Positions 1 to 64,000 are shown, counted from the first letter of the stretch. The stretch: DNA of 64,000 bases from Thermodesulfobacteriota bacterium (GCA_049320885.1 JBMORA010000049.1:1-64000), one strand, 5' to 3'. Program-made: numbers and translations. Notes: generated from the letters alone by a model not told the origin.

Positions 1-573
1 GGCCTTTCGAAGCGCGGCTTCCGCTTTGTCAAGTTCACCGAGCCTGGCCAGAACCCGGGCCTGTCCGAGGTACGCTTCCTGATTGTCCGGTGAAATGGTG
101 GTAATTCTGTGATAAACGGCCGCCGATCGCTTGAGTTTGTTTTCCTGCTCCAGGATTTCGGCCTTGATTTTCAAGGCTTCCGTGTTGTTGGGCTGTTTGG
201 ACAGGATGATCCGGATACGTTCCTGGGATTGTTTCAGGTTGCCGGAGAGAAGCTCGAACTCCGCCAGTTTTAACCGGGCGTTGACATTTTCGGGATCCAC
301 TTCCAGGATTTTGTGGCAGATATCCAGCGCCGCCTTGGAGTTGCCGAGTTTCAGGTAGGTTTCCGCCAGCTTTTCGTACGCCGCCACATGGGAGGGATTG
401 AGCTGAAGCGCCTGTTTGAATTGAACCTCGGCCTGGGTGAAGGCCCCCCGGTTGAAATTCGTCACGCCCTTTTGAAAAAAGGCGGCCGCTGTTTTCTCAT
501 CGTTGGTACACCCCCCGAGCAGGTGAAGGGACAAAGGACCGACAACCAAGAGCATCCATTTCCATTGCTTCAT
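1..573 (-). CDS. TPR-repeat lipoprotein, 5' part only (runs off the window start)
   Basis: Not in the ORF track because there is no stop in the window. My translation from ATG 573 is MKQWKWMLLVVGPLSLHLLGGCTNDEKTAAAFFQKG...AEVQFKQALQLNPSHVAAYEKLAETYLKLG..., giving a lipobox LGGC and consecutive TPR motifs, open to base 1. Confidence 0.85.
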   Translation of the reverse strand, partial: MKQWKWMLLVVGPLSLHLLGGCTNDEKTAAAFFQKGVTNFNRGAFTQAEVQFKQALQLNPSHVAAYEKLAETYLKLGNSKAALDICHKILEVDPENVNARLKLAEFELLSGNLKQSQERIRIILSKQPNNTEALKIKAEILEQENKLKRSAAVYHRITTISPDNQEAYLGQARVLARLGELDKAEAALRKA

Positions 574-715
574 TTGATATCTTCCATACCGAAAATACTG
601 CATTGTTCTATCTTTCCGTCCCGTCGGGCGGATACACACGGGAATTAAACAACATCATCGCCCGTATTTCAACCATTATTGCAACCCGATTTATTTCTTC
701 CATGGCGAAACCCGA

Positions 716-744
716 TTGACAAGTAACGGGTGTTTTCATATGAT
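716..744 (+). promoter_or_regulatory. sigma-70 promoter candidate
   Basis: TTGACA-17bp-TATGAT, about 50 nt upstream of ATG 794. Confidence 0.65.
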
Positions 745-793
745 CGGCCCCACTATTAATGAATGGATATTCAACAGCAAAGGAGACCTGAGT

Positions 794-1540
794 ATGACAT
801 CGAAACAGCTGGTTTTGATTCTCGGCGTTTTGTGTTTCGGGATGGCGGCGACAAATGCCTGGTCCCTGACCGGCAGGGAGATCATGGAAAAAAACGACGC
901 CTTGCCGGAAGAGAAAACCGCCGATAGCCAGGTCTTGATGTTGATTCACCAGGGACCGAAAGTCATTGAAAAAGAATTTACCCTCAAATCGAAACAGTTC
1001 GAAAAAGATGAGGACAAAACCCTGATTGAATTCACCAAACCCACCAAAATCAAACTGCTGACCCACGCCCACAAGGACCGGGACGACGATCAATGGCTGC
1101 GCCTGTCTTCCGGAAAAATCAAACGGATCGCCTCCTCGGATAAAGGCAAGTCCTTTGTGAACTCGCACTTCTACTATGAAGATCTGACCCGCCGGGACAT
1201 CGACGATTTCGACTATAACTACCTTGGCGACGAAACCGTTTCCGGTACCGATTGTTACAAGGTGGAGGCGGTGAAGAAACGGAACCGCGTATACAACAAG
1301 ACGGTTCTGTATGTGCGTAAATCCGATTTTTTCGTGATCCGGGTTGACTTCCATAAAAAGGGGGAATTTCACAAATATTTGGAATACCATGATATAAATC
1401 CGGTATCCGGCATTCTTACCTCCCATCGCATGGTGATGAACCTGGCCAATGGAAAGGCGAATACCGAGTTGAAGGTCAAATCGGTTGCATACAACATGGA
1501 ACTCAACAATTCGGTGTTCAATAAGGAAGCCCTCCGGTAG
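794..1540 (+). CDS. outer-membrane lipoprotein-sorting (LolA-like) protein
   Basis: Signal peptide; motifs DDDQWLRL...IKRIASSDKGKSFVNSHFYYEDL and SVFNKEAL typical of the LolA-like family; AGGAG RBS before ATG 794. Confidence 0.8.
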   Translation: MTSKQLVLILGVLCFGMAATNAWSLTGREIMEKNDALPEEKTADSQVLMLIHQGPKVIEKEFTLKSKQFEKDEDKTLIEFTKPTKIKLLTHAHKDRDDDQWLRLSSGKIKRIASSDKGKSFVNSHFYYEDLTRRDIDDFDYNYLGDETVSGTDCYKVEAVKKRNRVYNKTVLYVRKSDFFVIRVDFHKKGEFHKYLEYHDINPVSGILTSHRMVMNLANGKANTELKVKSVAYNMELNNSVFNKEALR

Positions 1541-1589
1541 ATCGAGGGCGGCCAGGCAGGTGCATGACAGGCAAACCCTTGCAGGGTCG

Positions 1590-4199
1590 TCAGCCCCGTG
1601 ACATCAGGATTTCCCAGTTTTCTCCCGGTTCGTTGGTCTTGACTTCCTTTACCGTCACGCCACGGACATTTTCCTTGAGGACGACGGCCGCCTGACGGCC
1701 GTGGATTCTGGTGCCGGCATAAATGACACCGCTTGCCTGCAGAATGGCCTGGGCTTTGTTTTTTTCAGCCCATTTCAGAATGGCGTTTTTTTCATTACCG
1801 ATGACTTCTATGCCGGAAATGATCTGTTCGATTTCCTCCATGGATTGGGAAATTTCCGCCTCCAGCTGTTCCTGTTCGGGGAAAAGCCCTTTCAGCTGTT
1901 CGGCTGCCTCCCTGGATGACGCCTCCAGACGCTGCAATTCCAGCAGGGTGTCTTTCAGTTCATCCACCTTCCCCTGTTGTTGCAGTTCCGCAATCCGTTT
2001 GGAAAGGTTCCGGCGGGCGATATCGGAGCGGTCCTGAATCTGGGCGAGATCGGCGATGCGTTTCTGCAGGGCCTCCATGCCGGCGGTTCTGGTTTCATAT
2101 TCCGACTGCAATTTTTGCAGTATTTCGGTTTTTTCCGCGTGGCGGAAACCATAGGCCTGAATCCGCTTGCGGACATTCTCATCCACACCGAGCTGGATCT
2201 TGCAGGGCTCGGTTACATCGGTGCCGATGTTCTTGGTCTTGATGCCGAGTTTTGCGGCCACATAAGAGGAGATGATGGCGCCTCTTTCGCCGTTGAATTC
2301 CCCGCTGGCCCTGATTTTTGAATTCCGGACTTCTTTCTGGATAGTGACGCTGCCGAAGGATTTGATGTTGGCATGGTCGATGAATTTGGCGTTGACGTCG
2401 CCCTCTGATAATATTTTCGCCCCCAGAATGCCCCCTTTTACCGTAACATTTCCCGACGCCTCGATTTCGGCGTTGAAGATTTCGGCCGCGGTGATATTGC
2501 CGCCCACCACCCGGAATCCGTCCCGGACAGCACCGTTGATATGGATATTGCCGGCGAACTGGATATTGCCGGTGCTGTAATCCACGTCGCCCTCGATATT
2601 CAATTCGTCCAGGACGGAAATCCTGCCGGCCTTGGTGAGATTCGGCTCACCATCGATGGCGGCCGTCACCCGCAGGCCGTCCTCGGAAAGTAACGCGCCT
2701 GCATCGCACAGGAGCAGGATATCCTCGGTTTCCGGCGGCGGAATGGAATTCCCCAGGATATCAATGCCGGGACGGCCGGGTTGGGCAGGTATTTTTTCAG
2801 CGATGACCGCGCCTTTGGATACGCGGGGACGCTCGCCTCTTTCCCGATAGTCAATGCCGCCATCTTCACGGATCTTGCCGGCGCGCAAATAATCGGTGGT
2901 AAAATAGTAACGGACGGCGGCGTCCAGGCCGGGTTCGGGAGGAGAACCTTTGGCCACCAGCAGGGAGGAATTTTCCCGGCTGTCCAGCTCCAGGAAATTC
3001 AGGATGACGTCGTCCGGAACGATGCCGTGGCGCACACCGTTTGCAGAAAGAAGGGATTTGACGGCCGCGAGCATTTCTTTTTGCGGCGGGGTTCCGGGGC
3101 TGATGATGATGTGGGCGGACATGCCGTCCGGCGATACGACCAGGCTGAACGGATTGGTCGTATCGCCGTCCGGTGGAGGGGCTGATTCCTGTTCCGCGGC
3201 CTTTACTTCTTTCTTTTCCGTCTCTTTTTTCTCTTCCGCTGTTTCCGGTATTTCCGTTGGTTCCGGTAGTATTTCCACCGCTTCCTGTTCTATCCAGATC
3301 AGGTCGCACTGTTCCCGGGTGATCACGGAATTGGCCACCAGGATGTCCCCCAACCGCCTGCAGGTATGTATGCGCTTATATTCTTCCGCCTGTTCGTCCA
3401 GGGCAGCCGTGACCTGTTCCTGGGAAGCATAGCCTTTTTGGATGGCGATGGCGCCGAACCGTTTCCCCATTCTCCGCTTGGTGGCCACGAGGAGATCGTC
3501 GATTCGGGCCTGAGAAACCATGCCTCGTTCCTTGAGGATGACATCCAACGGTGTTTTTTTTCCGGCTAAATGCAACCGATGTTGAATGGTAAAAGCCTCG
3601 GCCAGATGCTTTTTGGTGACAAACCGATTGGCCATGGCGATTTTGGCCAGGACCCGATCCTGCTTGGTGGTATCCTTTATGGTGAAACCCTCATTTCGAA
3701 GAAGGCGCGGCGGGGGGCTTCCACCGGCGGTCGGGATGGTTGAGGGGCCCTTGGCTGCAAACGGTTTCGCTTCCGGGGGAGCGAGGTGGTCCGGGACGCT
3801 GTCTGCGCGTCGGCTTTCATTGAAAGCCAACAGGCGCCGGCCGGCTTCTATCTGAGCAGTCAAATGGCGGGCATCCGCTGGCGCCCGGATGACCACGTCT
3901 GCCCCGGATTGGAGAGCCCGGACAAGATCGGCGACGGCGTAGGTTTCGGATATCAGGATGATATATACATACGAGGGCAGGGCGGAGTCCCGGAGGAGAC
4001 GACACAGGTCCGGGACGTCCACATCTGCGGGATCCGCCGGAGACTTCTCCGTCAGAATCACGGCAAAGGGTTTCTGGGACATCCCCGCCAGGGCATCTTT
4101 TACACCTTCGGCGGTCAGCAGTTGGCGGCCTTCGGTTTCCAATTCCCGGAGCAGGGCGGTTCTCCTTGCCGCAATTTGATCGACCAGCAGAATTTTCAT
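1590..4199 (-). CDS. pseudo-receiver + MshEN-like repeats + DUF342 (FapA-family) protein
   Basis: N-terminal REC fold (MKILLVD...GADVVIRAP); four RLG-type repeats; DUF342 hallmarks (VAKGSPPEPGLDA, GDVDYSTGNIQFAGNIHINGAVRDGFRV); C-terminal coiled coil. Confidence 0.85.
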   Translation of the reverse strand: MKILLVDQIAARRTALLRELETEGRQLLTAEGVKDALAGMSQKPFAVILTEKSPADPADVDVPDLCRLLRDSALPSYVYIILISETYAVADLVRALQSGADVVIRAPADARHLTAQIEAGRRLLAFNESRRADSVPDHLAPPEAKPFAAKGPSTIPTAGGSPPPRLLRNEGFTIKDTTKQDRVLAKIAMANRFVTKKHLAEAFTIQHRLHLAGKKTPLDVILKERGMVSQARIDDLLVATKRRMGKRFGAIAIQKGYASQEQVTAALDEQAEEYKRIHTCRRLGDILVANSVITREQCDLIWIEQEAVEILPEPTEIPETAEEKKETEKKEVKAAEQESAPPPDGDTTNPFSLVVSPDGMSAHIIISPGTPPQKEMLAAVKSLLSANGVRHGIVPDDVILNFLELDSRENSSLLVAKGSPPEPGLDAAVRYYFTTDYLRAGKIREDGGIDYRERGERPRVSKGAVIAEKIPAQPGRPGIDILGNSIPPPETEDILLLCDAGALLSEDGLRVTAAIDGEPNLTKAGRISVLDELNIEGDVDYSTGNIQFAGNIHINGAVRDGFRVVGGNITAAEIFNAEIEASGNVTVKGGILGAKILSEGDVNAKFIDHANIKSFGSVTIQKEVRNSKIRASGEFNGERGAIISSYVAAKLGIKTKNIGTDVTEPCKIQLGVDENVRKRIQAYGFRHAEKTEILQKLQSEYETRTAGMEALQKRIADLAQIQDRSDIARRNLSKRIAELQQQGKVDELKDTLLELQRLEASSREAAEQLKGLFPEQEQLEAEISQSMEEIEQIISGIEVIGNEKNAILKWAEKNKAQAILQASGVIYAGTRIHGRQAAVVLKENVRGVTVKEVKTNEPGENWEILMSRG

Positions 4200-4284
4200 C
4201 AACGGTGAACCCCGTTCCCGGAAGCCTCCGCTCCCGCCATGGGTCAAAACTGATTACAGGTTGGAAATATTGAAAAGACAGCAT

Positions 4285-4314
4285 ATTATACTGTATGTTG
4301 AGTGAAATTGTCAA
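4285..4314 (-). promoter_or_regulatory. sigma-70 promoter with consensus hexamers
   Basis: Minus strand TTGACA-18bp-TATAAT upstream of the DUF342 gene. Confidence 0.75.
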
Positions 4315-4496
4315 TCCGCGGCATGCAAATTACCGGACCGGGTGTTGTTCGCGGGTGAGGGCCCGGACAGCCGCGCGGCCCGGCTCCGGGGCACGGAGAG
4401 CACAACCGGGCGGTCCTTGCGGATATTCTCGGCAAATCGGAAACGGAAATCGAGGACATCCTCAGGAGCGGCGTCATGGGTTGAACCGTCCAGCGG

Positions 4497-5540
4497 CTAT
4501 AGCCAGCGGATCGTCCGGGGATCATAGGACAGATGGATCTTTTTCCCGGGCAGGAGACGGGCGGCGGCGGCGGTCCGGGAATCGATGCTGGCGTGCCAAT
4601 CCAGACCACCGGCGGTGAGGGTCAGGTGGAGGGCGGTGGTTCCGGGCTCCAGCGTCATGTTGCGGATGAAGGCTTGCAATGTGTACTTCCCCGCCAAATC
4701 CTCCTGGGGGAAAGACTGCACCGTGAGGGTGCGGTGGTCCAGCAGGGCGCAGGCTTCCGGATGAGGGGGGCGGACGGTGAGGAACAACTGGCCGTCATGA
4801 AGCGCTTTTTCCCACAACCCGTCCTTGCGGGAACGCCAGGGGCCGAATATCAAGTTGGTCCGGCCTTCCCCAACGATCCGGCCTTTATACAAATGGAGGA
4901 CTCGGTCGCAAACCTGCTCCAGCCATTCCCAGTCGTGACTGGCGATGACCAGGGACGCACCCCATTGTTCCCGGGCGCTGTGAACCGCATCCTTGATGCG
5001 CTGGACACTGGCGGCGTCGACGCCGGAGGTAGGTTCGTCCAGGAGTAAAACTTCCGTCCGCAGCGCCAGTCTGGCCGCCAGGGCCACCCGACGGGCCTCC
5101 CCTCCGGACAACTCATGGTGTTGCCTTTGACAAAATTCTTCCGGATCCAGACCGACAAGTCCCATGGCGTCGCGAACCGCGTCTTCCGGGTTCCGGTTGG
5201 TCTTCCGGAGGGACAGACCGTAGGCCACATTGTGAAACACCTTGCGCTTCAGAAGATAGGGTTCCTGGGGCAGCAGGGCGATGTGAAAGCGGGAGATGTC
5301 GGAAAAGGGTTTCAGGGGATGATTCTTGAAGCGGATCTGGCCTTCCGTGGGAAGGGACGCCCCGGCAAGCAGGGCCAGGAGGGTGCTCTTACCGCTGCCG
5401 TTGGGACCGATCAGGCCGACGATGGATTCGGGTTCAATCGTCAGGTGATCCAGTTCCAGGACCGGTTGATCCTGATGGCGATGCCGCAGATTCCGGATTT
5501 CGTATATCGCATCGGTCATGTCGGTTTGCCTTGCCTCCAT
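4497..5540 (-). CDS. tupC: tungstate ABC transporter ATP-binding protein
   Basis: Walker A GPNGSGKS, signature LSGGE, Walker B LLLDEP; follows tupAB. Confidence 0.85.
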   Translation of the reverse strand: MEARQTDMTDAIYEIRNLRHRHQDQPVLELDHLTIEPESIVGLIGPNGSGKSTLLALLAGASLPTEGQIRFKNHPLKPFSDISRFHIALLPQEPYLLKRKVFHNVAYGLSLRKTNRNPEDAVRDAMGLVGLDPEEFCQRQHHELSGGEARRVALAARLALRTEVLLLDEPTSGVDAASVQRIKDAVHSAREQWGASLVIASHDWEWLEQVCDRVLHLYKGRIVGEGRTNLIFGPWRSRKDGLWEKALHDGQLFLTVRPPHPEACALLDHRTLTVQSFPQEDLAGKYTLQAFIRNMTLEPGTTALHLTLTAGGLDWHASIDSRTAAAARLLPGKKIHLSYDPRTIRWL

Positions 5541-5546
5541 ATGGGA

Positions 5547-6233
5547 TTATTGCCTGCGCAAAAACCACAGGGACAGGTTGACGCCGAAGGCGATCAGGAT
5601 CAGCACCAGACCCAGGGCGATCCCCATGCTGAAAAGTCCCTTGCTGGTTTCAAGGGCGATGGCCGTCGTGATGGTGCGGGTATGCCATTTGATATTGCCG
5701 CCCACCATTAAAGAAATGCCCACCTCGGTCAATACACGGCCGTAGGCGTTGATGGCGGCGGACAAAATGCCAAAGCGGACTTCCCGGAGAATTCCGGCAA
5801 ACAGTTGGCGGCGGTCAGCGCCCAGGGAGATCAGGGCCAGGCGCAGCTGCCGGTCCGTTGCTTCGACGGCGGAGGCGCAAAGCGCGATCACGATGGGAAG
5901 CGCCAGGATCGATTGCCCGAGGGCGATTCCGGGAAGGGTGAAGAGCAGGCCCAGGCCGCCCAGGGGACCGCTGTTGGAAAGAAGCGCATAGACCATGAGT
6001 CCGATGAAGACCGTGGGCAGGGCCATCAGGGTGTCCGCGACAAAGCGGAGCTGGCGTTTCCCGCGGAAATCAAAATACCCCAGGGCAAAACCTGCGGGGA
6101 TCCCGACGGTCAGGCTGATGCACATGGAGTACGTGGTGACCTGCAGGGTGGCGATGATGGCCGAGTAAGTCTGGGGGTCGCCCCGCAGCAGTAGCAGAAA
6201 TGCGGTCTGGAGACCTGTCAGGATGAAATCCAT
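5547..6233 (-). CDS. tupB: tungstate ABC transporter permease
   Basis: Hydrophobic; EVGISLMVGGNIKWHTRTITTAIALET motif of TupB. Confidence 0.9.
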   Translation of the reverse strand: MDFILTGLQTAFLLLLRGDPQTYSAIIATLQVTTYSMCISLTVGIPAGFALGYFDFRGKRQLRFVADTLMALPTVFIGLMVYALLSNSGPLGGLGLLFTLPGIALGQSILALPIVIALCASAVEATDRQLRLALISLGADRRQLFAGILREVRFGILSAAINAYGRVLTEVGISLMVGGNIKWHTRTITTAIALETSKGLFSMGIALGLVLILIAFGVNLSLWFLRRQ

Positions 6234-6242
6234 GCTTCCGGC

Positions 6243-7082
6243 CTATTTCGCGTTGGGCGTAAACAACGGTTTCCCGAGCAGCTGAAATCCTGCGATGGCT
6301 TTCTGGCCTTCCGCTCCGGCCAGCCACGCCGATAATTTCATGACCAGATCGTATTTACTGTTGTTGCATTTTTTCGGGTTCACAGCGATGACGCTGTACT
6401 GATTTTGCAGGGTCGTGTCGCCTTCCACCAGGATTTTCAGCCGGGGATCTCCGCCTTTGACGTCCTCGTATTTGATATAGGTACCCCGATCGGTCAGGCA
6501 ATAGCCGTTTCGTTCCTCGGCGACATGGATGGTGGCCAGCATTCCCTGGCCGGTCTGAATATACCATGCTTCTTTGTCCGGTACGGTCTGCACCGATCGC
6601 CGCCATAATTCCTTTTCCATGGCATGGGTTCCGGACTCATCCCCCCGGCTGGCGAAGACGGCGCCCTTGGCGCGCATGGCGGCAAAGGCCGCGACGGCGG
6701 TTTTTCCACGGATGGCGGCGGGATCGGAAGAGGGCCCGATGAGGATGAAATCGTTGAACATGATTTCCCGCCGGTCGACACCGTACCCTTTTTCCAGATA
6801 TTCCTTTTCCGCAATGGGATCATGCACCATAAGGACATCCACATCGCAGTTCTGTCCCAGGGCCAGGGCTTTTCCGGTTCCCGTGGCCGTCCATTTGACT
6901 TCGATCCCCGAGGACTTGGTAAACAAGGGCATAAGATAATCCAGCAATCCGGTGTTGTCGGTGCTGGTGGTGGTGGCCATCAGCAGGGACGGAGGAGCGG
7001 CCGCGGCCGCTGTTGCGGTGAACAGCAGAAAAACGACCAGCAATCGGCAGATGCCGGCAATCTGTTTTGGATCAAAATTCAT
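6243..7082 (-). CDS. tupA: tungstate ABC transporter substrate-binding protein
   Basis: Signal peptide; ATTTSTDNTGLLD, GTGKAL, SRGDESGTH and TDRGTY motifs. Confidence 0.92.
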   Translation of the reverse strand: MNFDPKQIAGICRLLVVFLLFTATAAAAAPPSLLMATTTSTDNTGLLDYLMPLFTKSSGIEVKWTATGTGKALALGQNCDVDVLMVHDPIAEKEYLEKGYGVDRREIMFNDFILIGPSSDPAAIRGKTAVAAFAAMRAKGAVFASRGDESGTHAMEKELWRRSVQTVPDKEAWYIQTGQGMLATIHVAEERNGYCLTDRGTYIKYEDVKGGDPRLKILVEGDTTLQNQYSVIAVNPKKCNNSKYDLVMKLSAWLAGAEGQKAIAGFQLLGKPLFTPNAK

Positions 7083-7116
7083 GGCTGTCTCCTTTTGTCG
7101 GGGATTCCATTTATAT

Positions 7117-8052
7117 TCAAGCGTGTTGCGCCTTTAGGGCCTCCTCGGGCGGAAAGATCATGTTTCCGGCAAGGCTGAGATCATATCCCTGGAATTCGTT
7201 GGCCATTTCCCGAAAAGCGGGAGCATGGAGGAGGCTCAGGAAGGCCTGGACGGCCGGATCGAAAAACCGTTCCCGGGTCATCAGGAGATCATACCGCTCC
7301 CAGCGCAGGGGGATGAAACCGAGATCGAGGAGCGAGGCCACCGGACGGATGGCGGGGCCGGCATGGGCTCTTCCGGACACGATTTCCAGGCCCACGTCCA
7401 GGTGGCGGTTGACTTCGCGGCCGTAGCCCTCGATTTTTTCCCCGGCAATGCCCGCCTTTTTCAATTCCCGATCGAACAGGAGGCGGGTGCCGGTCTGCAG
7501 GGAGCGGTTCACGATCCGGATCCCCGGATTGCCCAGATCCCGGACGGTGTATAGGTTCCGGGGATTGTCTTTTTCCATCAACACCCCCTGTTCCCGGCGG
7601 CAGAAATTCACCACCACCGGCACGCTTCCCAGGGCTTGCCGGGCGAAATCGAAATTGTATTCGGACCCGTTTTCCTGGAGCAGATGACTGGAAGCCACAT
7701 GGCAGAGGTTGCGGCGCAGAGCTCTCAGGCCGCCCATGCTGCCGACGTTGGCGAAGGCGATCAGATGGTCCGGAAAACGGTTATGGAACAGCGAGATGGT
7801 GCGATCGAGCAGGAGGTCGTTGCTTCCGGCAAGGATCAGCAGGCTTTCGGAGGAAGGGGCGTCTTTTGCCGGCGCCGGGAAATTCAGGGTGTGATTTTCC
7901 ACCCATTGCTCGACGAGGTGCTGGGGGAAAAGCCATTTGCCGGTGACTTTGGAGGCCGGCAGCCCTTTTTCCGCCACCAGGGTGTATACCATCTTTTCAT
8001 TCACACCTAACAAACGGGCCACATCCCTGGTGGACAACATGCTCTTGATCAT
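7117..8052 (-). CDS. excisionase-type HTH + periplasmic-binding-protein-like (molybdate/tungstate-sensing) transcriptional regulator
   Basis: LSTRDVARLLGVNEKMVYTLV...LPASKVTGKWLFP (HTH_17-like); GSND, VGSMGGL, NRSLQTGTR, ERYDL of the PBP-like domain; GGAGG RBS before ATG 8052. Confidence 0.88.
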   Translation of the reverse strand: MIKSMLSTRDVARLLGVNEKMVYTLVAEKGLPASKVTGKWLFPQHLVEQWVENHTLNFPAPAKDAPSSESLLILAGSNDLLLDRTISLFHNRFPDHLIAFANVGSMGGLRALRRNLCHVASSHLLQENGSEYNFDFARQALGSVPVVVNFCRREQGVLMEKDNPRNLYTVRDLGNPGIRIVNRSLQTGTRLLFDRELKKAGIAGEKIEGYGREVNRHLDVGLEIVSGRAHAGPAIRPVASLLDLGFIPLRWERYDLLMTRERFFDPAVQAFLSLLHAPAFREMANEFQGYDLSLAGNMIFPPEEALKAQHA

Positions 8053-8124
8053 GTTTTCGATCCTCCAACACATTTTGTCATGATAAGTTCCGAATTTCCA
8101 AATCCGGAGCCGGCGTAATGAAAA

Positions 8125-8154
8125 AAATGACAATAAAGAACCATAAATTACCGT
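8125..8154. promoter_or_regulatory. triple 10-bp direct repeat, candidate operator
   Basis: AAATGACAAT-AAAGAACCAT-AAATTACCGT upstream of the regulator gene; a similar array lies at 11481-11510. Confidence 0.55.
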
Positions 8155-8236
8155 ACAAGTCAACAGTCGTGTGTTCTGATTGGAATGGATGCGGACATCG
8201 CTCCGGTGGCTGATGCAGGCGGGTTGCGGCCGGGGG

Positions 8237-8271
8237 TTCCCCCCTTGCATGGCGGGCATGCAAGGGGGGAA
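8237..8271 (-). terminator. 15-bp stem-loop downstream of the diheme protein gene
   Basis: TTCCCCCCTTGCATG-gcggg-CATGCAAGGGGGGAA; no clear U-tract. Confidence 0.55.
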
Positions 8272-8285
8272 CACACCGGAAGGGA

Positions 8286-10037
8286 TCAGAACCACAGGGT
8301 GGAGATGAAACAGATATCGTCATCGTCATCCAGTTCCGTGCTGCCGGATGAGGAGGTCACAGCCAGCGCTCCCGGATCGACGATGACGCCGTTGGCAATG
8401 CCGTCGCCGTCCGTGGCGGCATCACCGTCGGTGAGCTGCAGGGTGATGGTCTGGTCACCGTCGTTGCTGCCGAAGGAGACCTGTCTCCAGCCGTTGGTGG
8501 CGTCGATCTTATAGTATTTGCTGCCGACGGCCACATCGGAGGGCATTTCCAGTTCCACCGTCACCGTGGCGCCCGGCGTCAGATCGGTGATGCGAAAAGA
8601 GAACACGCCGTAGGGAAAGGAGGCTGCGGGTTTGTTCACCTGGGAGACACCGGGATCATCGTCCCCCATACACAGGACGTCGGCGAAATAGCCCTGGGAA
8701 GTATGCAGCAATACATGGGCGTTGCCGTTGGCATGGCGGAATCGCGCCGTATCCCGGTCCGCGTAATCCGCAACCCCGTCGCTATCATGATCGGCGCCGG
8801 CGCTGCCTTTTTCCTCACTGTCCAGCACGCCGTTGGCATTGGAATCGGTGCTGTCAATGGCACCGTAAACGATGATCTTGTTCTGATCCACATAATTCCA
8901 GCCGGATTCCAGGACATTGATGTCGGTGGTGCCTTCCGGCAGGGGCGAGATCTTGATGATGGTGGCGCTGCGAGTGCAGGCCCCGGCATTGTGATCCCAG
9001 CCGTTGGTATACGGCCAGATGACGTCCTGGTTGGCGGCCTTGCTGGACTGGTCCGGCGGGTTGGGGGATTTCTGGGGCACCACCACCCGGAAAGGCCCTT
9101 CTCCGTCCAGTTTGTTCTCCTGGGTCAGGACACCGGGAGTCAGATAAACCCCTTCGTGCAGGATGGCCAGAATGGCCTTGAGGCCGTTCGTGACCGGTAT
9201 GGAATCCCCGTTGGCGCGTCCGGCGCAGGAGGGGGCGCTGTAATCGCACCAGCCGTCGGTGGGATTTTCCTTCACATCGGCCTGGAGGTCATAGGAGTAG
9301 GTGGCCGGCGGGTACTGATAGTCCTGGTTCGGCATATTGCCGTATACGTGATACATTTCAGGGGAAGACTCGTATTCCAGGGGATGATACTGAGACCATC
9401 CGTCCGGCGCATAGACGGTGATATTGGTGGCCGCGCTGGTGATTCCGGCGTCGTCCAACAGGGTTTTCATGGGAACTCCGCTGTATTGATCATATGAATC
9501 CCCGGAGCGGGAGGTGTTCATGAGCATGAACTGGGTGTGTTGCTCCATGCCTTCCAGTTGTTCCCGGGTGTAGATCCGGTAAGGCGCGGTTTGCAGGCCT
9601 GGATGATCCGAATTGTCACCCGGGAAAGTGCCGGCCGCCAGTTCCGTCTGGTTGGAGTAGGAGTCGCCGTCCGCGTCGGCTCCGTCGATGGCCTTGACTG
9701 CATCGGCGTTGCGGCCGGCTGACTTATACGCCGCACCATAGGAATTGATGGTTGTGGCGATGTCGCCGGCGCCGTCATATCCGTAGGAATAATGGCACCA
9801 CTGGCAGCTGCCCAGTTTGACCTGTTTGCCCTTGCTGTCCGTGTAGGCGCCGCCGCTGTGGCATAAGGCGCAATGATCCAGTTTGGTTCCGGCCAGGGTC
9901 GGGTAGGCTTGTAAAAATTTACCGGCATCCTGCTCGCCTTCGTGATGATAGGCACCATATGCGGTTGCGCTCATCAGAAACAACAATCCGCAACAACAGA
10001 AGGAAATCAGGGTAGGCCAACGCGTTCCTTTCATCAT
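8286..10037 (-). CDS. secreted diheme cytochrome c with GEGP motif, molybdopterin-oxidoreductase-like central domain and C-terminal anchor-like domain
   Basis: Signal peptide; CALCH and CQWCH; YTREQL...YSGVPMKTLLDDAGI...LDGEGPFRVVVPQ; Ca-binding-type DxDxD motifs; FPYGVFSFRI...LTDG...DGDGIANGVIVDPG; ends DDDDDICFISTLWF. Confidence 0.8.
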   Translation of the reverse strand: MMKGTRWPTLISFCCCGLLFLMSATAYGAYHHEGEQDAGKFLQAYPTLAGTKLDHCALCHSGGAYTDSKGKQVKLGSCQWCHYSYGYDGAGDIATTINSYGAAYKSAGRNADAVKAIDGADADGDSYSNQTELAAGTFPGDNSDHPGLQTAPYRIYTREQLEGMEQHTQFMLMNTSRSGDSYDQYSGVPMKTLLDDAGITSAATNITVYAPDGWSQYHPLEYESSPEMYHVYGNMPNQDYQYPPATYSYDLQADVKENPTDGWCDYSAPSCAGRANGDSIPVTNGLKAILAILHEGVYLTPGVLTQENKLDGEGPFRVVVPQKSPNPPDQSSKAANQDVIWPYTNGWDHNAGACTRSATIIKISPLPEGTTDINVLESGWNYVDQNKIIVYGAIDSTDSNANGVLDSEEKGSAGADHDSDGVADYADRDTARFRHANGNAHVLLHTSQGYFADVLCMGDDDPGVSQVNKPAASFPYGVFSFRITDLTPGATVTVELEMPSDVAVGSKYYKIDATNGWRQVSFGSNDGDQTITLQLTDGDAATDGDGIANGVIVDPGALAVTSSSGSTELDDDDDICFISTLWF

Positions 10038-10081
10038 ACTCTACCTCCGTAAAAAAAATGGTTCGGTGATGTAAAGCGGCG

Positions 10082-11377
10082 TCAAAAATCAATGGCAAAC
10101 CGCAGCGTCAAGACGTTTTCCTTATCCACATAGTCGATGGTTCCATCCGGATGCACCTGGATGCGGATGGGATCGGAGAGGTTCGTGAATGTATAGTCGC
10201 CAACCACCTTCACCATGGGATAGAGGATCCAGTTGACCGCCAGGCTGACACTGTCCGCGTCTTCCACGGACACAAAGGTGTCCGGCGTAATCCAGTTTTT
10301 ATCTCCTGAAAAATGGTCGTAGCGCGCGGCCAGAAGAAACGCGCCGTAGGTATGTTCATCCGGGTTGAAGTTGGTGTTGGGGTAGATTGGTTGCAATACT
10401 CCCTCGCTGAAAACCGGTTGTTCGCCGGTCAGGCACCACAGCAGGCTGCCGTACCAGGCGGAGAAGGAGGCGTCCCGGGGAGGATTTCCCGCGGGCTTCA
10501 GATCCCGGTAGGAAAGGGTCATGTATTCCCCCTGGAGCGCGAAGGAGTCATGGGACCAGGCGGTTTCAGCGGCGATCCGGTCACGGGATTCAGCATCCTG
10601 CAGAACGCCGAATTTGGTGTTGGCGGAAAGAACATAGATGTTCCGGGAGATGCCGACCATGCCGGTGCTTTTGACTTTCACATCCACCTGACTGACGTCG
10701 ATGTTGGCGAAAGATCCCGCGCAACCCAGCTGAAAACCCTGGAGCCAGTCCGATTTCATTTCCCGGAAAGGTCGGAATACCAGACGGGCGGTGCATTCCG
10801 GGTCGTCCTGACGGCGGACGGCGGTGGAACCGTCGTCCCCGCTGCCGTTGAATACGCCCACCGCATAACGAACGCCGTCCTGGAACAATCCGCCATGCAG
10901 CATCAGGCCCACATCCCGTCCCGGACGAAGGGCGTTTCCCATGCTGCGCTCGGCAAAATAGATTGCTTTATCGGATGTTTGCCATTCAAGACCAAAGGGT
11001 TCCTTGAACTGGCCGAACCGCAGGCTGTGGGGTGCGAAAACCGCTTCCGCATAGGCATCCACCAAGTTGTCGGTTTCATTGCCTTGAAATTCGTATTCCA
11101 TGCCGAAGCGGAACCAGCGGGTCAACTGGCCTCGGAAAATCAGCCGGGACTGACGGATGTCGAAGCGGTTGTCCGGACGTTCGTTTTCCATATAACGGCG
11201 GTAATCCGCGTAAAAAGAGCCGCCCAGGCGCAGCGCCATGCCGCCTTCCTCTTCGGATTGGATGTAAAAACCGCCATTATATCCGGCGAAAAAAATTCGT
11301 TCCGCCGCCACCGGGGCAGGCAGGAAAACAGCCAACAGAAGCATAAAACGGAAATAGAACCTTGCGGATGATTTCAT
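10082..11377 (-). CDS. OprO/OprP-family anion-selective outer-membrane porin
   Basis: Signal peptide; FDIRQSRL, LRFGQFKEPFGLE...FAERS, GRDVGLMLHG; C-terminal Phe (LRFAIDF). Confidence 0.85.
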   Translation of the reverse strand: MKSSARFYFRFMLLLAVFLPAPVAAERIFFAGYNGGFYIQSEEEGGMALRLGGSFYADYRRYMENERPDNRFDIRQSRLIFRGQLTRWFRFGMEYEFQGNETDNLVDAYAEAVFAPHSLRFGQFKEPFGLEWQTSDKAIYFAERSMGNALRPGRDVGLMLHGGLFQDGVRYAVGVFNGSGDDGSTAVRRQDDPECTARLVFRPFREMKSDWLQGFQLGCAGSFANIDVSQVDVKVKSTGMVGISRNIYVLSANTKFGVLQDAESRDRIAAETAWSHDSFALQGEYMTLSYRDLKPAGNPPRDASFSAWYGSLLWCLTGEQPVFSEGVLQPIYPNTNFNPDEHTYGAFLLAARYDHFSGDKNWITPDTFVSVEDADSVSLAVNWILYPMVKVVGDYTFTNLSDPIRIQVHPDGTIDYVDKENVLTLRFAIDF

Positions 11378-11480
11378 GAACAGCCTGTTTTGAAAGAGTC
11401 ACAATAATAAGGTTTGGAAATAGGCGGATTGGTCTTTATAAGTCAATATGAAATTTCTGATTCATCCTGAATTGGATTAA

Positions 11481-11510
11481 AAATTACAATAAATGACAAA
11501 TAATAACATA
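11481..11510. promoter_or_regulatory. triple 10-bp direct repeat, candidate operator
   Basis: AAATTACAAT-AAATGACAAA-TAATAACATA upstream of the porin gene. Confidence 0.55.
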
Positions 11511-11543
11511 AAAGGGTGGAAACAAGGGGCATGGGAGTGGGGC

Positions 11544-11570
11544 TGCCGGCCGCGTATGCGGCGGCCGGCA
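11544..11570 (-). terminator. GC-rich hairpin downstream of the thioredoxin reductase gene
   Basis: TGCCGGCCGC-7nt-GCGGCCGGCA. Confidence 0.45.
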
Positions 11571-11601
11571 CGTTTCCTGGAAGGGATTTGGAAGAATTCG
11601 G

Positions 11602-13221
11602 TTATTGATTTTTTTGCCAGAATGGATGGATCAGATCCTCGAAGATGGTCATGGCGGCTCCGGCTCCGTGTCCGGAAGCGGTGACGATCTGCTTGAATCC
11701 GCCGACCACATCGCCCGCGGCGTAGATGCCCGGTATGGTGGTGCGGTACTGGTTATGGACAACGTAGCCGTCTTCGGTCAGGTTCAGGCCGAGCTTGCGG
11801 GCCAAATCCGTGGCCGGCAGGTAACCGATGGCGATGAACACCCCGCTGACGCCGAGAGTGGTGTCCCTGCCGGTCCGGCTGTTGTGGAGCAGAACCTCCT
11901 CGACCTCGTGCTTGCCCCGGATTTCCTTGATTTCCGTGTTGAACAGAACGGGGATATCATTCTGGGAGAGTTGCCGGCTGAGAATTTCCTGGGCCTTGAG
12001 GCGATCCCCCCGATGAATCAGGGTGACCTCGGCGCCCATGTTTTTCAGATACAGGGCTTCGGTGACGGCGCTGTTGCCGCCGCCCACCATGACCACTTTC
12101 CGGCCGGCGAACAGCGGTCCGTCACAGGTGCTGCAGTAGCTGACCCCGTGACCCGATAACCGGGATTCTCCGGGAACGCCGAGATGCCGATGAACGGCTC
12201 CGGTGGCCAGCAAAATGGTTTTTGTCTTGAATTTTCGCCGGCTGGTCTGAACGACGAAGGGCGATCCGGTGGTGATATCCATGACCTCTTCCCCTGGAAA
12301 AATCTGGACATATTCCAATGCATGGGTGACCATGATGTCCACCAGGGTTTTACCGCCCACCTGTTTCAGACCGGGATAATTTTCCACTATGGGGGTGGTG
12401 GCCACCTGGCCGCCGAGAACGCCTTTTTCCACCACCACGGATTTCAAGCCGCTGCGGGCCGCGTAAATACCGGCGGTGAGTCCGGCGGGCCCGCCACCGA
12501 TGATCACCAGGTCGGTCTCGACTTCCTCGGCATCGCTTTCCGGAATGAAAATGGTCTGCTGGACCATTTTTTCCAGGGAGGAGACAAACAGTTCTTCCGT
12601 TTGCGCGCCCTGGGCGATGAGCACGTCATCGGCATAGGTCTGGGGTACCGAATGGGCCGAATACTGTTCCGCCAGATCCGGATTGGCCTGAACATCGATG
12701 AGTTCCAGCGTGAGAATGTCCGGTCGCGCCACCGTAGCTTTCAGGGCGTTCAAGGCCTGCTGGGGACAATACGGGCAGGTGGGGCTGACGAAAACCTTCA
12801 CCGTCCGGGGAGCCTTGATCCGCTGCAGAACGGATTCCGCGCTGGGGCTCAGGTTGCTGCGGCCGAAACCGATCAGCAGGATGGCCTCCAGAAAGATGCG
12901 GCCTTCTTCGCCGATGGGCGCCCCCAGCCAGCGGATGGCGTGATGTTCCGGATCGAACAGGATGGTGGGGGCATGGGTGACATTGTGGCGGCGGGCCATG
13001 TCATGTCCCAGGTCGAACTCCTTGAGGGTGATCCGGTCCGTCAATCGCCGGAAAAACCGGATGGCCTGGCGGGCGGCGTCACTGAATACATCGTTCTTAC
13101 CGCTCCGGGTGAACAGCACCAGGGGAATATCCTGCGGCAGATCGGCAAGCATCTTTTTCAGTTGTCGTTCGATTTCCTGCTCGTGGTGGGCCTGTTCACT
13201 GTGTACATGATTCGCCGTCAT
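11602..13221 (-). CDS. trxB: thioredoxin reductase fused to N-terminal thioredoxin-fold domains (AhpF-like architecture)
   Basis: CPYC in the Trx domain; GGGPAG FAD motif; SYCSTCDG; GGGNSA; IYAAGD. Confidence 0.85.
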   Translation of the reverse strand: MTANHVHSEQAHHEQEIERQLKKMLADLPQDIPLVLFTRSGKNDVFSDAARQAIRFFRRLTDRITLKEFDLGHDMARRHNVTHAPTILFDPEHHAIRWLGAPIGEEGRIFLEAILLIGFGRSNLSPSAESVLQRIKAPRTVKVFVSPTCPYCPQQALNALKATVARPDILTLELIDVQANPDLAEQYSAHSVPQTYADDVLIAQGAQTEELFVSSLEKMVQQTIFIPESDAEEVETDLVIIGGGPAGLTAGIYAARSGLKSVVVEKGVLGGQVATTPIVENYPGLKQVGGKTLVDIMVTHALEYVQIFPGEEVMDITTGSPFVVQTSRRKFKTKTILLATGAVHRHLGVPGESRLSGHGVSYCSTCDGPLFAGRKVVMVGGGNSAVTEALYLKNMGAEVTLIHRGDRLKAQEILSRQLSQNDIPVLFNTEIKEIRGKHEVEEVLLHNSRTGRDTTLGVSGVFIAIGYLPATDLARKLGLNLTEDGYVVHNQYRTTIPGIYAAGDVVGGFKQIVTASGHGAGAAMTIFEDLIHPFWQKNQ

Positions 13222-13288
13222 GGTCCGTCCTTTTCATAATGTTCAGGTGAATAAAGCAGTAACAGTCGATCTCCTGGGTAGTAGCAAG

Positions 13289-13317
13289 AAAATATGAAAA
13301 GAAGCCCCGCCTGTCAA
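13289..13317 (-). promoter_or_regulatory. sigma-70 promoter candidate
   Basis: Minus strand TTGACA-17bp-TATTTT upstream of the Trx-TrxR gene. Confidence 0.55.
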
Positions 13318-13729
13318 GAATGACCTGGGTGAATCTTCCGGCGGGGGTTGTCGATAAAATGTCAATAACTCCATAACTGTTTGAAAAAAATATATTTAGT
13401 GAGATTCAGGCAACCTGTCGGGCCGGACTTGGGAATATTTATGCTTGACGAGGGCATTGATTCCGTTTTAAGAACCCTGCGAAACAGAACGCGGATCATT
13501 TCCTGTGGGGTGATGCCTAAGCACTGACTGCTGTTTGTTCCTGATTGCGAGCTGATGTTCCGCTTCAAGTCCTTGCGGACTTGGGTTTTATTTCCCAACA
13601 GTATCACATCCGACCCAATTCCATGGTGTTCTTACTGGTCAGCCCTCTCCGGGGCCAGAAGGACGATTGCGCGCCCGAACAGGCGGGAAACGGTAAGCTG
13701 GTCCATAACATTCCAGATGGATGCTCGAT

Positions 13730-14098
13730 ATGAAGACTGCTAAATCCAATATCATGGTTGTCGACGACGACGTTCAATTCCGGTCCATGGCGAAAACCCT
13801 GCTGACCTATCAGATGAGGGGCGACGTCCTTTCCTGTGAAAACGGCCAGGCGGCGCTGTCGCATCTGGAGATGAAAAACAATATCGATATCATCCTTTCC
13901 GATATCAACATGCCGGAAATGAACGGGTTGGAGCTGTTGACCCGCATCAAGCAGAAGTATCCGAACAAAACCTGCATCCTGATGTCCGGTGATCCGACCA
14001 ATGAAAAAACCGCCCGGGAAATGGGGGCGGACGCTTACATCAACAAGCCGTTTCACATCAATGAGATCGCCGAACTGCTCCAGACCTTCGTCAAATAA
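13730..14098 (+). CDS. single-domain response regulator (REC)
   Basis: VVDDD, ILSDINMPEMNG, YINKPF. Confidence 0.88.
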   Translation: MKTAKSNIMVVDDDVQFRSMAKTLLTYQMRGDVLSCENGQAALSHLEMKNNIDIILSDINMPEMNGLELLTRIKQKYPNKTCILMSGDPTNEKTAREMGADAYINKPFHINEIAELLQTFVK

Positions 14099-14107
14099 CG
14101 ATACCCC

Positions 14108-14788
14108 ATGAGACTGCTGCTGGTGGAGGATGATCGGAAGATCGCCGCGTTCATAACCAAGGGGTTCCGGGCCGAAGGGTTTGCCGTGGACCACGTCGTG
14201 GAAGGCGATGAGGGGTTGCACCTGGCCCTGACCGAAACATACGCCGTCGCCATCATCGATGTCATGCTGCCGAAAATGGACGGTCTGACCCTGATCGCGG
14301 AAATGCGGCGGGCCGGAATCGCCACGCCGGTGATTATCCTGAGCGCCAAGGGCCTGGTGGAGGACCGGGTGAAAGGCCTGCAGACCGGCGGAGACGACTA
14401 CCTCACCAAACCTTTCGCCTTTTCCGAGCTGCTTGCCCGGGTTCAGGCCCTGATCCGCCGCACCACCGGCGCCTCGGAGCCCACCCAACTCTCCGCCGCG
14501 GATGTCACCATGAACCTGATCACCCGGGAAGTGTTTCGGGCCGGCCGGAAAATCGAACTTCAGCCCCTGGAGTTTTCCCTGCTGGAATATCTGATGCGCA
14601 ATCCCGGACGGGTGATTTCCAAAACCATGATCATGGAACATGTCTGGGATTATTATTTCGACCCGGGATCGAATGTCGTGGAATCGAGAATTTACAAGCT
14701 GCGGGAGAAAATCGACAAGGGGTTTCCCTTCAAGCTGATTCATACGGTGCGCGGAGTCGGATATGTCCTTCGGGAAAAGGCTGAGTAG
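14108..14788 (+). CDS. OmpR-family response regulator (CusR/CopR-like)
   Basis: LLVEDD, IIDVMLP, DDYLTKPF, winged helix ending IHTVRGVGY. Confidence 0.92.
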   Translation: MRLLLVEDDRKIAAFITKGFRAEGFAVDHVVEGDEGLHLALTETYAVAIIDVMLPKMDGLTLIAEMRRAGIATPVIILSAKGLVEDRVKGLQTGGDDYLTKPFAFSELLARVQALIRRTTGASEPTQLSAADVTMNLITREVFRAGRKIELQPLEFSLLEYLMRNPGRVISKTMIMEHVWDYYFDPGSNVVESRIYKLREKIDKGFPFKLIHTVRGVGYVLREKAE

Positions 14789-16208
14789 CGTCCGGCATAC
14801 TTTGGCTTTTCGGTTGACGCTCTGGTATGCGAGCCTCTTCATGGTCTCTTCCTGCGTGGCCTTCTTTTTTTTCTATCTGCTCATCACCCTCGTGGTCAAA
14901 AACCAGACCGATCAGGATTTGCTGAGTTCGGTTCAGACCATCTCCTCCATTTACCGGCTCCAGGGCATGGACGCCGTCAGGCGCCAGGCCGTGATCGAAT
15001 CCCAGGCGGCGGGTGAGAAAAAGATTTTTTTCCGTTTTCTGTATCCCAATGGAACCGTCTTTTCCTCCTCCAATATCACCCATTGGCGCGGCATCGATAT
15101 CGGTCGCGCGGCCGTCGGCCGCCTGCTGGAGACGGGAAACCCGGTGTTCGAGGACGTGAACATCTCCGGGCAGCAGCTGAAAGTCCGGTTGCTGTATGCC
15201 GTCATCGGTCCCGGCATCATCGTCCAGCTGGGTAGGTCCATGGAAGCCCATGATCAGTTTCTGGTGGCGTTTCGAAAAATGTTCATGCTCACCATGGCGA
15301 GTCTGTTTGTTCTCGCCGTGCTGATCGGCTGGTTCCTGGCGCGCAGGGCTTTGGTGGGTGTGGAGCGGGTAAGCCGCACGGCCCAGCGGATTTCCGCCGG
15401 CAGCCTGAAAGAGCGGGTGCCGGTGGGAAACAAGGAGGATGAAATCGATCAACTGGCCCTCACCTTCAACCAGATGCTGGACCGGATTCAGACCCTCGTG
15501 GACGGAATCAAGGAAATGAGCGACAACATCGCCCATGATTTAAAAAGTCCCGTAACCCGGATCCGCGGTCTGGCCGAGGTCACCCTGACCTCGGGAAGTT
15601 CCATGGGAGACTACGAGCAGATGGCTGCCAGCACCGTGGAGGAATGCGACCGCCTGCTGGAAATGATCAACACCATGCTGCTGATCTCCAGAACCGAAGC
15701 CGGCGCGTTTTCCCCGCACCGGCAGCCCATGGATTTGTCCGGTCTGGTGGCCAACGCCTGCGACCTGTTTCAGTCCGTTGCCGAGGACAAGGGGATCGCC
15801 ATGTCCTGCGAGCTTTGTCGGCCGGCGGAATTCATGGGGGACGTGCGCCTGCTGCAGCGCATGGTGGCCAATCTCCTCGACAACGCCATCCAGTATACCG
15901 AATCCGGCGGGAGAATCGCCGTCCGGCTGGAATCCGACCCGGAAAAGGGTATTCGGATTTCCGTTACGGATACCGGCATCGGTGTTTCGGAGAAGGCCCT
16001 GCCGCGTATTTTTGAACGCTTCTACCGGGCCGATCCCAGCCGTTCGGAATCCGGGACCGGACTGGGGCTCAGTTTCGCCCGGGCCGTTGCCCGGGCCCAC
16101 GGCGGCGACATCCTGGCGGAAAGCACGCCCGGAAAGGGGAGCTGCTTCACGGTTCATCTGCCGCTGATCCATGCCGATGCGCCGGAAGTTGACAGACCCG
16201 GAAATTGA
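14763..16208 (+). CDS. HAMP sensor histidine kinase
   Basis: Two TM segments, HAMP, H-box IAHDLKSP, NLLDNA, DTGIG, GTGLGL. Confidence 0.92.
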   Translation: MSFGKRLSSVRHTLAFRLTLWYASLFMVSSCVAFFFFYLLITLVVKNQTDQDLLSSVQTISSIYRLQGMDAVRRQAVIESQAAGEKKIFFRFLYPNGTVFSSSNITHWRGIDIGRAAVGRLLETGNPVFEDVNISGQQLKVRLLYAVIGPGIIVQLGRSMEAHDQFLVAFRKMFMLTMASLFVLAVLIGWFLARRALVGVERVSRTAQRISAGSLKERVPVGNKEDEIDQLALTFNQMLDRIQTLVDGIKEMSDNIAHDLKSPVTRIRGLAEVTLTSGSSMGDYEQMAASTVEECDRLLEMINTMLLISRTEAGAFSPHRQPMDLSGLVANACDLFQSVAEDKGIAMSCELCRPAEFMGDVRLLQRMVANLLDNAIQYTESGGRIAVRLESDPEKGIRISVTDTGIGVSEKALPRIFERFYRADPSRSESGTGLGLSFARAVARAHGGDILAESTPGKGSCFTVHLPLIHADAPEVDRPGN

Positions 16209-16351
16209 CAAACGATGATGGATGAAGATAACATTTTGATCATTTTCAAGTCATCTTTCCGTTATCCGGCGGAAGTATAGTACCGGCAGTGACAATCAAA
16301 AACCAGTACCGCGGAAAAGCGGACCCGATTCCATCAGTCAAGGAGGGAAAC

Positions 16352-17806
16352 ATGGAAACACTGTCATTTAAAAAACCCACGGTGTGGCTGACCGTCATCG
16401 CCATGGCGGTCCTGATCTGGGGCTGTGAATTGACCGGCGGGGCGGGAGCGGCGGCTTTCGGCGGCCGGGAAGGCGACGGCCCTTCTGTCCCCATGAACTT
16501 CAACCAGTTGGCCACCAAGGCCCAACCCGGCGTGGTCAATATCCGGACGGTTAAAACCCTGAAAGGCGGGGGGCCGGTGTTCCGGCATTTTTTTCAGGGC
16601 CCCTTCGGCGATAAAAGCCCTTTTGAGGAATTTTTCGGGCCGTTTTCCCAAGGGATGCCCCGGGATTTCAAACAGCGGAGCCTGGGATCGGGTTTCATCA
16701 TCGACGGCGACGGCTATATCGTCACCAACAATCACGTGGTGGCGGATGCCGATGAGATCACGGTGCGGCTTGCCAATGAAAAGGAATATCCAGCCAAAAT
16801 CGTGGGCCGTGATCCCAATACGGACCTGGCCCTGATCAAAATAGAGGACGCCAAGGAGCTGACGCCGCTGAAAATGGGGGATTCGGACACCCTGAAGGTC
16901 GGGACCTGGGTGCTGGCCATCGGCAGTCCCTTCGGCCTCGAGCAGACCGTGACCGCGGGCATTGTCAGCGCCAAGGGACGGACCATCGGTTCCGGCCCCT
17001 ATGATGATTTTATCCAGACCGACGCCTCCATCAACCCGGGCAACAGCGGCGGGCCCCTGCTCAATCTGGACGGTGAGGTGGTGGGCATCAATACCGCCAT
17101 TGTGGCCCATGGCCAGGGAATCGGCTTCGCCATCCCCATCAACATGGCCCGTTCGGTGATCACCCAGCTCAAGGAAAGCGGTTCGGTCACCAGGGGCTGG
17201 ATGGGGGTCAGCATCCAGGACCTGACGGACGAATTGTCGGAATATTACGGGATGAAGGACCAGAAGGGGGTGCTGGTCACCCAGGCCTTCGAGGGCGACC
17301 CGGCGGACAAGGCCGGTATCAAGGCCCAGGACGTGATCGTCGCCATCAACGGCAAACCGGTGTCTTCCAGCCGGGAGCTGTCCGCCACCGTGGCGGGTAT
17401 CGCCGTGGGTGAAAAAGCCAAGGTGACGGTCATGCGGGACGGCAAACGCAAGGAATTCACCGTCACCGTGGCCAAGCGAAAGGACGAGGAACTGCTGGCC
17501 AGGCAAGCCCCCGGCGACAGCGGCGGGGAACTCGGTCTCAGCGTGGTGGAGATCACTCCGGAAAACGCCAATCGATTCGGTCATTCCCCAGACAACAAGG
17601 GCATCCTGGTCATGGGCGTGCAGCCCGACAGCGCTGCGGACAAGAGCGGGGTGCAGCAGGGAGACCTGATCACGGAGGTCAACCGGAAGCCCGTAACCAC
17701 CGTGGAGGAATTCCGCAAGGAAACCCGCGCGGCGGACAAGAAGAAAGGGCTGTATTTCCTCATCAAACGGCCCAGAATGGGCATGCTGGTGATCAAGATC
17801 GAATAA
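16352..17806 (+). CDS. degQ: Do/DegQ-family (HtrA) serine endoprotease with two PDZ domains
   Basis: GSGFII, TNNHV, DLALIK, INPGNSGGPL; AGGAGG RBS. Confidence 0.92.
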   Translation: METLSFKKPTVWLTVIAMAVLIWGCELTGGAGAAAFGGREGDGPSVPMNFNQLATKAQPGVVNIRTVKTLKGGGPVFRHFFQGPFGDKSPFEEFFGPFSQGMPRDFKQRSLGSGFIIDGDGYIVTNNHVVADADEITVRLANEKEYPAKIVGRDPNTDLALIKIEDAKELTPLKMGDSDTLKVGTWVLAIGSPFGLEQTVTAGIVSAKGRTIGSGPYDDFIQTDASINPGNSGGPLLNLDGEVVGINTAIVAHGQGIGFAIPINMARSVITQLKESGSVTRGWMGVSIQDLTDELSEYYGMKDQKGVLVTQAFEGDPADKAGIKAQDVIVAINGKPVSSSRELSATVAGIAVGEKAKVTVMRDGKRKEFTVTVAKRKDEELLARQAPGDSGGELGLSVVEITPENANRFGHSPDNKGILVMGVQPDSAADKSGVQQGDLITEVNRKPVTTVEEFRKETRAADKKKGLYFLIKRPRMGMLVIKIE

Positions 17807-17847
17807 CCGGGGATCCATCGGCCGGGCAACGGCCGGTCAACAGGAGG

Positions 17848-17881
17848 AAGGGCGCCGCCCGCCAGGGTCGCGCCCTTTTTT
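17848..17881 (+). terminator. Rho-independent terminator
   Basis: AAGGGCGC...GCGCCCTT followed by a T-run after degQ. Confidence 0.65.
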
Positions 17882-17918
17882 CGTGCCCCGGGAATCCGCG
17901 GAGGGCCTTGGATTGTTG

Positions 17919-19925
17919 CTACTTGAACCCGATCAACACCATGCCCGTCTCCACCGTATCCCCTGGTTTTATATGGGTACTCGCAACCACGCCATCGCAG
18001 GGAGAGGCCACCGCGCTTTCCATTTTCATGGATTCGATAATCACCAGTTCCTGGCCGCGGTAGACCCTGTCTCCGGGTTTTACATTGATTTCCACCACCA
18101 AGCCGGGCATGGGGCTTTCCAGTACATTTTCGCGGCTACGGAGCGCGGGCGGTGGCATGTGGTGGGCCAGTTCCCATTCCCGGGGTTCGTAGATTTCAAA
18201 GGTGCGGATGATTCCGCAGAAAGCCGCTTCGATGAAATTGCCGTCGTAACGCAGGCGGAACATGTTGGGTTCGTTGTTGATGATCAGTTTCAGGCGGCGG
18301 CGGTAGAATTCAAGCGGCGGGGTTTTCACGTGATACGTCCTGCCACCCAATTGAAATTCCCACTCCAGTGCGGATGGCATCTGCCGCAGGCGAATGTGAA
18401 AGATGTCGTTTTCACTCTTGGTGACGTAGTCATGATACTTTTCCGGGATCATGGCGCCACCCACCTGGGACTTCAAGGGCAGAAGGGAATGGCGAACCAA
18501 AGCCACCCGCAGATGGTAGACCAGGGTGGTGGTAATGACCATGAAATGCAGATGCTCGTCCGGTGGCGGGTTTTTGGCGCCTTCCCTGAGCAGATGGGCA
18601 GCGATGAAGTCCGTGGTGAGATCCCCGCGGATAAAGGCCGGATGATTGATCACCTGGTTGGCAAAATCCACATTGCTGGAAACCCCTTCGATATGGTAGC
18701 CGTTGAGGGCCTGGGCCATTGTTTTTCGGGCATTTTCCCGGTTTTCTCCACGGCAGATGAGCTTGGCCAGCATGGAATCGTAAAACACATGCACCCTGCT
18801 TCCGGCGTTCACGCCGCTGTCCACCCGGATGTTGTCACCCAGGGGCTCCGCATAGCGAGTGATAAGGCCCATGGAAGGGATGAAGCCCCGGGCCGGGTCT
18901 TCAGCGCAAATGCGCGCTTCGATGGCCCAACCGTTCAAGCGGATGTCGGCCTGATGAAGAGTCAGTTTTTCACCGCTGGCGATGCGCAACTGCCATTCGA
19001 TAAGATCTATGCCGGTGACCATTTCCGTGACCGGGTGCTCCACCTGCAGTCGGGTGTTCATTTCCAGGAAATAAAAATTGCGATCGCGGTCCAGGATGAA
19101 CTCTACCGTACCGGCATTGCAGTAACCGGCGCGCAGGGCCAGGTTGCAGGCCATGACGCCCATTTTTTGGCGCAGTTCCTCGTCCACTGCCGTGGAGGGC
19201 GATTCTTCAATAATTTTTTGATACCGGCGCTGGATGGAGCATTCCCGTTCACCCAGGTGAATTACCCGGCCGTGGTGATCGGCCAGCACCTGGATCTCGA
19301 TGTGGCGAGGTGCTTCGATGTAACGCTCGATGAAGATGCTGTCGTCACCGAAGGCTTTGCGGGTTTCCTGGCGGCACAATTTCAAGGCCGAGGCCAGTTC
19401 CGCGGGCTCCTTCACCACGCGCATGCCTTTGCCGCCGCCGCCAGCAGCTGGCTTCAACAGCGCGGGGTACCCGATTTTTTCGATGACGGCCATGGCTTCC
19501 TCATCGGTCAGCACCGGTGCCGGATGCCCGGCTACTATTGGGATGTTCAGGTCCGCCGCCAGTTTTTTGGCGGCGATCTTGTCCCCCAGGGCAGCGATGA
19601 CATCCGCGGGCGGTCCGATGAAGGTCAAACCGGCTTTGACCGTCATTCGGGCAAAGGCCGGGTTCTCGGACAGAAAACCATAACCCGGATGAACGGCTTC
19701 ACAGCCCGTGGTCAGGGCCGCTTCAATGATTTTTTCTTTTTTCAGATACGATTCAGACAGCTGGTCGCTACCCAGGGGATAGGCCTCATCGGCCAGGGTG
19801 ACCGGCAGGCTTCGGGAATCGGCGTCTGAATAGACCGCCACGGTGCGAACTCCCATTCTTTTGCATCCGCGGATGATGCGCACAGCGATTTCGCCGCGAT
19901 TGGCAACGAGGATTTTACTGAACAT
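17919..19925 (-). CDS. pccA: acyl-CoA (propionyl-CoA-type) carboxylase biotin carboxylase/biotin carrier subunit
   Basis: ANRGEIA, HPGYGFLSEN, GGGGKGMR, ERECSIQRR, EMNTRLQVEH, biotinyl ESMKME; exact acyl substrate uncertain. Confidence 0.85.
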   Translation of the reverse strand: MFSKILVANRGEIAVRIIRGCKRMGVRTVAVYSDADSRSLPVTLADEAYPLGSDQLSESYLKKEKIIEAALTTGCEAVHPGYGFLSENPAFARMTVKAGLTFIGPPADVIAALGDKIAAKKLAADLNIPIVAGHPAPVLTDEEAMAVIEKIGYPALLKPAAGGGGKGMRVVKEPAELASALKLCRQETRKAFGDDSIFIERYIEAPRHIEIQVLADHHGRVIHLGERECSIQRRYQKIIEESPSTAVDEELRQKMGVMACNLALRAGYCNAGTVEFILDRDRNFYFLEMNTRLQVEHPVTEMVTGIDLIEWQLRIASGEKLTLHQADIRLNGWAIEARICAEDPARGFIPSMGLITRYAEPLGDNIRVDSGVNAGSRVHVFYDSMLAKLICRGENRENARKTMAQALNGYHIEGVSSNVDFANQVINHPAFIRGDLTTDFIAAHLLREGAKNPPPDEHLHFMVITTTLVYHLRVALVRHSLLPLKSQVGGAMIPEKYHDYVTKSENDIFHIRLRQMPSALEWEFQLGGRTYHVKTPPLEFYRRRLKLIINNEPNMFRLRYDGNFIEAAFCGIIRTFEIYEPREWELAHHMPPPALRSRENVLESPMPGLVVEINVKPGDRVYRGQELVIIESMKMESAVASPCDGVVASTHIKPGDTVETGMVLIGFK

Positions 19926-19934
19926 GCGTACACC

Positions 19935-21485
19935 TCACAAAGGGATATTGCCGTGTTTACGTTGGGGACGGGCGGCTTTTTTGCTTTCCAGGAACTGTAG
20001 GGTGCGAATCAGGCGGTGACGGGTGTCCCGCGGGAAAATCACGTCGTCGATATAGCCGCGCTTGGCAGCCAGGAAAGGATTCACATAAACCTTGCGGTAT
20101 TCCTCCATTTTTTCCTTCAGCAGGGCTTCCTGGTCCTCGGCTTCCTTGAGTTCCTTGCGGTGGATCACTTCCGCCGCTCCCCGGGGACCCAGTACGGCGA
20201 TTTCCGCTGTGGGCCAGGCATAGTTGATATCGCAATGGATATGCTTGGAGTTCATCACCAGATAGGCCCCACCGTAAGCCTTGCGAACAACCACACTGAT
20301 GCGCGGCACCGTGGCCTCGGTAAAGGCATACAGCAGTTTGGCGCCGTGGCGGATGATGCCACCGTGTTCCTGCTCCGGTCCGGGCATGAAGCCGGGCACA
20401 TCCACGAGGCATATCAACGGAATATTGAAGGCATCGCAAAAGCGCACAAAGCGGGCGGCCTTTACGGAAGCGTTGTTGTCCAGCACGCCGGCCAGCACCG
20501 CCGGTTGATTGGCCACAAGGCCGATGGTCTTACCCCCCAAGCGGCCCAGGCAGCAGATGATGTTGCCGGCAAATTGGGGCTGTACCTCCATGAATTCGGC
20601 CCCGTCCAGAATGCTGCGGATAAGCACCTTCATGTCATATCCCTGGTTGGGGTTGGTCGGCACCAGATAATCCAGGGCCGGATCGATACGTTCCGGAGGG
20701 TCGTTCAGGTCCAGAAAGGGTGGGCTCTGGAGATTGTTGGAGGGCAGGTAGTTCACCAGCTGGCGCACGGCCCGCAGACACAGGATGTCGTTTGGATAGA
20801 CAAAATGGGCCACCCCGCTTTTTTCCGCGTGCACGCCGGATCCGCCGAGTTCCGTCGAGGTGATGTCCTGGTGGATTACCGTTTTGACCACATTGGGTCC
20901 AGTCACGAACATATAGGAGGTGCGTTCCACCATGAAGATGAAATCGGTTATGGAGGGACTGTAAACCGCGCCTCCAGCGCAGGGCCCCATGATGCAGGAA
21001 ATCTGGGGAATGACCCCGCTGGCCTTGACATTGCGGTGGAAAATTTCGCCATAGGCGGCCAGGGCATCCACGCCTTCCTGGATGCGCGCGCCGCCGGAAT
21101 CGTTCAGGCCGATGAGGGGTGAGCCCACTCGCAGGGATAAATCCATGACTTTGCAGATTTTCTGCGAATGGCCTTCCCCCAGGGAGCCGCCGATGACGGT
21201 GAAGTCCTGACTGAAGACGAATACTTCCCGGCCATTGATCTTGCCGTGGCCGGTGATGACGCCGTCGCCTGGACAGGTGGCGCCGGAGCTAAGGCCGTCA
21301 CGGCCGACTTTCAGGATATCGAATTCCTCAAACGAGCCTTTGTCCAATAGCAGATCAATTCGCTCCCGGGCGGTGAGTTTACCGGCCTGATGTTGGACCC
21401 GGATACGCTCTTCCCCACCGCTCTGCAGGGCCACATCCCGCAGATTGGCCAGCTCCAGAATGTTTTTATGCATGATATCCGCCAT
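19935..21485 (-). CDS. pccB: acyl-CoA carboxylase carboxyltransferase subunit
   Basis: GKLTARERI, SGGARIQEG, GPCAGGAVYSP, RKAYGGAY, KHGNIPL; start placed at 21485 because of the promoter at 21582-21610. Confidence 0.88.
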   Translation of the reverse strand: MADIMHKNILELANLRDVALQSGGEERIRVQHQAGKLTARERIDLLLDKGSFEEFDILKVGRDGLSSGATCPGDGVITGHGKINGREVFVFSQDFTVIGGSLGEGHSQKICKVMDLSLRVGSPLIGLNDSGGARIQEGVDALAAYGEIFHRNVKASGVIPQISCIMGPCAGGAVYSPSITDFIFMVERTSYMFVTGPNVVKTVIHQDITSTELGGSGVHAEKSGVAHFVYPNDILCLRAVRQLVNYLPSNNLQSPPFLDLNDPPERIDPALDYLVPTNPNQGYDMKVLIRSILDGAEFMEVQPQFAGNIICCLGRLGGKTIGLVANQPAVLAGVLDNNASVKAARFVRFCDAFNIPLICLVDVPGFMPGPEQEHGGIIRHGAKLLYAFTEATVPRISVVVRKAYGGAYLVMNSKHIHCDINYAWPTAEIAVLGPRGAAEVIHRKELKEAEDQEALLKEKMEEYRKVYVNPFLAAKRGYIDDVIFPRDTRHRLIRTLQFLESKKAARPQRKHGNIPL

Positions 21486-21581
21486 GGCGGCTCCTTCCTG
21501 GGCATGGGCAGCGGCGGAATACGGTTTGGGAGGTCCGGATTCCGTCAGCCGGTTATATTCCATCCAAAAATGCGACGACGG

Positions 21582-21610
21582 AGTATAGAAAAAGGTGGGC
21601 GGGGTGTCAA
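21582..21610 (-). promoter_or_regulatory. sigma-70 promoter candidate for the carboxylase operon
   Basis: Minus strand TTGACA-17bp-TATACT. Confidence 0.7.
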
Positions 21611-21831
21611 TGGACATCCAGATTTGAGCTTTGGTTGAATATTATTTGCAAAAAAAATCAAATTATGTAAAATAATATAAATTTGTTTGTGAACCAAAAA
21701 ATATTAATATTTTTTATTTTTAAAAACAAAATGTTGCATTCGCAAAAACGATTCCGGTTCGGAACCTGGACCGGAAGATGACATAAAACGATGGGTGGTG
21801 CCCATCACCATGACCAAAAGGAAACCAGAGG

Positions 21832-23649
21832 ATGGCACAAGTAATTTCAGACCGGAGAGATGTGGATTTCGTCCTTCATGAACTGTTGAACGTCACCGAC
21901 CTGACCCGCTCGGAAAAATACGCGGAGTTCAACCGGAAAACCGTCGACCTGATCATCGGCGAGGCCCGCAACCTGGCAATCAAGGAAATTCTGCCGGCCA
22001 ACAAGGCCGGGGATGAGGAAGGCTGCCGTTTCGAAAACGGGACGGTGCGGGTCCCGGAAGCGTTCCACCGGCCCTTCCAGCTCTACGCGGAAGGAGAGTG
22101 GATCGCCATGGCCGATGATCCGGAAGTGGGCGGGCAGGGGATGCCGGTGACCGTGGCCCTGGCGGCCACGGAATATTTCACCGGCGCCAACTGCTCCCTG
22201 ATGATGTATCCGGGACTCTGCCACGGCGCCGGCAAACTCATCGAAGTGTTCGGCACCAAACAGCAAAAGGATCTGTTCCTGAAAAAAATGTATACCGGCG
22301 TCTGGGGCGGCTCCATGCTGCTCACCGAACCCCAGGCCGGCTCGGATGTGGGCGCCCTGACCACCACGGCGGTGAAAAATCCCGACGGTACCTATTCCAT
22401 CACCGGCAACAAGATTTTCATCACCGGCGGAGAACAGGATCTGACGGAAAACATCATTCATCCCGTTCTGGCGCGGATTGAAGGCGCCCCCGCCGGCACC
22501 CGGGGCATTTCCTTGTTCATCGTGCCGAAAATCTGGGTCCATGAGGACGGTAGTCTGGGGGAGCCCAACGACGTGGTCTGCACCGGCATCGAGCACAAAC
22601 TCGGGATTTGCGGCAGCGCCACCTGCTCCCTGACCCTGGGAGGCAAGGGCCGCTGTCGCGGTTTCCTGCTGGGCGAGGAAAACAAGGGCATGCGGGCCAT
22701 GTTCCACATGATGAACGAGGCCCGCCTGGGAGTAGGTCTCCAGGGTTTTGCCTTTGCCAGCGCTTCCTACATGTATGCCGTCAATTATGCCCGGGAACGG
22801 ATCCAGGGCAAAAACCTGCTGCAGATGCTGGATTCCAATGCGCCGGGGGTTCCCATCATCCAGCATCCGGATGTGCGTCGCATGCTGATGTCCATGAAGG
22901 TTTATGTGGACGGGATGCGCAGTTTCATCTATTTCATCGGCAACTGCTTCGACCGCGCCGCCACCGCCGACCGGCCGGAGGAAAAAGAGAAGTACGAAGG
23001 CTTTGTGGAATTGCTGACCCCCATCCTGAAAGCCTATTGCACGGAAAAGGCCTTCGAGGTCTGCACCCAGGGCGTCCAGGTGTACGGCGGTTACGGCTAC
23101 ACCAAGGAATACCCGGTGGAACAACTGCTGCGGGATTGCAAAATCACCAGCATCTACGAAGGCACCAACGGCATCCAGGCCATGGATCTGCTGGGACGGA
23201 AACTGGGGATGAAAAAAGGCCGGCTGTTCATGGATTTCATGGCCGAAATTCACAAAACCGTCGAGACCGCCAAGGCCTTTCCCGGCCTGGCCGAACTGGC
23301 GGAAAAAGTCCGGCAGGCCATCGACCGGCTCGGCGAAATCGCCATGCAGCTGGGCGCGACGGCCATGTCGCCGAAAGTGCTGGACGCCTTTGCCCATGCC
23401 CATCCCTTCCTGGAAGTCTGCGGCGACGTGGTCATGGCCTGGATGCATCTCTGGCGGGCGGCTGTGGCCCTGCCGAAACGGGATGACGGCAGATTCGCCA
23501 GGGACAAGGCGTTTTACGCCGGCCAGGTCAACGGCGCCCGGTATTTCATCAACTCCATTCTGCCTGCCACCTTGGGCAAGATGAACGCCATCGCCTCCAT
23601 GGACAGCGTCGTTTCGGAAATGTCCGAGGACGCCTTTGGCGGCAAATAA
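21832..23649 (+). CDS. acyl-CoA dehydrogenase (about 600 aa family)
   Basis: MLLTEPQAGSDVG, GNKIFIT, MMNEARL, QVYGGYGY, IYEGTNGIQA. Confidence 0.92.
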   Translation: MAQVISDRRDVDFVLHELLNVTDLTRSEKYAEFNRKTVDLIIGEARNLAIKEILPANKAGDEEGCRFENGTVRVPEAFHRPFQLYAEGEWIAMADDPEVGGQGMPVTVALAATEYFTGANCSLMMYPGLCHGAGKLIEVFGTKQQKDLFLKKMYTGVWGGSMLLTEPQAGSDVGALTTTAVKNPDGTYSITGNKIFITGGEQDLTENIIHPVLARIEGAPAGTRGISLFIVPKIWVHEDGSLGEPNDVVCTGIEHKLGICGSATCSLTLGGKGRCRGFLLGEENKGMRAMFHMMNEARLGVGLQGFAFASASYMYAVNYARERIQGKNLLQMLDSNAPGVPIIQHPDVRRMLMSMKVYVDGMRSFIYFIGNCFDRAATADRPEEKEKYEGFVELLTPILKAYCTEKAFEVCTQGVQVYGGYGYTKEYPVEQLLRDCKITSIYEGTNGIQAMDLLGRKLGMKKGRLFMDFMAEIHKTVETAKAFPGLAELAEKVRQAIDRLGEIAMQLGATAMSPKVLDAFAHAHPFLEVCGDVVMAWMHLWRAAVALPKRDDGRFARDKAFYAGQVNGARYFINSILPATLGKMNAIASMDSVVSEMSEDAFGGK

Positions 23650-23700
23650 GGCTTGCCCGTATGAATAGAACCGCGGAATAACCGCCTGCCCTTCTCCACA

Positions 23701-23738
23701 AGCCGCGCCGGATTGCCAGCCGGTGCGGCTTTCTCTTT
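23701..23738 (+). terminator. Rho-independent terminator
   Basis: AGCCGCGCCGG-loop-CCGGTGCGGCT followed by TTCTCTTT. Confidence 0.6.
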
Positions 23739-23746
23739 GTCGGCCT

Positions 23747-25315
23747 TCATCCGTTCTGCCCTTCCGCCAGGGGAAAAAAGATGGTCACCACTGTTCCCTT
23801 GCCGGGTTGGGATTCCACGCCGACCCAGCCGCCATGATTTTTGACAATACCGTAAACCGCGGCCATCCCCAGGCCCCGGCCCTGAAAATGGGTGGTGAAG
23901 AAGGGCTCGAAAACCCGCCGCCTGGTCTGTTCGTCCATCCCGGCTCCGTTGTCCTCGATCACCAGACAGACATATTCGCCGGCCGACATGCCGGGATTTT
24001 CGGCGGCTGTTTCCGGGGTGACGGAGCGGCCCAGGGTGCGGATGACGATGCGGCCATCCCTGCCGGTGGCTTCCATGGCATTCCGGAGCACCGCGGTCAC
24101 CACCATCTGCACCTGGGTATGATCCGCCCGGATATTCGGCAGGTTGTCGGTGAGCTGGAATTCGATTCGCCGGTTGTCTGCCTTGAGTTCGGGGATCATC
24201 ATGGCGGTTTCCCGGATCACGGAGTTCAGGAGCATGTCCGTTGTCCAGTATTTTCCCTGCCGGGAAAAGGCAATCAACATTCTGTTCAGACCCGCCATTT
24301 GTTCGACTGCTTTCAGCATGTTATCCAGGTATTGTTGAATCCGGCCGGTATCCGGTTGCACCTGTCTGACCAAGTCGATACTGCCGGTGATCAGACTCAA
24401 GGCATTGTTGAACTTGTGGGCGATTCCCCCGGCCATCACTCCCATGGACTCCATTTTCTGGGTTTGAAAGATCTGCTGACGCAACTTTTTTTCAAGACCG
24501 ATGTCCACGATGAACCCCAGGATGGCCGGCGCCCCCTGGTAATCGATGACGGAGAGCCAGACCGCGAGGTCCAATGTGCTGCCGGAGCGGGTGACTCCCT
24601 GGAGTTCATAGGTGACGGGCACCTGGTTTCCGGCCACCCGTTCCTTGCCCCTGGACCGGATCAGCTCCGCCTGTTCCGGAACAAAGAGCGCTTCCACCGG
24701 TCTGCCGATGATGTCTTCCGGCTTCGCATACCCGAACATGGCCACCAGTTTCGGGTTGACATAGACATAGCGGCCATTCTGGGCAATCCGGATACCTACC
24801 GGGGAATTTTCGATGATTTTGCGTACCTGGCTTTCGGAGGAGCGGACGGCCTTGTGGGCGGCCTCCAATTCCATGAGATTGCTTTTCAACAGGCGGTTGG
24901 CCTCCTCCAGCTCGCCCGTGCGGATACGGACCAGTTCCTCCAGCCGGTCACCGTGATCCTTCAGGGCCCTGCGGGATTTTTCGATCTGCTCGCTGAGGGA
25001 GACCACAACGATGGACACCAGCAGAAACATGGCCATGCGCATATAATTATTGACTGGCGTGTCGATTTGGGAAAGGGGGGACTCGAACAGCTGATCGCTG
25101 GCAATGAGGATCAGGCTGAGAAGGATGGCGACGATAAGGCCTTTCCGCTGCCACCAGAGGGCGGAGAGGATGATGGGGATATAGTAAAAATGGGTATAGA
25201 CGACCCTCACCCCGAGGATGCCGCGGAAATAATAGGTCAAGAAGATCGACAGGCAGCACAGAATGGATATCAGTATGATTTTAACGGCATGAAGATGATG
25301 CTGTTGTTGTATCAT
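23747..25315 (-). CDS. membrane PAS-domain sensor histidine kinase
   Basis: N-terminal TM helices, PAS, GGIAHKFNN H-box, DNGAGM, FEPFFTT, GLGM. Confidence 0.9.
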   Translation of the reverse strand: MIQQQHHLHAVKIILISILCCLSIFLTYYFRGILGVRVVYTHFYYIPIILSALWWQRKGLIVAILLSLILIASDQLFESPLSQIDTPVNNYMRMAMFLLVSIVVVSLSEQIEKSRRALKDHGDRLEELVRIRTGELEEANRLLKSNLMELEAAHKAVRSSESQVRKIIENSPVGIRIAQNGRYVYVNPKLVAMFGYAKPEDIIGRPVEALFVPEQAELIRSRGKERVAGNQVPVTYELQGVTRSGSTLDLAVWLSVIDYQGAPAILGFIVDIGLEKKLRQQIFQTQKMESMGVMAGGIAHKFNNALSLITGSIDLVRQVQPDTGRIQQYLDNMLKAVEQMAGLNRMLIAFSRQGKYWTTDMLLNSVIRETAMMIPELKADNRRIEFQLTDNLPNIRADHTQVQMVVTAVLRNAMEATGRDGRIVIRTLGRSVTPETAAENPGMSAGEYVCLVIEDNGAGMDEQTRRRVFEPFFTTHFQGRGLGMAAVYGIVKNHGGWVGVESQPGKGTVVTIFFPLAEGQNG

Positions 25316-25703
25316 GTGTCGCTCCTCCCATTCATGGGTCGAGACAGACCACGATCATCAAGCCATATGAAAAAGCAAGGAATATGCCGGATATCGCTTA
25401 CAAGGAAAGGCCCGGGAATATCCGGATGGCGTGTGGATGAATGCAGGTCCAACAGCTCCTCCGTTCCGGTACGGGGCAAATTCCAGCGGTGACCGGCCGG
25501 GAGGCTGGGGGCTTTTCCTGTCGGGTTTCTTTACAGGGTGTCAATCCCGACGACAGCCCTTCTCCCATGAAAGCCGGCCGAATTGATAAGCTTCGAAAAT
25601 GACATGCGTTTATGTCTCGCATTCCCGCCTTGACTCTCCAGTTGCTTTTTGACATAAGAGATCGATATGTGGCATGAATGACAGGGAAGGAGAACCCCCA
25701 CGG

Positions 25704-28574
25704 ATGAGCCTAACATGCTGGAATTGCAACCATGAAATTGACACCAGCGGCCTGAATTGCCCGCATTGTAACGCCCTGATCGATGAGGCGGTCATCAGTC
25801 AGATGAGTTCCTTTCATATCCGGAATACGCCCGCCTCGCCGATTTCTTCCGGCGTTGTCGTGGCGGATCGCTACGATATCAAAAGGGAAATCGGCAGGGG
25901 CGGGATGGGGATCGTCTTTCTGGCTCACGATAAGTACATGGAACGGGAAGTGGCGCTGAAGATCATTCCCCAGGAGTTGTCCATGGACCCCAAGGCGATC
26001 TCCGACCTGAAGCGGGAAACGTCCCTGGCGTTGGAACTCACCCATGAATATATCGTCCGCTTGTACAACCTGGACACCTGGAAAAACCTGACCTTCGTCA
26101 CCATGGAATACGTCCCCGGAGGCACCCTTTCGCACCTGATGGTGAAAAACGGCGGCAGGCTGTCCCTGGATGAAGCCCTGCCGTTGCTGCGCCAGGTTGC
26201 CGAAGCCCTCGATTACACTCACCGCAAAAGCCCGCCGGTCATGCATCTGGACATCAAGCCGCTCAACATCCTTATCTCCAAGGACGGTTATGCGAAAATC
26301 GCGGATTATGGTCTGGCGCGGGTATTGCGCGACCTGGCGACACGGATTTCCGCCTGGGAGGCGGCCGGAACCCTGGCCTACATGGCGCCGGAGCAAATCC
26401 GGGGAAAGGGTATCGGTCCCTGGTCCGACATCTATGCACTGGCCGCGGTGGCCTACGAACTGCTTTCCGGACATCCGCCTTTCCATACCGGCGATTTGAG
26501 ATGGCAGATCATGCATGAAGAGGTGGAGCCCATTGAGTTCATATCGGAAAAAGTCAACAACGCCTTGCTGTACGGCCTGCAGAAGAAACCCGATCATCGA
26601 CCGTCCAGTGCCGGCGAATTGGTGGCGGTGCTGGCGGGGGAAAAACCCGTTCCGAAAATCGAGGAGCTGCGCAGCATCCCGGAAAAAGGCGGAACCGTGG
26701 CGGCTGAATTCAAGACCCCGGACTCCCGTCCGGAAGCCGAGGTTCCCGGGGGGCGGTTACGGATCGGTGGGTTGAAGGCGGGGTTGTCGGCCGCGGCGGC
26801 CGTCTTCATCATCGGTTTGCTGGGATGGGTCTATGGGGACCGGCTCATGGCCCTCATGGGGACGTTGATGAAGGCGCCCCGCGTCCAGGAGGCGATTTCC
26901 GAGCAGCAGGAGACCGCCAAACCGTTTGCGGCGGAACAGCAGTTGCCGGTTCCGACTCCGGTGGAAGAGGTCACCCCCCCGCCGGAAGCGCCGCCGGAGC
27001 CCGTGAAGGCCGATGCGGCGGTCATTGCCGTCCAGAGTGAACCGGCCGGAGCGGATGTGTATCTGAACGGCGACATCAAGGGAAGAACCCCGCTGGTCCT
27101 GGAAGGCATGAAGGCCGGCGAATACGCCCTTAGCATCAAAAAGGAAGGGTTTGAACCCCGGAATGAAAAAGTGGTCTGCCAGGCGGACGAACGGAAGGAG
27201 ATTTCCCTCGTTCTCCAGACGCTGTATGGCGCCATCGACATCACCAGCCAGCCGGCCGACGCCGTCATCCAGATCGACGGGAAGGAAATCGGCCGGTCTC
27301 CCCGGGTGATAACCGATATCGAGGCCGGGAAAAAAAAGATCGTCCTCACGGCCGAGGGGTTCGAACCATGGAGCCGGGTCATCCAGGTCGCCAAGGGCCA
27401 AGAGGTCAAACTGAAAGCGGAATTAATTCCTTCCATGGGCGACCTCCGGATCGTCAGCGAGCCGTCCCGGGCGGAAGTTTTTCTGTCCGGCATCCGAAAA
27501 GGAGTGACGCCCTTGACGTTGAAACAATTGAAAGCCGGGCCTGTGATGCTCGAAGTCCGAAAAGAGTGCTACCAGCCGGCCATCAAGGAAGTCACCGTGA
27601 TTGGCCGCCGTCTGACGGAGACCCGGATGGAGTTGTCATCGGATTGCGGCCGGTTGTCGGTGAACAGCCAGCCTGCCGGCGCAAAATGGTACCTGGACGG
27701 GAAATACCGGGGGATAACGCCCATGGAGGTGGCCGATGTGGATCTCGGGGAGCATACGGTCAAGCTGACCCTGGACAATCACCGGGAAAAGACCATGACG
27801 GTCCAGGTCAAACCCACCGGAAGCGAAAAATTGCTGGCGACGCTGGAAACCGATCTGCCCGCGGCAAGCGCGGCCTCCTCCAACCCCGCGGCGGAAATGG
27901 AATTCGTTTTGGCGCCGAAAGGCTGCTTTCAAATGGGCAGTGCCGCCTCCGACCCGGAACGCAACATGGATGAAGGTCCCCAGCATGAAGTCTGTCTGGA
28001 TGGATTCTGGATCGGAAAACATGAAGTGACCCAGGGACAATGGGAAAAAGTCATGAATCAGAATCCCTCCACCCTGAAGAACGGAAAAGAATATCCGGTG
28101 GTCAATGTGTCCTGGAACGACATCCAGCTGTTCATCAAAAAGTTGAACGAGGCCAACCGGGGGAAATGGGCTTTCCGTTTGCCCACCGAAGCGGAATGGG
28201 AATATGCCTGCCGCAGCGGAGGCAAACCGGAACGATACGCCGGCGGGAACACGGCGGACGGAGTCGCCTGGCATGAGGGCAACAGCAGGCGCTCTTTCCA
28301 GCCGGTGGGACGAAAGGCCGCCAACGGCATCGGTATTTTCGACATGAGCGGGAATGTCTATGAGTGGGTGGAGGACATCTATGCCGTGGATGCCTACAAC
28401 CGCCACGGCAAGAACAACCCGGTTTTCCGGGAGGCCGGCAAGTACCGGGTATGCCGGGGCGGCAGTTGGCTGATGCGCGCCAGTGAGTGCCGTTCGACCA
28501 ACCGCAGTTACTATTTTCCGGACAGCCGCAATTACAACCTCGGTTTCCGACTGGTGCGGGTGCCCCAGGGATAG
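25704..28574 (+). CDS. Hanks-type Ser/Thr kinase - TM - 4x PEGA - FGE-sulfatase-like domain
   Basis: Zn ribbon CWNC/CPHC; GRGGMG, VALK, HLDIKPLN, DYG, YMAPE; four SxPxxA PEGA repeats; RLPTEAEWEYACR, DMSGNVYEW, GFRLV. Confidence 0.92.
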   Translation: MSLTCWNCNHEIDTSGLNCPHCNALIDEAVISQMSSFHIRNTPASPISSGVVVADRYDIKREIGRGGMGIVFLAHDKYMEREVALKIIPQELSMDPKAISDLKRETSLALELTHEYIVRLYNLDTWKNLTFVTMEYVPGGTLSHLMVKNGGRLSLDEALPLLRQVAEALDYTHRKSPPVMHLDIKPLNILISKDGYAKIADYGLARVLRDLATRISAWEAAGTLAYMAPEQIRGKGIGPWSDIYALAAVAYELLSGHPPFHTGDLRWQIMHEEVEPIEFISEKVNNALLYGLQKKPDHRPSSAGELVAVLAGEKPVPKIEELRSIPEKGGTVAAEFKTPDSRPEAEVPGGRLRIGGLKAGLSAAAAVFIIGLLGWVYGDRLMALMGTLMKAPRVQEAISEQQETAKPFAAEQQLPVPTPVEEVTPPPEAPPEPVKADAAVIAVQSEPAGADVYLNGDIKGRTPLVLEGMKAGEYALSIKKEGFEPRNEKVVCQADERKEISLVLQTLYGAIDITSQPADAVIQIDGKEIGRSPRVITDIEAGKKKIVLTAEGFEPWSRVIQVAKGQEVKLKAELIPSMGDLRIVSEPSRAEVFLSGIRKGVTPLTLKQLKAGPVMLEVRKECYQPAIKEVTVIGRRLTETRMELSSDCGRLSVNSQPAGAKWYLDGKYRGITPMEVADVDLGEHTVKLTLDNHREKTMTVQVKPTGSEKLLATLETDLPAASAASSNPAAEMEFVLAPKGCFQMGSAASDPERNMDEGPQHEVCLDGFWIGKHEVTQGQWEKVMNQNPSTLKNGKEYPVVNVSWNDIQLFIKKLNEANRGKWAFRLPTEAEWEYACRSGGKPERYAGGNTADGVAWHEGNSRRSFQPVGRKAANGIGIFDMSGNVYEWVEDIYAVDAYNRHGKNNPVFREAGKYRVCRGGSWLMRASECRSTNRSYYFPDSRNYNLGFRLVRVPQG

Positions 28575-28582
28575 CGCGGAAC

Positions 28583-29377
28583 ATGCCGACCGCTTCCACC
28601 CATAACGGTATCTGCTGGGCTGCCGATTCGAATCTAGGCCTGATGCATCGAACCAACGAGGATTACTATCTGATCCGGCCCGATCTGGGATTATGGGTTT
28701 TATGCGACGGCCTGAGCGGTCATATGGAAGGGGAGAGCGCCAGTTGGGTCTGCGCCATGACCATTGCCGATAACGTGGCCGGAAATGTCGATCTGGTGAG
28801 CGCCATTCATCACGCCCATTGGAAGGTCTGGCGGTTGACGTACAATAAATCCAGAACATTCAATCAATGCGGCACCACCGTTGCCGCCTTGATGATCCGG
28901 AAAAAGAAATGGCAGGTGGCCTGGGTGGGCGATACCCGGGTCTGGTGTTATGAAAAGAAGAAAATGGTCCAGATCACGCAGGATCATACCGTGGCCAGAC
29001 AACTGCTCAACTGGGGGGAAATCAACGCCGAGGAAGCGGGACGTCACCCGGACCGGCATCGCTTGACCCAGGTGGTGGGAATCGGTGAAAAATCCCTCAA
29101 CGTGGGATCCGCTACGGGAAGATGGGATGGCGGCCAGACCTTTCTTCTCGCCACGGATGGCCTGGCATACTGGAACGATCCCGGAAAGCTGGCCCTGATT
29201 CTGGAGGAAGCGGAACACCCGGGCCAGGCCGTGAGCTTGCTGACCAGGGCGAGCATTGAAACCTGGGCCAAGGACGACTTTACCATCATTGTCGTGGGAC
29301 CCGATCTCCGGACGGGTTTCCAGCCGGGCAAGGTTCTGAAGAACTGGTTGAACTCCCGGCGGCTGGCCGGCCGATGA
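28583..29377 (+). CDS. PP2C-family Ser/Thr phosphatase
   Basis: RTNED, LCDGLSGH, GTT, VGDTR, TQDH, LATDGL, DDFTIIVV. Confidence 0.88.
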   Translation: MPTASTHNGICWAADSNLGLMHRTNEDYYLIRPDLGLWVLCDGLSGHMEGESASWVCAMTIADNVAGNVDLVSAIHHAHWKVWRLTYNKSRTFNQCGTTVAALMIRKKKWQVAWVGDTRVWCYEKKKMVQITQDHTVARQLLNWGEINAEEAGRHPDRHRLTQVVGIGEKSLNVGSATGRWDGGQTFLLATDGLAYWNDPGKLALILEEAEHPGQAVSLLTRASIETWAKDDFTIIVVGPDLRTGFQPGKVLKNWLNSRRLAGR

Positions 29378-29435
29378 GAGTTAGCCGTGGCTTGCAAGCG
29401 GGATCAATGACAATCGTTGGTGACGATGGCGGGTC

Positions 29436-31106
29436 ATGGCGAAATTCAGAGACGCACTGATTGAGATTTCACGGAAAAATTATCGCAGAAACCTGCAGGT
29501 ACTGCGCAACAGCCTGGCCTACAATCCGGCCATCATGATTTATGAGAAGGAATACCACCGCCATTTGAGCCGCTATCAGGCGATCTCCGGCAAGGTGGAA
29601 CTCATGAAACGGGTGGCGGGAGCGGATCTGGTTTTTCATGGGGACTACCATACCCTGAGACAATCCCAGCGCTGCGTGCTGAGGATTCTGCGGGAAATCC
29701 AGAGCAAACGGGACATCATCCTCTGCCTGGAGATGTTTCACGCCTCGGATCAGAAACATATCGATGCCTTCCTGGCAGGTACTCACAGCGAGGATGAGTT
29801 TATCCGGAAAATCGATTACCGGCACAAGTGGCCTTTCAGCTGGCGCAACTGGAGTCCGATCATTTATTTCTGTCGGGACAATCACATTCCCATACTGGGG
29901 ATCAATTCCATGGCGGCGGAGGGAATCAAGGGGCTGCGGGCACGGGACCGGTTTTCCGCCAGGATTATCGCCAAAACACTGATCCGGTATCCCCAGCACC
30001 TGGTGTATGTGGTGGACGGAGATTTCCATATCTCCCCCGGCCATCTGCCCAAGGAAGTGGACCAGTTGCTCACCCTGATGGATCATCCGGTAAAACGGCT
30101 GATCATTTATCAAAACGCGGAAAAACTCTACTGGAAGTTGTGCCGGGACGGGCTTGAGGAAACCGATGTGCTGAAAATTGCCGAGGATAGTTATTGCGTG
30201 ATGAACGCCATGCCGGCCAACAAGGTCCAGTCCTACCTGAACTGGCTGGAATACTCGGAGGAAGCCTATTATCCGGTTCACGGGGAATGGGAGGACGAAG
30301 GATTCGAAGGCCGGGGTCTCACCGTTCAGGAAATGATCACTTCCATCGCTTCGATCCTGGATCTGGACTTGCCTTCCCATGTGCTGGAAAGGCTTTCGGT
30401 TTACTATGCCGACGATTTGCATTTAATGGATCACCTCCGGGAAATTCCCACCATCAGGAACAGCATGCATCTGATTCGAGAAAAAATAGAAAGAGGCGAA
30501 GGGTTTTTGTTGAGCTATCCAGCGGAGGGCCAGGAAAATTATCTGATCTACCTGCCGAATTCCAATATTAACATGGCGGCGGAGGAAGCCAGCCATTTCG
30601 TCAACGCGGCCCTCAGGGGACGGATGACGGTCGATCTCGACCCCTTCGACCGGTTTTACTGGAACGCCGTCACCGAGTGTCTCGGATTTTTCGGCAGTAA
30701 ATTCATCAATGAAAAGCGCAAGGCGCAATCCGAGAATTCCCTCAGGAGGCTCCTCGGGCAGATCAAGCGCGGAGAAAGCGCCGAAAACGACCCGGAGATA
30801 CCCGCCGTTGCGCGATACATCTTACAGCATTACGCCCTTCAGCGCCGGAATGGAGGCCGACGGGAATTCGAGGGCAAGTTCGGACCGGTTTTCCGCCAGC
30901 AGTCCATGCTGCCGGTCGTGTTCAGCACGCAATTGGGATACATCCTCGGCAATAAGCTGTATTACGCGGTCAAGGGCGGCCATTTCCCGCTATCCCGGAT
31001 TCGGAATTGTTTTCAGGAGCGTTTCGAAGAGCCGGGGAGTTCTTTCGAATGGTATCTGGATATCAGTCATCGCCTGAAAGCCATGAAGCATGTCAGTCAA
31101 TTTTAA
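29436..31106 (+). CDS. ChaN/EreA-like domain protein with large C-terminal extension
   Basis: FHGDYHT, LCLEMF...Q..ID.F, RD, DGDFH motifs resembling the ChaN family; no signal peptide. Confidence 0.6.
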   Translation: MAKFRDALIEISRKNYRRNLQVLRNSLAYNPAIMIYEKEYHRHLSRYQAISGKVELMKRVAGADLVFHGDYHTLRQSQRCVLRILREIQSKRDIILCLEMFHASDQKHIDAFLAGTHSEDEFIRKIDYRHKWPFSWRNWSPIIYFCRDNHIPILGINSMAAEGIKGLRARDRFSARIIAKTLIRYPQHLVYVVDGDFHISPGHLPKEVDQLLTLMDHPVKRLIIYQNAEKLYWKLCRDGLEETDVLKIAEDSYCVMNAMPANKVQSYLNWLEYSEEAYYPVHGEWEDEGFEGRGLTVQEMITSIASILDLDLPSHVLERLSVYYADDLHLMDHLREIPTIRNSMHLIREKIERGEGFLLSYPAEGQENYLIYLPNSNINMAAEEASHFVNAALRGRMTVDLDPFDRFYWNAVTECLGFFGSKFINEKRKAQSENSLRRLLGQIKRGESAENDPEIPAVARYILQHYALQRRNGGRREFEGKFGPVFRQQSMLPVVFSTQLGYILGNKLYYAVKGGHFPLSRIRNCFQERFEEPGSSFEWYLDISHRLKAMKHVSQF

Positions 31107-31612
31107 TGAGGCCTATGAAATTGAAAGTGTTCACGATGGGCGGCACCATCGATAAAATCTATTTCGACAAGAAAAGCGATTATGAAGTGGGGGCGCCGGC
31201 TGTCGGTTCCATTTTGCGGGAAGCCGGAGTCGGTTTTCCCTGGGAGGTGGAATCGCTGATCAGAAAAGACAGTCTGGACATGACCGATGCGGACCGGCGT
31301 CTGTTGTGGGAACGGGTTTCCGCAGCTGCCGAGGAGCGGATCCTGGTGACTCATGGCTCGGACACCATGATCGCCAGCGCCAAGCTGCTGAAGAAAGTGA
31401 CGGGCAAGACCATCGTGCTCACCGGCGCCATCGAGCCGGCCATGTCCAGGACCAGCGATGCGCCGTTCAACGTGGGGTGCGCGGTGGCCGCCGTGCAGAT
31501 TCTGCCACCGGGGGTCTATATCGTCATGAACGGATGCATTTTCGATCCCGACAAGGTGAAAAAAAATCTCCGTCTGAACCGTTTCGAAGCGGTTGGCCAG
31601 GCGCTTCGGTAG
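31106..31612 (+). CDS. short asparaginase-domain protein
   Basis: TMGGTIDK, KDSLDM, THGSDTM, VLTGA, SDAPFNVG; ATG overlaps the upstream TAA. Confidence 0.85.
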   Translation: MRPMKLKVFTMGGTIDKIYFDKKSDYEVGAPAVGSILREAGVGFPWEVESLIRKDSLDMTDADRRLLWERVSAAAEERILVTHGSDTMIASAKLLKKVTGKTIVLTGAIEPAMSRTSDAPFNVGCAVAAVQILPPGVYIVMNGCIFDPDKVKKNLRLNRFEAVGQALR

Positions 31613-31628
31613 GGGATTCAAAAAAGAA

Positions 31629-31664
31629 GATTCCCCGCCCCCCGGAAAGGAGCGGCGGGGAATC
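31629..31664 (-). terminator. terminator hairpin between convergent genes
   Basis: GATTCCCCGCC...GGCGGGGAATC with an A-run on the left (U-tract for the minus strand). Confidence 0.65.
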
Positions 31665-31676
31665 ATGACAAACCGG

Positions 31677-33416
31677 TCATTTCTTTTTTTCTTCATCCCG
31701 CAGCACACGCCGCAGCACCTTGCCCACCGGTGACACCGGCACGGATTCCCTGAACTCGAAATAGCGCGGCCGCTTGTAACCGGCCATATGCTTCTTGCAG
31801 AATTCCTGCATTTCATCGTCGGTGATCTTTTCGCCCGGTTTTACCTGGATAAAGGCCTTGACCGCTTCCCCGCTCTTGGGATCGGGCACGCCCACCACCG
31901 CGGCGATAGCGACCTTGGGATGGGTGAACAGGATGTCTTCGACTTCCCGCGGATACACATTGAATCCGCCCACCAGAATCATGTCCTTTTTGCGATCCGT
32001 GATCAGGATATAGCCGTTTTCATCCACGTGGCCGATGTCGCCGGTGAGGAAAAAGCGGCTGCCGCCGATTTCACGGAAAACAGCGGCGTTTTCCTCTGGC
32101 CGGTTCCAATAGCCCTGCATGACCTGGGGACCGCTGATGGCGATTTCGCCGTCTTCCCCCGGTTTCATTTCCCGGGTGCCGTTTTCCAGGTCCACGATTT
32201 TGATGTCCGTGCCGGGGATGGGAAAGCCGATGGAGCCGATCAGGCGGTTTTCCCGGCTGGTGGGATTGGAGCTGGCCACCGGAGCGGTTTCGCTCAAGCC
32301 ATAGCCCTCGAAGATCACGGCCCCGGTTTTGGCTTCAAATTGCTTGCAGACTTCCGGGGGCAGGGGGGCGCCGCCGGAAAAACAGCCCATCAGGGAGGTG
32401 AGGTCGAATTTGTCCAGCAGGGGATGGTTGGTGAACGCCACGAAAATGGTCGGCACGGCCGGCATGATGGTGGCCTTGTACTTCTGGACCGCTTGCAATA
32501 CCCCGGTGAAGGGCGGTTTCCCGGCCCGCGGATCGGGAAGGCACACCAGCCGGCTTCCGCTGCCGCAGGCGGCCATCATGCAGACGGTCATGCCGAAACT
32601 GTGGTACCAGGGGAGCACTCCCAGATAGGTATGGAAACCACCTTTGCGCAGGGGTTCGGGCTTGCCGCCCGGCTCATGCGGCAGCCGGCCCCATAGCTCA
32701 AGCGCTTTGAGATTGTAAGTGAAATTGGTGTGGGTCAAGGCCGCCCCCTTGGGGACGCCGGTGGTGCCGCCCGTATAGATGATCAGCGCCAGATCCTCCC
32801 GTGGTTGAATGGTGATGTCGGGGGCCTTGGGTTTTGCGGCGGCAACGACATCGTCAAAGAACAGATGGCCGGATTCATAGCGCTCCGCCTTGGGGATTTT
32901 TCCCAGCAGACCGCCGATCACCGCCTTGATTTTGGGAAGATAGGATTTGACACTGCAGATCACCACGGTCCGGACATCCGTATTGTTCACCGCCTCCACG
33001 GTTGTGGGATAGAACTGGGGATGATCCATGCAGAAAACCGCTTTGGCCCCTGCGTCCTTCAACTGGTAATTCAATTCGGCGGCGGTATAGAGCGGATTGC
33101 AGGTGACGCAGACGGCGCCGGCTTTGAGGATGCCGAAATAAATTTCCGGATAATGCGGCAGGTTGGGAAGAAAAATGGCGACGCGGTCGCCTTTTTGAAT
33201 CCCCCGGGATGCCAGAAAGTCGGCCACCCGGTCGGCCGTATCTTTTACCTGGGAGAACGTGCGCACCGCATCGTTGAAAATCGTGTACGCAAGGTCGGGA
33301 TACTCCCGGGCCGCATCGTCCAAAATCTGAAATAAGGGGAAATTATATTCCTCGGGATCGATGTCCCGGGGAACGCCTTCCGGCCATTTGGGGGTGGGCC
33401 ATGATGTTGCAGCCAT
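31677..33416 (-). CDS. fadD: long-chain-fatty-acid--CoA ligase
   Basis: YTGGTTGVPKG, EGYGLSET, TGDIG, DRKKDMI, VGKVLRR; AGGAGG RBS. Confidence 0.88.
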   Translation of the reverse strand: MAATSWPTPKWPEGVPRDIDPEEYNFPLFQILDDAAREYPDLAYTIFNDAVRTFSQVKDTADRVADFLASRGIQKGDRVAIFLPNLPHYPEIYFGILKAGAVCVTCNPLYTAAELNYQLKDAGAKAVFCMDHPQFYPTTVEAVNNTDVRTVVICSVKSYLPKIKAVIGGLLGKIPKAERYESGHLFFDDVVAAAKPKAPDITIQPREDLALIIYTGGTTGVPKGAALTHTNFTYNLKALELWGRLPHEPGGKPEPLRKGGFHTYLGVLPWYHSFGMTVCMMAACGSGSRLVCLPDPRAGKPPFTGVLQAVQKYKATIMPAVPTIFVAFTNHPLLDKFDLTSLMGCFSGGAPLPPEVCKQFEAKTGAVIFEGYGLSETAPVASSNPTSRENRLIGSIGFPIPGTDIKIVDLENGTREMKPGEDGEIAISGPQVMQGYWNRPEENAAVFREIGGSRFFLTGDIGHVDENGYILITDRKKDMILVGGFNVYPREVEDILFTHPKVAIAAVVGVPDPKSGEAVKAFIQVKPGEKITDDEMQEFCKKHMAGYKRPRYFEFRESVPVSPVGKVLRRVLRDEEKKK

Positions 33417-33599
33417 TCTGTCGCCTCCTTTTGGGGTGCTTGGATGTATATTCATTGCGGGAACCGCTTCAGCATGATAAACAGATTGATCGATGCGGTA
33501 ATTTTAGATATCTGAATCAAAAAAGCAAGCGAGAAAACAACAATCATGTCCGGGGTGGCCCCGGCCGGTATCATTTGTCCATACAGGAGATTTTTATTG

Positions 33600-34895
33600 A
33601 TGAAACCAACGGTCAGTTTGACAAAATACGCTTCAAGCCCGGATTCCCTGCGCACCGCCGTGGAATTGTGCGACGGATTCCGGAATCTCAACCCATCGGA
33701 CAGGGTTCTGATCAAACCGAATCTGGTGGCCTGGGACAATCGGTTTTCCATTGCGCCTTTCGGGGTATACACCACCACCCGATTGGTGGAGGATATGATT
33801 GTCTGCCTGAAGGACCGCGGGTGCAGCCGGATCTCCATCGGGGAGGGCTCGGTGCAACTGACCAAGGACGTCGGCACCATGCAGGCTTTTGAGGGCCTGG
33901 GATATACGGCTCTGGCAAAACGGTACGGCGTTGCGCTGGTGGATTTCAATGAAAGCAAAGCCGAAAAATTCGTCTTTCAGGACGACCTGTCCCTGCAGAT
34001 CGCCAGGGAGGCGGTGGAACAGGATTTTTTCATCAACTTACCGGTATTGAAAACCCATGGCCAGACCAAGGTTTCCCTGGGGCTGAAAAATCTCAAAGGC
34101 TGCCTGAAACGCGCGTCCAAGAAATTCTGCCACCATACGGAGCTGGATCTGGAGTACTGTTTTTCGTTTCTCGCCGATTTTGTCAAACCTTCTCTCACCG
34201 TGGTGGACGGGATCTACGCCCTGGAACGCGGGGCCCTGCATTTCGGCACGGCCTTCCGTAAGGATATCCTCATTGCCTCCACCGATGTCATGGGGGCCGA
34301 TCTCCTTTCGGCCCACACCATCGGTTACCGCGGCGGCGACATCGCCCATTTCGGACACTACGCCCGCCGCCATGGGAAATCTCTCGCAATCGGTGACTAT
34401 ACGGTTGTCGGCGAAAATCCCGCAGACCATGTCAAGCCCTTGAAATGGGATTGGACCTGGACCGACGACAACACCGGACCCGGCGTTTTTCAGAAAATGG
34501 GCATCACCGGCGTTGCGCTTCCCAAATATGACGATTCCCTTTGTTCCGGCTGCTCTCCCATCGCCAATCTCAGCAATATCCTGGTCCTGTCGGCCTTCAA
34601 GGGAAATCCCCTGCCGAAGGTGGAGATCCTGAACGGGAAAAAAATGCAGGCCCGCCCTGGATATGAAAAAACCGTCCTGCTGGGCAATTGCATCATCAAG
34701 GCCAACCGGGAAAATCCGAACATCCGGGAAGCCGTGGAAGTCAAGGGCTGCCCGCCCGCGGAGGAGGATGTGGTGTCCGCCCTGAAATCCACCGGTCTGG
34801 ACGTCAATATCCTGGCCTATCACGGCTACATGAAACAACAGGCCGAAAAATACGAAGGCAAGGAACTATATGAAAAACGGTTTTATACCGGTTGA
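33600..34895 (+). CDS. DUF362 Fe-S protein with C-terminal Cys-rich domain
   Basis: VLIKPN, INLPVLKTH, LGLKNLKG, VVDG; C-terminal CSGC...GNC...GCPP. Confidence 0.8.
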   Translation: MKPTVSLTKYASSPDSLRTAVELCDGFRNLNPSDRVLIKPNLVAWDNRFSIAPFGVYTTTRLVEDMIVCLKDRGCSRISIGEGSVQLTKDVGTMQAFEGLGYTALAKRYGVALVDFNESKAEKFVFQDDLSLQIAREAVEQDFFINLPVLKTHGQTKVSLGLKNLKGCLKRASKKFCHHTELDLEYCFSFLADFVKPSLTVVDGIYALERGALHFGTAFRKDILIASTDVMGADLLSAHTIGYRGGDIAHFGHYARRHGKSLAIGDYTVVGENPADHVKPLKWDWTWTDDNTGPGVFQKMGITGVALPKYDDSLCSGCSPIANLSNILVLSAFKGNPLPKVEILNGKKMQARPGYEKTVLLGNCIIKANRENPNIREAVEVKGCPPAEEDVVSALKSTGLDVNILAYHGYMKQQAEKYEGKELYEKRFYTG

Positions 34896-34909
34896 GAGGA
34901 AAGCGGGAC

Positions 34910-35860
34910 ATGGAAGAGAAAATCAAACTGGGTGTCAGCGCCTGCCTGCTGGGGGATAATGTCCGCTATAACGGCGGAAATTGCCGGGATCATTTCCTGA
35001 CGGATACGCTGAGCGCATACGTCGAATGGGTGCCGGTCTGTCCGGAAGTGGAATGCGGACTCGGTATTCCCAGGGAAACCCTGCGTCTGGTGGGAGACCC
35101 GGAAGACCCCCGGCTGGTGACCACCAAAACCGGTATCGACCATACGGAGAAAATGCGTTCCTGGGCCGTGGCCAGGCTGGAAAAACTGGAGCGGGAAAAC
35201 CTTTGCGGCTTCATTTTCAAAAGCAAATCCCCGAGCAGCGGATGGTTGCGGGTAAAAGTATATCACCCCAACGGCGGCTCCGTTCATCAGGGTACCGGTA
35301 TTTTTGCAAAGGCCTTTACCCGGCGGTTTCCCCGCCTGCCGGTGGAGGAGGAGGGACGACTCTGCGATCCCGGACTCCGCGAGAACTTCATCGAGCGGAT
35401 TTTTGCCCTGCGACGCTGGCGGGAAACCGTTGAAGCCGGCATGACCGCGGGAGGACTGGTGGATTTCCACACCCGCAACAAACTGTTGATTCTGGCCCAC
35501 GGGGAGAAACACTATCGCGCCATGGGCAAACTCGTGGCCCAGGGAAAGACGGAATCCATGGAGAAACTATATGACCAATATGAGTCGCTTTTCATGGAGG
35601 CCCTGACCCTGCAGTCCACCGTCAGGAAGAATTCCAACGTGTTGATGCACGCCATGGGCTATTTCAAGAAGCAGCTCACCTCCGATGAAAAAGCCGAGCT
35701 GCTTGAATTGCTGGATGCGTATCGCAGGGAAAGCATTCCCCTGATCGTGCCGGTGACCCTGATCAATCACTATGTGCGGAAATACGATCAGCCGTACCTG
35801 AAAATCCAGACATATCTCAATCCCCATCCGCTGTCGCTGCGGCTGAGAAACCATGCGTGA
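34910..35860 (+). CDS. DUF523 + DUF1722 (YbgA-like) protein
   Basis: GVSACLLG.NVRYNGG, VCPEVECGL, KSPSSG, FHTRNKL, YLNPHP. Confidence 0.88.
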   Translation: MEEKIKLGVSACLLGDNVRYNGGNCRDHFLTDTLSAYVEWVPVCPEVECGLGIPRETLRLVGDPEDPRLVTTKTGIDHTEKMRSWAVARLEKLERENLCGFIFKSKSPSSGWLRVKVYHPNGGSVHQGTGIFAKAFTRRFPRLPVEEEGRLCDPGLRENFIERIFALRRWRETVEAGMTAGGLVDFHTRNKLLILAHGEKHYRAMGKLVAQGKTESMEKLYDQYESLFMEALTLQSTVRKNSNVLMHAMGYFKKQLTSDEKAELLELLDAYRRESIPLIVPVTLINHYVRKYDQPYLKIQTYLNPHPLSLRLRNHA

Positions 35861-35934
35861 AGCGCGGCGGCATGGGGAAGCTGGTTCACATATGTAGAAT
35901 GACAACCCTGTACCGGAAACCGGGAGAATACCCA

Positions 35935-36969
35935 ATGAAGAAAATTGTTTTTGCCGTTGTCGCTGCCGTCTGTATCGCTTCCCTTGCCTATCCCGCCGAG
36001 TCTCCGGAAAAACCCAAACCCAAAGTGGTATTGAAAATCGCCACCCTGGCGCCTTCCGGATCCTATGACAAGCTCCGTAAAATGATTCAGGAAAAAACCG
36101 GATTTGAAGTGGATTGCAAGTTTTATTATGGCGGCATTCAGGGCGACGCCGTGGACGTGCTGCGAAAAATCCGCTTCCGGCAGTTACATGGCGCCACTCT
36201 TTCCGGGTACGGCCTTGGTCAGATCGTGCCGGAGTCGCGGGTGACGAGCCTGCCCTATGTTTTCCGGAACTACGATGAAGTGAATTATGTCCAGTCGCGG
36301 CTGGAGGAACATCTGAACGCCAAATTCGAACAGGCCGGCTATAAAGTCCTGGGCTGGCACAGCGTCGGGTTCATTTACACCTTTTCCAAGGTCCCCATCA
36401 CTTCCCTGGAAGTCGCCCGGGAACAGAAGTTCTGGGTCCCGGAAAACGACGAAGTGGCCAACGCCCTGTGTGAAACCCTGGGCATCTCACCGGTATCCCT
36501 TTCCATCACCGATGTGATGACGTCCCTTTCCACGCGCCTGATCGATGCCGCCAGCGCGCCTGCATTGGCGGCTGTCGGGTTCCGCTGGTATACCCGCTTC
36601 AAGTACATGTCCGAATATCCCCTGGGGAATGTTCTCAGCGCCCTGGTGATCACCAAAAAGCAATGGGACAAGATTTCACCCAAGGGGCAGGCCGACATTC
36701 TGTCCGTTTCCAGGGAGTTTTTCCAAAAGGCCGAGGCGGTCATCCGGGAAAAGGACAAACAATCCATTGCGGCCCTGAAAAAGGCCGGGATCCAGGTGGT
36801 GCGTCTGGATGCCGATGAATCAAGGCGGTTCATCGAGGAGACTTCCGTGAAAACCAGAAACGCCCTGGTGGGCAAACTGTATTCCCGGGAACTCCTGGAC
36901 CGCGTGCTGGGGCTGCTTGAGGAGTACCGCGCCGCTCATCCCGACAGCATCGTCGAGAAGATCGAATGA
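35935..36969 (+). CDS. dctP: TRAP transporter substrate-binding protein DctP
   Basis: Signal peptide; LKIATLAPSGS, YYGGIQGD...RKIR, LPYVFR; no dctQM in the window. Confidence 0.8.
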   Translation: MKKIVFAVVAAVCIASLAYPAESPEKPKPKVVLKIATLAPSGSYDKLRKMIQEKTGFEVDCKFYYGGIQGDAVDVLRKIRFRQLHGATLSGYGLGQIVPESRVTSLPYVFRNYDEVNYVQSRLEEHLNAKFEQAGYKVLGWHSVGFIYTFSKVPITSLEVAREQKFWVPENDEVANALCETLGISPVSLSITDVMTSLSTRLIDAASAPALAAVGFRWYTRFKYMSEYPLGNVLSALVITKKQWDKISPKGQADILSVSREFFQKAEAVIREKDKQSIAALKKAGIQVVRLDADESRRFIEETSVKTRNALVGKLYSRELLDRVLGLLEEYRAAHPDSIVEKIE

Positions 36970-37094
36970 CCTCCTTGTTGCCCGGGGGAGCGGCTTCCGA
37001 TCGTGACGACACCATCTTCTTCCGGCAGCGGGTGCAATTTCGTGGGAGCTGCTTCCCGTATGCGATCATCCCCTCGACTTCCAGCCAAGGATTG

Positions 37095-38048
37095 TCAGGG
37101 AACGAGCCAGACGGCGCCTTCCGTGTAATTCTCCAGAACGCATTTTGAAACGCTGCCGAAGAAAAAGGAGCGATTCTCCCCGCTTCGGCCGATAACCACC
37201 GTCCCGAAGCGGCCTTGGGCCATTTCCTTCGTGATGGTTTTCCCCACATTCATGGTGCAGTCCACTTCCATGATGTGAAGCTGATCCCGATGGATTCCGG
37301 CTTCCCGGAATTTGGCCACAGCCGCTTTGAAAAAATGTTTCAGGCGACGGCCGTCGGTCTGCCGGACCAGGTCGTCGAGTTCCGGGTTGGGTTCGGAGTC
37401 CGCTTCCGTGTCCGGCAGATGGAAGTCGATGGCGAGATAGTTCCCGATCTTGGGTTTCACATGGAGCAGGGTGACGGACTGGGCCTGGTTTCCGCGGAGC
37501 ATGAAGGCGACATGATCCACGGCCCGTAAGGCGCTCTCCGAGCCGTCCACGGCAATGACCATCTTCGACAGCTCCGGCTTCCGATCCACAACCCAGACAG
37601 GCGTCACCTGCGAATGTTCCAGCAGTTGCGCGGTGACGCTGCCCATGAACATTTCCTGAGCCTTGGAAATTCCGCGCCTGCCAACCACTAGGGCGTCGTA
37701 TCGGCCGACCAGGGCGAAATCCAGGATATCCTTGGCGATGCCGGACAACTGGGGCCTGCTGACGGTTTTCAGTCGTTTTTCCTCAATGCCGGCTTCCCGC
37801 ATTTTGGATGCAAAACGCTGTAACAGGGAAGAGGCGTTGTCATGGTTGCGCTGGAGAAGTTCGCTCAGTTTCCGTTTTGCAGCCGGATCATGCTCCGCCT
37901 CCTCCATGATGAAGGCGGAGATGGCGGGATGAATATGCGCGATGGTGTAATTCGGCTTCCGGATCATGGAGTCGATGGAAAGCAGATAGTCAATGGCTTC
38001 CACGGAATGGTCCGAATTGTCTACCGCGATCAGGATTTCTTGTTGCAT
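37095..38048 (-). CDS. universal stress protein (two USP domains)
   Basis: ILIAVDNSDHS, VVGRRG...MGSV, VIAVDGSESA, VIGRSG...FGSVS. Confidence 0.9.
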   Translation of the reverse strand: MQQEILIAVDNSDHSVEAIDYLLSIDSMIRKPNYTIAHIHPAISAFIMEEAEHDPAAKRKLSELLQRNHDNASSLLQRFASKMREAGIEEKRLKTVSRPQLSGIAKDILDFALVGRYDALVVGRRGISKAQEMFMGSVTAQLLEHSQVTPVWVVDRKPELSKMVIAVDGSESALRAVDHVAFMLRGNQAQSVTLLHVKPKIGNYLAIDFHLPDTEADSEPNPELDDLVRQTDGRRLKHFFKAAVAKFREAGIHRDQLHIMEVDCTMNVGKTITKEMAQGRFGTVVIGRSGENRSFFFGSVSKCVLENYTEGAVWLVP

Positions 38049-38374
38049 AAGCGGTACCCCTTTTCTGAATGGCGCGGCAGGGAAGACGGCGACTGCCGCA
38101 GGAATGATCATGACCGGCTTGAAAATATATCTTCTTGGAGGCGGATCGGTCAAGCCCCGTCATTTCATGTTTCCTGATATTGTCGGGAAATTTCCCGGGA
38201 TATCCCTGGGGCGCCGAAGGACCGTCGCCGATGTCCGGGAATTTTTTCGGTACAAGGGATGTACAAACCCTGTTCATGCCATGTCCGGAAGGGTTCAGGG
38301 CATGCGCCTCTCCATGGGAAAAAACAAAAACGATCCCAAACGAAATCATTTGGTTGCTGAAAACAGCGCCTGTC

Positions 38375-38390
38375 TGGCATGCCTTTTGTA
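38375..38390 (+). promoter_or_regulatory. sigma-54 (-24/-12) promoter candidate for the fatty-acid synthase cluster
   Basis: TGGCAT-GCCTT-TTGTA; IHF-like AATCATTTGGTTG at 38344-38356 just upstream. Confidence 0.6.
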
Positions 38391-38491
38391 AATCCTGCTG
38401 AATTCATCACCCGGCCATGATTCGTCAAAGGCCTTCTCCGGCAGCGGCATTCGTCCTGTTGATCATCTTTAGCGGTATGGAGTGAAAAAAG

Positions 38492-39427
38492 ATGCACTTT
38501 GATTCCAAATTCTGGGCCTTGATCATCGGTGGTTCCAGCGGATTCGGTTTGGCCGCGGCCCGAAAGCTGGCGGCCCATGGCATGAATATCTGTATCGTCC
38601 ATCGCGACCGCCGCGCCGCCATGCGCTCGATTCAGGAATCCTTTGGGGAAATCGCCGCATCCGGTGCGGGTCTGTTGACCTATAATCTGGATGCCCTGAC
38701 TGTGGAGGGGCGCCGTCACGTGCTGGATGGGCTGAGGGAAGCAATGGGCGGGGAGGGCAGGGTGCGCCTGCTCCTGCATGCGGTGGCTTTTGGAAACCTG
38801 AAGCTGCTGGCTCCTTGGGCGCTGAAAAATCCGGGCCGCGCGGCCCGGGAGCAACTGTATGAAAAGACGGGCATATCCAACGAAGAGGTCCGGGCGGCCA
38901 TCCGGAACGGCCTGGATAAAGGTCTGGATGCCCTGGCTTCCCTGGACGATCCGCCGTGCTATAACGAGCGGCAGTTTCTAGATGCCGGGGATTTTGCCCG
39001 CACGATCCATGCCATGGGCACCAACATCGTGGAATGGGTGGGGGATGTGTTTTCCCGCGGCCTGTTTGCCGGGGATGCCCGCGTGTTGAGCCTGACCAGT
39101 GAAGGCAATTCCATAGCCTGGCGGGGATATGCGGCGGTTTCCGCAGCCAAGGCGGCCCTGGAGTCCGTCACCCGCGCCATGGCCGTGGAATATGCTCCCC
39201 ACGGCATCCGTGCCAATGTCATTCAAGCCGGCGTTACGGATACGGCGGCCATGCGGGCCATTCCCGGCAGCCAGCAAATCAAGTCCCGGGCCAGGCTACG
39301 GAATCCCATGGCACGGTTGACCACCCCCGAGGATGTGGCGGATGTCATTTTTCTGCTCTGCCTGAAGGAAGCCGCCTGGATCAACGGCGCCCTCCTTTGC
39401 GTGGACGGCGGCGAAAGGATTGCCTGA
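38492..39427 (+). CDS. enoyl-ACP reductase (FabL/FabI-like SDR)
   Basis: GGSSGFG, LTSEG, YAAVSAAK (Y-x6-K), QAGVTDT, NPMARLTTPEDVA. Confidence 0.8.
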   Translation: MHFDSKFWALIIGGSSGFGLAAARKLAAHGMNICIVHRDRRAAMRSIQESFGEIAASGAGLLTYNLDALTVEGRRHVLDGLREAMGGEGRVRLLLHAVAFGNLKLLAPWALKNPGRAAREQLYEKTGISNEEVRAAIRNGLDKGLDALASLDDPPCYNERQFLDAGDFARTIHAMGTNIVEWVGDVFSRGLFAGDARVLSLTSEGNSIAWRGYAAVSAAKAALESVTRAMAVEYAPHGIRANVIQAGVTDTAAMRAIPGSQQIKSRARLRNPMARLTTPEDVADVIFLLCLKEAAWINGALLCVDGGERIA

Positions 39428-39428
39428 G

Positions 39429-40418
39429 ATGTTGTACCTGCATGGAATGGGGCATTTTTTCCCGGAAAACGTGATATCCAATCGGTTCATCAGTGAATTG
39501 GATATCGGCAGCGATGAGACCTGGATCCTGGAGCGCGTTGGGATCAGAACCCGGCGGACCACCCTGCCGCTCGCCTATATCCGCGAAACCGGCAACCAGG
39601 ATCCGCGGCAGGCGGCAGATGTCAGCCTGTATACGCATGCCCAAATGGGTGCGAAGGCCGCGCGGATGGGGCTTGACCGGGCCGGTTTGACGGAAGCGGA
39701 TCTGGGTATGGTCGTCTGTGGGACCTCTTCACCGGCCTACGCCATCCCGGCCCTTGCTTGCAACGTGGCGGCCGAACTGGGGCTGGAGATTCCCTGTGTG
39801 GATATCAACACCGCATGCAGCACTTTTGTGGTTCAGCTCTCCATGGTGGCCAACATGGTGCCGGAAAGCCTGCCAGCTTTCATTCTGGTGGTCAATCCCG
39901 AATGCTGCACCCATGTGGTGGATTATCGGGATCGCCGGGTGGCGCCCCTGTTCGGCGACGGTTGCAGCGCGGCCATCGTTTCCCGGCGCATACCGGCGGA
40001 CAAATGGATCGAAACCGGCGGTTTTTTTTCAGCTCCGTCAAAATGGGATGCGATTCAAATCCCGCGTTCCGGCCATTTCCGGCAGGACGGACGGGTGGTG
40101 CAGAAATTTGCCATACGGAAAACCGCCCGGATGCTGAAGGACCTGATTCAGGCCCACCCGCTGGGGCCGGAGCGCCTCAAATTCATCGGCCACCAGGCCA
40201 ATCTCAAGGTGCTTGTCCATGCAGCCGAGACCTGCGGCATCCTGAAAGACAATCATTGGCATAATGTCGTGGACTACGGCAACACCGGCTGTGGCAGCGC
40301 TCCCGGAGTGCTCAGTCAGAACTGGGATCGTCTCGAGCCGGGAGATCATGTGGGCATGGTGGTGGTGGGCGCGGGGCTGACCTGGGCAAGTGCGATGCTG
40401 CAGGTGAAAGGGGAATAG
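39429..40418 (+). CDS. fabH: 3-oxoacyl-ACP synthase III
   Basis: Catalytic triad motifs TACS, HQAN, YGNTG; LFGDG; GAGLTW. Confidence 0.88.
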   Translation: MLYLHGMGHFFPENVISNRFISELDIGSDETWILERVGIRTRRTTLPLAYIRETGNQDPRQAADVSLYTHAQMGAKAARMGLDRAGLTEADLGMVVCGTSSPAYAIPALACNVAAELGLEIPCVDINTACSTFVVQLSMVANMVPESLPAFILVVNPECCTHVVDYRDRRVAPLFGDGCSAAIVSRRIPADKWIETGGFFSAPSKWDAIQIPRSGHFRQDGRVVQKFAIRKTARMLKDLIQAHPLGPERLKFIGHQANLKVLVHAAETCGILKDNHWHNVVDYGNTGCGSAPGVLSQNWDRLEPGDHVGMVVVGAGLTWASAMLQVKGE

Positions 40419-40466
40419 ACTATAGGCTATGGACTATGGACTGTTATTCCAAAGGACGAAAGTGGA

Positions 40467-41234
40467 ATGAACGGCGAAAACAACAACCAATCCATGAAAG
40501 TGAAGGCATCTCAACCGGTAGCCGTTGTCACCGGCGGGGCCACGGGTATCGGCGCGGCCTGTTGCCGGAGCCTTTCGCAACAGGGCTTTCGGGTGGGGAT
40601 TCATCACCATACGAGCCTTCCGGAGGCCGAAGCGTTGCGGAATGAGTTATCGGGCGCGTTTCTGATCTCCGCCGATCTCCGGGAAACGACCTCCATCGAT
40701 GGCATGATGAGCGCCTTGCAGGAGAAAACCGGCCGGGTGGATGTGCTGGTGAACAACGCCGGCATGGCAATCAACGCCACCATGGGGGGGATGCGGATCG
40801 AACAGTTCGATGCCCAGCGCTGGATGGCCCGGGGGGCCTGGTACCTGGCCAAACGTATTTTGAGGAAGTTCATGCTGCGGCAGGCCGGCGGCAGGATCAT
40901 CAATATCTCCAGCGTGGTGGGGCATACCGGCAATGCCGGTCAGATTCCCTATGCCATGGAAAAAGCCGCTCTTGACGCCATGACCCGCTCCCTGGCTCTG
41001 GAAGTGGCGGCCCGCAACATTCTGGTGAACAGCGTGGCGCCGGGTTTCATCCGGACGGACATGACGGCCCGGTTATCCGAAGAAATCCGGCGTGACTATG
41101 AAGGACGGATTCCCCTGGGCCGCATGGGGCTGCCGGAGGAAGTCGCCGAAGTCGTCGCTTTTCTTTGCGGAAACGGCGGCAGTTATATCACCGGCGCCGT
41201 GATTCACGTGAATGGAGGGTTATATGGCGGCTGA
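40467..41234 (+). CDS. fabG: 3-oxoacyl-ACP reductase
   Basis: TGGATGIG, NNAG, NISSVVG..GNAGQ..YAMEK, APGFI.TDMT, VNGGLY. Confidence 0.85.
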   Translation: MNGENNNQSMKVKASQPVAVVTGGATGIGAACCRSLSQQGFRVGIHHHTSLPEAEALRNELSGAFLISADLRETTSIDGMMSALQEKTGRVDVLVNNAGMAINATMGGMRIEQFDAQRWMARGAWYLAKRILRKFMLRQAGGRIINISSVVGHTGNAGQIPYAMEKAALDAMTRSLALEVAARNILVNSVAPGFIRTDMTARLSEEIRRDYEGRIPLGRMGLPEEVAEVVAFLCGNGGSYITGAVIHVNGGLYGG

Positions 41235-41700
41235 TCCGGAGACAATACGAACCGTGTTGGACCTGATTCCCCAGCAGCCGCCGTTTCGCTTCATCGATTC
41301 CATTCTGCATCTGGATGAGGACAGGGTGCTTGGAACCTGCCGGTTTTCCAGGGAGGCTTTTTTCTATGCAGGTCATTTCCCGGGAAACCCGGTTACACCC
41401 GGAGTGATTCTGGTGGAGGCCATGGCCCAGACAGGAGTGGTGGCTCTGGGCATTTTTTTGATGCGCTGCCAGGGAATGTCACCGGATCACATCCGGCGAC
41501 ATTTGTTCCTGTTCGCCTTTGCCGAGGAAATCGTCTTTGAACGCATTCTGGGGCCGGGTGAACAGGTGATGATCCGGGGAGAGAAAATCTACTATCGCCG
41601 GAATCAGTTGAAAACCCGGGTCGTCATGTTCGATGAAGAAAATCGAAGAGTATGCAGCGGTGTTCTGGCCGGAAGGGGAATGAATCACAATGAAACATAG
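41224..41700 (+). CDS. fabZ: 3-hydroxyacyl-ACP dehydratase
   Basis: IPQQPPFRFID, GHFPGNPVTPGVILVEAMAQ. Confidence 0.85.
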   Translation: MAADPETIRTVLDLIPQQPPFRFIDSILHLDEDRVLGTCRFSREAFFYAGHFPGNPVTPGVILVEAMAQTGVVALGIFLMRCQGMSPDHIRRHLFLFAFAEEIVFERILGPGEQVMIRGEKIYYRRNQLKTRVVMFDEENRRVCSGVLAGRGMNHNET

Positions 41701-42967
41701 AGTGGTGGTCACCGGCATGGGAGTGGTCAGTCCCAATGCCTATGGGCTGGATGAATTCGAGACGGCCTTGAGAAACGGCCAATCCGGTATCCGCTTTATC
41801 CCGCGGCTGGCGGATTTGAATTTCGCCTGCCGCATCGGCGGGGTGCCGGACAATTTCGAAGCGGTCTGCGAGCGCCGTTTAACCAAAAAGCAGCGGCTGC
41901 ACCTGAGTGACAACATGGCCTATGCCTCGGTGGCGGCCCTGGATGCCTGGGAAGACGCCGGTCTGGCCATTCCGGAAACCGAACCGGACTGGGACAGCGG
42001 GGTAATCCTGGGCTGCGGGATCAGCGATACGGAAACCATCGCCACCACCATTGTTCCGGCGGTGACTTCCGGTAACGTGCGGCGGATGGGCGGACGCGTG
42101 GTGGAAAAGGTCATGGGCAGCGCCACCAGCGCCCGGGTGGCCGGACTGCTCGGCCTGGGCAACCAGGTGACCTCCAATTCCTCGGCCTGCAGTACCGGCA
42201 CGGAGGCCCTGGTGGAGGCGAACTGGAAAATCCGCCATGGCCTGGCCAAACGCATGGTGGTGGGGGGATCGGAAGCGCCCTCGCCCTTTACCTGGGGCGG
42301 TTTCGATTCCATGAAGGTGCTTTCCCGTAAATTCAACGACCAGCCGGAAAAGGGTTCGCGGCCCATGAGCGCCTCGGCCGGCGGTTTTGTCCCCGGCGCC
42401 GGCGCCGGTGTACTGGTGCTGGAAAACCTGGAAACAGCCATGGCGCGAAATGCCCGGATATATGCCGAAATTCTGGGCGGATTCGTGAACTGCGGCGGGC
42501 AGCGCAATGGCGGCACCATGACGGCGCCGAATCATGCGGGCGTCCTGCGCTGCATCCGCGGTGCCATGGACGATGCCGGCATTACCCCGGCCATGGTGGA
42601 CGCCGTCAGCGGACACCTGACAGCCACCTTCGCCGACCCCTATGAAATCAGGAACTGGTCGGCGGCCCTGGGCCGGGGGCCGGAGAATTTCCCCTATGTC
42701 AATGCCGCCAAATCCATGATCGGTCATTGTCTGGGAGCCGCCGGCGCCATCGAGAGCATCGCGGCGATTCTGGAGCTCCATAAAGGGTTCCTGCATCCGT
42801 CCATCAATTGTGAAGACCTCCATCCGGAGCTGATTCCGTATCGAGATCGAATCGTCCGGGAATGCCTGGAACATCCGGACATCCGGATCATCGCCAAGGC
42901 CAGCTTCGGTTTCGGCGATGTCAACAGCAGTGTGATCATCCGGAAATGGGGGAGTGATGGGGGATAA
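41690..42967 (+). CDS. fabF: beta-ketoacyl-ACP synthase (FabF/FabB family)
   Basis: RVVVTGMG, SACSTG, GHLTAT, KSMIGHCLGAAG, SFGFG. Confidence 0.85.
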   Translation: MKHRVVVTGMGVVSPNAYGLDEFETALRNGQSGIRFIPRLADLNFACRIGGVPDNFEAVCERRLTKKQRLHLSDNMAYASVAALDAWEDAGLAIPETEPDWDSGVILGCGISDTETIATTIVPAVTSGNVRRMGGRVVEKVMGSATSARVAGLLGLGNQVTSNSSACSTGTEALVEANWKIRHGLAKRMVVGGSEAPSPFTWGGFDSMKVLSRKFNDQPEKGSRPMSASAGGFVPGAGAGVLVLENLETAMARNARIYAEILGGFVNCGGQRNGGTMTAPNHAGVLRCIRGAMDDAGITPAMVDAVSGHLTATFADPYEIRNWSAALGRGPENFPYVNAAKSMIGHCLGAAGAIESIAAILELHKGFLHPSINCEDLHPELIPYRDRIVRECLEHPDIRIIAKASFGFGDVNSSVIIRKWGSDGG

Positions 42968-43044
42968 GGGAGGGGAATAGGGAATAGGTTGTAGGAAACG
43001 CATGTCGCGCTTCCGTGTGGGTATACTTTTGAAAGGAGGAAAAA

Positions 43045-43314
43045 ATGGAAGAGAAACTGGTGATGGAAAAATTGCTTGGATTGATCGAACCGTTCATGGA
43101 TGATCCGGCCCTGCTGAAAAAAACCACCCGGGACACCCATCTGATCGATGATTTGAACCTCAATTCCGCCTGGCTGGTGGATCTGATCATCAAGATCGAG
43201 GACCTTTTCGATGTCGAGATCTCCGATGATGACGCCGACGCCATTCAGACCGTCGGGAACGCCGTGGATGTGATCCGGCGCAAACTCGTCGGCCGCGGCA
43301 GCGCGGCGGCCTGA
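43045..43314 (+). CDS. acpP: acyl carrier protein
   Basis: Small and acidic; DDLNLNSAWLVDL...IEDLFDVEISDDDA..IQTVG. Confidence 0.85.
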   Translation: MEEKLVMEKLLGLIEPFMDDPALLKKTTRDTHLIDDLNLNSAWLVDLIIKIEDLFDVEISDDDADAIQTVGNAVDVIRRKLVGRGSAAA

Positions 43315-43323
43315 GGAAGAGCC

Positions 43324-44067
43324 ATGCCGGGACGGCTGGACAAATGCCTGCTCAGCCTGCAATGGATACTGGGCCGATGCTGCTTTTTGATCATCGGCCC
43401 CTTGTCCTTTGCCCTCATGCGGCTCATCGGCTACCGGGTGGACGACCTGAAGGCCTTCCGCAGGGAAATCCGGGCGCATTTCGAGACCCATCCCGGTCCC
43501 TGGCTGATCTGCGCCAATCATCTGACCCTGATCGATTCCGCGATCATCGCCTATGCCCTGGCGCCTGTGACCGGCTATCTGTTCAACTACCGCATGCTGC
43601 CCTGGAACGTGCCGGAACAGACCAATTTCCAGCGCAACCTGTTCAGCACGGTTTTCTGCTACCTGGCCAAATGCATCCCCATCCGCCGCCGCGGGGATCG
43701 CGAGCAGGTGCGCCGGTGCCTGGACAAATGTGTCTGGCTGCTGAACCGGGGGGAGATATTGACCGTTTTTCCCGAGGGGACCCGCTCCCGTTCGGGCCGG
43801 GTGGATTTTCAGAATGTCACGTACGGTGTGGGGCGTTTTCTCACCAGCGTGCCGGCCTGCCGGGTCTTGTGCCTGTATCTGCGGGGGGCAGGACAGGACT
43901 CCTACAGCAATTTTCCGCGTCCGGGGGAACGGTTCCACATCCGGCCCAGCGTGCTGGTGCCGCGGACAATCGGCAAGGGCATCCGGGCCCAGCGGGCCTA
44001 CGCCCTCCAGATCATCGCCCGGTTGGCGGAAATGGAGCAGCAGTATTTTGCGCTTCGTGGGCAATGA
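43324..44067 (+). CDS. lysophospholipid acyltransferase (PlsC family)
   Basis: NHLTLID (HxxxxD), IPIRR, FPEGTRS. Confidence 0.85.
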   Translation: MPGRLDKCLLSLQWILGRCCFLIIGPLSFALMRLIGYRVDDLKAFRREIRAHFETHPGPWLICANHLTLIDSAIIAYALAPVTGYLFNYRMLPWNVPEQTNFQRNLFSTVFCYLAKCIPIRRRGDREQVRRCLDKCVWLLNRGEILTVFPEGTRSRSGRVDFQNVTYGVGRFLTSVPACRVLCLYLRGAGQDSYSNFPRPGERFHIRPSVLVPRTIGKGIRAQRAYALQIIARLAEMEQQYFALRGQ

Positions 44068-44710
44068 CATCGTCGACCTCTCGGCTCCCGGTGCCGCGGG
44101 CAAATGCGGCGACAGCCGGTTTGTCCAACGGGTGTTCACACCGGCGGAACAGGACTTTATCCAGGGCGGACACAACCCGGATCAGCGTCTCTGGGCCCTC
44201 TGGGCCTGCAAGGAAACGGCTTACAAAATCGCCTCCAAAATCGACCCGCGGATTTCTTCCGCTCCTCGCCGGTATCCGGTGGAATTTTATAGTCATAACA
44301 ATTTGCAGGACGCCCGGGCGCTGGTGACCACGCCCAGGGGACCGGTGACGGCGGGCGTCACCCTTGCCGGGCAGGACTGCATCCATGTGGTGGGCGCCGA
44401 CGGGACCGTTTTCCCGGACAGACTTGTCCATGGCGCAAACCGGATCGATTTGTCAAGGCCTTGGGATGCGGGTGCCATTGTGGCGGCGCGTTCCCGGTCG
44501 GCAAGAGCGATGGCCACCAGGGCCATAGCCGCACATCTTCACACGTCTGAAAGCAGGTTGCGGATTGTCCGCCATGAATCGGGCCGCCGGCTGGGGCCGC
44601 CAAAGATATTTCAGGACCGGATTCCGGTTCCGCTGGATATCAGCCTGAGTCATGACGGCCGGTTCGCCGGTTATGCGTTTTCCCCGTTTCCGTTCGCTGT
44701 AGGCAAATAG
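44057..44710 (+). CDS. 4'-phosphopantetheinyl transferase (AcpS-like)
   Basis: VGNDIVD, RVFTPAE, WACKETAYK, ISLSHDG; start GTG 44057 or TTG 44048. Confidence 0.85.
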   Translation: MGNDIVDLSAPGAAGKCGDSRFVQRVFTPAEQDFIQGGHNPDQRLWALWACKETAYKIASKIDPRISSAPRRYPVEFYSHNNLQDARALVTTPRGPVTAGVTLAGQDCIHVVGADGTVFPDRLVHGANRIDLSRPWDAGAIVAARSRSARAMATRAIAAHLHTSESRLRIVRHESGRRLGPPKIFQDRIPVPLDISLSHDGRFAGYAFSPFPFAVGK

Positions 44711-44789
44711 CGGTTTTACGGAATTGCCGTCGCTTCCTTTTCAACTCAGCCCGTGTGCGCAGGGGGGGGATCTGGTGAAGCAATAGGTC

Positions 44790-44818
44790 AGCCATCAAGC
44801 TTAAAAAGCTTGATGGCT
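44790..44818. repeat. perfect 13-bp inverted repeat
   Basis: AGCCATCAAGCTT-AAA-AAGCTTGATGGCT at the boundary of the AT-richer patch. Confidence 0.8.
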
Positions 44819-44989
44819 ATAATATTTTGATAAAGCACAAAATATTTATCATTGGTAAATATGGGAATATCGATTCTATCAGCCACTGCACAAATCAGAA
44901 AATCAATATGTGATCCTTGAACTCCCTCGAAGTGCATAAGACCATATTGGCGTATCAACAAGGACTTTCAACGAGCTCTCCCCTTTTTA

Positions 44990-45205
44990 TTAATGATAAT
45001 CGGGATCAGGGTCCATTTTGCCGAAACGACGCAACGCCCTCAAGACGGCTTCGGCGTTTTGAGGGGAAGGCATCACCCAGATATCTATGTCCATTGTGGC
45101 CCGCGGGTAGCCGTGAGCAGCCAGCGCATAGGCACCGACAAGGATAAATCTAACCTTCTCTCCGGACAAGGCATGTAACATGTCTCTGTAATCTTCGTTC
45201 AACAT
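44990..45205 (-). pseudogene. 3'-truncated minimal nucleotidyltransferase
   Basis: LVGAYALAAHGYPRATMDIDIWV (G-[AG]...DxD nucleotidyltransferase motif); recognisable sequence stops after ALRRFG at about 62 aa. Confidence 0.7.
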
Positions 45206-45311
45206 CGTGCTTTACACTCAGGGATGCAATTTCTCTGGTCAACGGCCATACGAGACCAATTCGGTATTCCGGGGTGCCGGGAACGTAATCGTCATTCCAA
45301 TTGTCCGCCAT
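45150..45311 (-). CDS. small hypothetical protein overlapping the nucleotidyltransferase start (probable partner gene)
   Basis: Below the track cut-off; my translation is MADNWNDDYVPGTPEYRIGLVWPLTREIASLSVKHDVERRLQRHVTCLVRREG (53 aa). Confidence 0.55.
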   Translation of the reverse strand: MADNWNDDYVPGTPEYRIGLVWPLTREIASLSVKHDVERRLQRHVTCLVRREG

Positions 45312-45485
45312 ATTGTATATGGCTGTTTGGTTCCTTTCGATAATTCCAACCTACCATTTTCATAGTGCAAAATCAATCTGATAGTCGCTCCGAACACCCC
45401 GGCTTCAGCGGCGGCCAACAGCGGGCACTACCCACCGCCGGAAAACACCGGCCAATTGACCCACCCGCGGTTGGGCGTGCGCTGC

Positions 45486-46091
45486 ACTTCCATGGGCAGC
45501 CATGAAGCACACCGGTTCGAGGGACGAATCATTGCCGCTACCAATAGGGATATTTCCGAGATCGAGGCCAACTCCGCTTCCTGTTTCAGAAGCGACTTTT
45601 TCTACCGTTTGTGTTCGGATATTATCATTGTGCCGCCGCTCAGGGAGCGCATAGTTGAAGACCCGCACGAACTGGAAGATCTTGTCGCCAACACCATTGA
45701 AAAGATTGTCGGTGAACCTTCTCCGAAACTGACGGACATGATTATGGACACCATTTATAAGGAGCCCGGCCGGGACTACTCCTGGCCCGGCAATGTCAGG
45801 GAACTCAGTCAGTGCGTTCGCCGGATTCTTCTGAAACAGACTTACAGTAAGCGAAATGCCGGAAAAGTGACGAATATGTTAGGAAAAAGCAGAACTGGCG
45901 GCACAAGATCAGATTTTGTTAGCACCATACCCGGATTCCCCATTAACAACTGTAAGGAATTTCCTACCGCCCAGGAGATTCTACAATTCTATTGCAAGTT
46001 TCTTTATGACAAGCACGGCACATTGGGCGAGGTCTCACGGGTCACCCGGTTGGACCGGCGCACAGTGAAGAAATACATCTATTCATCTTAA
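45486..46091 (+). pseudogene. 5'-truncated sigma-54-dependent activator (AAA+ C-terminal half + HTH)
   Basis: RIIAATNR, FRSDFFYRL, PPLRER, YSWPGNVREL, HTH LDRRTVKKY; Walker A, GAFTGA and Walker B are absent. Confidence 0.8.
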
Positions 46092-46193
46092 GCATTATTT
46101 TGCTGATTTTGTGTGTTGAAAAACCAGTTGAAAGCGCATAATCAAGAACAGAACCCATCCAAAGCGCTTGTGAGCGGAAAGGACAATCAGGAG

Positions 46194-46757
46194 ATGGATC
46201 AGGACAGGAAACGGATCTGCCCGGTGGAACGGGCCGGGCATCTGGATATGAAAATCCGGCGTTGGTTTCAGGATCCCCGTAAAATTCTGGCGCCCTATGT
46301 CAAGGCCGGTATGACGGTTCTGGACTACGGCTGCGGGCCGGGATTTTTTACCCTGGATCTGGCGGAGATGGTCGGCCGGTCCGGCCGGGTGATCGCCGCG
46401 GATCTGCAGAAGGGCATGCTTGAAAAACTGAAGGAAAAAATGCAGGGAACCGATTGGGAGGGCAGAATCCGGCTGCACCAGTGCGCGGAGAGCCGGATCG
46501 GATTGTCGGAACCGGTCGATTTCGTCCTCTGTTTTTACATGGTGCATGAAATTCCGGATCAGGCCGCGTTTTTCCGGGAACTGCATGGTATCCTGCAACC
46601 CGAAGGGAAGGTGTTGATCGCCGAGCCTCCCGTTCACGTCTCCAAGGCGGCTTTTGACCGCATGATCGCAAGGGCCCGGGCGGAAAACCTCGTGCCGGTG
46701 GAGCGGCCCCGGGTATTCCTGAGCAAGGCCGTGGTCTTGAAACGCGATCAGTCGTAA
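46194..46757 (+). CDS. class I SAM-dependent methyltransferase
   Basis: VLDYGCGPGFFT, IAADLQ, MVHE; AGGAG RBS. Confidence 0.88.
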   Translation: MDQDRKRICPVERAGHLDMKIRRWFQDPRKILAPYVKAGMTVLDYGCGPGFFTLDLAEMVGRSGRVIAADLQKGMLEKLKEKMQGTDWEGRIRLHQCAESRIGLSEPVDFVLCFYMVHEIPDQAAFFRELHGILQPEGKVLIAEPPVHVSKAAFDRMIARARAENLVPVERPRVFLSKAVVLKRDQS

Positions 46758-46784
46758 TCTTTAAAATGCATGGATAGCTGACAC

Positions 46785-47519
46785 ATGACCATTTCCCCTA
46801 CCGGCATCCGCATCATCCGGGGTGACACGAATTTCCTGATCATCGCCCCCCACGGGCCGTTCATCAACGGCGTTCACCAGAACGATCTGCGCACCGGTCT
46901 GATTGCCGAGGAGGTCCAGCGCCGCCTCGGCTGTTCCGCCATCATCAATGACCTGTATTTCAAGCCCAAGGGAACGATCAAAAAGGATGCTTCGCGGTTT
47001 TTCCTGGATTTGTTCCGAAGGGACCATGCCGCAAAGGTTCCCGGTTACCTCGAAGCCGTCTCCGCGGTCGTTCGGGGAGACGGCAACACCCTGGTGGTCT
47101 GGATTCATGGCATCGCCGACGATGTCGCCCTGGCCCGGGGCCTGGAACATCGCCGCCTTGGCCTGTATGGCGGAACCCCGGATTCCCTGCACGCCTTGAT
47201 CGGTTATGGGCAGGGAGGCGATCCGAAGACCGGTGATGCCATGGAGCGGCCGACCATGCGGAAGGAAAGGGCCGCGGCCTTCCGGGATGAATTGACCTCC
47301 CGGGGCATGACAACCCTCTTGACCCATCCGGACAGCACCCATTTCCGGGGACGCGATGAAAAAAGACTGAATCAATGGTTCGTGCAGCAGGGATATGGAT
47401 TCGACCAGGTGGAGTCGGTCCAGCTGGAAATCAGGGAAACCGGATTCCGCGATTCAACGGAAAATGCCGTCGACACTGCGCGGATGATTGCAAACGCCCT
47501 TGCTTGTCTCCGCCCCTGA
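46785..47519 (+). CDS. hypothetical protein, possible Zn-carboxypeptidase/amidohydrolase fold
   Basis: IIAPHG, ND..TG.IAE, VWIHG, SVQLEI pattern; coding-like codon usage. Confidence 0.6.
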   Translation: MTISPTGIRIIRGDTNFLIIAPHGPFINGVHQNDLRTGLIAEEVQRRLGCSAIINDLYFKPKGTIKKDASRFFLDLFRRDHAAKVPGYLEAVSAVVRGDGNTLVVWIHGIADDVALARGLEHRRLGLYGGTPDSLHALIGYGQGGDPKTGDAMERPTMRKERAAAFRDELTSRGMTTLLTHPDSTHFRGRDEKRLNQWFVQQGYGFDQVESVQLEIRETGFRDSTENAVDTARMIANALACLRP

Positions 47520-47658
47520 TGGCCATTGGGGTTTCCTCCTCCGGTTTGCCGACCGGACGATTATTTCTTGACGAAATGTAGACAAATGGCTACATACTTT
47601 CCGGACAACCTGCCAGGTGATTGATTGATGCGCATCGGCTTTTGGGAAAGGGGCAGCC

Positions 47659-49647
47659 ATGAAAACAGCAAGCAGTAGGGCAATATGGATCTGTATAGCG
47701 GCAATGGCCGTCGGGTGCGGAGTTCATCCCGTCCGGCAACCGGAAAGCACCGCCGATGAACAAGGTCATACGCCGCCGACGGCGGTGACGGCCGCCGCCA
47801 ATGAGCGGATACTAAAGCAGCTGCCCTTTTCCGATCAACAGGACTTTGTCGAAGCCATGCGCGGGCTTGTCGCCCGAGAAGAAAACCCGCGCATGGAGGG
47901 AGAGCAGGGGGAGGTGTTTGATCAGAGCGCATACGGCTTCATTCAGGGGGAAGCGCCGGCCAGCGTGAATCCGAGCCTCTGGCGCCAGGCCCGGCTCAAC
48001 AATATTCATGGTCTCTTTCAAGTGACGGAGGGGATATACCAGCTGCGGGGCTTCGACCTGGCAAACATGACGATCATTGCGGGCAGAGAGGGCTGGATCA
48101 TCGTCGACCCCCTGACCGCCAGGGAGACCGCTACCCGGGCCTTGGCCTTCGCCCGCCGTCACCTGGGAAATCATCCCATCACGGCCGTTCTGTTCACCCA
48201 CAGCCATGTGGATCATTTCGGCGGGGTGCTGGGGGTGTTGAGCCGGGAAGAAGCGGCGGTGAACAAGGTCCGCATCATCGCGCCCAAGGGGTTCATGGAG
48301 GAAGCCACCAGCGAGAACATCCTGGCGGGTCCCGCCATGCTGCGGCGTTCGGAATACATGTACGGCCGACGATTGGCCCGTTCCGAGCGCGGCCATGTTG
48401 ATTCCGGTCTGGGAAAGGGTCCGGCCTATGGGACCGTGGGTATTCTTTCCCCCACGGAAACCGTGGACCGGACGTCCCAGGAGATGACCATCGACGGGGT
48501 GCGCTTTGTTTTTCAATCTGCGCCCGAATCCGAGGCGCCGGCGGAATTCACCTTTTATCTTCCGGAAAAAAAAGCCTTCTGCGGCGCGGAGATCGTCTCG
48601 CGCCATATGCACAACCTGTACACCCCGCGGGGTGCCAAGGTCCGCAACGCCCTGGCCTGGAGCCATTATATCGACCAGGCGCGGGAGCTCTTCGGCGATG
48701 CGGAGATCTATTTCGGATGCCATCACTGGCCCATCTGGGGCAACCGGCGGATCATCACTTTTTTAAAACAGCAGCGGGACACCTATAAGTACATTCATGA
48801 CCAGACCCTGCGTCTGGCCCATTCCGGCTGCACCCCCCTGGAAATCGCGGAACAGTTGACCATGCCGGCCTCTTTACAAACGGTGTTCTCCAGCCGCGAA
48901 TATTACGGCACCCTGCGCCACAATTCCCGGGCGGTCTACCAGTATTATTACGGTTGGTTCGACGGAAATCCGGCCAACCTCAACCCGCTGCCGCCGGAGG
49001 AATCCGCCAAACGTTATGTGGCCTGCATGGGCGGCGCCGGCAACGTGCTCGGGAACGCCCGGGAGTCCTTTGAAAAAGGCGATTACCGCTGGGCGGCGGA
49101 GATTCTGAACAAACTGGTCTTCGCGGAACCGGAAAACGCCGCCGCGAAGGACCTGCTGGCCCGGACCTATGATCAGTTGGGATATCAGGCGGAATCAGGA
49201 CCCTGGCGGGATATATATCTGACCGGCGCTTATGAACTCCGGCAAGGCGGACCGGAAACCGGGTTCGATCTTTCCCGGACCAGGGAACTCTTGAAACACA
49301 CACCTTTGGAGCGCTTTTTCGATGCCATGGCCGTGAGGTTGAACGGTCCCAAGGCCGAAGGCGTGGAACTGACCGTGAATTTCGTGTTTACGGATTTGTC
49401 GGAAACCCATGTGTTGACCATCGAAAATTCCGTGCTGCACCACCGCAAGGGGGATCCCGAACCGCATGCCGACGCCACCTTGAAACTGACCCATGATCTG
49501 TATCTGACCATGGCCCTGGGCAAGGCGAAGATAACGGAGACCCTGCTGTCGGACCAGTTCGAGACCGAGGGCAGCCTGCTGGCCCTGGTGCGGTTTTTTT
49601 CCCTGTTCGACAAGCCCGATACCACCTTTGCCATCGTGACTCCGTAA
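47659..49647 (+). CDS. alkyl/aryl sulfatase (SdsA1/YjcS family, MBL fold + dimerisation + SCP2-like domain)
   Basis: NPSLWRQARLN, RGFDLAN, THSHVDHFGG, HNLYTPRGAKVR, HHWP, GWFDGNPANL; lipobox-like AVGC. Confidence 0.92.
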   Translation: MKTASSRAIWICIAAMAVGCGVHPVRQPESTADEQGHTPPTAVTAAANERILKQLPFSDQQDFVEAMRGLVAREENPRMEGEQGEVFDQSAYGFIQGEAPASVNPSLWRQARLNNIHGLFQVTEGIYQLRGFDLANMTIIAGREGWIIVDPLTARETATRALAFARRHLGNHPITAVLFTHSHVDHFGGVLGVLSREEAAVNKVRIIAPKGFMEEATSENILAGPAMLRRSEYMYGRRLARSERGHVDSGLGKGPAYGTVGILSPTETVDRTSQEMTIDGVRFVFQSAPESEAPAEFTFYLPEKKAFCGAEIVSRHMHNLYTPRGAKVRNALAWSHYIDQARELFGDAEIYFGCHHWPIWGNRRIITFLKQQRDTYKYIHDQTLRLAHSGCTPLEIAEQLTMPASLQTVFSSREYYGTLRHNSRAVYQYYYGWFDGNPANLNPLPPEESAKRYVACMGGAGNVLGNARESFEKGDYRWAAEILNKLVFAEPENAAAKDLLARTYDQLGYQAESGPWRDIYLTGAYELRQGGPETGFDLSRTRELLKHTPLERFFDAMAVRLNGPKAEGVELTVNFVFTDLSETHVLTIENSVLHHRKGDPEPHADATLKLTHDLYLTMALGKAKITETLLSDQFETEGSLLALVRFFSLFDKPDTTFAIVTP

Positions 49648-49694
49648 GATCGTTGGAAATCATGGCAGGGCATCCTGTCATGGCAGGGTTGCTA

Positions 49695-50189
49695 TCAGCG
49701 ATCGGTCCCGGATTCAGTTGCCTTCTTCCCGGTATCCAGTACTGATTCCAGCAGTTGGACGACGGCGGCGTAAATCCGCGGATCCTCGCTGGCCCGGGGG
49801 CCGGCGACGTTCAATATCCGGACGTTGTTTTCGGCGAGCCAGACCGCCAACCGGCGGCCGGCTGCGGCCCTGGATATGGATTTCAGGTTCAGATGGAGGG
49901 ACGGCCGGCCATGTTTCCGGGCCAACGCGGCGGTCAGTTTCGAGCCGCCGGTGAGCCTGCCGTGGGATACGATCAGGGTGGCGTCGGCATCCAGAATGTT
50001 TTGTTCCGTCCGTCTGGGATAGCCGGTGGTGTCCATCTCGCGGAGGTGATAGCATTCGGGCAAGGGCCCGGCTTCGGTGCGCCGGCCCTTGGGGATCCAG
50101 CCGCCGTGAGGAATGCCCAGGCGGATGGCCGTATCCAGACCAGCCTGGTCGGCGCCGGTTTGACCGCCGGAGATTATTTGGGTCAGCAT
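49695..50189 (-). CDS. putative molybdenum-carrier (SLOG-family) protein
   Basis: IISGGQTGADQAGLD, GGWIPKGR, RTEQN, LNVAGPRAS; GGAGG RBS. Confidence 0.85.
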   Translation of the reverse strand: MLTQIISGGQTGADQAGLDTAIRLGIPHGGWIPKGRRTEAGPLPECYHLREMDTTGYPRRTEQNILDADATLIVSHGRLTGGSKLTAALARKHGRPSLHLNLKSISRAAAGRRLAVWLAENNVRILNVAGPRASEDPRIYAAVVQLLESVLDTGKKATESGTDR

Positions 50190-50213
50190 GGCGTCCTCCC
50201 GGAAAGAATTGTA

Positions 50214-50242
50214 TTGACATGCACAGCGCTTTTGTTCATACT
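50214..50242 (+). promoter_or_regulatory. sigma-70 promoter candidate for the DEAD-box helicase
   Basis: TTGACA-17bp-CATACT; implies a 5' leader of about 160 nt. Confidence 0.6.
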
Positions 50243-50411
50243 CGGCGCTCGAAAAAAGCAAGTTCTCAGCACCTCCGCCAATCTCTGATCTCACTTCTTT
50301 TTTTGATACGCCATTGCCGACATTGTAAATATCTTTAGGAAAGAAAACAACCGGGACGACATTTTTGATGATTGGGAAGATGCCGTTTCCACTTGAGTCA
50401 GGAAAAAACAA

Positions 50412-52145
50412 ATGAGTTTTGAAAATTTGGAATTACACGAGGCGTTGCTCCGGGCCTTGCGGGACCTGGGATTTGTGGAGCCGACCCCCATTCAGACAGA
50501 GGCTATTCCGGAGATCATCGGCGGTGACAAGGACCTGGTGGGGCTGGCCCAGACCGGCACCGGCAAAACAGCGGCATTTGGTCTGCCCATGATTCAGTTG
50601 ATCGATTTCGAAGCAAAGCATACCCAGGGGATCGTCATCTGTCCGACCCGGGAATTGTGTGTTCAAATCACGCAGGATCTGCAAAGCTATTGCAATTATA
50701 TCCAGTCGGCCAACATTGCCGCCGTGTACGGCGGGGCCGGTTATGATGTCCAAATCCGTCAGATCCGGAAAGGCGCCCAGATCATTGTGGCCACGCCGGG
50801 AAGAATGCTGGATCTGATTCGTCGCGGGGTCATCCGCTTGGCTTTGGTGAAGTATGTGGTGCTGGATGAGGCCGATGAGATGCTGAATATGGGATTCCAG
50901 GAAGATATCGACGCCATCATGGGCCAGACCCCTGCCGGCAAACGGGTCTGGTTGTTTTCCGCCACCATGCCCAAATCCGTGGCCGGCATCGCCCGGAAAT
51001 ATATGCATCAGCCGGTGGAAATCACCATCGGCCGGAAGAACGCCGGCGCCGACAATATCGACCATATGTATTTTGTTGTCCGGGAAAAGGACCGGTACGC
51101 GGCGTTGAAACGGATTATCGATTTTCACCCGGATATTTACGGCCTCGTGTTTTGCCGCACCCGCAAGGAAACCCAGGAAATTGCCGAGAAGCTGATCAAG
51201 GACGGATACAGCGCCGAGGCCCTGCATGGCGACCTGTCCCAGCCGTTGCGGGACCAGGTCATGGGCCGCTACCGGGCAAAAGCGATTCAGGTGCTGGTGG
51301 CCACGGATGTGGCCGCCAGGGGCATTGATGTCCAGGACATTTCCCACGTCATCAACTATATGCTGCCGGACGAACCGGACAATTACACCCATCGAAGCGG
51401 CCGCACCGGCCGGGCCGGGAAATCCGGCAAGTCCGTGGCCATCATCAACACCAAGGAAAAATACAAACTCGAACAGATCGAACGAAAATCCGGGGTCACC
51501 TTCACCTATATCGAGGTTCCCGACGGGCAGGCGGTTTGTGAAAATCAGCTCTACGCCATGATCAACAAGCTGGTGGCCGTGGATGTCAACCATGCCGCGA
51601 TTGATCGATTTCTGCCCCCGGTCTACAGCGCCCTGGCAGGATTGACCAGGGAAGAGCTGATCCGGAAATTCGTTTCCGTCGAATTCAATCGCTTTCTGGA
51701 GTATTATAAAGACGCTGCGGATATCAATGCGACGCGGCCGAAAAATGCCCCCCCAAAAGCATCCAATAAACGATCCGACAGGAAGACGTCCGCCGGCAGC
51801 GAACCGGTAGGAGAGACCAGGCGTTTTTTCATGAACGCCGGCCGCCTGGACAATATCGTTACCGGCACCGTCATCCGCAACGTGTGTGATCGCTCCGGGA
51901 TCAGCGCCGACAGTATCGGCAGAATCGAAATATTGCGCGAATTCTCCTTTTTCGAAGTAAAGGCGTCTCTGGCGGAAAAAGTATTGAAATCCATGACCAA
52001 AACCAGGATCGACGGCCGCGAGATCCGGATTCAGTTTGCTGACGACAGTATTGTCCGGGAGAAGCCGGCCGGAAAGAAAAAGAAAGCAAAAAAGGTATCT
52101 AACCACTTTGGCAATCACGGGAAAAGACGGTCGCATCATCCCTGA
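50412..52145 (+). CDS. DEAD-box RNA helicase with DbpA-type RNA-binding domain
   Basis: PTPIQ, AQTGTGKT, PTREL, DEAD, SAT, ARGID, HRSGRTGR. Confidence 0.93.
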   Translation: MSFENLELHEALLRALRDLGFVEPTPIQTEAIPEIIGGDKDLVGLAQTGTGKTAAFGLPMIQLIDFEAKHTQGIVICPTRELCVQITQDLQSYCNYIQSANIAAVYGGAGYDVQIRQIRKGAQIIVATPGRMLDLIRRGVIRLALVKYVVLDEADEMLNMGFQEDIDAIMGQTPAGKRVWLFSATMPKSVAGIARKYMHQPVEITIGRKNAGADNIDHMYFVVREKDRYAALKRIIDFHPDIYGLVFCRTRKETQEIAEKLIKDGYSAEALHGDLSQPLRDQVMGRYRAKAIQVLVATDVAARGIDVQDISHVINYMLPDEPDNYTHRSGRTGRAGKSGKSVAIINTKEKYKLEQIERKSGVTFTYIEVPDGQAVCENQLYAMINKLVAVDVNHAAIDRFLPPVYSALAGLTREELIRKFVSVEFNRFLEYYKDAADINATRPKNAPPKASNKRSDRKTSAGSEPVGETRRFFMNAGRLDNIVTGTVIRNVCDRSGISADSIGRIEILREFSFFEVKASLAEKVLKSMTKTRIDGREIRIQFADDSIVREKPAGKKKKAKKVSNHFGNHGKRRSHHP

Positions 52146-52165
52146 TGTGACAGAAGGGGAATGGA

Positions 52166-52525
52166 ATGGATATCAATCAGATCGTTGCGACAATCCGGAA
52201 CCATCCGGATGCGGCCAAAATCGGTATGATCGCCACCCATCTGGGACTGGTTCGGGGAACCTCCCGGTCCGGAGAGCCGGTGGCAGCCATCCAGGTTCAC
52301 TATGATCCGGATGCGCTCCGGGGCATTCAAGCGGAAATGAAGAAACGCCCCGGTATCCTGGAGGTGGTCATCGAAATCAATGAAGGCCGTCTTTCGGTGG
52401 GCGACGCCATCATGTGCGTTGCCGTTGCCGGGGATATCCGGGAGCATGTGTTTCCCGCCCTGGCGGAGACGGTGGAGCGGATCAAAAAGGAAGCCAGCCG
52501 CAAGCAGGAGTTTTACCGGGAATAA
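52166..52525 (+). CDS. moaE: molybdopterin synthase catalytic subunit
   Basis: GMIATHLGLVRG, GRLSVGD...VAVAGDIR..VF, IKK. Confidence 0.8.
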   Translation: MDINQIVATIRNHPDAAKIGMIATHLGLVRGTSRSGEPVAAIQVHYDPDALRGIQAEMKKRPGILEVVIEINEGRLSVGDAIMCVAVAGDIREHVFPALAETVERIKKEASRKQEFYRE

Positions 52526-52551
52526 CCTTCGATATTGCCTTGAGATTGCGG

Positions 52552-54045
52552 CTATTCTTCCTCCAGGGATTTCTCCGCCGCCGACCCGGAACGGACCTGC
52601 CGGGTCAGTTTGGTGGTGCTGTAGCCCTGGACGAGTTCCACGAGCTTGACGCTTCCGCCGTAGGACTCCACCACTTCCCTTCCCACCACCTCATGGGTTT
52701 TGTAGTCCGAGCCCTTCACCAGGATGTCGGGTTTCAATGCCTGAATCAGGTGAAGGGGCGTGTCTTCGTCAAAATGCACCACCAGATCGACACAGGCCAA
52801 GGCCCCGAGCATGGCGGCCCGGTCCTGCTCGGACAGGATCGGACGGCCGCTGCCTTTCAATCTCCGGACGGATGCGTCCGTGTTCAGGCCCACGATCAGG
52901 CGATCTCCCAGGGCGCGGGCCTGGTACAGCAGACTGATATGGCCGGGATGGAGCAGGTCGAAACAGCCGTTGGTGAACACCACGGTGGAGCCCGCCGCCC
53001 GCCACTCCTGAACCTTTGCCCGGGCTGCATCCAGGGCAGCTATTTTGGCTGCGGAAAAAGGGTAATAGCGCTGCTGGTCGTTGAAACGCAGGCATGTCGC
53101 CAATTCGGAGGATAGAATCGGCTGGGTGCCCAGTTTCCCCACCACGATGCCGGCGGCCAGGTTTGCGATCCGGGCGGCGGATTCCATGGATTGACCGGCT
53201 GCCAGGGCTGCCGCCAGGGTGGCGATGACCGTGTCTCCGGCGCCGGAGACGTCATATACTTCCCGGGCTTCCGCGGGGATCACGACGGGTTGCGACGGCC
53301 CCACCAGGCACATGCCTTTCGGACCGCGGGTGACTAGCAGCCAGTCGGCGTCGAAGCGGGAGCGGACGGCATGGGCCGCGGAAATCAGGGCCGCCTCGTC
53401 GTCTTCCGGCACGGTTCCGGCCACGGCTTCCAGCTCGGACGCATTCGGCGTGATGCAGGTGGCCTTATGATAGCGCTGCCAGTCGGTTCCCTTGGGATCC
53501 ACCAGCACGGGAATTCTCAGTTGGCGCGCCTCCTGGATGATGTTCCGGGTTATGGTTCCCGAGGCGAACAGGCCCTTGCCGTAATCCGACAGGATGACGG
53601 CCTGGCATTTTCCCAGCTCCCGGCTCGCCGCCGCCAGGACTCGCTGTTCTGTTTCCGGTGACAGAGCCCGTGAACTTTCTTCATCCAGCCGCAGCGCCTG
53701 TTGGGTATGGGCCATGATGCGTGTCTTGGTGGTGGTGGGCCGGCCGGCTTCTTCGATCAGTTGGTGGGTGATGCTTTTCTGGCTGAGGAGCTGCTGCAAT
53801 TCCGCCGCTGCATGATCCCTGCCGCAGACCCCCACCACGGATACGCCGCATCCCAGACCGGACAGATTGTTGGCAACATTTCCGGCGCCGCCCAGGGTTA
53901 CCGTGGTGCGTTCCAGTTTTACCACCGGAACCGGGGCTTCGGGTGAAATGCGGCTGACTTTGCCCCAGATATAGCGGTCCAGCATGATATCGCCGACCAC
54001 CAGGACACGGACCTTGTCAAAGGAGATGGGGGAACTGCTCATCAT
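52552..54045 (-). CDS. hldE: bifunctional heptose-7-phosphate kinase / heptose-1-phosphate adenylyltransferase
   Basis: [44 protein letters not shown]. Confidence 0.95.
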
Positions 54046-54620
54046 GGCTCCGGGTTTTCGGAAGAAGACGTTAGCATTTGTTCGATGGCCCCGGCCCAGA
54101 AATGCAGGATGAAACCGTGGGCTTCCTGGATCCGGGCGGTGGTCCGGGCCGGGATCACGACGGACGCATCCACCAGCGCTGCCAGCCGGCCGCCTGTCCT
54201 GCCGAGCAATCCCACGGTGAAGATGCCGGTCTCACGGGCCATGGATACGGCGCGGATCACATTCGCCGATTCGCCGGAAGTGGAAATGCCGATCAAGGCG
54301 TCTCCCGGTCTTCCCAGTCCCTGCACCTGCCGGCTGAAAATGTCGGCGAAACCGTAATCATTGCCCACGGCGGTCAGGATGGAGGTATCGGTGGTGAGGG
54401 CCACGGCCGGCCAGGCGGCCCGTTCCTTTTCAAAGCGTCCGATGATCTCGGCGGCAAAATGCTGGGCGTCGGCGGCGGAACCGCCGTTGCCGCATATCAG
54501 AATTTTTCCTCCGGACTGGATGGCGCCGGCCAGTCGCCGGCCGACCTCTTGTACAACGTTTTCCAGAGACCCCAGCCGGGCAAAACAATCCAGATGTTCC
54601 TGCAATGCTTTTCGGTACAT
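54042..54620 (-). CDS. gmhA: phosphoheptose isomerase
   Basis: [33 protein letters not shown] overlap with hldE. Confidence 0.95.
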
Positions 54621-54626
54621 GAATTT

Positions 54627-55571
54627 TCAGTTCCCATATTCCAGAATCATCGCCGCCAGCAGGGGAATCATGATCTCATGATGCCCGGTGAGCGCATATC
54701 CCTTGCCCATTTTGAGTACCGGCCGCTGAACCACATTGACCGTGGGTCGATACTGCTGGATCATGTCGAAATTGGCGGTGACAAAGTCCGTGACATCATG
54801 CCCCAGATTGCGGGCCACGGCCAGTGCTTTTAAAAAAACCTCGGGCATGATCACCGCCGATCCCAGGTTCAGCGCCACCCCGCCGTGTCCCAGGCGGGAA
54901 ACCGTATCCGCGGCAATTCGGAAATCCCGCAGGGAAGCCTCGCCGATGGCGGCGCCGTCGGCGGAAGGGTGCTGATGGACGATGTCGGTGCCCATGGCGA
55001 TATGCAGGGTGTAGGGGATTTTCAACCGATACGCGGCCGCCAGCAGGGCGCGTTCCAGATGGGGCGCCTTCCGTTCCACCAGCAGAGCGCCCACGGCTTC
55101 GCCGAAGCCTTCCTTGGCAGCCGCGGCCCGTTTGGCGGCGGTGTTGATCAATTCCGCGGTGTCGTCCGCCATGCCGAAGGAACCGTCCTCCAGATGGGCG
55201 GCCACGTCCTCGGAGGTATGGCCGCAAAGTGCCAGTTCCGCATCATGGACGGCGGCACTGCCGTTGGAAGCGAAATGACTGATGAATCCCTTGGCGGCCA
55301 GATCGGCCAGGATGGGGCTGCAGCCGGTTTTGATCACATGGCCGCCCAGCATGACCATCACGGGCTTGCCCGCCTGCCTGGCATGCACCACGGCCCGGGC
55401 AACCGCTTTCAGATCATCGGCCTTCAAGACGGATGGGAGGCACTCCAGAAACTCGGTAAAACGCATACCCGCCTGGGGCGGCTTGCCTTCCACGGTTGTC
55501 GTCATTTTGGAGGCACGCCCGGCGGCGGCATAGGTGCGGATATGGGTCAGATCGATTTCCGGATAGGGCAT
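54627..55571 (-). CDS. conserved hypothetical protein with deoxyhypusine-synthase-like fold
   Basis: LGGHVIKTG, NGS...HD.E, TSEDV...G.FG, GTDIVH.HP, GSAVIMPEVFLKAL, GHHEIMIPLL. Confidence 0.7.
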   Translation of the reverse strand: MPYPEIDLTHIRTYAAAGRASKMTTTVEGKPPQAGMRFTEFLECLPSVLKADDLKAVARAVVHARQAGKPVMVMLGGHVIKTGCSPILADLAAKGFISHFASNGSAAVHDAELALCGHTSEDVAAHLEDGSFGMADDTAELINTAAKRAAAAKEGFGEAVGALLVERKAPHLERALLAAAYRLKIPYTLHIAMGTDIVHQHPSADGAAIGEASLRDFRIAADTVSRLGHGGVALNLGSAVIMPEVFLKALAVARNLGHDVTDFVTANFDMIQQYRPTVNVVQRPVLKMGKGYALTGHHEIMIPLLAAMILEYGN

Positions 55572-55930
55572 GTCCTGGTTCCTTTTTGTTCTTTTCCCGG
55601 CGGCTGCCGGGAGACTCTTACCCTCTATATAACAGCTGGTATTCTTTGGCAATGGGTATCAGGAATAGCGGCAAACAATCTACTCGGGAAAGCTGGAAAA
55701 TCAAGGCCGGTAAATGGTCTCTCGCAAAGGCGCGAAAGACGCGAAGGAAAAAGACATGGAACGCCCCAGGCCAATCCCGGGAGCGGTCCATTGTGGATAT
55801 TTTCAAACATTTTATGGACGACTATAGTATAAAGCAAATAAGGCTGCAACTGCATCGCCTGCGTCAACAAACGAAAGCGAATCCTTGCAGGCGATACGCG
55901 GGAATGGAAGCACCGGCTCTAGTACCCACT

Positions 55931-57742
55931 TCAGTCGTGCGCTTCCAGGCTTTGGAACTGGATTTTCTTGCGGCGGTCGTACACATAGGCGCTGCCGGGG
56001 ATGGTTTTGGCATATTGCTTCATGGTGGCGGCCCGTTCCGGCAGATCCGTGATTTCCGACCGGTCACGGCAATCCACGATGGCCAGGGAAACCGAGACCA
56101 GCGGAATTTCGCAGATGGTTTCATCCCGGTTTTTCCCGGTGACATGGCCCTTCCCCAGGGTCTCTTCGTCGTAACAGTTGCTCAGCAGGCGCGGAAATGA
56201 ATCGATGACCAACTGGCAGATGCCGATGGCCCTTTCCGGTTTGGTGATGATGACGAAATCGTCTCCGCCGATATGCCCCAGGAAGTCGTCCGCCTTGCCC
56301 TTGCGTTTGACGGACCAGGAGAGGATCTGGGAAAGCTGCAGCAGCATCCGGTCGCCTTTTTCAAAACCATAGGAATCATTATAGGCCTTGAAGTGGTCGA
56401 GATCCACATATATGAGGCTGATGGGGCAACCCACCCGGTAGCAATCATCCAGGGCCTGACGGATGGCCAGGTTGCCGGGGATTCCGGTGAGGGGATTGGC
56501 GTCCCGGGCTTCCTCCACCTGATAGTGAAGGAAGACATCCTGGAGCTGATGGAGATCGACGATACCGACGGGTTTCCGGTCGTCGACGACAATCAGGTGA
56601 TTTCGGTGAGTCCCGGTTTCCGCGCGGGTCGCCAGCTTGAGGGCCTCGACCGTCTGAAGGCCGCTTTCCAGCGCCAGAACATCCGTTTCCATGAAGGGAC
56701 CGAGGTCCACCGCGGTCGTTTCCGGTTTGCCGATCTGGGTGCATAGAACACGGTAGTACTGTTCGCTGGTGATGAGCCCCAGGGTTCCATCCGTTTCGTA
56801 TACGATGGCGGGGGTGCCGGATCCCCCGGCCCCTTGAAGGAGGTCGGACAATTCCGCCAGCGTGACGTTCCGGCTGACGAGCGGGGCCGGAACCGCGTGC
56901 TGTCCAATCGGCAGGCGGCATCGCATCAGTTGCCGCTGTTTTTTGGCCCCGGATGCCTGGATGCGGATGGGCGTGAATTGGAAGCCGGTCTGTTTTTTCG
57001 GAAAAGCGGGTCTGGAAAAATAATATCCCTGTCCGCACTGAACGCCCATTTCAATCAGATGTTCCGTTTCCGGCAGACTTTCCAGCCGTTCGGCGATAAT
57101 CGTGATATTGGTTTGCCCGGCAAAGCCCACCAAGGATTCCAGCAGGTGTTTTTTAACGATATCCAAATGAATGTTGAAATAAAACTGCCGGTCGATTTTC
57201 AGATAGTCCGGCCGGATATCCGCGATCCAGCGGATGTCCGATTGTCCGGCGCCCACATCGTCCAAGGAGAACTGGAACCCCTTGTTGCGCAACCGGTCTA
57301 TTCTTTTCTGCAGTTTGACGTCATTGAGAAAGCGGTTGCGGCAACTGATCTCAAACACCGCCTGGTATGGCTTGATGCCGTTTTCCTGCAAAAACCGGAT
57401 GATTTTTTGTGACTGAAACGGTTCGCAGCCGAGACTTTGGGGCTGAATGTTCAGAAAAATTTTTTGCCGTGACGTCATGCGTCCCAGACTGAGGATGGCG
57501 GTCTCCAAACACCGTAAGTCAATGGCGGGGCTGAAAGGCGCCAGTTCCCGGTCAACAGTGATGTCATATAAAAACCGGAAGCTGGTGTCGTTGTTGATCC
57601 GCGTGAGGGCTTCCCAGCCGATGATCTCCCCGGATGACAGCAGGACGATCGGCTGGTAGATGGTCTTGAAGTCCTTCAGCTGGAACCTTTCGGACGTTTT
57701 GTCAAAGTGCCATGGGGATTTCAGTTTGTTTATCTTGTTCAT
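55931..57742 (-). CDS. EAL - CBS-like - GGDEF c-di-GMP metabolising protein
   Basis: YQPIV, WEALTR, LDDVGAG, YLKID, GQGYYFSRP; DANPLTGIPGN, DLDHFKAYND.YG, GGDDF; GGAG RBS before ATG 57742 (start uncertain). Confidence 0.88.
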   Translation of the reverse strand: MNKINKLKSPWHFDKTSERFQLKDFKTIYQPIVLLSSGEIIGWEALTRINNDTSFRFLYDITVDRELAPFSPAIDLRCLETAILSLGRMTSRQKIFLNIQPQSLGCEPFQSQKIIRFLQENGIKPYQAVFEISCRNRFLNDVKLQKRIDRLRNKGFQFSLDDVGAGQSDIRWIADIRPDYLKIDRQFYFNIHLDIVKKHLLESLVGFAGQTNITIIAERLESLPETEHLIEMGVQCGQGYYFSRPAFPKKQTGFQFTPIRIQASGAKKQRQLMRCRLPIGQHAVPAPLVSRNVTLAELSDLLQGAGGSGTPAIVYETDGTLGLITSEQYYRVLCTQIGKPETTAVDLGPFMETDVLALESGLQTVEALKLATRAETGTHRNHLIVVDDRKPVGIVDLHQLQDVFLHYQVEEARDANPLTGIPGNLAIRQALDDCYRVGCPISLIYVDLDHFKAYNDSYGFEKGDRMLLQLSQILSWSVKRKGKADDFLGHIGGDDFVIITKPERAIGICQLVIDSFPRLLSNCYDEETLGKGHVTGKNRDETICEIPLVSVSLAIVDCRDRSEITDLPERAATMKQYAKTIPGSAYVYDRRKKIQFQSLEAHD

Positions 57743-57992
57743 ATTCTCCGTTACATGCCCTGCCGGAGCTTGCCCGTGTGCAAGCGGGCGAGGGCTTCCG
57801 GATGTCCGTTGGTCCAGTCGCTTCGAGTCGGCAAGACTTCTTCCCCTTATTTCGGGTCGGCGACAAGCGCCGGCACCCGGAGTCGGGCCTGTCCATGCAG
57901 GCCTTTCGGCGCGAGCCCGGAAACGATGGCTTGCCTCTTTTCCTTGCACATGACGGCAGCCGTCTTTCCCACGCGTCTTTACCGCTTGGATG

Positions 57993-58008
57993 ATCAAGAA
58001 GCATGCCA
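57993..58008 (-). promoter_or_regulatory. sigma-54 promoter candidate
   Basis: Minus strand TGGCAT-GCTTC-TTGAT upstream of the EAL-GGDEF gene. Confidence 0.6.
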
Positions 58009-58102
58009 AGCCGTCCGTATGGCAATGATCGCATTACGAACTGAAATGTATGGGGAATTCAGTGAGAATTGGTTCCCGTCCCGCCGGTCTCGTGGCCGGG
58101 GT

Positions 58103-58183
58103 TATGCAAAATTGCAATACGATTGTAGGGAGAAAGGATATCATCTCATGAATACAGCGGGCTACCGTATATGCAAAATTGCA
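58103..58183. promoter_or_regulatory. paired enhancer-like sites (UAS)
   Basis: Exact 14-mer TATGCAAAATTGCA at 58103-58116 and 58170-58183, upstream of the sigma-54 motif. Confidence 0.65.
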
Positions 58184-58242
58184 TGGATTATGCATTTCAT
58201 CATAATGGGGCCGTTGGTTGGATCGGGTGTCGGCAGGACGCC

Positions 58243-59679
58243 TTATTTTTTTAAACGCCTGCTGAGGGCGGATTGGGAGATGCCGAGCATTTCCGCCGCC
58301 ATGGTCTGATTGTTGCCGGTCCTTTTAAGCGCTTCCCGGATGAGCCAGCGGGACGCTTGCTTCAGTGTCGGCAGGGCCTCGGGAAATAAACGCGCCAGCG
58401 CGTCGTTGAGCCCGGCCGGATCGATTGTCGTCAGGGGCTGCCGGTCCTGTCGGGAAGGCATGGGGTTGACGGCGATCGGTCCGGATGGATTGCGGCTGAC
58501 CGTGTCGAAGACAATGGATCGCAATTCACGGATATTTCCAGGAAAATTGTATTTTTCAAGCGGCGCCAGCCAATCGCCGGGTAAAACCGGCTTGCGGATC
58601 TGCTGCCGTCTCGCAGCCTCTTCCATAAAATGGTCGGCCAGCAGCGGCAGGTCTTCCATCCGCTCGCGTAAAGGCGGGACATGGATATGATGGGTCCGCA
58701 ACCGATAGTTCAGATCCTCGCGAAACCGTCCCTCCCGCTGGAGACGCCATAAATCCTGGTTGGTGGCGGTGATGGTGCGTGCATCCGTGCGGTGGACCGT
58801 CTCGCCGCCGAGGGGGAAAAATTCCCCCTCCTGGATCAGCCGCAGGAGCTTGATCTGGGAGTCCCAGTCCAGATCACCGATTTCATCAAAAAAAATCGTG
58901 CCGGCGCGGGCGCTGTGAATCAGTCCTTTTTTGTCCCTGTCCGCTCCGGTGTAAGCGCCTTTTGCATGACCGAACAGCATGTCGGAAAACATCTGGCGAT
59001 CCAAGCCGGCGGCGTTCACGGTGACGATTTCACCTTTACGCCCGCTCAACTGGTGGATGACATGGGCGATCAACTCTTTGCCCACTCCGGTTTCACCGGT
59101 AATCAATACCGGCCAGGGGGATGGGGCGATGGATTCGATGTCGGCGAAAATCTCCATCATTTTCTGGCTTTGCGTTATGATCTTGGCGAAGGCTTGGGGA
59201 TGTTTGAGATCCTCCTTGTTCCGGCGGAGTGCAACGTTTTCTTTCTGCAATTTCAGGATCGTCAGCACACGGTTGATGGCGGAAATCAAAATCTCTCTTT
59301 CAACCGGTTTGGCGACATAATCGAAGGCGCCTTTTTTCATGCAATCGACAATGGTGCGGGTGTCCCGGAGAGCGGTGACGACAATCACATGGATTCCGGG
59401 AAAGCGAGCTTTTATTTCCGGCAACAAATCCTCGCCCTGGATATGGGGCATTTTCAGGTCGAGCAGCATAACGGCAAAGGGTTGCTCCGCGCAGATGTTC
59501 AGTACTTTCCGGCTGTCATCGCAGGTAACGACGGAGGGGAATCCCGCTTTTTTCAAGATGCGCTCAATAAGGCTCAAATTGGTGTGATTGTCATCCACCA
59601 CCAGAATCGGGTAAACTTCCTTCGGCTGGTTTTCCTTCAGTTTGTCGAACTCGGAGAGGGGTGCGTATTGTGTTTTCAT
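58243..59679 (-). CDS. NtrC-family sigma-54-dependent response regulator (REC-AAA+-HTH)
   Basis: VVDD, LLDLKMP, GETGVGKE, GAYTGA, FFDEIG, FPGNIREL, Fis-type HTH. Confidence 0.93.
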   Translation of the reverse strand: MKTQYAPLSEFDKLKENQPKEVYPILVVDDNHTNLSLIERILKKAGFPSVVTCDDSRKVLNICAEQPFAVMLLDLKMPHIQGEDLLPEIKARFPGIHVIVVTALRDTRTIVDCMKKGAFDYVAKPVEREILISAINRVLTILKLQKENVALRRNKEDLKHPQAFAKIITQSQKMMEIFADIESIAPSPWPVLITGETGVGKELIAHVIHQLSGRKGEIVTVNAAGLDRQMFSDMLFGHAKGAYTGADRDKKGLIHSARAGTIFFDEIGDLDWDSQIKLLRLIQEGEFFPLGGETVHRTDARTITATNQDLWRLQREGRFREDLNYRLRTHHIHVPPLRERMEDLPLLADHFMEEAARRQQIRKPVLPGDWLAPLEKYNFPGNIRELRSIVFDTVSRNPSGPIAVNPMPSRQDRQPLTTIDPAGLNDALARLFPEALPTLKQASRWLIREALKRTGNNQTMAAEMLGISQSALSRRLKK

Positions 59680-59732
59680 GTGCCATCGGATTCCGGATGT
59701 GGTTGCAGCCTGTTTCATCGCCAGTTGGTTTT

Positions 59733-59748
59733 TACAAATAACATACCA
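59733..59748 (-). promoter_or_regulatory. sigma-54 promoter candidate for the NtrC-type gene
   Basis: Minus strand TGGTAT-GTTAT-TTGTA, about 55 nt upstream of ATG 59679. Confidence 0.5.
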
Positions 59749-59989
59749 TTTTCGTTCCATAAACAAAAGTTCGAAATTCGACAGGCAACGGGAATACCCG
59801 GAGACCGTGGCGCGGGGCAGCCGGTTTTTGCATTGTAATCGCCATGGAGATGCGGTATACATATTCCATTATTCGAACCTCTTATTCAATACTCCAAGCC
59901 TCATGTGAAACCCGCTGACCTGTCCGTCCCGCTGAACGACCAGGGGGAGCGAACAGACGGGTCGACAGACAAAGCAGCGCCGCACCATT

Positions 59990-62900
59990 ATGATAAAACA
60001 ACCCGTGATAAAATTGAAATGGCTGTTGCTCATCGGCGTAATCGCGGTTTTGTACGCGGCAGGTCACTACATGCTGCAATATAACGTGATTCTGCCGAGT
60101 TTCGCCGCCCTGGAGAAAGAGGAGGCTCGCAAGGATCTGCAACGATGTCTGGACGCGGTTCAACGGGAGGCCCATCATCTCAGTCGTCTGGCCAGCGACT
60201 GGGCCATGTGGGACGACACCTATCGCTTTGTCCAGGATCGGAATCCGGAGTACATCGAATCCAATCTCGAATGGGAAACCCTGGAGAAGGCCAGCGGGAT
60301 CAATCTGATTTTTATCTGCGGGCCTTCCGGTGACATCATCTGGGGAGAAATTCATGATTCGGAAATGGGTGGCGAAGTTCGGCTGGACGAATTTTCGGAA
60401 AACCTTACTTCCCATCTGCCGTATCTTTTTCAGTTCGACGCCATACAATCGGAACATACGGGGATACTGCCCACTGCAAAAGGCCCCATGCTGCTCAATT
60501 CCCGGCAGATTTTGACCAGTGACGGATCGGGACCGTCCAGGGGGGTGTTTATCATGGGCCGCTTCCTGCACGCGAGGACCTTCCAGACACTTGCGGAGCA
60601 AACCCGCGTGGCCTTCCAGGTCACGGACCTGACATTGGAAAAAATCGATGCCGCGGAATCGGACATTGTCCAAAGATTGGCCACTGAGACCGAAGTGATC
60701 CGCGAGGAAAACGCCAAGACCCTGTTCGTTTACGGTGCGTTGAAAAGCATCACCGGAAACAATGCACTCCTGTTGAAAGCCCGGGTGCCGCGTCATATCA
60801 TGGCCCGGGGACGGTCCGTCGGTTATCTGGCATCGATCTCCCTGCTGATTACCTTGTCGAGCATCGGAGCACTGCTGGCCCTGATGTTCGGGACCTATGT
60901 ATTCGGCGTCCGCCGGAAAACCGCCCTGATCGAGGCCTTGATTCATGAAAGGACGGCTGAGCTGAATACCGCCAAGGAAGCGGCGGAAGAAGCCCGGAAA
61001 ATCGCCGAGAAGGCCAACCGGTCCAAGAGCGATTTCCTGGCCAACATGAGCCACGAGGTCCGGACACCGCTGAACGGCATCATCGGCATGGCGGAGGCCG
61101 CCGAAAGCCTCGCGGCGGAACCGAAACTCCGGCAAATGATTGCCGTCATCCTGTCGGCAGCCGGTTCCCTGCTGAAAATCCTGAACGACATCCTGGATTT
61201 TTCCAAAATCGAATCCAACAAGGTGGAACTGGAAAACATTCCCTTTGATTTGCGCGTGATGATGGATGATGTGGGACGCACCATGGGGGATCAGGCCCGG
61301 CGGAAGGGACTGATCTTTGAAACGGAACTGGCGGCCGATGTCCCCGTGCGTCTCATGGGCGATCCGGGGCGGCTGCGGCAGGTGATGATCAACCTGATCT
61401 CCAATGCCGTGAAATTCACCCATACGGGTGGGGTCTGGGTCCGCGTGGAATTGCTGTCGGAGCAGGCCAACTGGTTTCAGCTGCGGTTTTCCGTAACGGA
61501 TTCGGGCATCGGCATCCCGAAGCACCAGCAGGAAGATATTTTCGAACGGTTCACCCAGGCCGACGAATCCACCACCCGGAAATACGGCGGAACCGGTCTG
61601 GGCACGGCCATCTGCCGCCAGATTGTCCGGTTGATGGGCGGGGATATCCAGGTGGAGAGCGAGGAGGGCAAGGGCAGCGTATTCGGCTTTACGATTTCCC
61701 TTTCCGGCGCGCCGGTTGAAACCGTTGCGCCGAAGCCCGTTTCCGCGAAAATCGAATCCTTCCGGATCCTGGTCGTTGGCGGCCGGGACGCCGGCGGAGA
61801 GGGACCGGCGGAGCAGCTCCAGTCCCTGGGGCATCATCCGGTTTGCGCCGCCGATACCCAGGCAGCCTTGGCTGTCCTGAACAATCCGGCGGAAGGGGCC
61901 ATCGATCTGATCGTGACGGAATACCAGTTGGGGGATCATGGCGGGTTCGAACTGGCCGCCCACATCCGTTCCTCGCGGGAATGGAACGGAATTCCCATCA
62001 TGATGCTGACGTCCGCCGGAAAGATCGGCGACGGAAAGGCCTGCAAGGAAACCGGCATCCAATGTTATCTGACCAGGCCGTTCCGGTTGGATGAAATGGA
62101 CAGGGCCGTCCGGATGCTGATGGACAAGCGGCATTCGTCCGGCGACTGTCTGGACATGGAATTGATTACCCGTTTCACCATCGCCGAGGCCACCCGGCCC
62201 ACCGTCCGGATCCTGCTGGCGGAAGACTATCCGGCCAATCAACAGGTGGCCCGGATGCACTTGGAATCAGCCGGTTTCCAAGTGGATGTGGTGGAGAACG
62301 GGCAACTGGCCGTTGAATTCTGGCAACGAATGCCGTATGATCTCATCCTGATGGATGTTCAGATGCCGGTTCTGGACGGTTTCGGAGCCACCCGGGCCAT
62401 CCGGGAGTTGGAAGCCGACGCAGGGAGGAAGACAACGCCCCACCCAGATCCCGAGACGGGAAAAAAGGCAATCCCCATCATCGCCATGACCGCTCACGCC
62501 ATGATAGGCTATGACCGCAAATGCCTGGAAAACGGCATGGACGATTATATTCCCAAACCGTTCAGGCGCGCGGAATTGCTGGCCATGGTGAACAAATGGC
62601 TTCGCTCCGGCTGCGCGGGTCAACAAACCGGAGCGTCGCCTTCCGGAGACGGTTCTGAAAAATCGTCGGAAGCGGTTGCAACCGCACCGCTGGATTTTGC
62701 GCGCGCCCTGGAGGAGTTCATGGGCAAGCGGGAGCTGCTGCTGCAGACCTTGCGGGGATTCCTGGTAACTGCCGGGGAGCAGGTGGAAGTCATCCGCCGG
62801 GCACTCCATGCAGGATCGGCCGAAACCATCCGGCAGGAAGCCCATAAAATCAAGGGCGGGAGCGCGAATCTGTGCGCGGAAATCCTGTCCGTGATGGCCC

Positions 62901-63016
62901 GGGATCTCGAAAAGGCAGCCGGTGCGAACGAACTCGAAATCGTTCCGGAAATCATCACGCGGATGGAAAACGAGCTGAAGAGAATCGAGGAATATCTAAA
63001 TAAAAGGACAGGTTGA
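59990..63016 (+). CDS. hybrid sensor kinase CHASE4-HisKA-HATPase-REC-REC-HPt
   Basis: DWAMWDDTYRF (CHASE4), MSHEVRTPLNG, NAVKFT, GGTGLG, LMDVQMP, AHKIKGGS (HPt). Confidence 0.93.
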   Translation: MIKQPVIKLKWLLLIGVIAVLYAAGHYMLQYNVILPSFAALEKEEARKDLQRCLDAVQREAHHLSRLASDWAMWDDTYRFVQDRNPEYIESNLEWETLEKASGINLIFICGPSGDIIWGEIHDSEMGGEVRLDEFSENLTSHLPYLFQFDAIQSEHTGILPTAKGPMLLNSRQILTSDGSGPSRGVFIMGRFLHARTFQTLAEQTRVAFQVTDLTLEKIDAAESDIVQRLATETEVIREENAKTLFVYGALKSITGNNALLLKARVPRHIMARGRSVGYLASISLLITLSSIGALLALMFGTYVFGVRRKTALIEALIHERTAELNTAKEAAEEARKIAEKANRSKSDFLANMSHEVRTPLNGIIGMAEAAESLAAEPKLRQMIAVILSAAGSLLKILNDILDFSKIESNKVELENIPFDLRVMMDDVGRTMGDQARRKGLIFETELAADVPVRLMGDPGRLRQVMINLISNAVKFTHTGGVWVRVELLSEQANWFQLRFSVTDSGIGIPKHQQEDIFERFTQADESTTRKYGGTGLGTAICRQIVRLMGGDIQVESEEGKGSVFGFTISLSGAPVETVAPKPVSAKIESFRILVVGGRDAGGEGPAEQLQSLGHHPVCAADTQAALAVLNNPAEGAIDLIVTEYQLGDHGGFELAAHIRSSREWNGIPIMMLTSAGKIGDGKACKETGIQCYLTRPFRLDEMDRAVRMLMDKRHSSGDCLDMELITRFTIAEATRPTVRILLAEDYPANQQVARMHLESAGFQVDVVENGQLAVEFWQRMPYDLILMDVQMPVLDGFGATRAIRELEADAGRKTTPHPDPETGKKAIPIIAMTAHAMIGYDRKCLENGMDDYIPKPFRRAELLAMVNKWLRSGCAGQQTGASPSGDGSEKSSEAVATAPLDFARALEEFMGKRELLLQTLRGFLVTAGEQVEVIRRALHAGSAETIRQEAHKIKGGSANLCAEILSVMARDLEKAAGANELEIVPEIITRMENELKRIEEYLNKRTG

Positions 63017-63414
63017 TGAAAAAAATCAAGATTCTTTGTGTTGATGACGACCTGGTCAGCCGCAACAAGATGCAGGCGATTCTGGAAGTCAAGGGGGATT
63101 GCGTTCAGGCCGCCACCGGACAGGAGGCCATGGCCCATATCGAAAAATCCCTACGGGAAAAAGAGCGCTTTGATTTGATCACCCTGGACATCGGTTTGCC
63201 GGATCATGACGGTATCGAGGTCTTGCAGCGAATCCGTAAAATGGAAAAGGGCAGCGGCCTCAAGGACCAGGAACGCGCCAAGATCATCATGGTGACCTCC
63301 CACGCGGACAAGGAACGGGTGCTGAGCTGCCTCAAGGCCGGTTGCAACGAATATATCGTCAAGCCCTTCGATATCACCACTCTAGTGGGAAAAATGGAAA
63401 AAATCGGTTTCTGA
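63016..63414 (+). CDS. CheY-like single-domain response regulator
   Basis: CVDDD, ITLDIGLP, MVTS, YIVKPF. Confidence 0.9.
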   Translation: MKKIKILCVDDDLVSRNKMQAILEVKGDCVQAATGQEAMAHIEKSLREKERFDLITLDIGLPDHDGIEVLQRIRKMEKGSGLKDQERAKIIMVTSHADKERVLSCLKAGCNEYIVKPFDITTLVGKMEKIGF

Positions 63415-63416
63415 GC

Positions 63417-64000
63417 CTAGGAGTAGTCCTCCAGCCGGCAAACCGCGTCACCGCCTTCCTCAAAATATTGGCGCAGGAAGCGTTCCTGGGGCTTTTCACT
63501 GATGGTTTTGGGAATCTCCTTCAGGAACAGCAGATAACTGGGCACGCTGTTGGCTTCCAGACCTTTTCGGGCGCAGGCGAACAAGGCGGCGGGATCCGGT
63601 TTCCGGCCGTCGAAGAGCACCACTCCCGCCACCAGATCGGATTCCCCCGGCGCGCCGCTCTTGGCCGGAATACCGAAAACCGACACCTCACTGACATCCG
63701 GATGCTCGCCCAGGACTTTCTCCACCGTGTCGGGTTGAATGAAATCCCCCGACCGCCGCAGTCCCCCGCCCTTGCGATAGTCGAAGAAATACCAGCCGTT
63801 TTCGTCAATATGAGCGATGTCACCGGTCCGGTTCCAGCCGCCGAGGGTTTTCTTTTGACTGGCGTCCGGATTGTCGAAGTAGTTGACGAAGGCGTTCACA
63901 CCCCTGGGTTTGGCGATGATTTCTCCCGGTACATTGGGAGGGCAGGGAACGTCCTGCTCGTTCACGACCCGCATCTCGAAAATACCGATGGGTTTCCCGA
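63417..64000 (-). CDS. AMP-dependent acyl-CoA ligase (CaiC-like), 3' part only
   Basis: PGEI, RTGDIAH, RRSGDFI, HPDV, IPKTISEKPQ; open to the window end. Confidence 0.8.
   Translation of the reverse strand, partial: GKPIGIFEMRVVNEQDVPCPPNVPGEIIAKPRGVNAFVNYFDNPDASQKKTLGGWNRTGDIAHIDENGWYFFDYRKGGGLRRSGDFIQPDTVEKVLGEHPDVSEVSVFGIPAKSGAPGESDLVAGVVLFDGRKPDPAALFACARKGLEANSVPSYLLFLKEIPKTISEKPQERFLRQYFEEGGDAVCRLEDYS

Follow-up and report, generated by a model that had tools for sequence, protein, structure and literature searches.

A porin gene of the OprP type and the gene of a predicted exported diheme protein form a conserved unit, found in the window (the whole 64,000-nucleotide stretch of Thermodesulfobacteriota DNA analysed here) upstream of genes for a TaoR/TupR-type regulator and a TupABC tungstate transporter. 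In many anaerobes the pair is found next to tungsten genes and to RNA switches of the tungsten type, and it therefore likely captures tungsten outside the inner membrane. On balance, we lean towards an accessory module for tungsten scarcity that would bind W/Mo species, free tungstate from them and channel it to TupA. This reading rests on gene order, protein families, motifs, gene neighbourhood and the riboswitches of homologous loci; the folds, the Cys-to-Asn register, Sec export and promoter geometry are predictions.

The first-pass annotation described one locus of six co-directional genes. All six ORFs are on the minus strand in the order given there (porin, diheme protein, regulator, tupA, tupB, tupC), but they fall into two predicted transcription units, split by an inverted repeat and each with its own repeat array (Table 1). 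The composition holds for the window, but the exact order recurs in just 2 of 89 homologous loci. The regulator start was set behind a GGAGG; the ORF list begins the same frame at 8295.

Table 1. Features of the porin, diheme and tup region (positions counted from the first nucleotide of the window).
Feature	Position	Strand	Description
Porin-side array of 10-bp direct repeats, GTtATT core	11478..11507	-	Predicted TaoR-family site; upstream of -35 box, predicted activation-type geometry
TTGACT, predicted porin -35 box	11441..11446	-	35 nt past the matrix site; weak -10
Porin gene	10082..11377	-	OprP/OprO-fold outer-membrane porin (predicted); PF07396, E 7.6e-31
Diheme gene	8286..10037	-	GEGP diheme protein, 583 aa; NF041762
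N-terminal heme domain, residues 29-149	9591..9953	-	CxxCH C56-H60 and C78-H82; invariant H32; DxDGD loop
SUOX/Moco-binding fold (predicted), residues 150-366	8940..9590	-	Asn174 at the Mo-ligating Cys position
Choice-of-anchor U domain (469-560) and CFI-box, putative sorting motif (570-581)	8295..8633	-	NF041766, NF041763
Perfect 16-bp inverted repeat without U-run	8236..8272		3' of the diheme gene
Regulator-side array, 8122-8151	8122..8163	-	Just downstream of TTGACT (8158-8163), over promoter spacer; predicted repression-type geometry
Regulator gene	7117..8052	-	TaoR/TupR-type; excisionase-like HTH_17 and PBP_like
tupA	6243..7082	-	TupA-type periplasmic tungstate-binding protein; NF041772, E 1.9e-102
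tupB	5547..6233	-	TupB permease; NF041773, E 5.8e-83
tupC	4497..5540	-	TupC ATPase; best NCBIfam match NF041774, E 1.8e-48

The best NCBIfam matches of the three Tup proteins are Tup models, all below their cut-offs (342/400, 278/320 and 165/400 bits). The TupA cut-off is reached by none of 401 genomes of the phylum, and is thus lineage-narrow. Assignment to TupABC is further supported by the A-B-C gene order and by a TTTS motif in the tupA product, which we take to be a TupA-type signature. The regulator had been described by its HTH and PBP domains; both are present (HTH_17 and PBP_like), and together they are the domain composition of TaoR (PMC11980592), a described family that the earlier reading had overlooked.

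A profile search for the window porin matched OprO/OprP (E 3e-33), the porin also matches the Porin_O_P family HMM, and its structural model (pLDDT 90.1) is a predicted beta-barrel that fits OprP (TM 0.78). By sequence it belongs to a clade tied to the diheme gene, and in a reverse test 16 of the 17 best porin matches in 401 genomes adjoined that gene. At 12 positions Lys or Arg is found in at least 90% of 57 homologues, some of these positions aligning with the RR and ER motifs of OprO; at one of the 12, where 96% of homologues have Lys/Arg, the window porin has Gln.

Against NF041762 (GEGP diheme) the diheme protein scores 447.8 bits over its full length, with a cut-off of 300, and two CxxCH motifs are present in it and in all 120 homologues. 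The family name gives no function, and no paper combining 'GEGP' and 'diheme' was found. Export by a Sec-type route is predicted from its signal sequence. The anchor U domain and the CFI-box score 105/32 and 16.1/15.9 bits (score/cut-off), and a CFI-type tail occurs in 103 of the 120 homologues. The C-terminal tails are variable, which suggests a location at the surface rather than in the periplasm. Look-alikes of the heme domain are TSP3/Temptin-like (scores up to 0.90), a lead only. The earlier description of a redox-active extracytoplasmic protein had overlooked a cysteine-less SUOX cofactor-binding fold.

That fold is predicted by both profile and structure comparison. An hhalign comparison with SUOX gave a probability of 98.0 (E 1.9e-13), and with the modelled domain VIA gave SoxC at Z 12.3 (rmsd 2.1 over 120 residues). 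Ten structural matches had a Z of at least 8, all of them SUOX-family or PruR chains, with SoxC, SorT/SorA and PruR (Z 11.6) among the top; the next match had a Z of 3.5. Foldseek gave no match at E 0.001, its top rows nevertheless being PruR and SUOX chains, the Pfam model PF00174 fell below its cut-off (12.8/24), and sequence searches of solved structures with the diheme protein returned nothing useful. Among 29 SUOX sequences from this phylum, the Mo-ligating Cys is at least 90% conserved. In the hhalign register, this position is Asn in 76 of 78 aligned diheme homologues, Asp in one and Cys in one (L058), and none of 62 more distant, near-full-length homologues has Cys there. The domain is thus predicted to have the Moco-binding fold of the SUOX family without its Mo-ligating cysteine. 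D212, R317 and H349 are invariant, position 356 is R or K, and Ser/Thr is found where PruR has its pterin-sandwiching Trp.

The repeat arrays upstream of the porin and the regulator, noted as similar in the first-pass annotation, belong to one family (D1, period 10). They were scored with a matrix seeded by eye and trained, with the window left out, on 32 porin upstream regions, the best of a set of 57; compared with local shuffles, the regulator-side array scored 19.2 (p 0.01) and the porin-side array 16.2 (p 0.02). A 29-nt pattern occurs in just two places in the 64 kb and in none of 100 shuffles, a result that is circular for these arrays as the pattern was written from both of them. An initial motif search locked onto porin coding sequence and was thrown out, and two rows were omitted, one a duplicate (L117, of L033) and one with its match within coding sequence (L072).

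Since the matrix was trained on porin upstream regions, the motif count of 35/59 is partly circular and held-out sets were relied on. Of 30 taoR orthologues, 25 have the motif upstream, against none of 30 downstream regions; 19 of these 25 sites have the geometry of the porin promoter, and most of the 19 head tup or wtp genes. TTGAC lies within 62 nt past 41 of 46 motif sites, against 4.5% in shuffles. It is by this co-occurrence with taoR genes that the motif is predicted to be a TaoR-family site. Just 4 of the 19 taoR genes close to a diheme gene had a significant match upstream, and none of 36 tupA genes did, many of them being operon-internal or divergent; a genome-wide scan gave 21 matches of at least 11 bits, mostly beside unrelated genes. 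Neither promoter region of the window gave a site in a scan for consensus promoters. Co-regulation of the pair with tungstoenzymes found little support: just 2 of 74 upstream regions of aor or bis-PGD genes (operon-internal genes and split ORFs included) reached 10 bits, and none of the four aor genes of the window's own genome has the motif upstream. One aor gene elsewhere (L174) has the motif in porin-type geometry.

The neighbourhood survey of homologues that the first-pass annotation had called for did find linkage to tup/mod genes, and not the lack of enrichment that would speak against its reading. Of 89 homologous loci, 61 have the porin immediately 5' of the diheme gene; among the 82 whose upstream sequence extends for 1.5 kb or more, 58 do. 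Near the diheme gene are tupA in 31/89 loci and TaoR in 18/89, and a W/Mo transport, regulator, storage or cofactor-synthesis (moeA-type) gene is found in 42/89, in support of the proposed link to the acquisition of these metals. Counting the repeat motif and Moco/Wco riboswitches as well, 67 loci carry a W/Mo mark and 22 do not. An evenly drawn set of 401 genomes contains 25 carriers, of which 14 have tupA no more than about 9 kb away, against less than 2% expected from genome size. In five loci tupA is upstream of the porin and on its strand; in eight it lies no more than 140 nt past the diheme gene. The module is evidently dispensable, because a full-length diheme gene is present in 22 and absent from 210 of 232 TupA-bearing genomes. 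Cultured species with homologues are Desulfonema magnum, Desulfosarcina cetonica and Desulforhopalus singaporensis.

In other lineages a Moco/Wco riboswitch (RF01055) takes the place of the repeats, lying directly before the porin in seven homologous loci. Above the gathering threshold there are 15 matches (49-82 bits) in eight loci and one more in L102; these loci belong to three families only, and the window has no Rfam match. P3 is missing in the alignments shown and in A2. The E. coli riboswitch is an OFF switch and P3-less members are the tungsten type (PMC2408646); by sequence, those of the homologous loci are of this type. In all nine that were folded, a hairpin with a U-run follows and can pair with the aptamer, an OFF-switch pattern. 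A purpose-built model gave only one new strong match in 90 sources, but was fitted to the set it was trained on and may overlook further ones.

In the mechanism that we favour, scarcity of tungsten would switch the module on. The cysteine-less cofactor pocket of the exported diheme protein, probably anchored in the envelope, would take up an anion that carries W/Mo, the hemes may help to free tungstate by a redox step, and the OprP-type channel would pass this to TupA. There is a precedent in PruR, where, in the available part of the account (PMC11194511), an SUOX fold binds pterins without the Cys. For the ligand, tungstate or thiotungstate is a possibility well short of an even chance, and somewhat less probable is a metal-pterin cofactor that other cells have released and from which the metal is taken; conversion of thiometallates or metal sulfides may be one option beside that cofactor. 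MoaA and MoaC were present in all five carriers tested, which led to the rejection of cofactor auxotrophy and makes the metal, not the whole cofactor, the likelier need. Against the scarcity reading, the window taoR-tupABC site overlaps its promoter, a geometry opposite to that of the porin site, and the aor gene of L174 has the porin-type geometry. If TaoR activates in tungsten-replete cells, as for aor in D. vulgaris, then tungsten rather than its scarcity would induce the pair.

A parallel family of cysteine-less SUOX proteins lies beside TonB-system genes in 6/6 annotated loci (a selected set), and may share with the present design a heme-bearing SUOX protein, an outer-membrane transporter and W/Mo genes. 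It is conceivable, if doubtful, that thiotungstate or the pterin cofactor left by dead cells serves anaerobes as a source of tungsten, with a heme-powered SUOX-fold catcher in the envelope feeding TupABC through an OprP-like channel, and that together with the TonB-receptor design this represents a general, undescribed outer-membrane stage of W/Mo acquisition.

The diheme protein might instead serve salvage of the whole cofactor, holding Wco, Moco or molybdopterin reversibly and keeping it reduced until the cell imports it. The retained pocket residues and lost locking Cys, the cofactor-sensing riboswitch of homologous loci and the TonB-linked family would all agree with this. We consider it unlikely, as OprP-type channels are narrow anion pores, the inner-membrane neighbour TupABC takes the bare oxyanion, neighbour clustering found no other recurring transporter, and the five carriers have MoaA and MoaC. 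Less likely again is that the diheme protein is a genuine W/Mo oxidoreductase outside the cytoplasm, of the SorAB/SoxCD type but in one chain with its cytochrome, that it holds the metal by a residue other than Cys (Asn174 or His349) and that it is induced by tungsten like aor; the porin would then admit its oxyanion substrate. Cys is absent from 77 of 78 aligned and 62 of 62 distant homologues, the riboswitch is OFF-type and the motif is rare before aor or bis-PGD genes. Exported SUOX molybdoenzymes typically carry a twin-arginine signal, and by a simple pattern test none of 119 signal regions of diheme homologues has this motif, so a cytoplasmic cofactor could not be exported with the protein. 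An oxidoreductase would nonetheless suit the top matches SoxC and SorT/SorA, which work with c-type cytochromes, as well as the Cys of L058, the activation geometry shared with one aor gene, and the P3-less RNAs that precede 'sulphite oxidase' genes in S. wolfei (PMC2408646).

If the porin alone were the tungstate channel, the diheme protein could be a non-transport partner that travels with it, perhaps sensing pterins or redox state in the manner of PruR, or helping with assembly. PruR does rank high among the fold matches, and three weaker sister porins, from genomes that lack a full-length diheme gene, are encoded directly upstream of tupA. We regard this as improbable, since in loci without the porin the diheme gene still has the motif (nine motif-bearing promoters) or tupA as a neighbour (L034, L035, L050, L101, L102), and neighbour clusters contain no recurring signalling partner and no dcpA-type gene; PruR, as far as the available text goes, also differs at the Cys site and in a truncated pocket, whereas diheme homologues keep two basic residues. 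The least probable reading is a response to replete W/Mo, in which the pair reduces or sequesters excess molybdate or tungstate at the cell surface. The opposed site geometries in the window, the Mo-storage (MoSto) genes in five loci, the toxicity of molybdate to sulfate reducers (available part of PMC10102598) and the ExtI porin-cytochrome precedent in selenite reduction (available part of PMC5877670) point that way; the OFF-type riboswitch of other lineages and likely co-transcription with tupA in 13 loci point to scarcity, and an extra inward anion channel would be a poor defence.

How W and Mo cross the outer membrane, and are supplied where sulfide or organic ligands bind them, is largely an open question; the only other route found in the literature searched is the secreted ModA/IcmP of P. 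aeruginosa. The accessory scarcity module would add a specific channel and a capture protein with four testable pocket residues, under DNA and RNA switches. Besides catalysis and the signalling of pterins, the SUOX fold would then have a third use. As the first-pass annotation supposed, no characterised system of this composition was found in the literature searched, which suggests that a tungsten capture step by this pair at the outer membrane is undescribed; the published TaoR regulon may already list these genes.

Individual components do have known relatives. The ModA/IcmP system, with ModA secreted by T6SS and IcmP in the outer membrane (cited in PMC11734730, available in part), likewise combines extracellular molybdate capture with an outer-membrane protein, but its proteins are unrelated, with no heme and no porin of OprP fold in the text available. 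Geobacter ExtHIJKL (PMC5877670, part) also encodes a porin with c-type cytochromes tied to oxyanion handling, there selenite or tellurite; the window porin scores only 16.2 bits against the ExtI model NF040900 (cut-off 150), and no SUOX fold or tup link appears in that part. Pseudomonas OprP/OprO, the phosphate/pyrophosphate porins, share the fold and aligned basic positions at about 20% identity, whereas the window context and motifs point to W/Mo. With SoxC, SorA/SorT, MsrP/YedY and sulfite oxidase the diheme protein shares the Moco-binding fold, the x-G-V/DG/P-x-R motifs and a partnership with c-type heme; it differs in the Asn, two large insertions, the missing Tat signal, fused hemes and an envelope-anchor tail. 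PruR (PMC11194511, part) is also exported and Cys-less, with the Trp of a PW motif at the Cys site, no hemes and DcpA as signalling partner, while the diheme family has Asn and is paired with a porin and tungsten genes. The window protein is a member of NF041762, to whose name the SUOX fold, porin partner and regulation are additions. Also related are TupABC and TaoR/TupR of D. vulgaris (DVU0747-0745 and DVU3193; PMC10102598, part), of the same families and domains as the four downstream genes; to these the window adds an outer-membrane channel and a predicted exported cytochrome under the same repeat motif.

The window's open reading frames bore out the six-gene order proposed in the first-pass annotation (porin, diheme protein, regulator, tupA, tupB, tupC), all on the minus strand, and the two repeat arrays it had reported were recovered with a 10 bp period. 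The porin belongs to Porin_O_P; its neighbour is an NF041762 GEGP diheme protein (447.8 bits, cut-off 300), also with choice-of-anchor U and CFI-box; and the regulator combines HTH_17 and PBP_like domains. The last three genes best match the TupA, TupB and TupC models, with scores below the model cut-offs. A perfect 16 bp hairpin lies 3′ of the diheme gene. The porin gene, the diheme gene, tupA and the full-length regulator gene each occur once in the 5.6 Mb genome, which also carries 4 AOR-family and 10 molybdopterin-oxidoreductase matches, a ModA-like protein, a MOT1 transporter, an integrase-TOBE regulator and two MoeA. The closest named relatives are Desulfobacterales.

Homologues were found at 89 distinct loci: an even sampling of the phylum (401 genomes) supplied 26 and a genome collection 64, with one duplicate removed. 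The porin gene is directly upstream of the diheme gene in 61 of these (58/82 where at least 1.5 kb upstream was available), and the suggested linkage to W/Mo genes held in the neighbourhood survey: tupA is present in 31/89 loci, and 42/89 have at least one gene of W/Mo transport, regulation or storage or of the moeA type, the MoSto assignment being confirmed. TaoR-type regulator genes (taoR) occur in 18/89, and the exact six-gene order recurs in two (L056 and L085). In the even sample, 25 of the 401 genomes exceed the family cut-off, and tupA lies within about 9 kb in 14 of these 25 carriers, which include kin and are not independent, against <2% expected from one or two tupA copies in 2.6–6.5 Mb. 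Conversely, a score gap separates the 17 best porin matches (E of at most 5.5e-65) from the one that follows (3.5e-50); all 17 are in carrier genomes, 16 of them adjoining a diheme gene. TupA-like genes are found in 232/401 genomes and 22/25 carriers, and the porin–diheme module is therefore accessory. Diheme genes appear split or frameshifted in L054, L093, L103 and L112–L115 (sequencing error or decay).

A PDB profile search with the porin matched only OprO and OprP (E 3e-33), and its model aligned to OprP with a TM of 0.78. Among 57 homologues, twelve positions carry a basic residue in 90% or more. The porin is presumably anion-selective. The diheme protein model is confident over residues 29–395 (pLDDT 90.7), and residues 150–366 are predicted to adopt the SUOX Moco-binding fold (SoxC, Z 12.3, rmsd 2.1 over 120 residues; SorT, Z 11.9; PruR, Z 11.6). 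All ten matches with Z of at least 8 share this fold, the next scoring 3.5, and profile comparison with 29 SUOX sequences of the same phylum gave a probability of 98.0. Asn174 aligns with the Mo-ligating Cys, a column that holds Asn in 76/78 homologues, Asp in one and Cys in one; no Cys occupied it in 62 more distant near-full-length representatives. All 78 homologues keep D212, R317 and H349 and have either Arg or Lys at position 356; the conserved pocket residues align with the SUOX motifs DG-Y, P-x-R and K-W (the K-W match, beyond the hhalign stretch, was made by eye), whose residues contact the phosphate and the pterin ring. None of 119 signal regions contains a twin-arginine motif, and proteins with c-type hemes are exported by Sec; a pterin ligand would therefore have to be encountered outside the cytoplasm. 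The C-termini of homologues are very variable: CFI-box, hydrophobic tails and other domains all occur. Such variation is common in proteins anchored to the envelope, and anchoring is probable.

Weak NF041762 matches, from which loci were selected rather than evenly sampled, led to a parallel family, whose members are exported and have two SUOX-like domains without the Cys; in most of them a CxxCH can be seen between the two domains. TonB-system genes adjoin in all six annotated loci (a receptor in four), and tupA, TaoR or modABC-like genes in three of the six. These proteins are often fused to a tetrapyrrole-methylase domain, and their neighbours include TonB receptors, TonB/ExbB and an amino-acid permease.

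Features of the window and of related loci (L, locus; G, genome, G000 being that of the window; C, contig)
Location	Strand	Feature
4285-4314	−	perfect TTGACA-18-TATAAT promoter just 3′ of tupC, facing 1590-4247
1590-4247		receiver + c-di-GMP-binding (MshE-type) + FapA protein
8122-8151		repeat array
11478-11507		repeat array
11602-13221	−	thioredoxin-domain/thioredoxin-reductase fusion (AhpF-like) upstream of porin; kept there only in closest relative L056
G000:C9 (L153:4385-6849)		MOT1 transporter, divergent integrase-TOBE regulator (presumably TunR-like)
G000:C65 (L154:2205-6203)		modABC-like genes + MOSC protein headed by HTH_3-PBP regulator
G312:C27:400998-402107; G360:C26:36001-37110; G026:C21:3928-5058		O/P porins of a sister clade, each just 5′ of tupA; genomes lack a full-length diheme gene; candidate stand-alone tungstate porins
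L049:10783-11187		134-aa exported protein between diheme gene and tupA, without Pfam or NCBIfam match; cluster spans 7 loci
L058:4946-6394		sole homologue with Cys at Mo-ligand position; natural test case
L047:7095-7457; L051:11832-12222; L049:14425-14740		tandem P3-less Moco/Wco riboswitches
L230:3001-4029, 13975-15723; L232:8288-9325; L233:7099-8868; L234:6449-8215		parallel family
L235:8406-9416; L236:7716-9491; L237:38-1807		parallel family

An Rfam search of eight loci chosen by eye gave 15 RF01055 riboswitch matches, directly before the porin in seven loci and before tupA–porin–diheme in L041. A further locus, L102, has one before the downstream tupA; the window has no Rfam match. The riboswitches at these loci lack P3, a form linked to the tungsten cofactor in PMC2408646, where the E. 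coli RNA of the class is an OFF switch. All nine riboswitches folded have a hairpin and U-run able to base-pair with the conserved CCUCCCG segment of the aptamer (−9.5 to −25.1 kcal/mol, values without a shuffle control), an arrangement that, judged from sequence, has the pattern of ligand-triggered termination. In a quick, midpoint-drawn tree the riboswitch loci belong to three near-basal families. None of the 89 loci has both riboswitch and repeats; two unrelated W-type control systems thus accompany the porin–diheme pair.

With L056 and the window left out, training on porin promoters gave a matrix whose GTtATT core recurs every 10 bp, and it scored both held-out window arrays (19.2 and 16.2). 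Regions directly upstream of diheme genes score in 10/82 cases, nine being real promoters of porin-less copies. TTGAC follows within 62 nt in 41/46 porin or diheme sites (4.5% in shuffles), with the spacing in helical phase (31/41 at 3–4 modulo 10). Among taoR orthologues fetched separately, 25/30 have an upstream site (23/28 without the window and its closest relative) and 0/30 a downstream one. The array lies upstream of the minus-35 box in 19/25 taoR sites, most heading tup or wtp genes, as it does at porin and diheme sites; only in the window and its closest relative does the box precede it. This co-occurrence suggests that the regulator binds the arrays. TaoR is described as a tungstate-responsive HTH+PBP protein in PMC11980592, PMC12327845 and PMC10102598. 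Counting against the link, only 4/19 taoR genes near diheme genes and 2/74 aor or bis-PGD genes have the motif upstream. It was absent from 36 upstream regions of tupA genes, and the other top matches in a genome scan lie beside unrelated genes, save one between MOT1 and a TOBE regulator.

We lean towards a role for the module in W scarcity, in which the Cys-less pocket of the diheme protein would capture a W/Mo species, the hemes would assist the release of tungstate, and the tungstate would pass through the porin to TupA. The pocket might instead hold intact Wco/Moco or molybdopterin for import as such, but three points favour the metal: the anion pore is narrow, the partner is TupA, and 5/5 carriers have intact MoaA/MoaC. 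Catalysis by an extracytoplasmic W/Mo oxidoreductase induced by tungsten is disfavoured relative to uptake by the OFF riboswitch, the geometry common to most taoR–tup operons and the likely co-transcription with tupA. In W-replete D. vulgaris, TaoR reportedly activates aor and represses tupABC, and the window's two sites, being opposite in geometry, keep alive both the tungsten-induced enzyme and a W/Mo-replete sequestration response at the cell surface.

Our literature search, which beyond the papers cited here covered listings, found no description of the module, and supplements of the TaoR study may name these genes; TupABC, TaoR, the riboswitch and the protein family names are already known. 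According to PMC11194511, PruR is a Cys-less version of the SUOX fold that binds pterins, with Trp at the Cys site and a truncated pocket, whereas the diheme family has Asn there.
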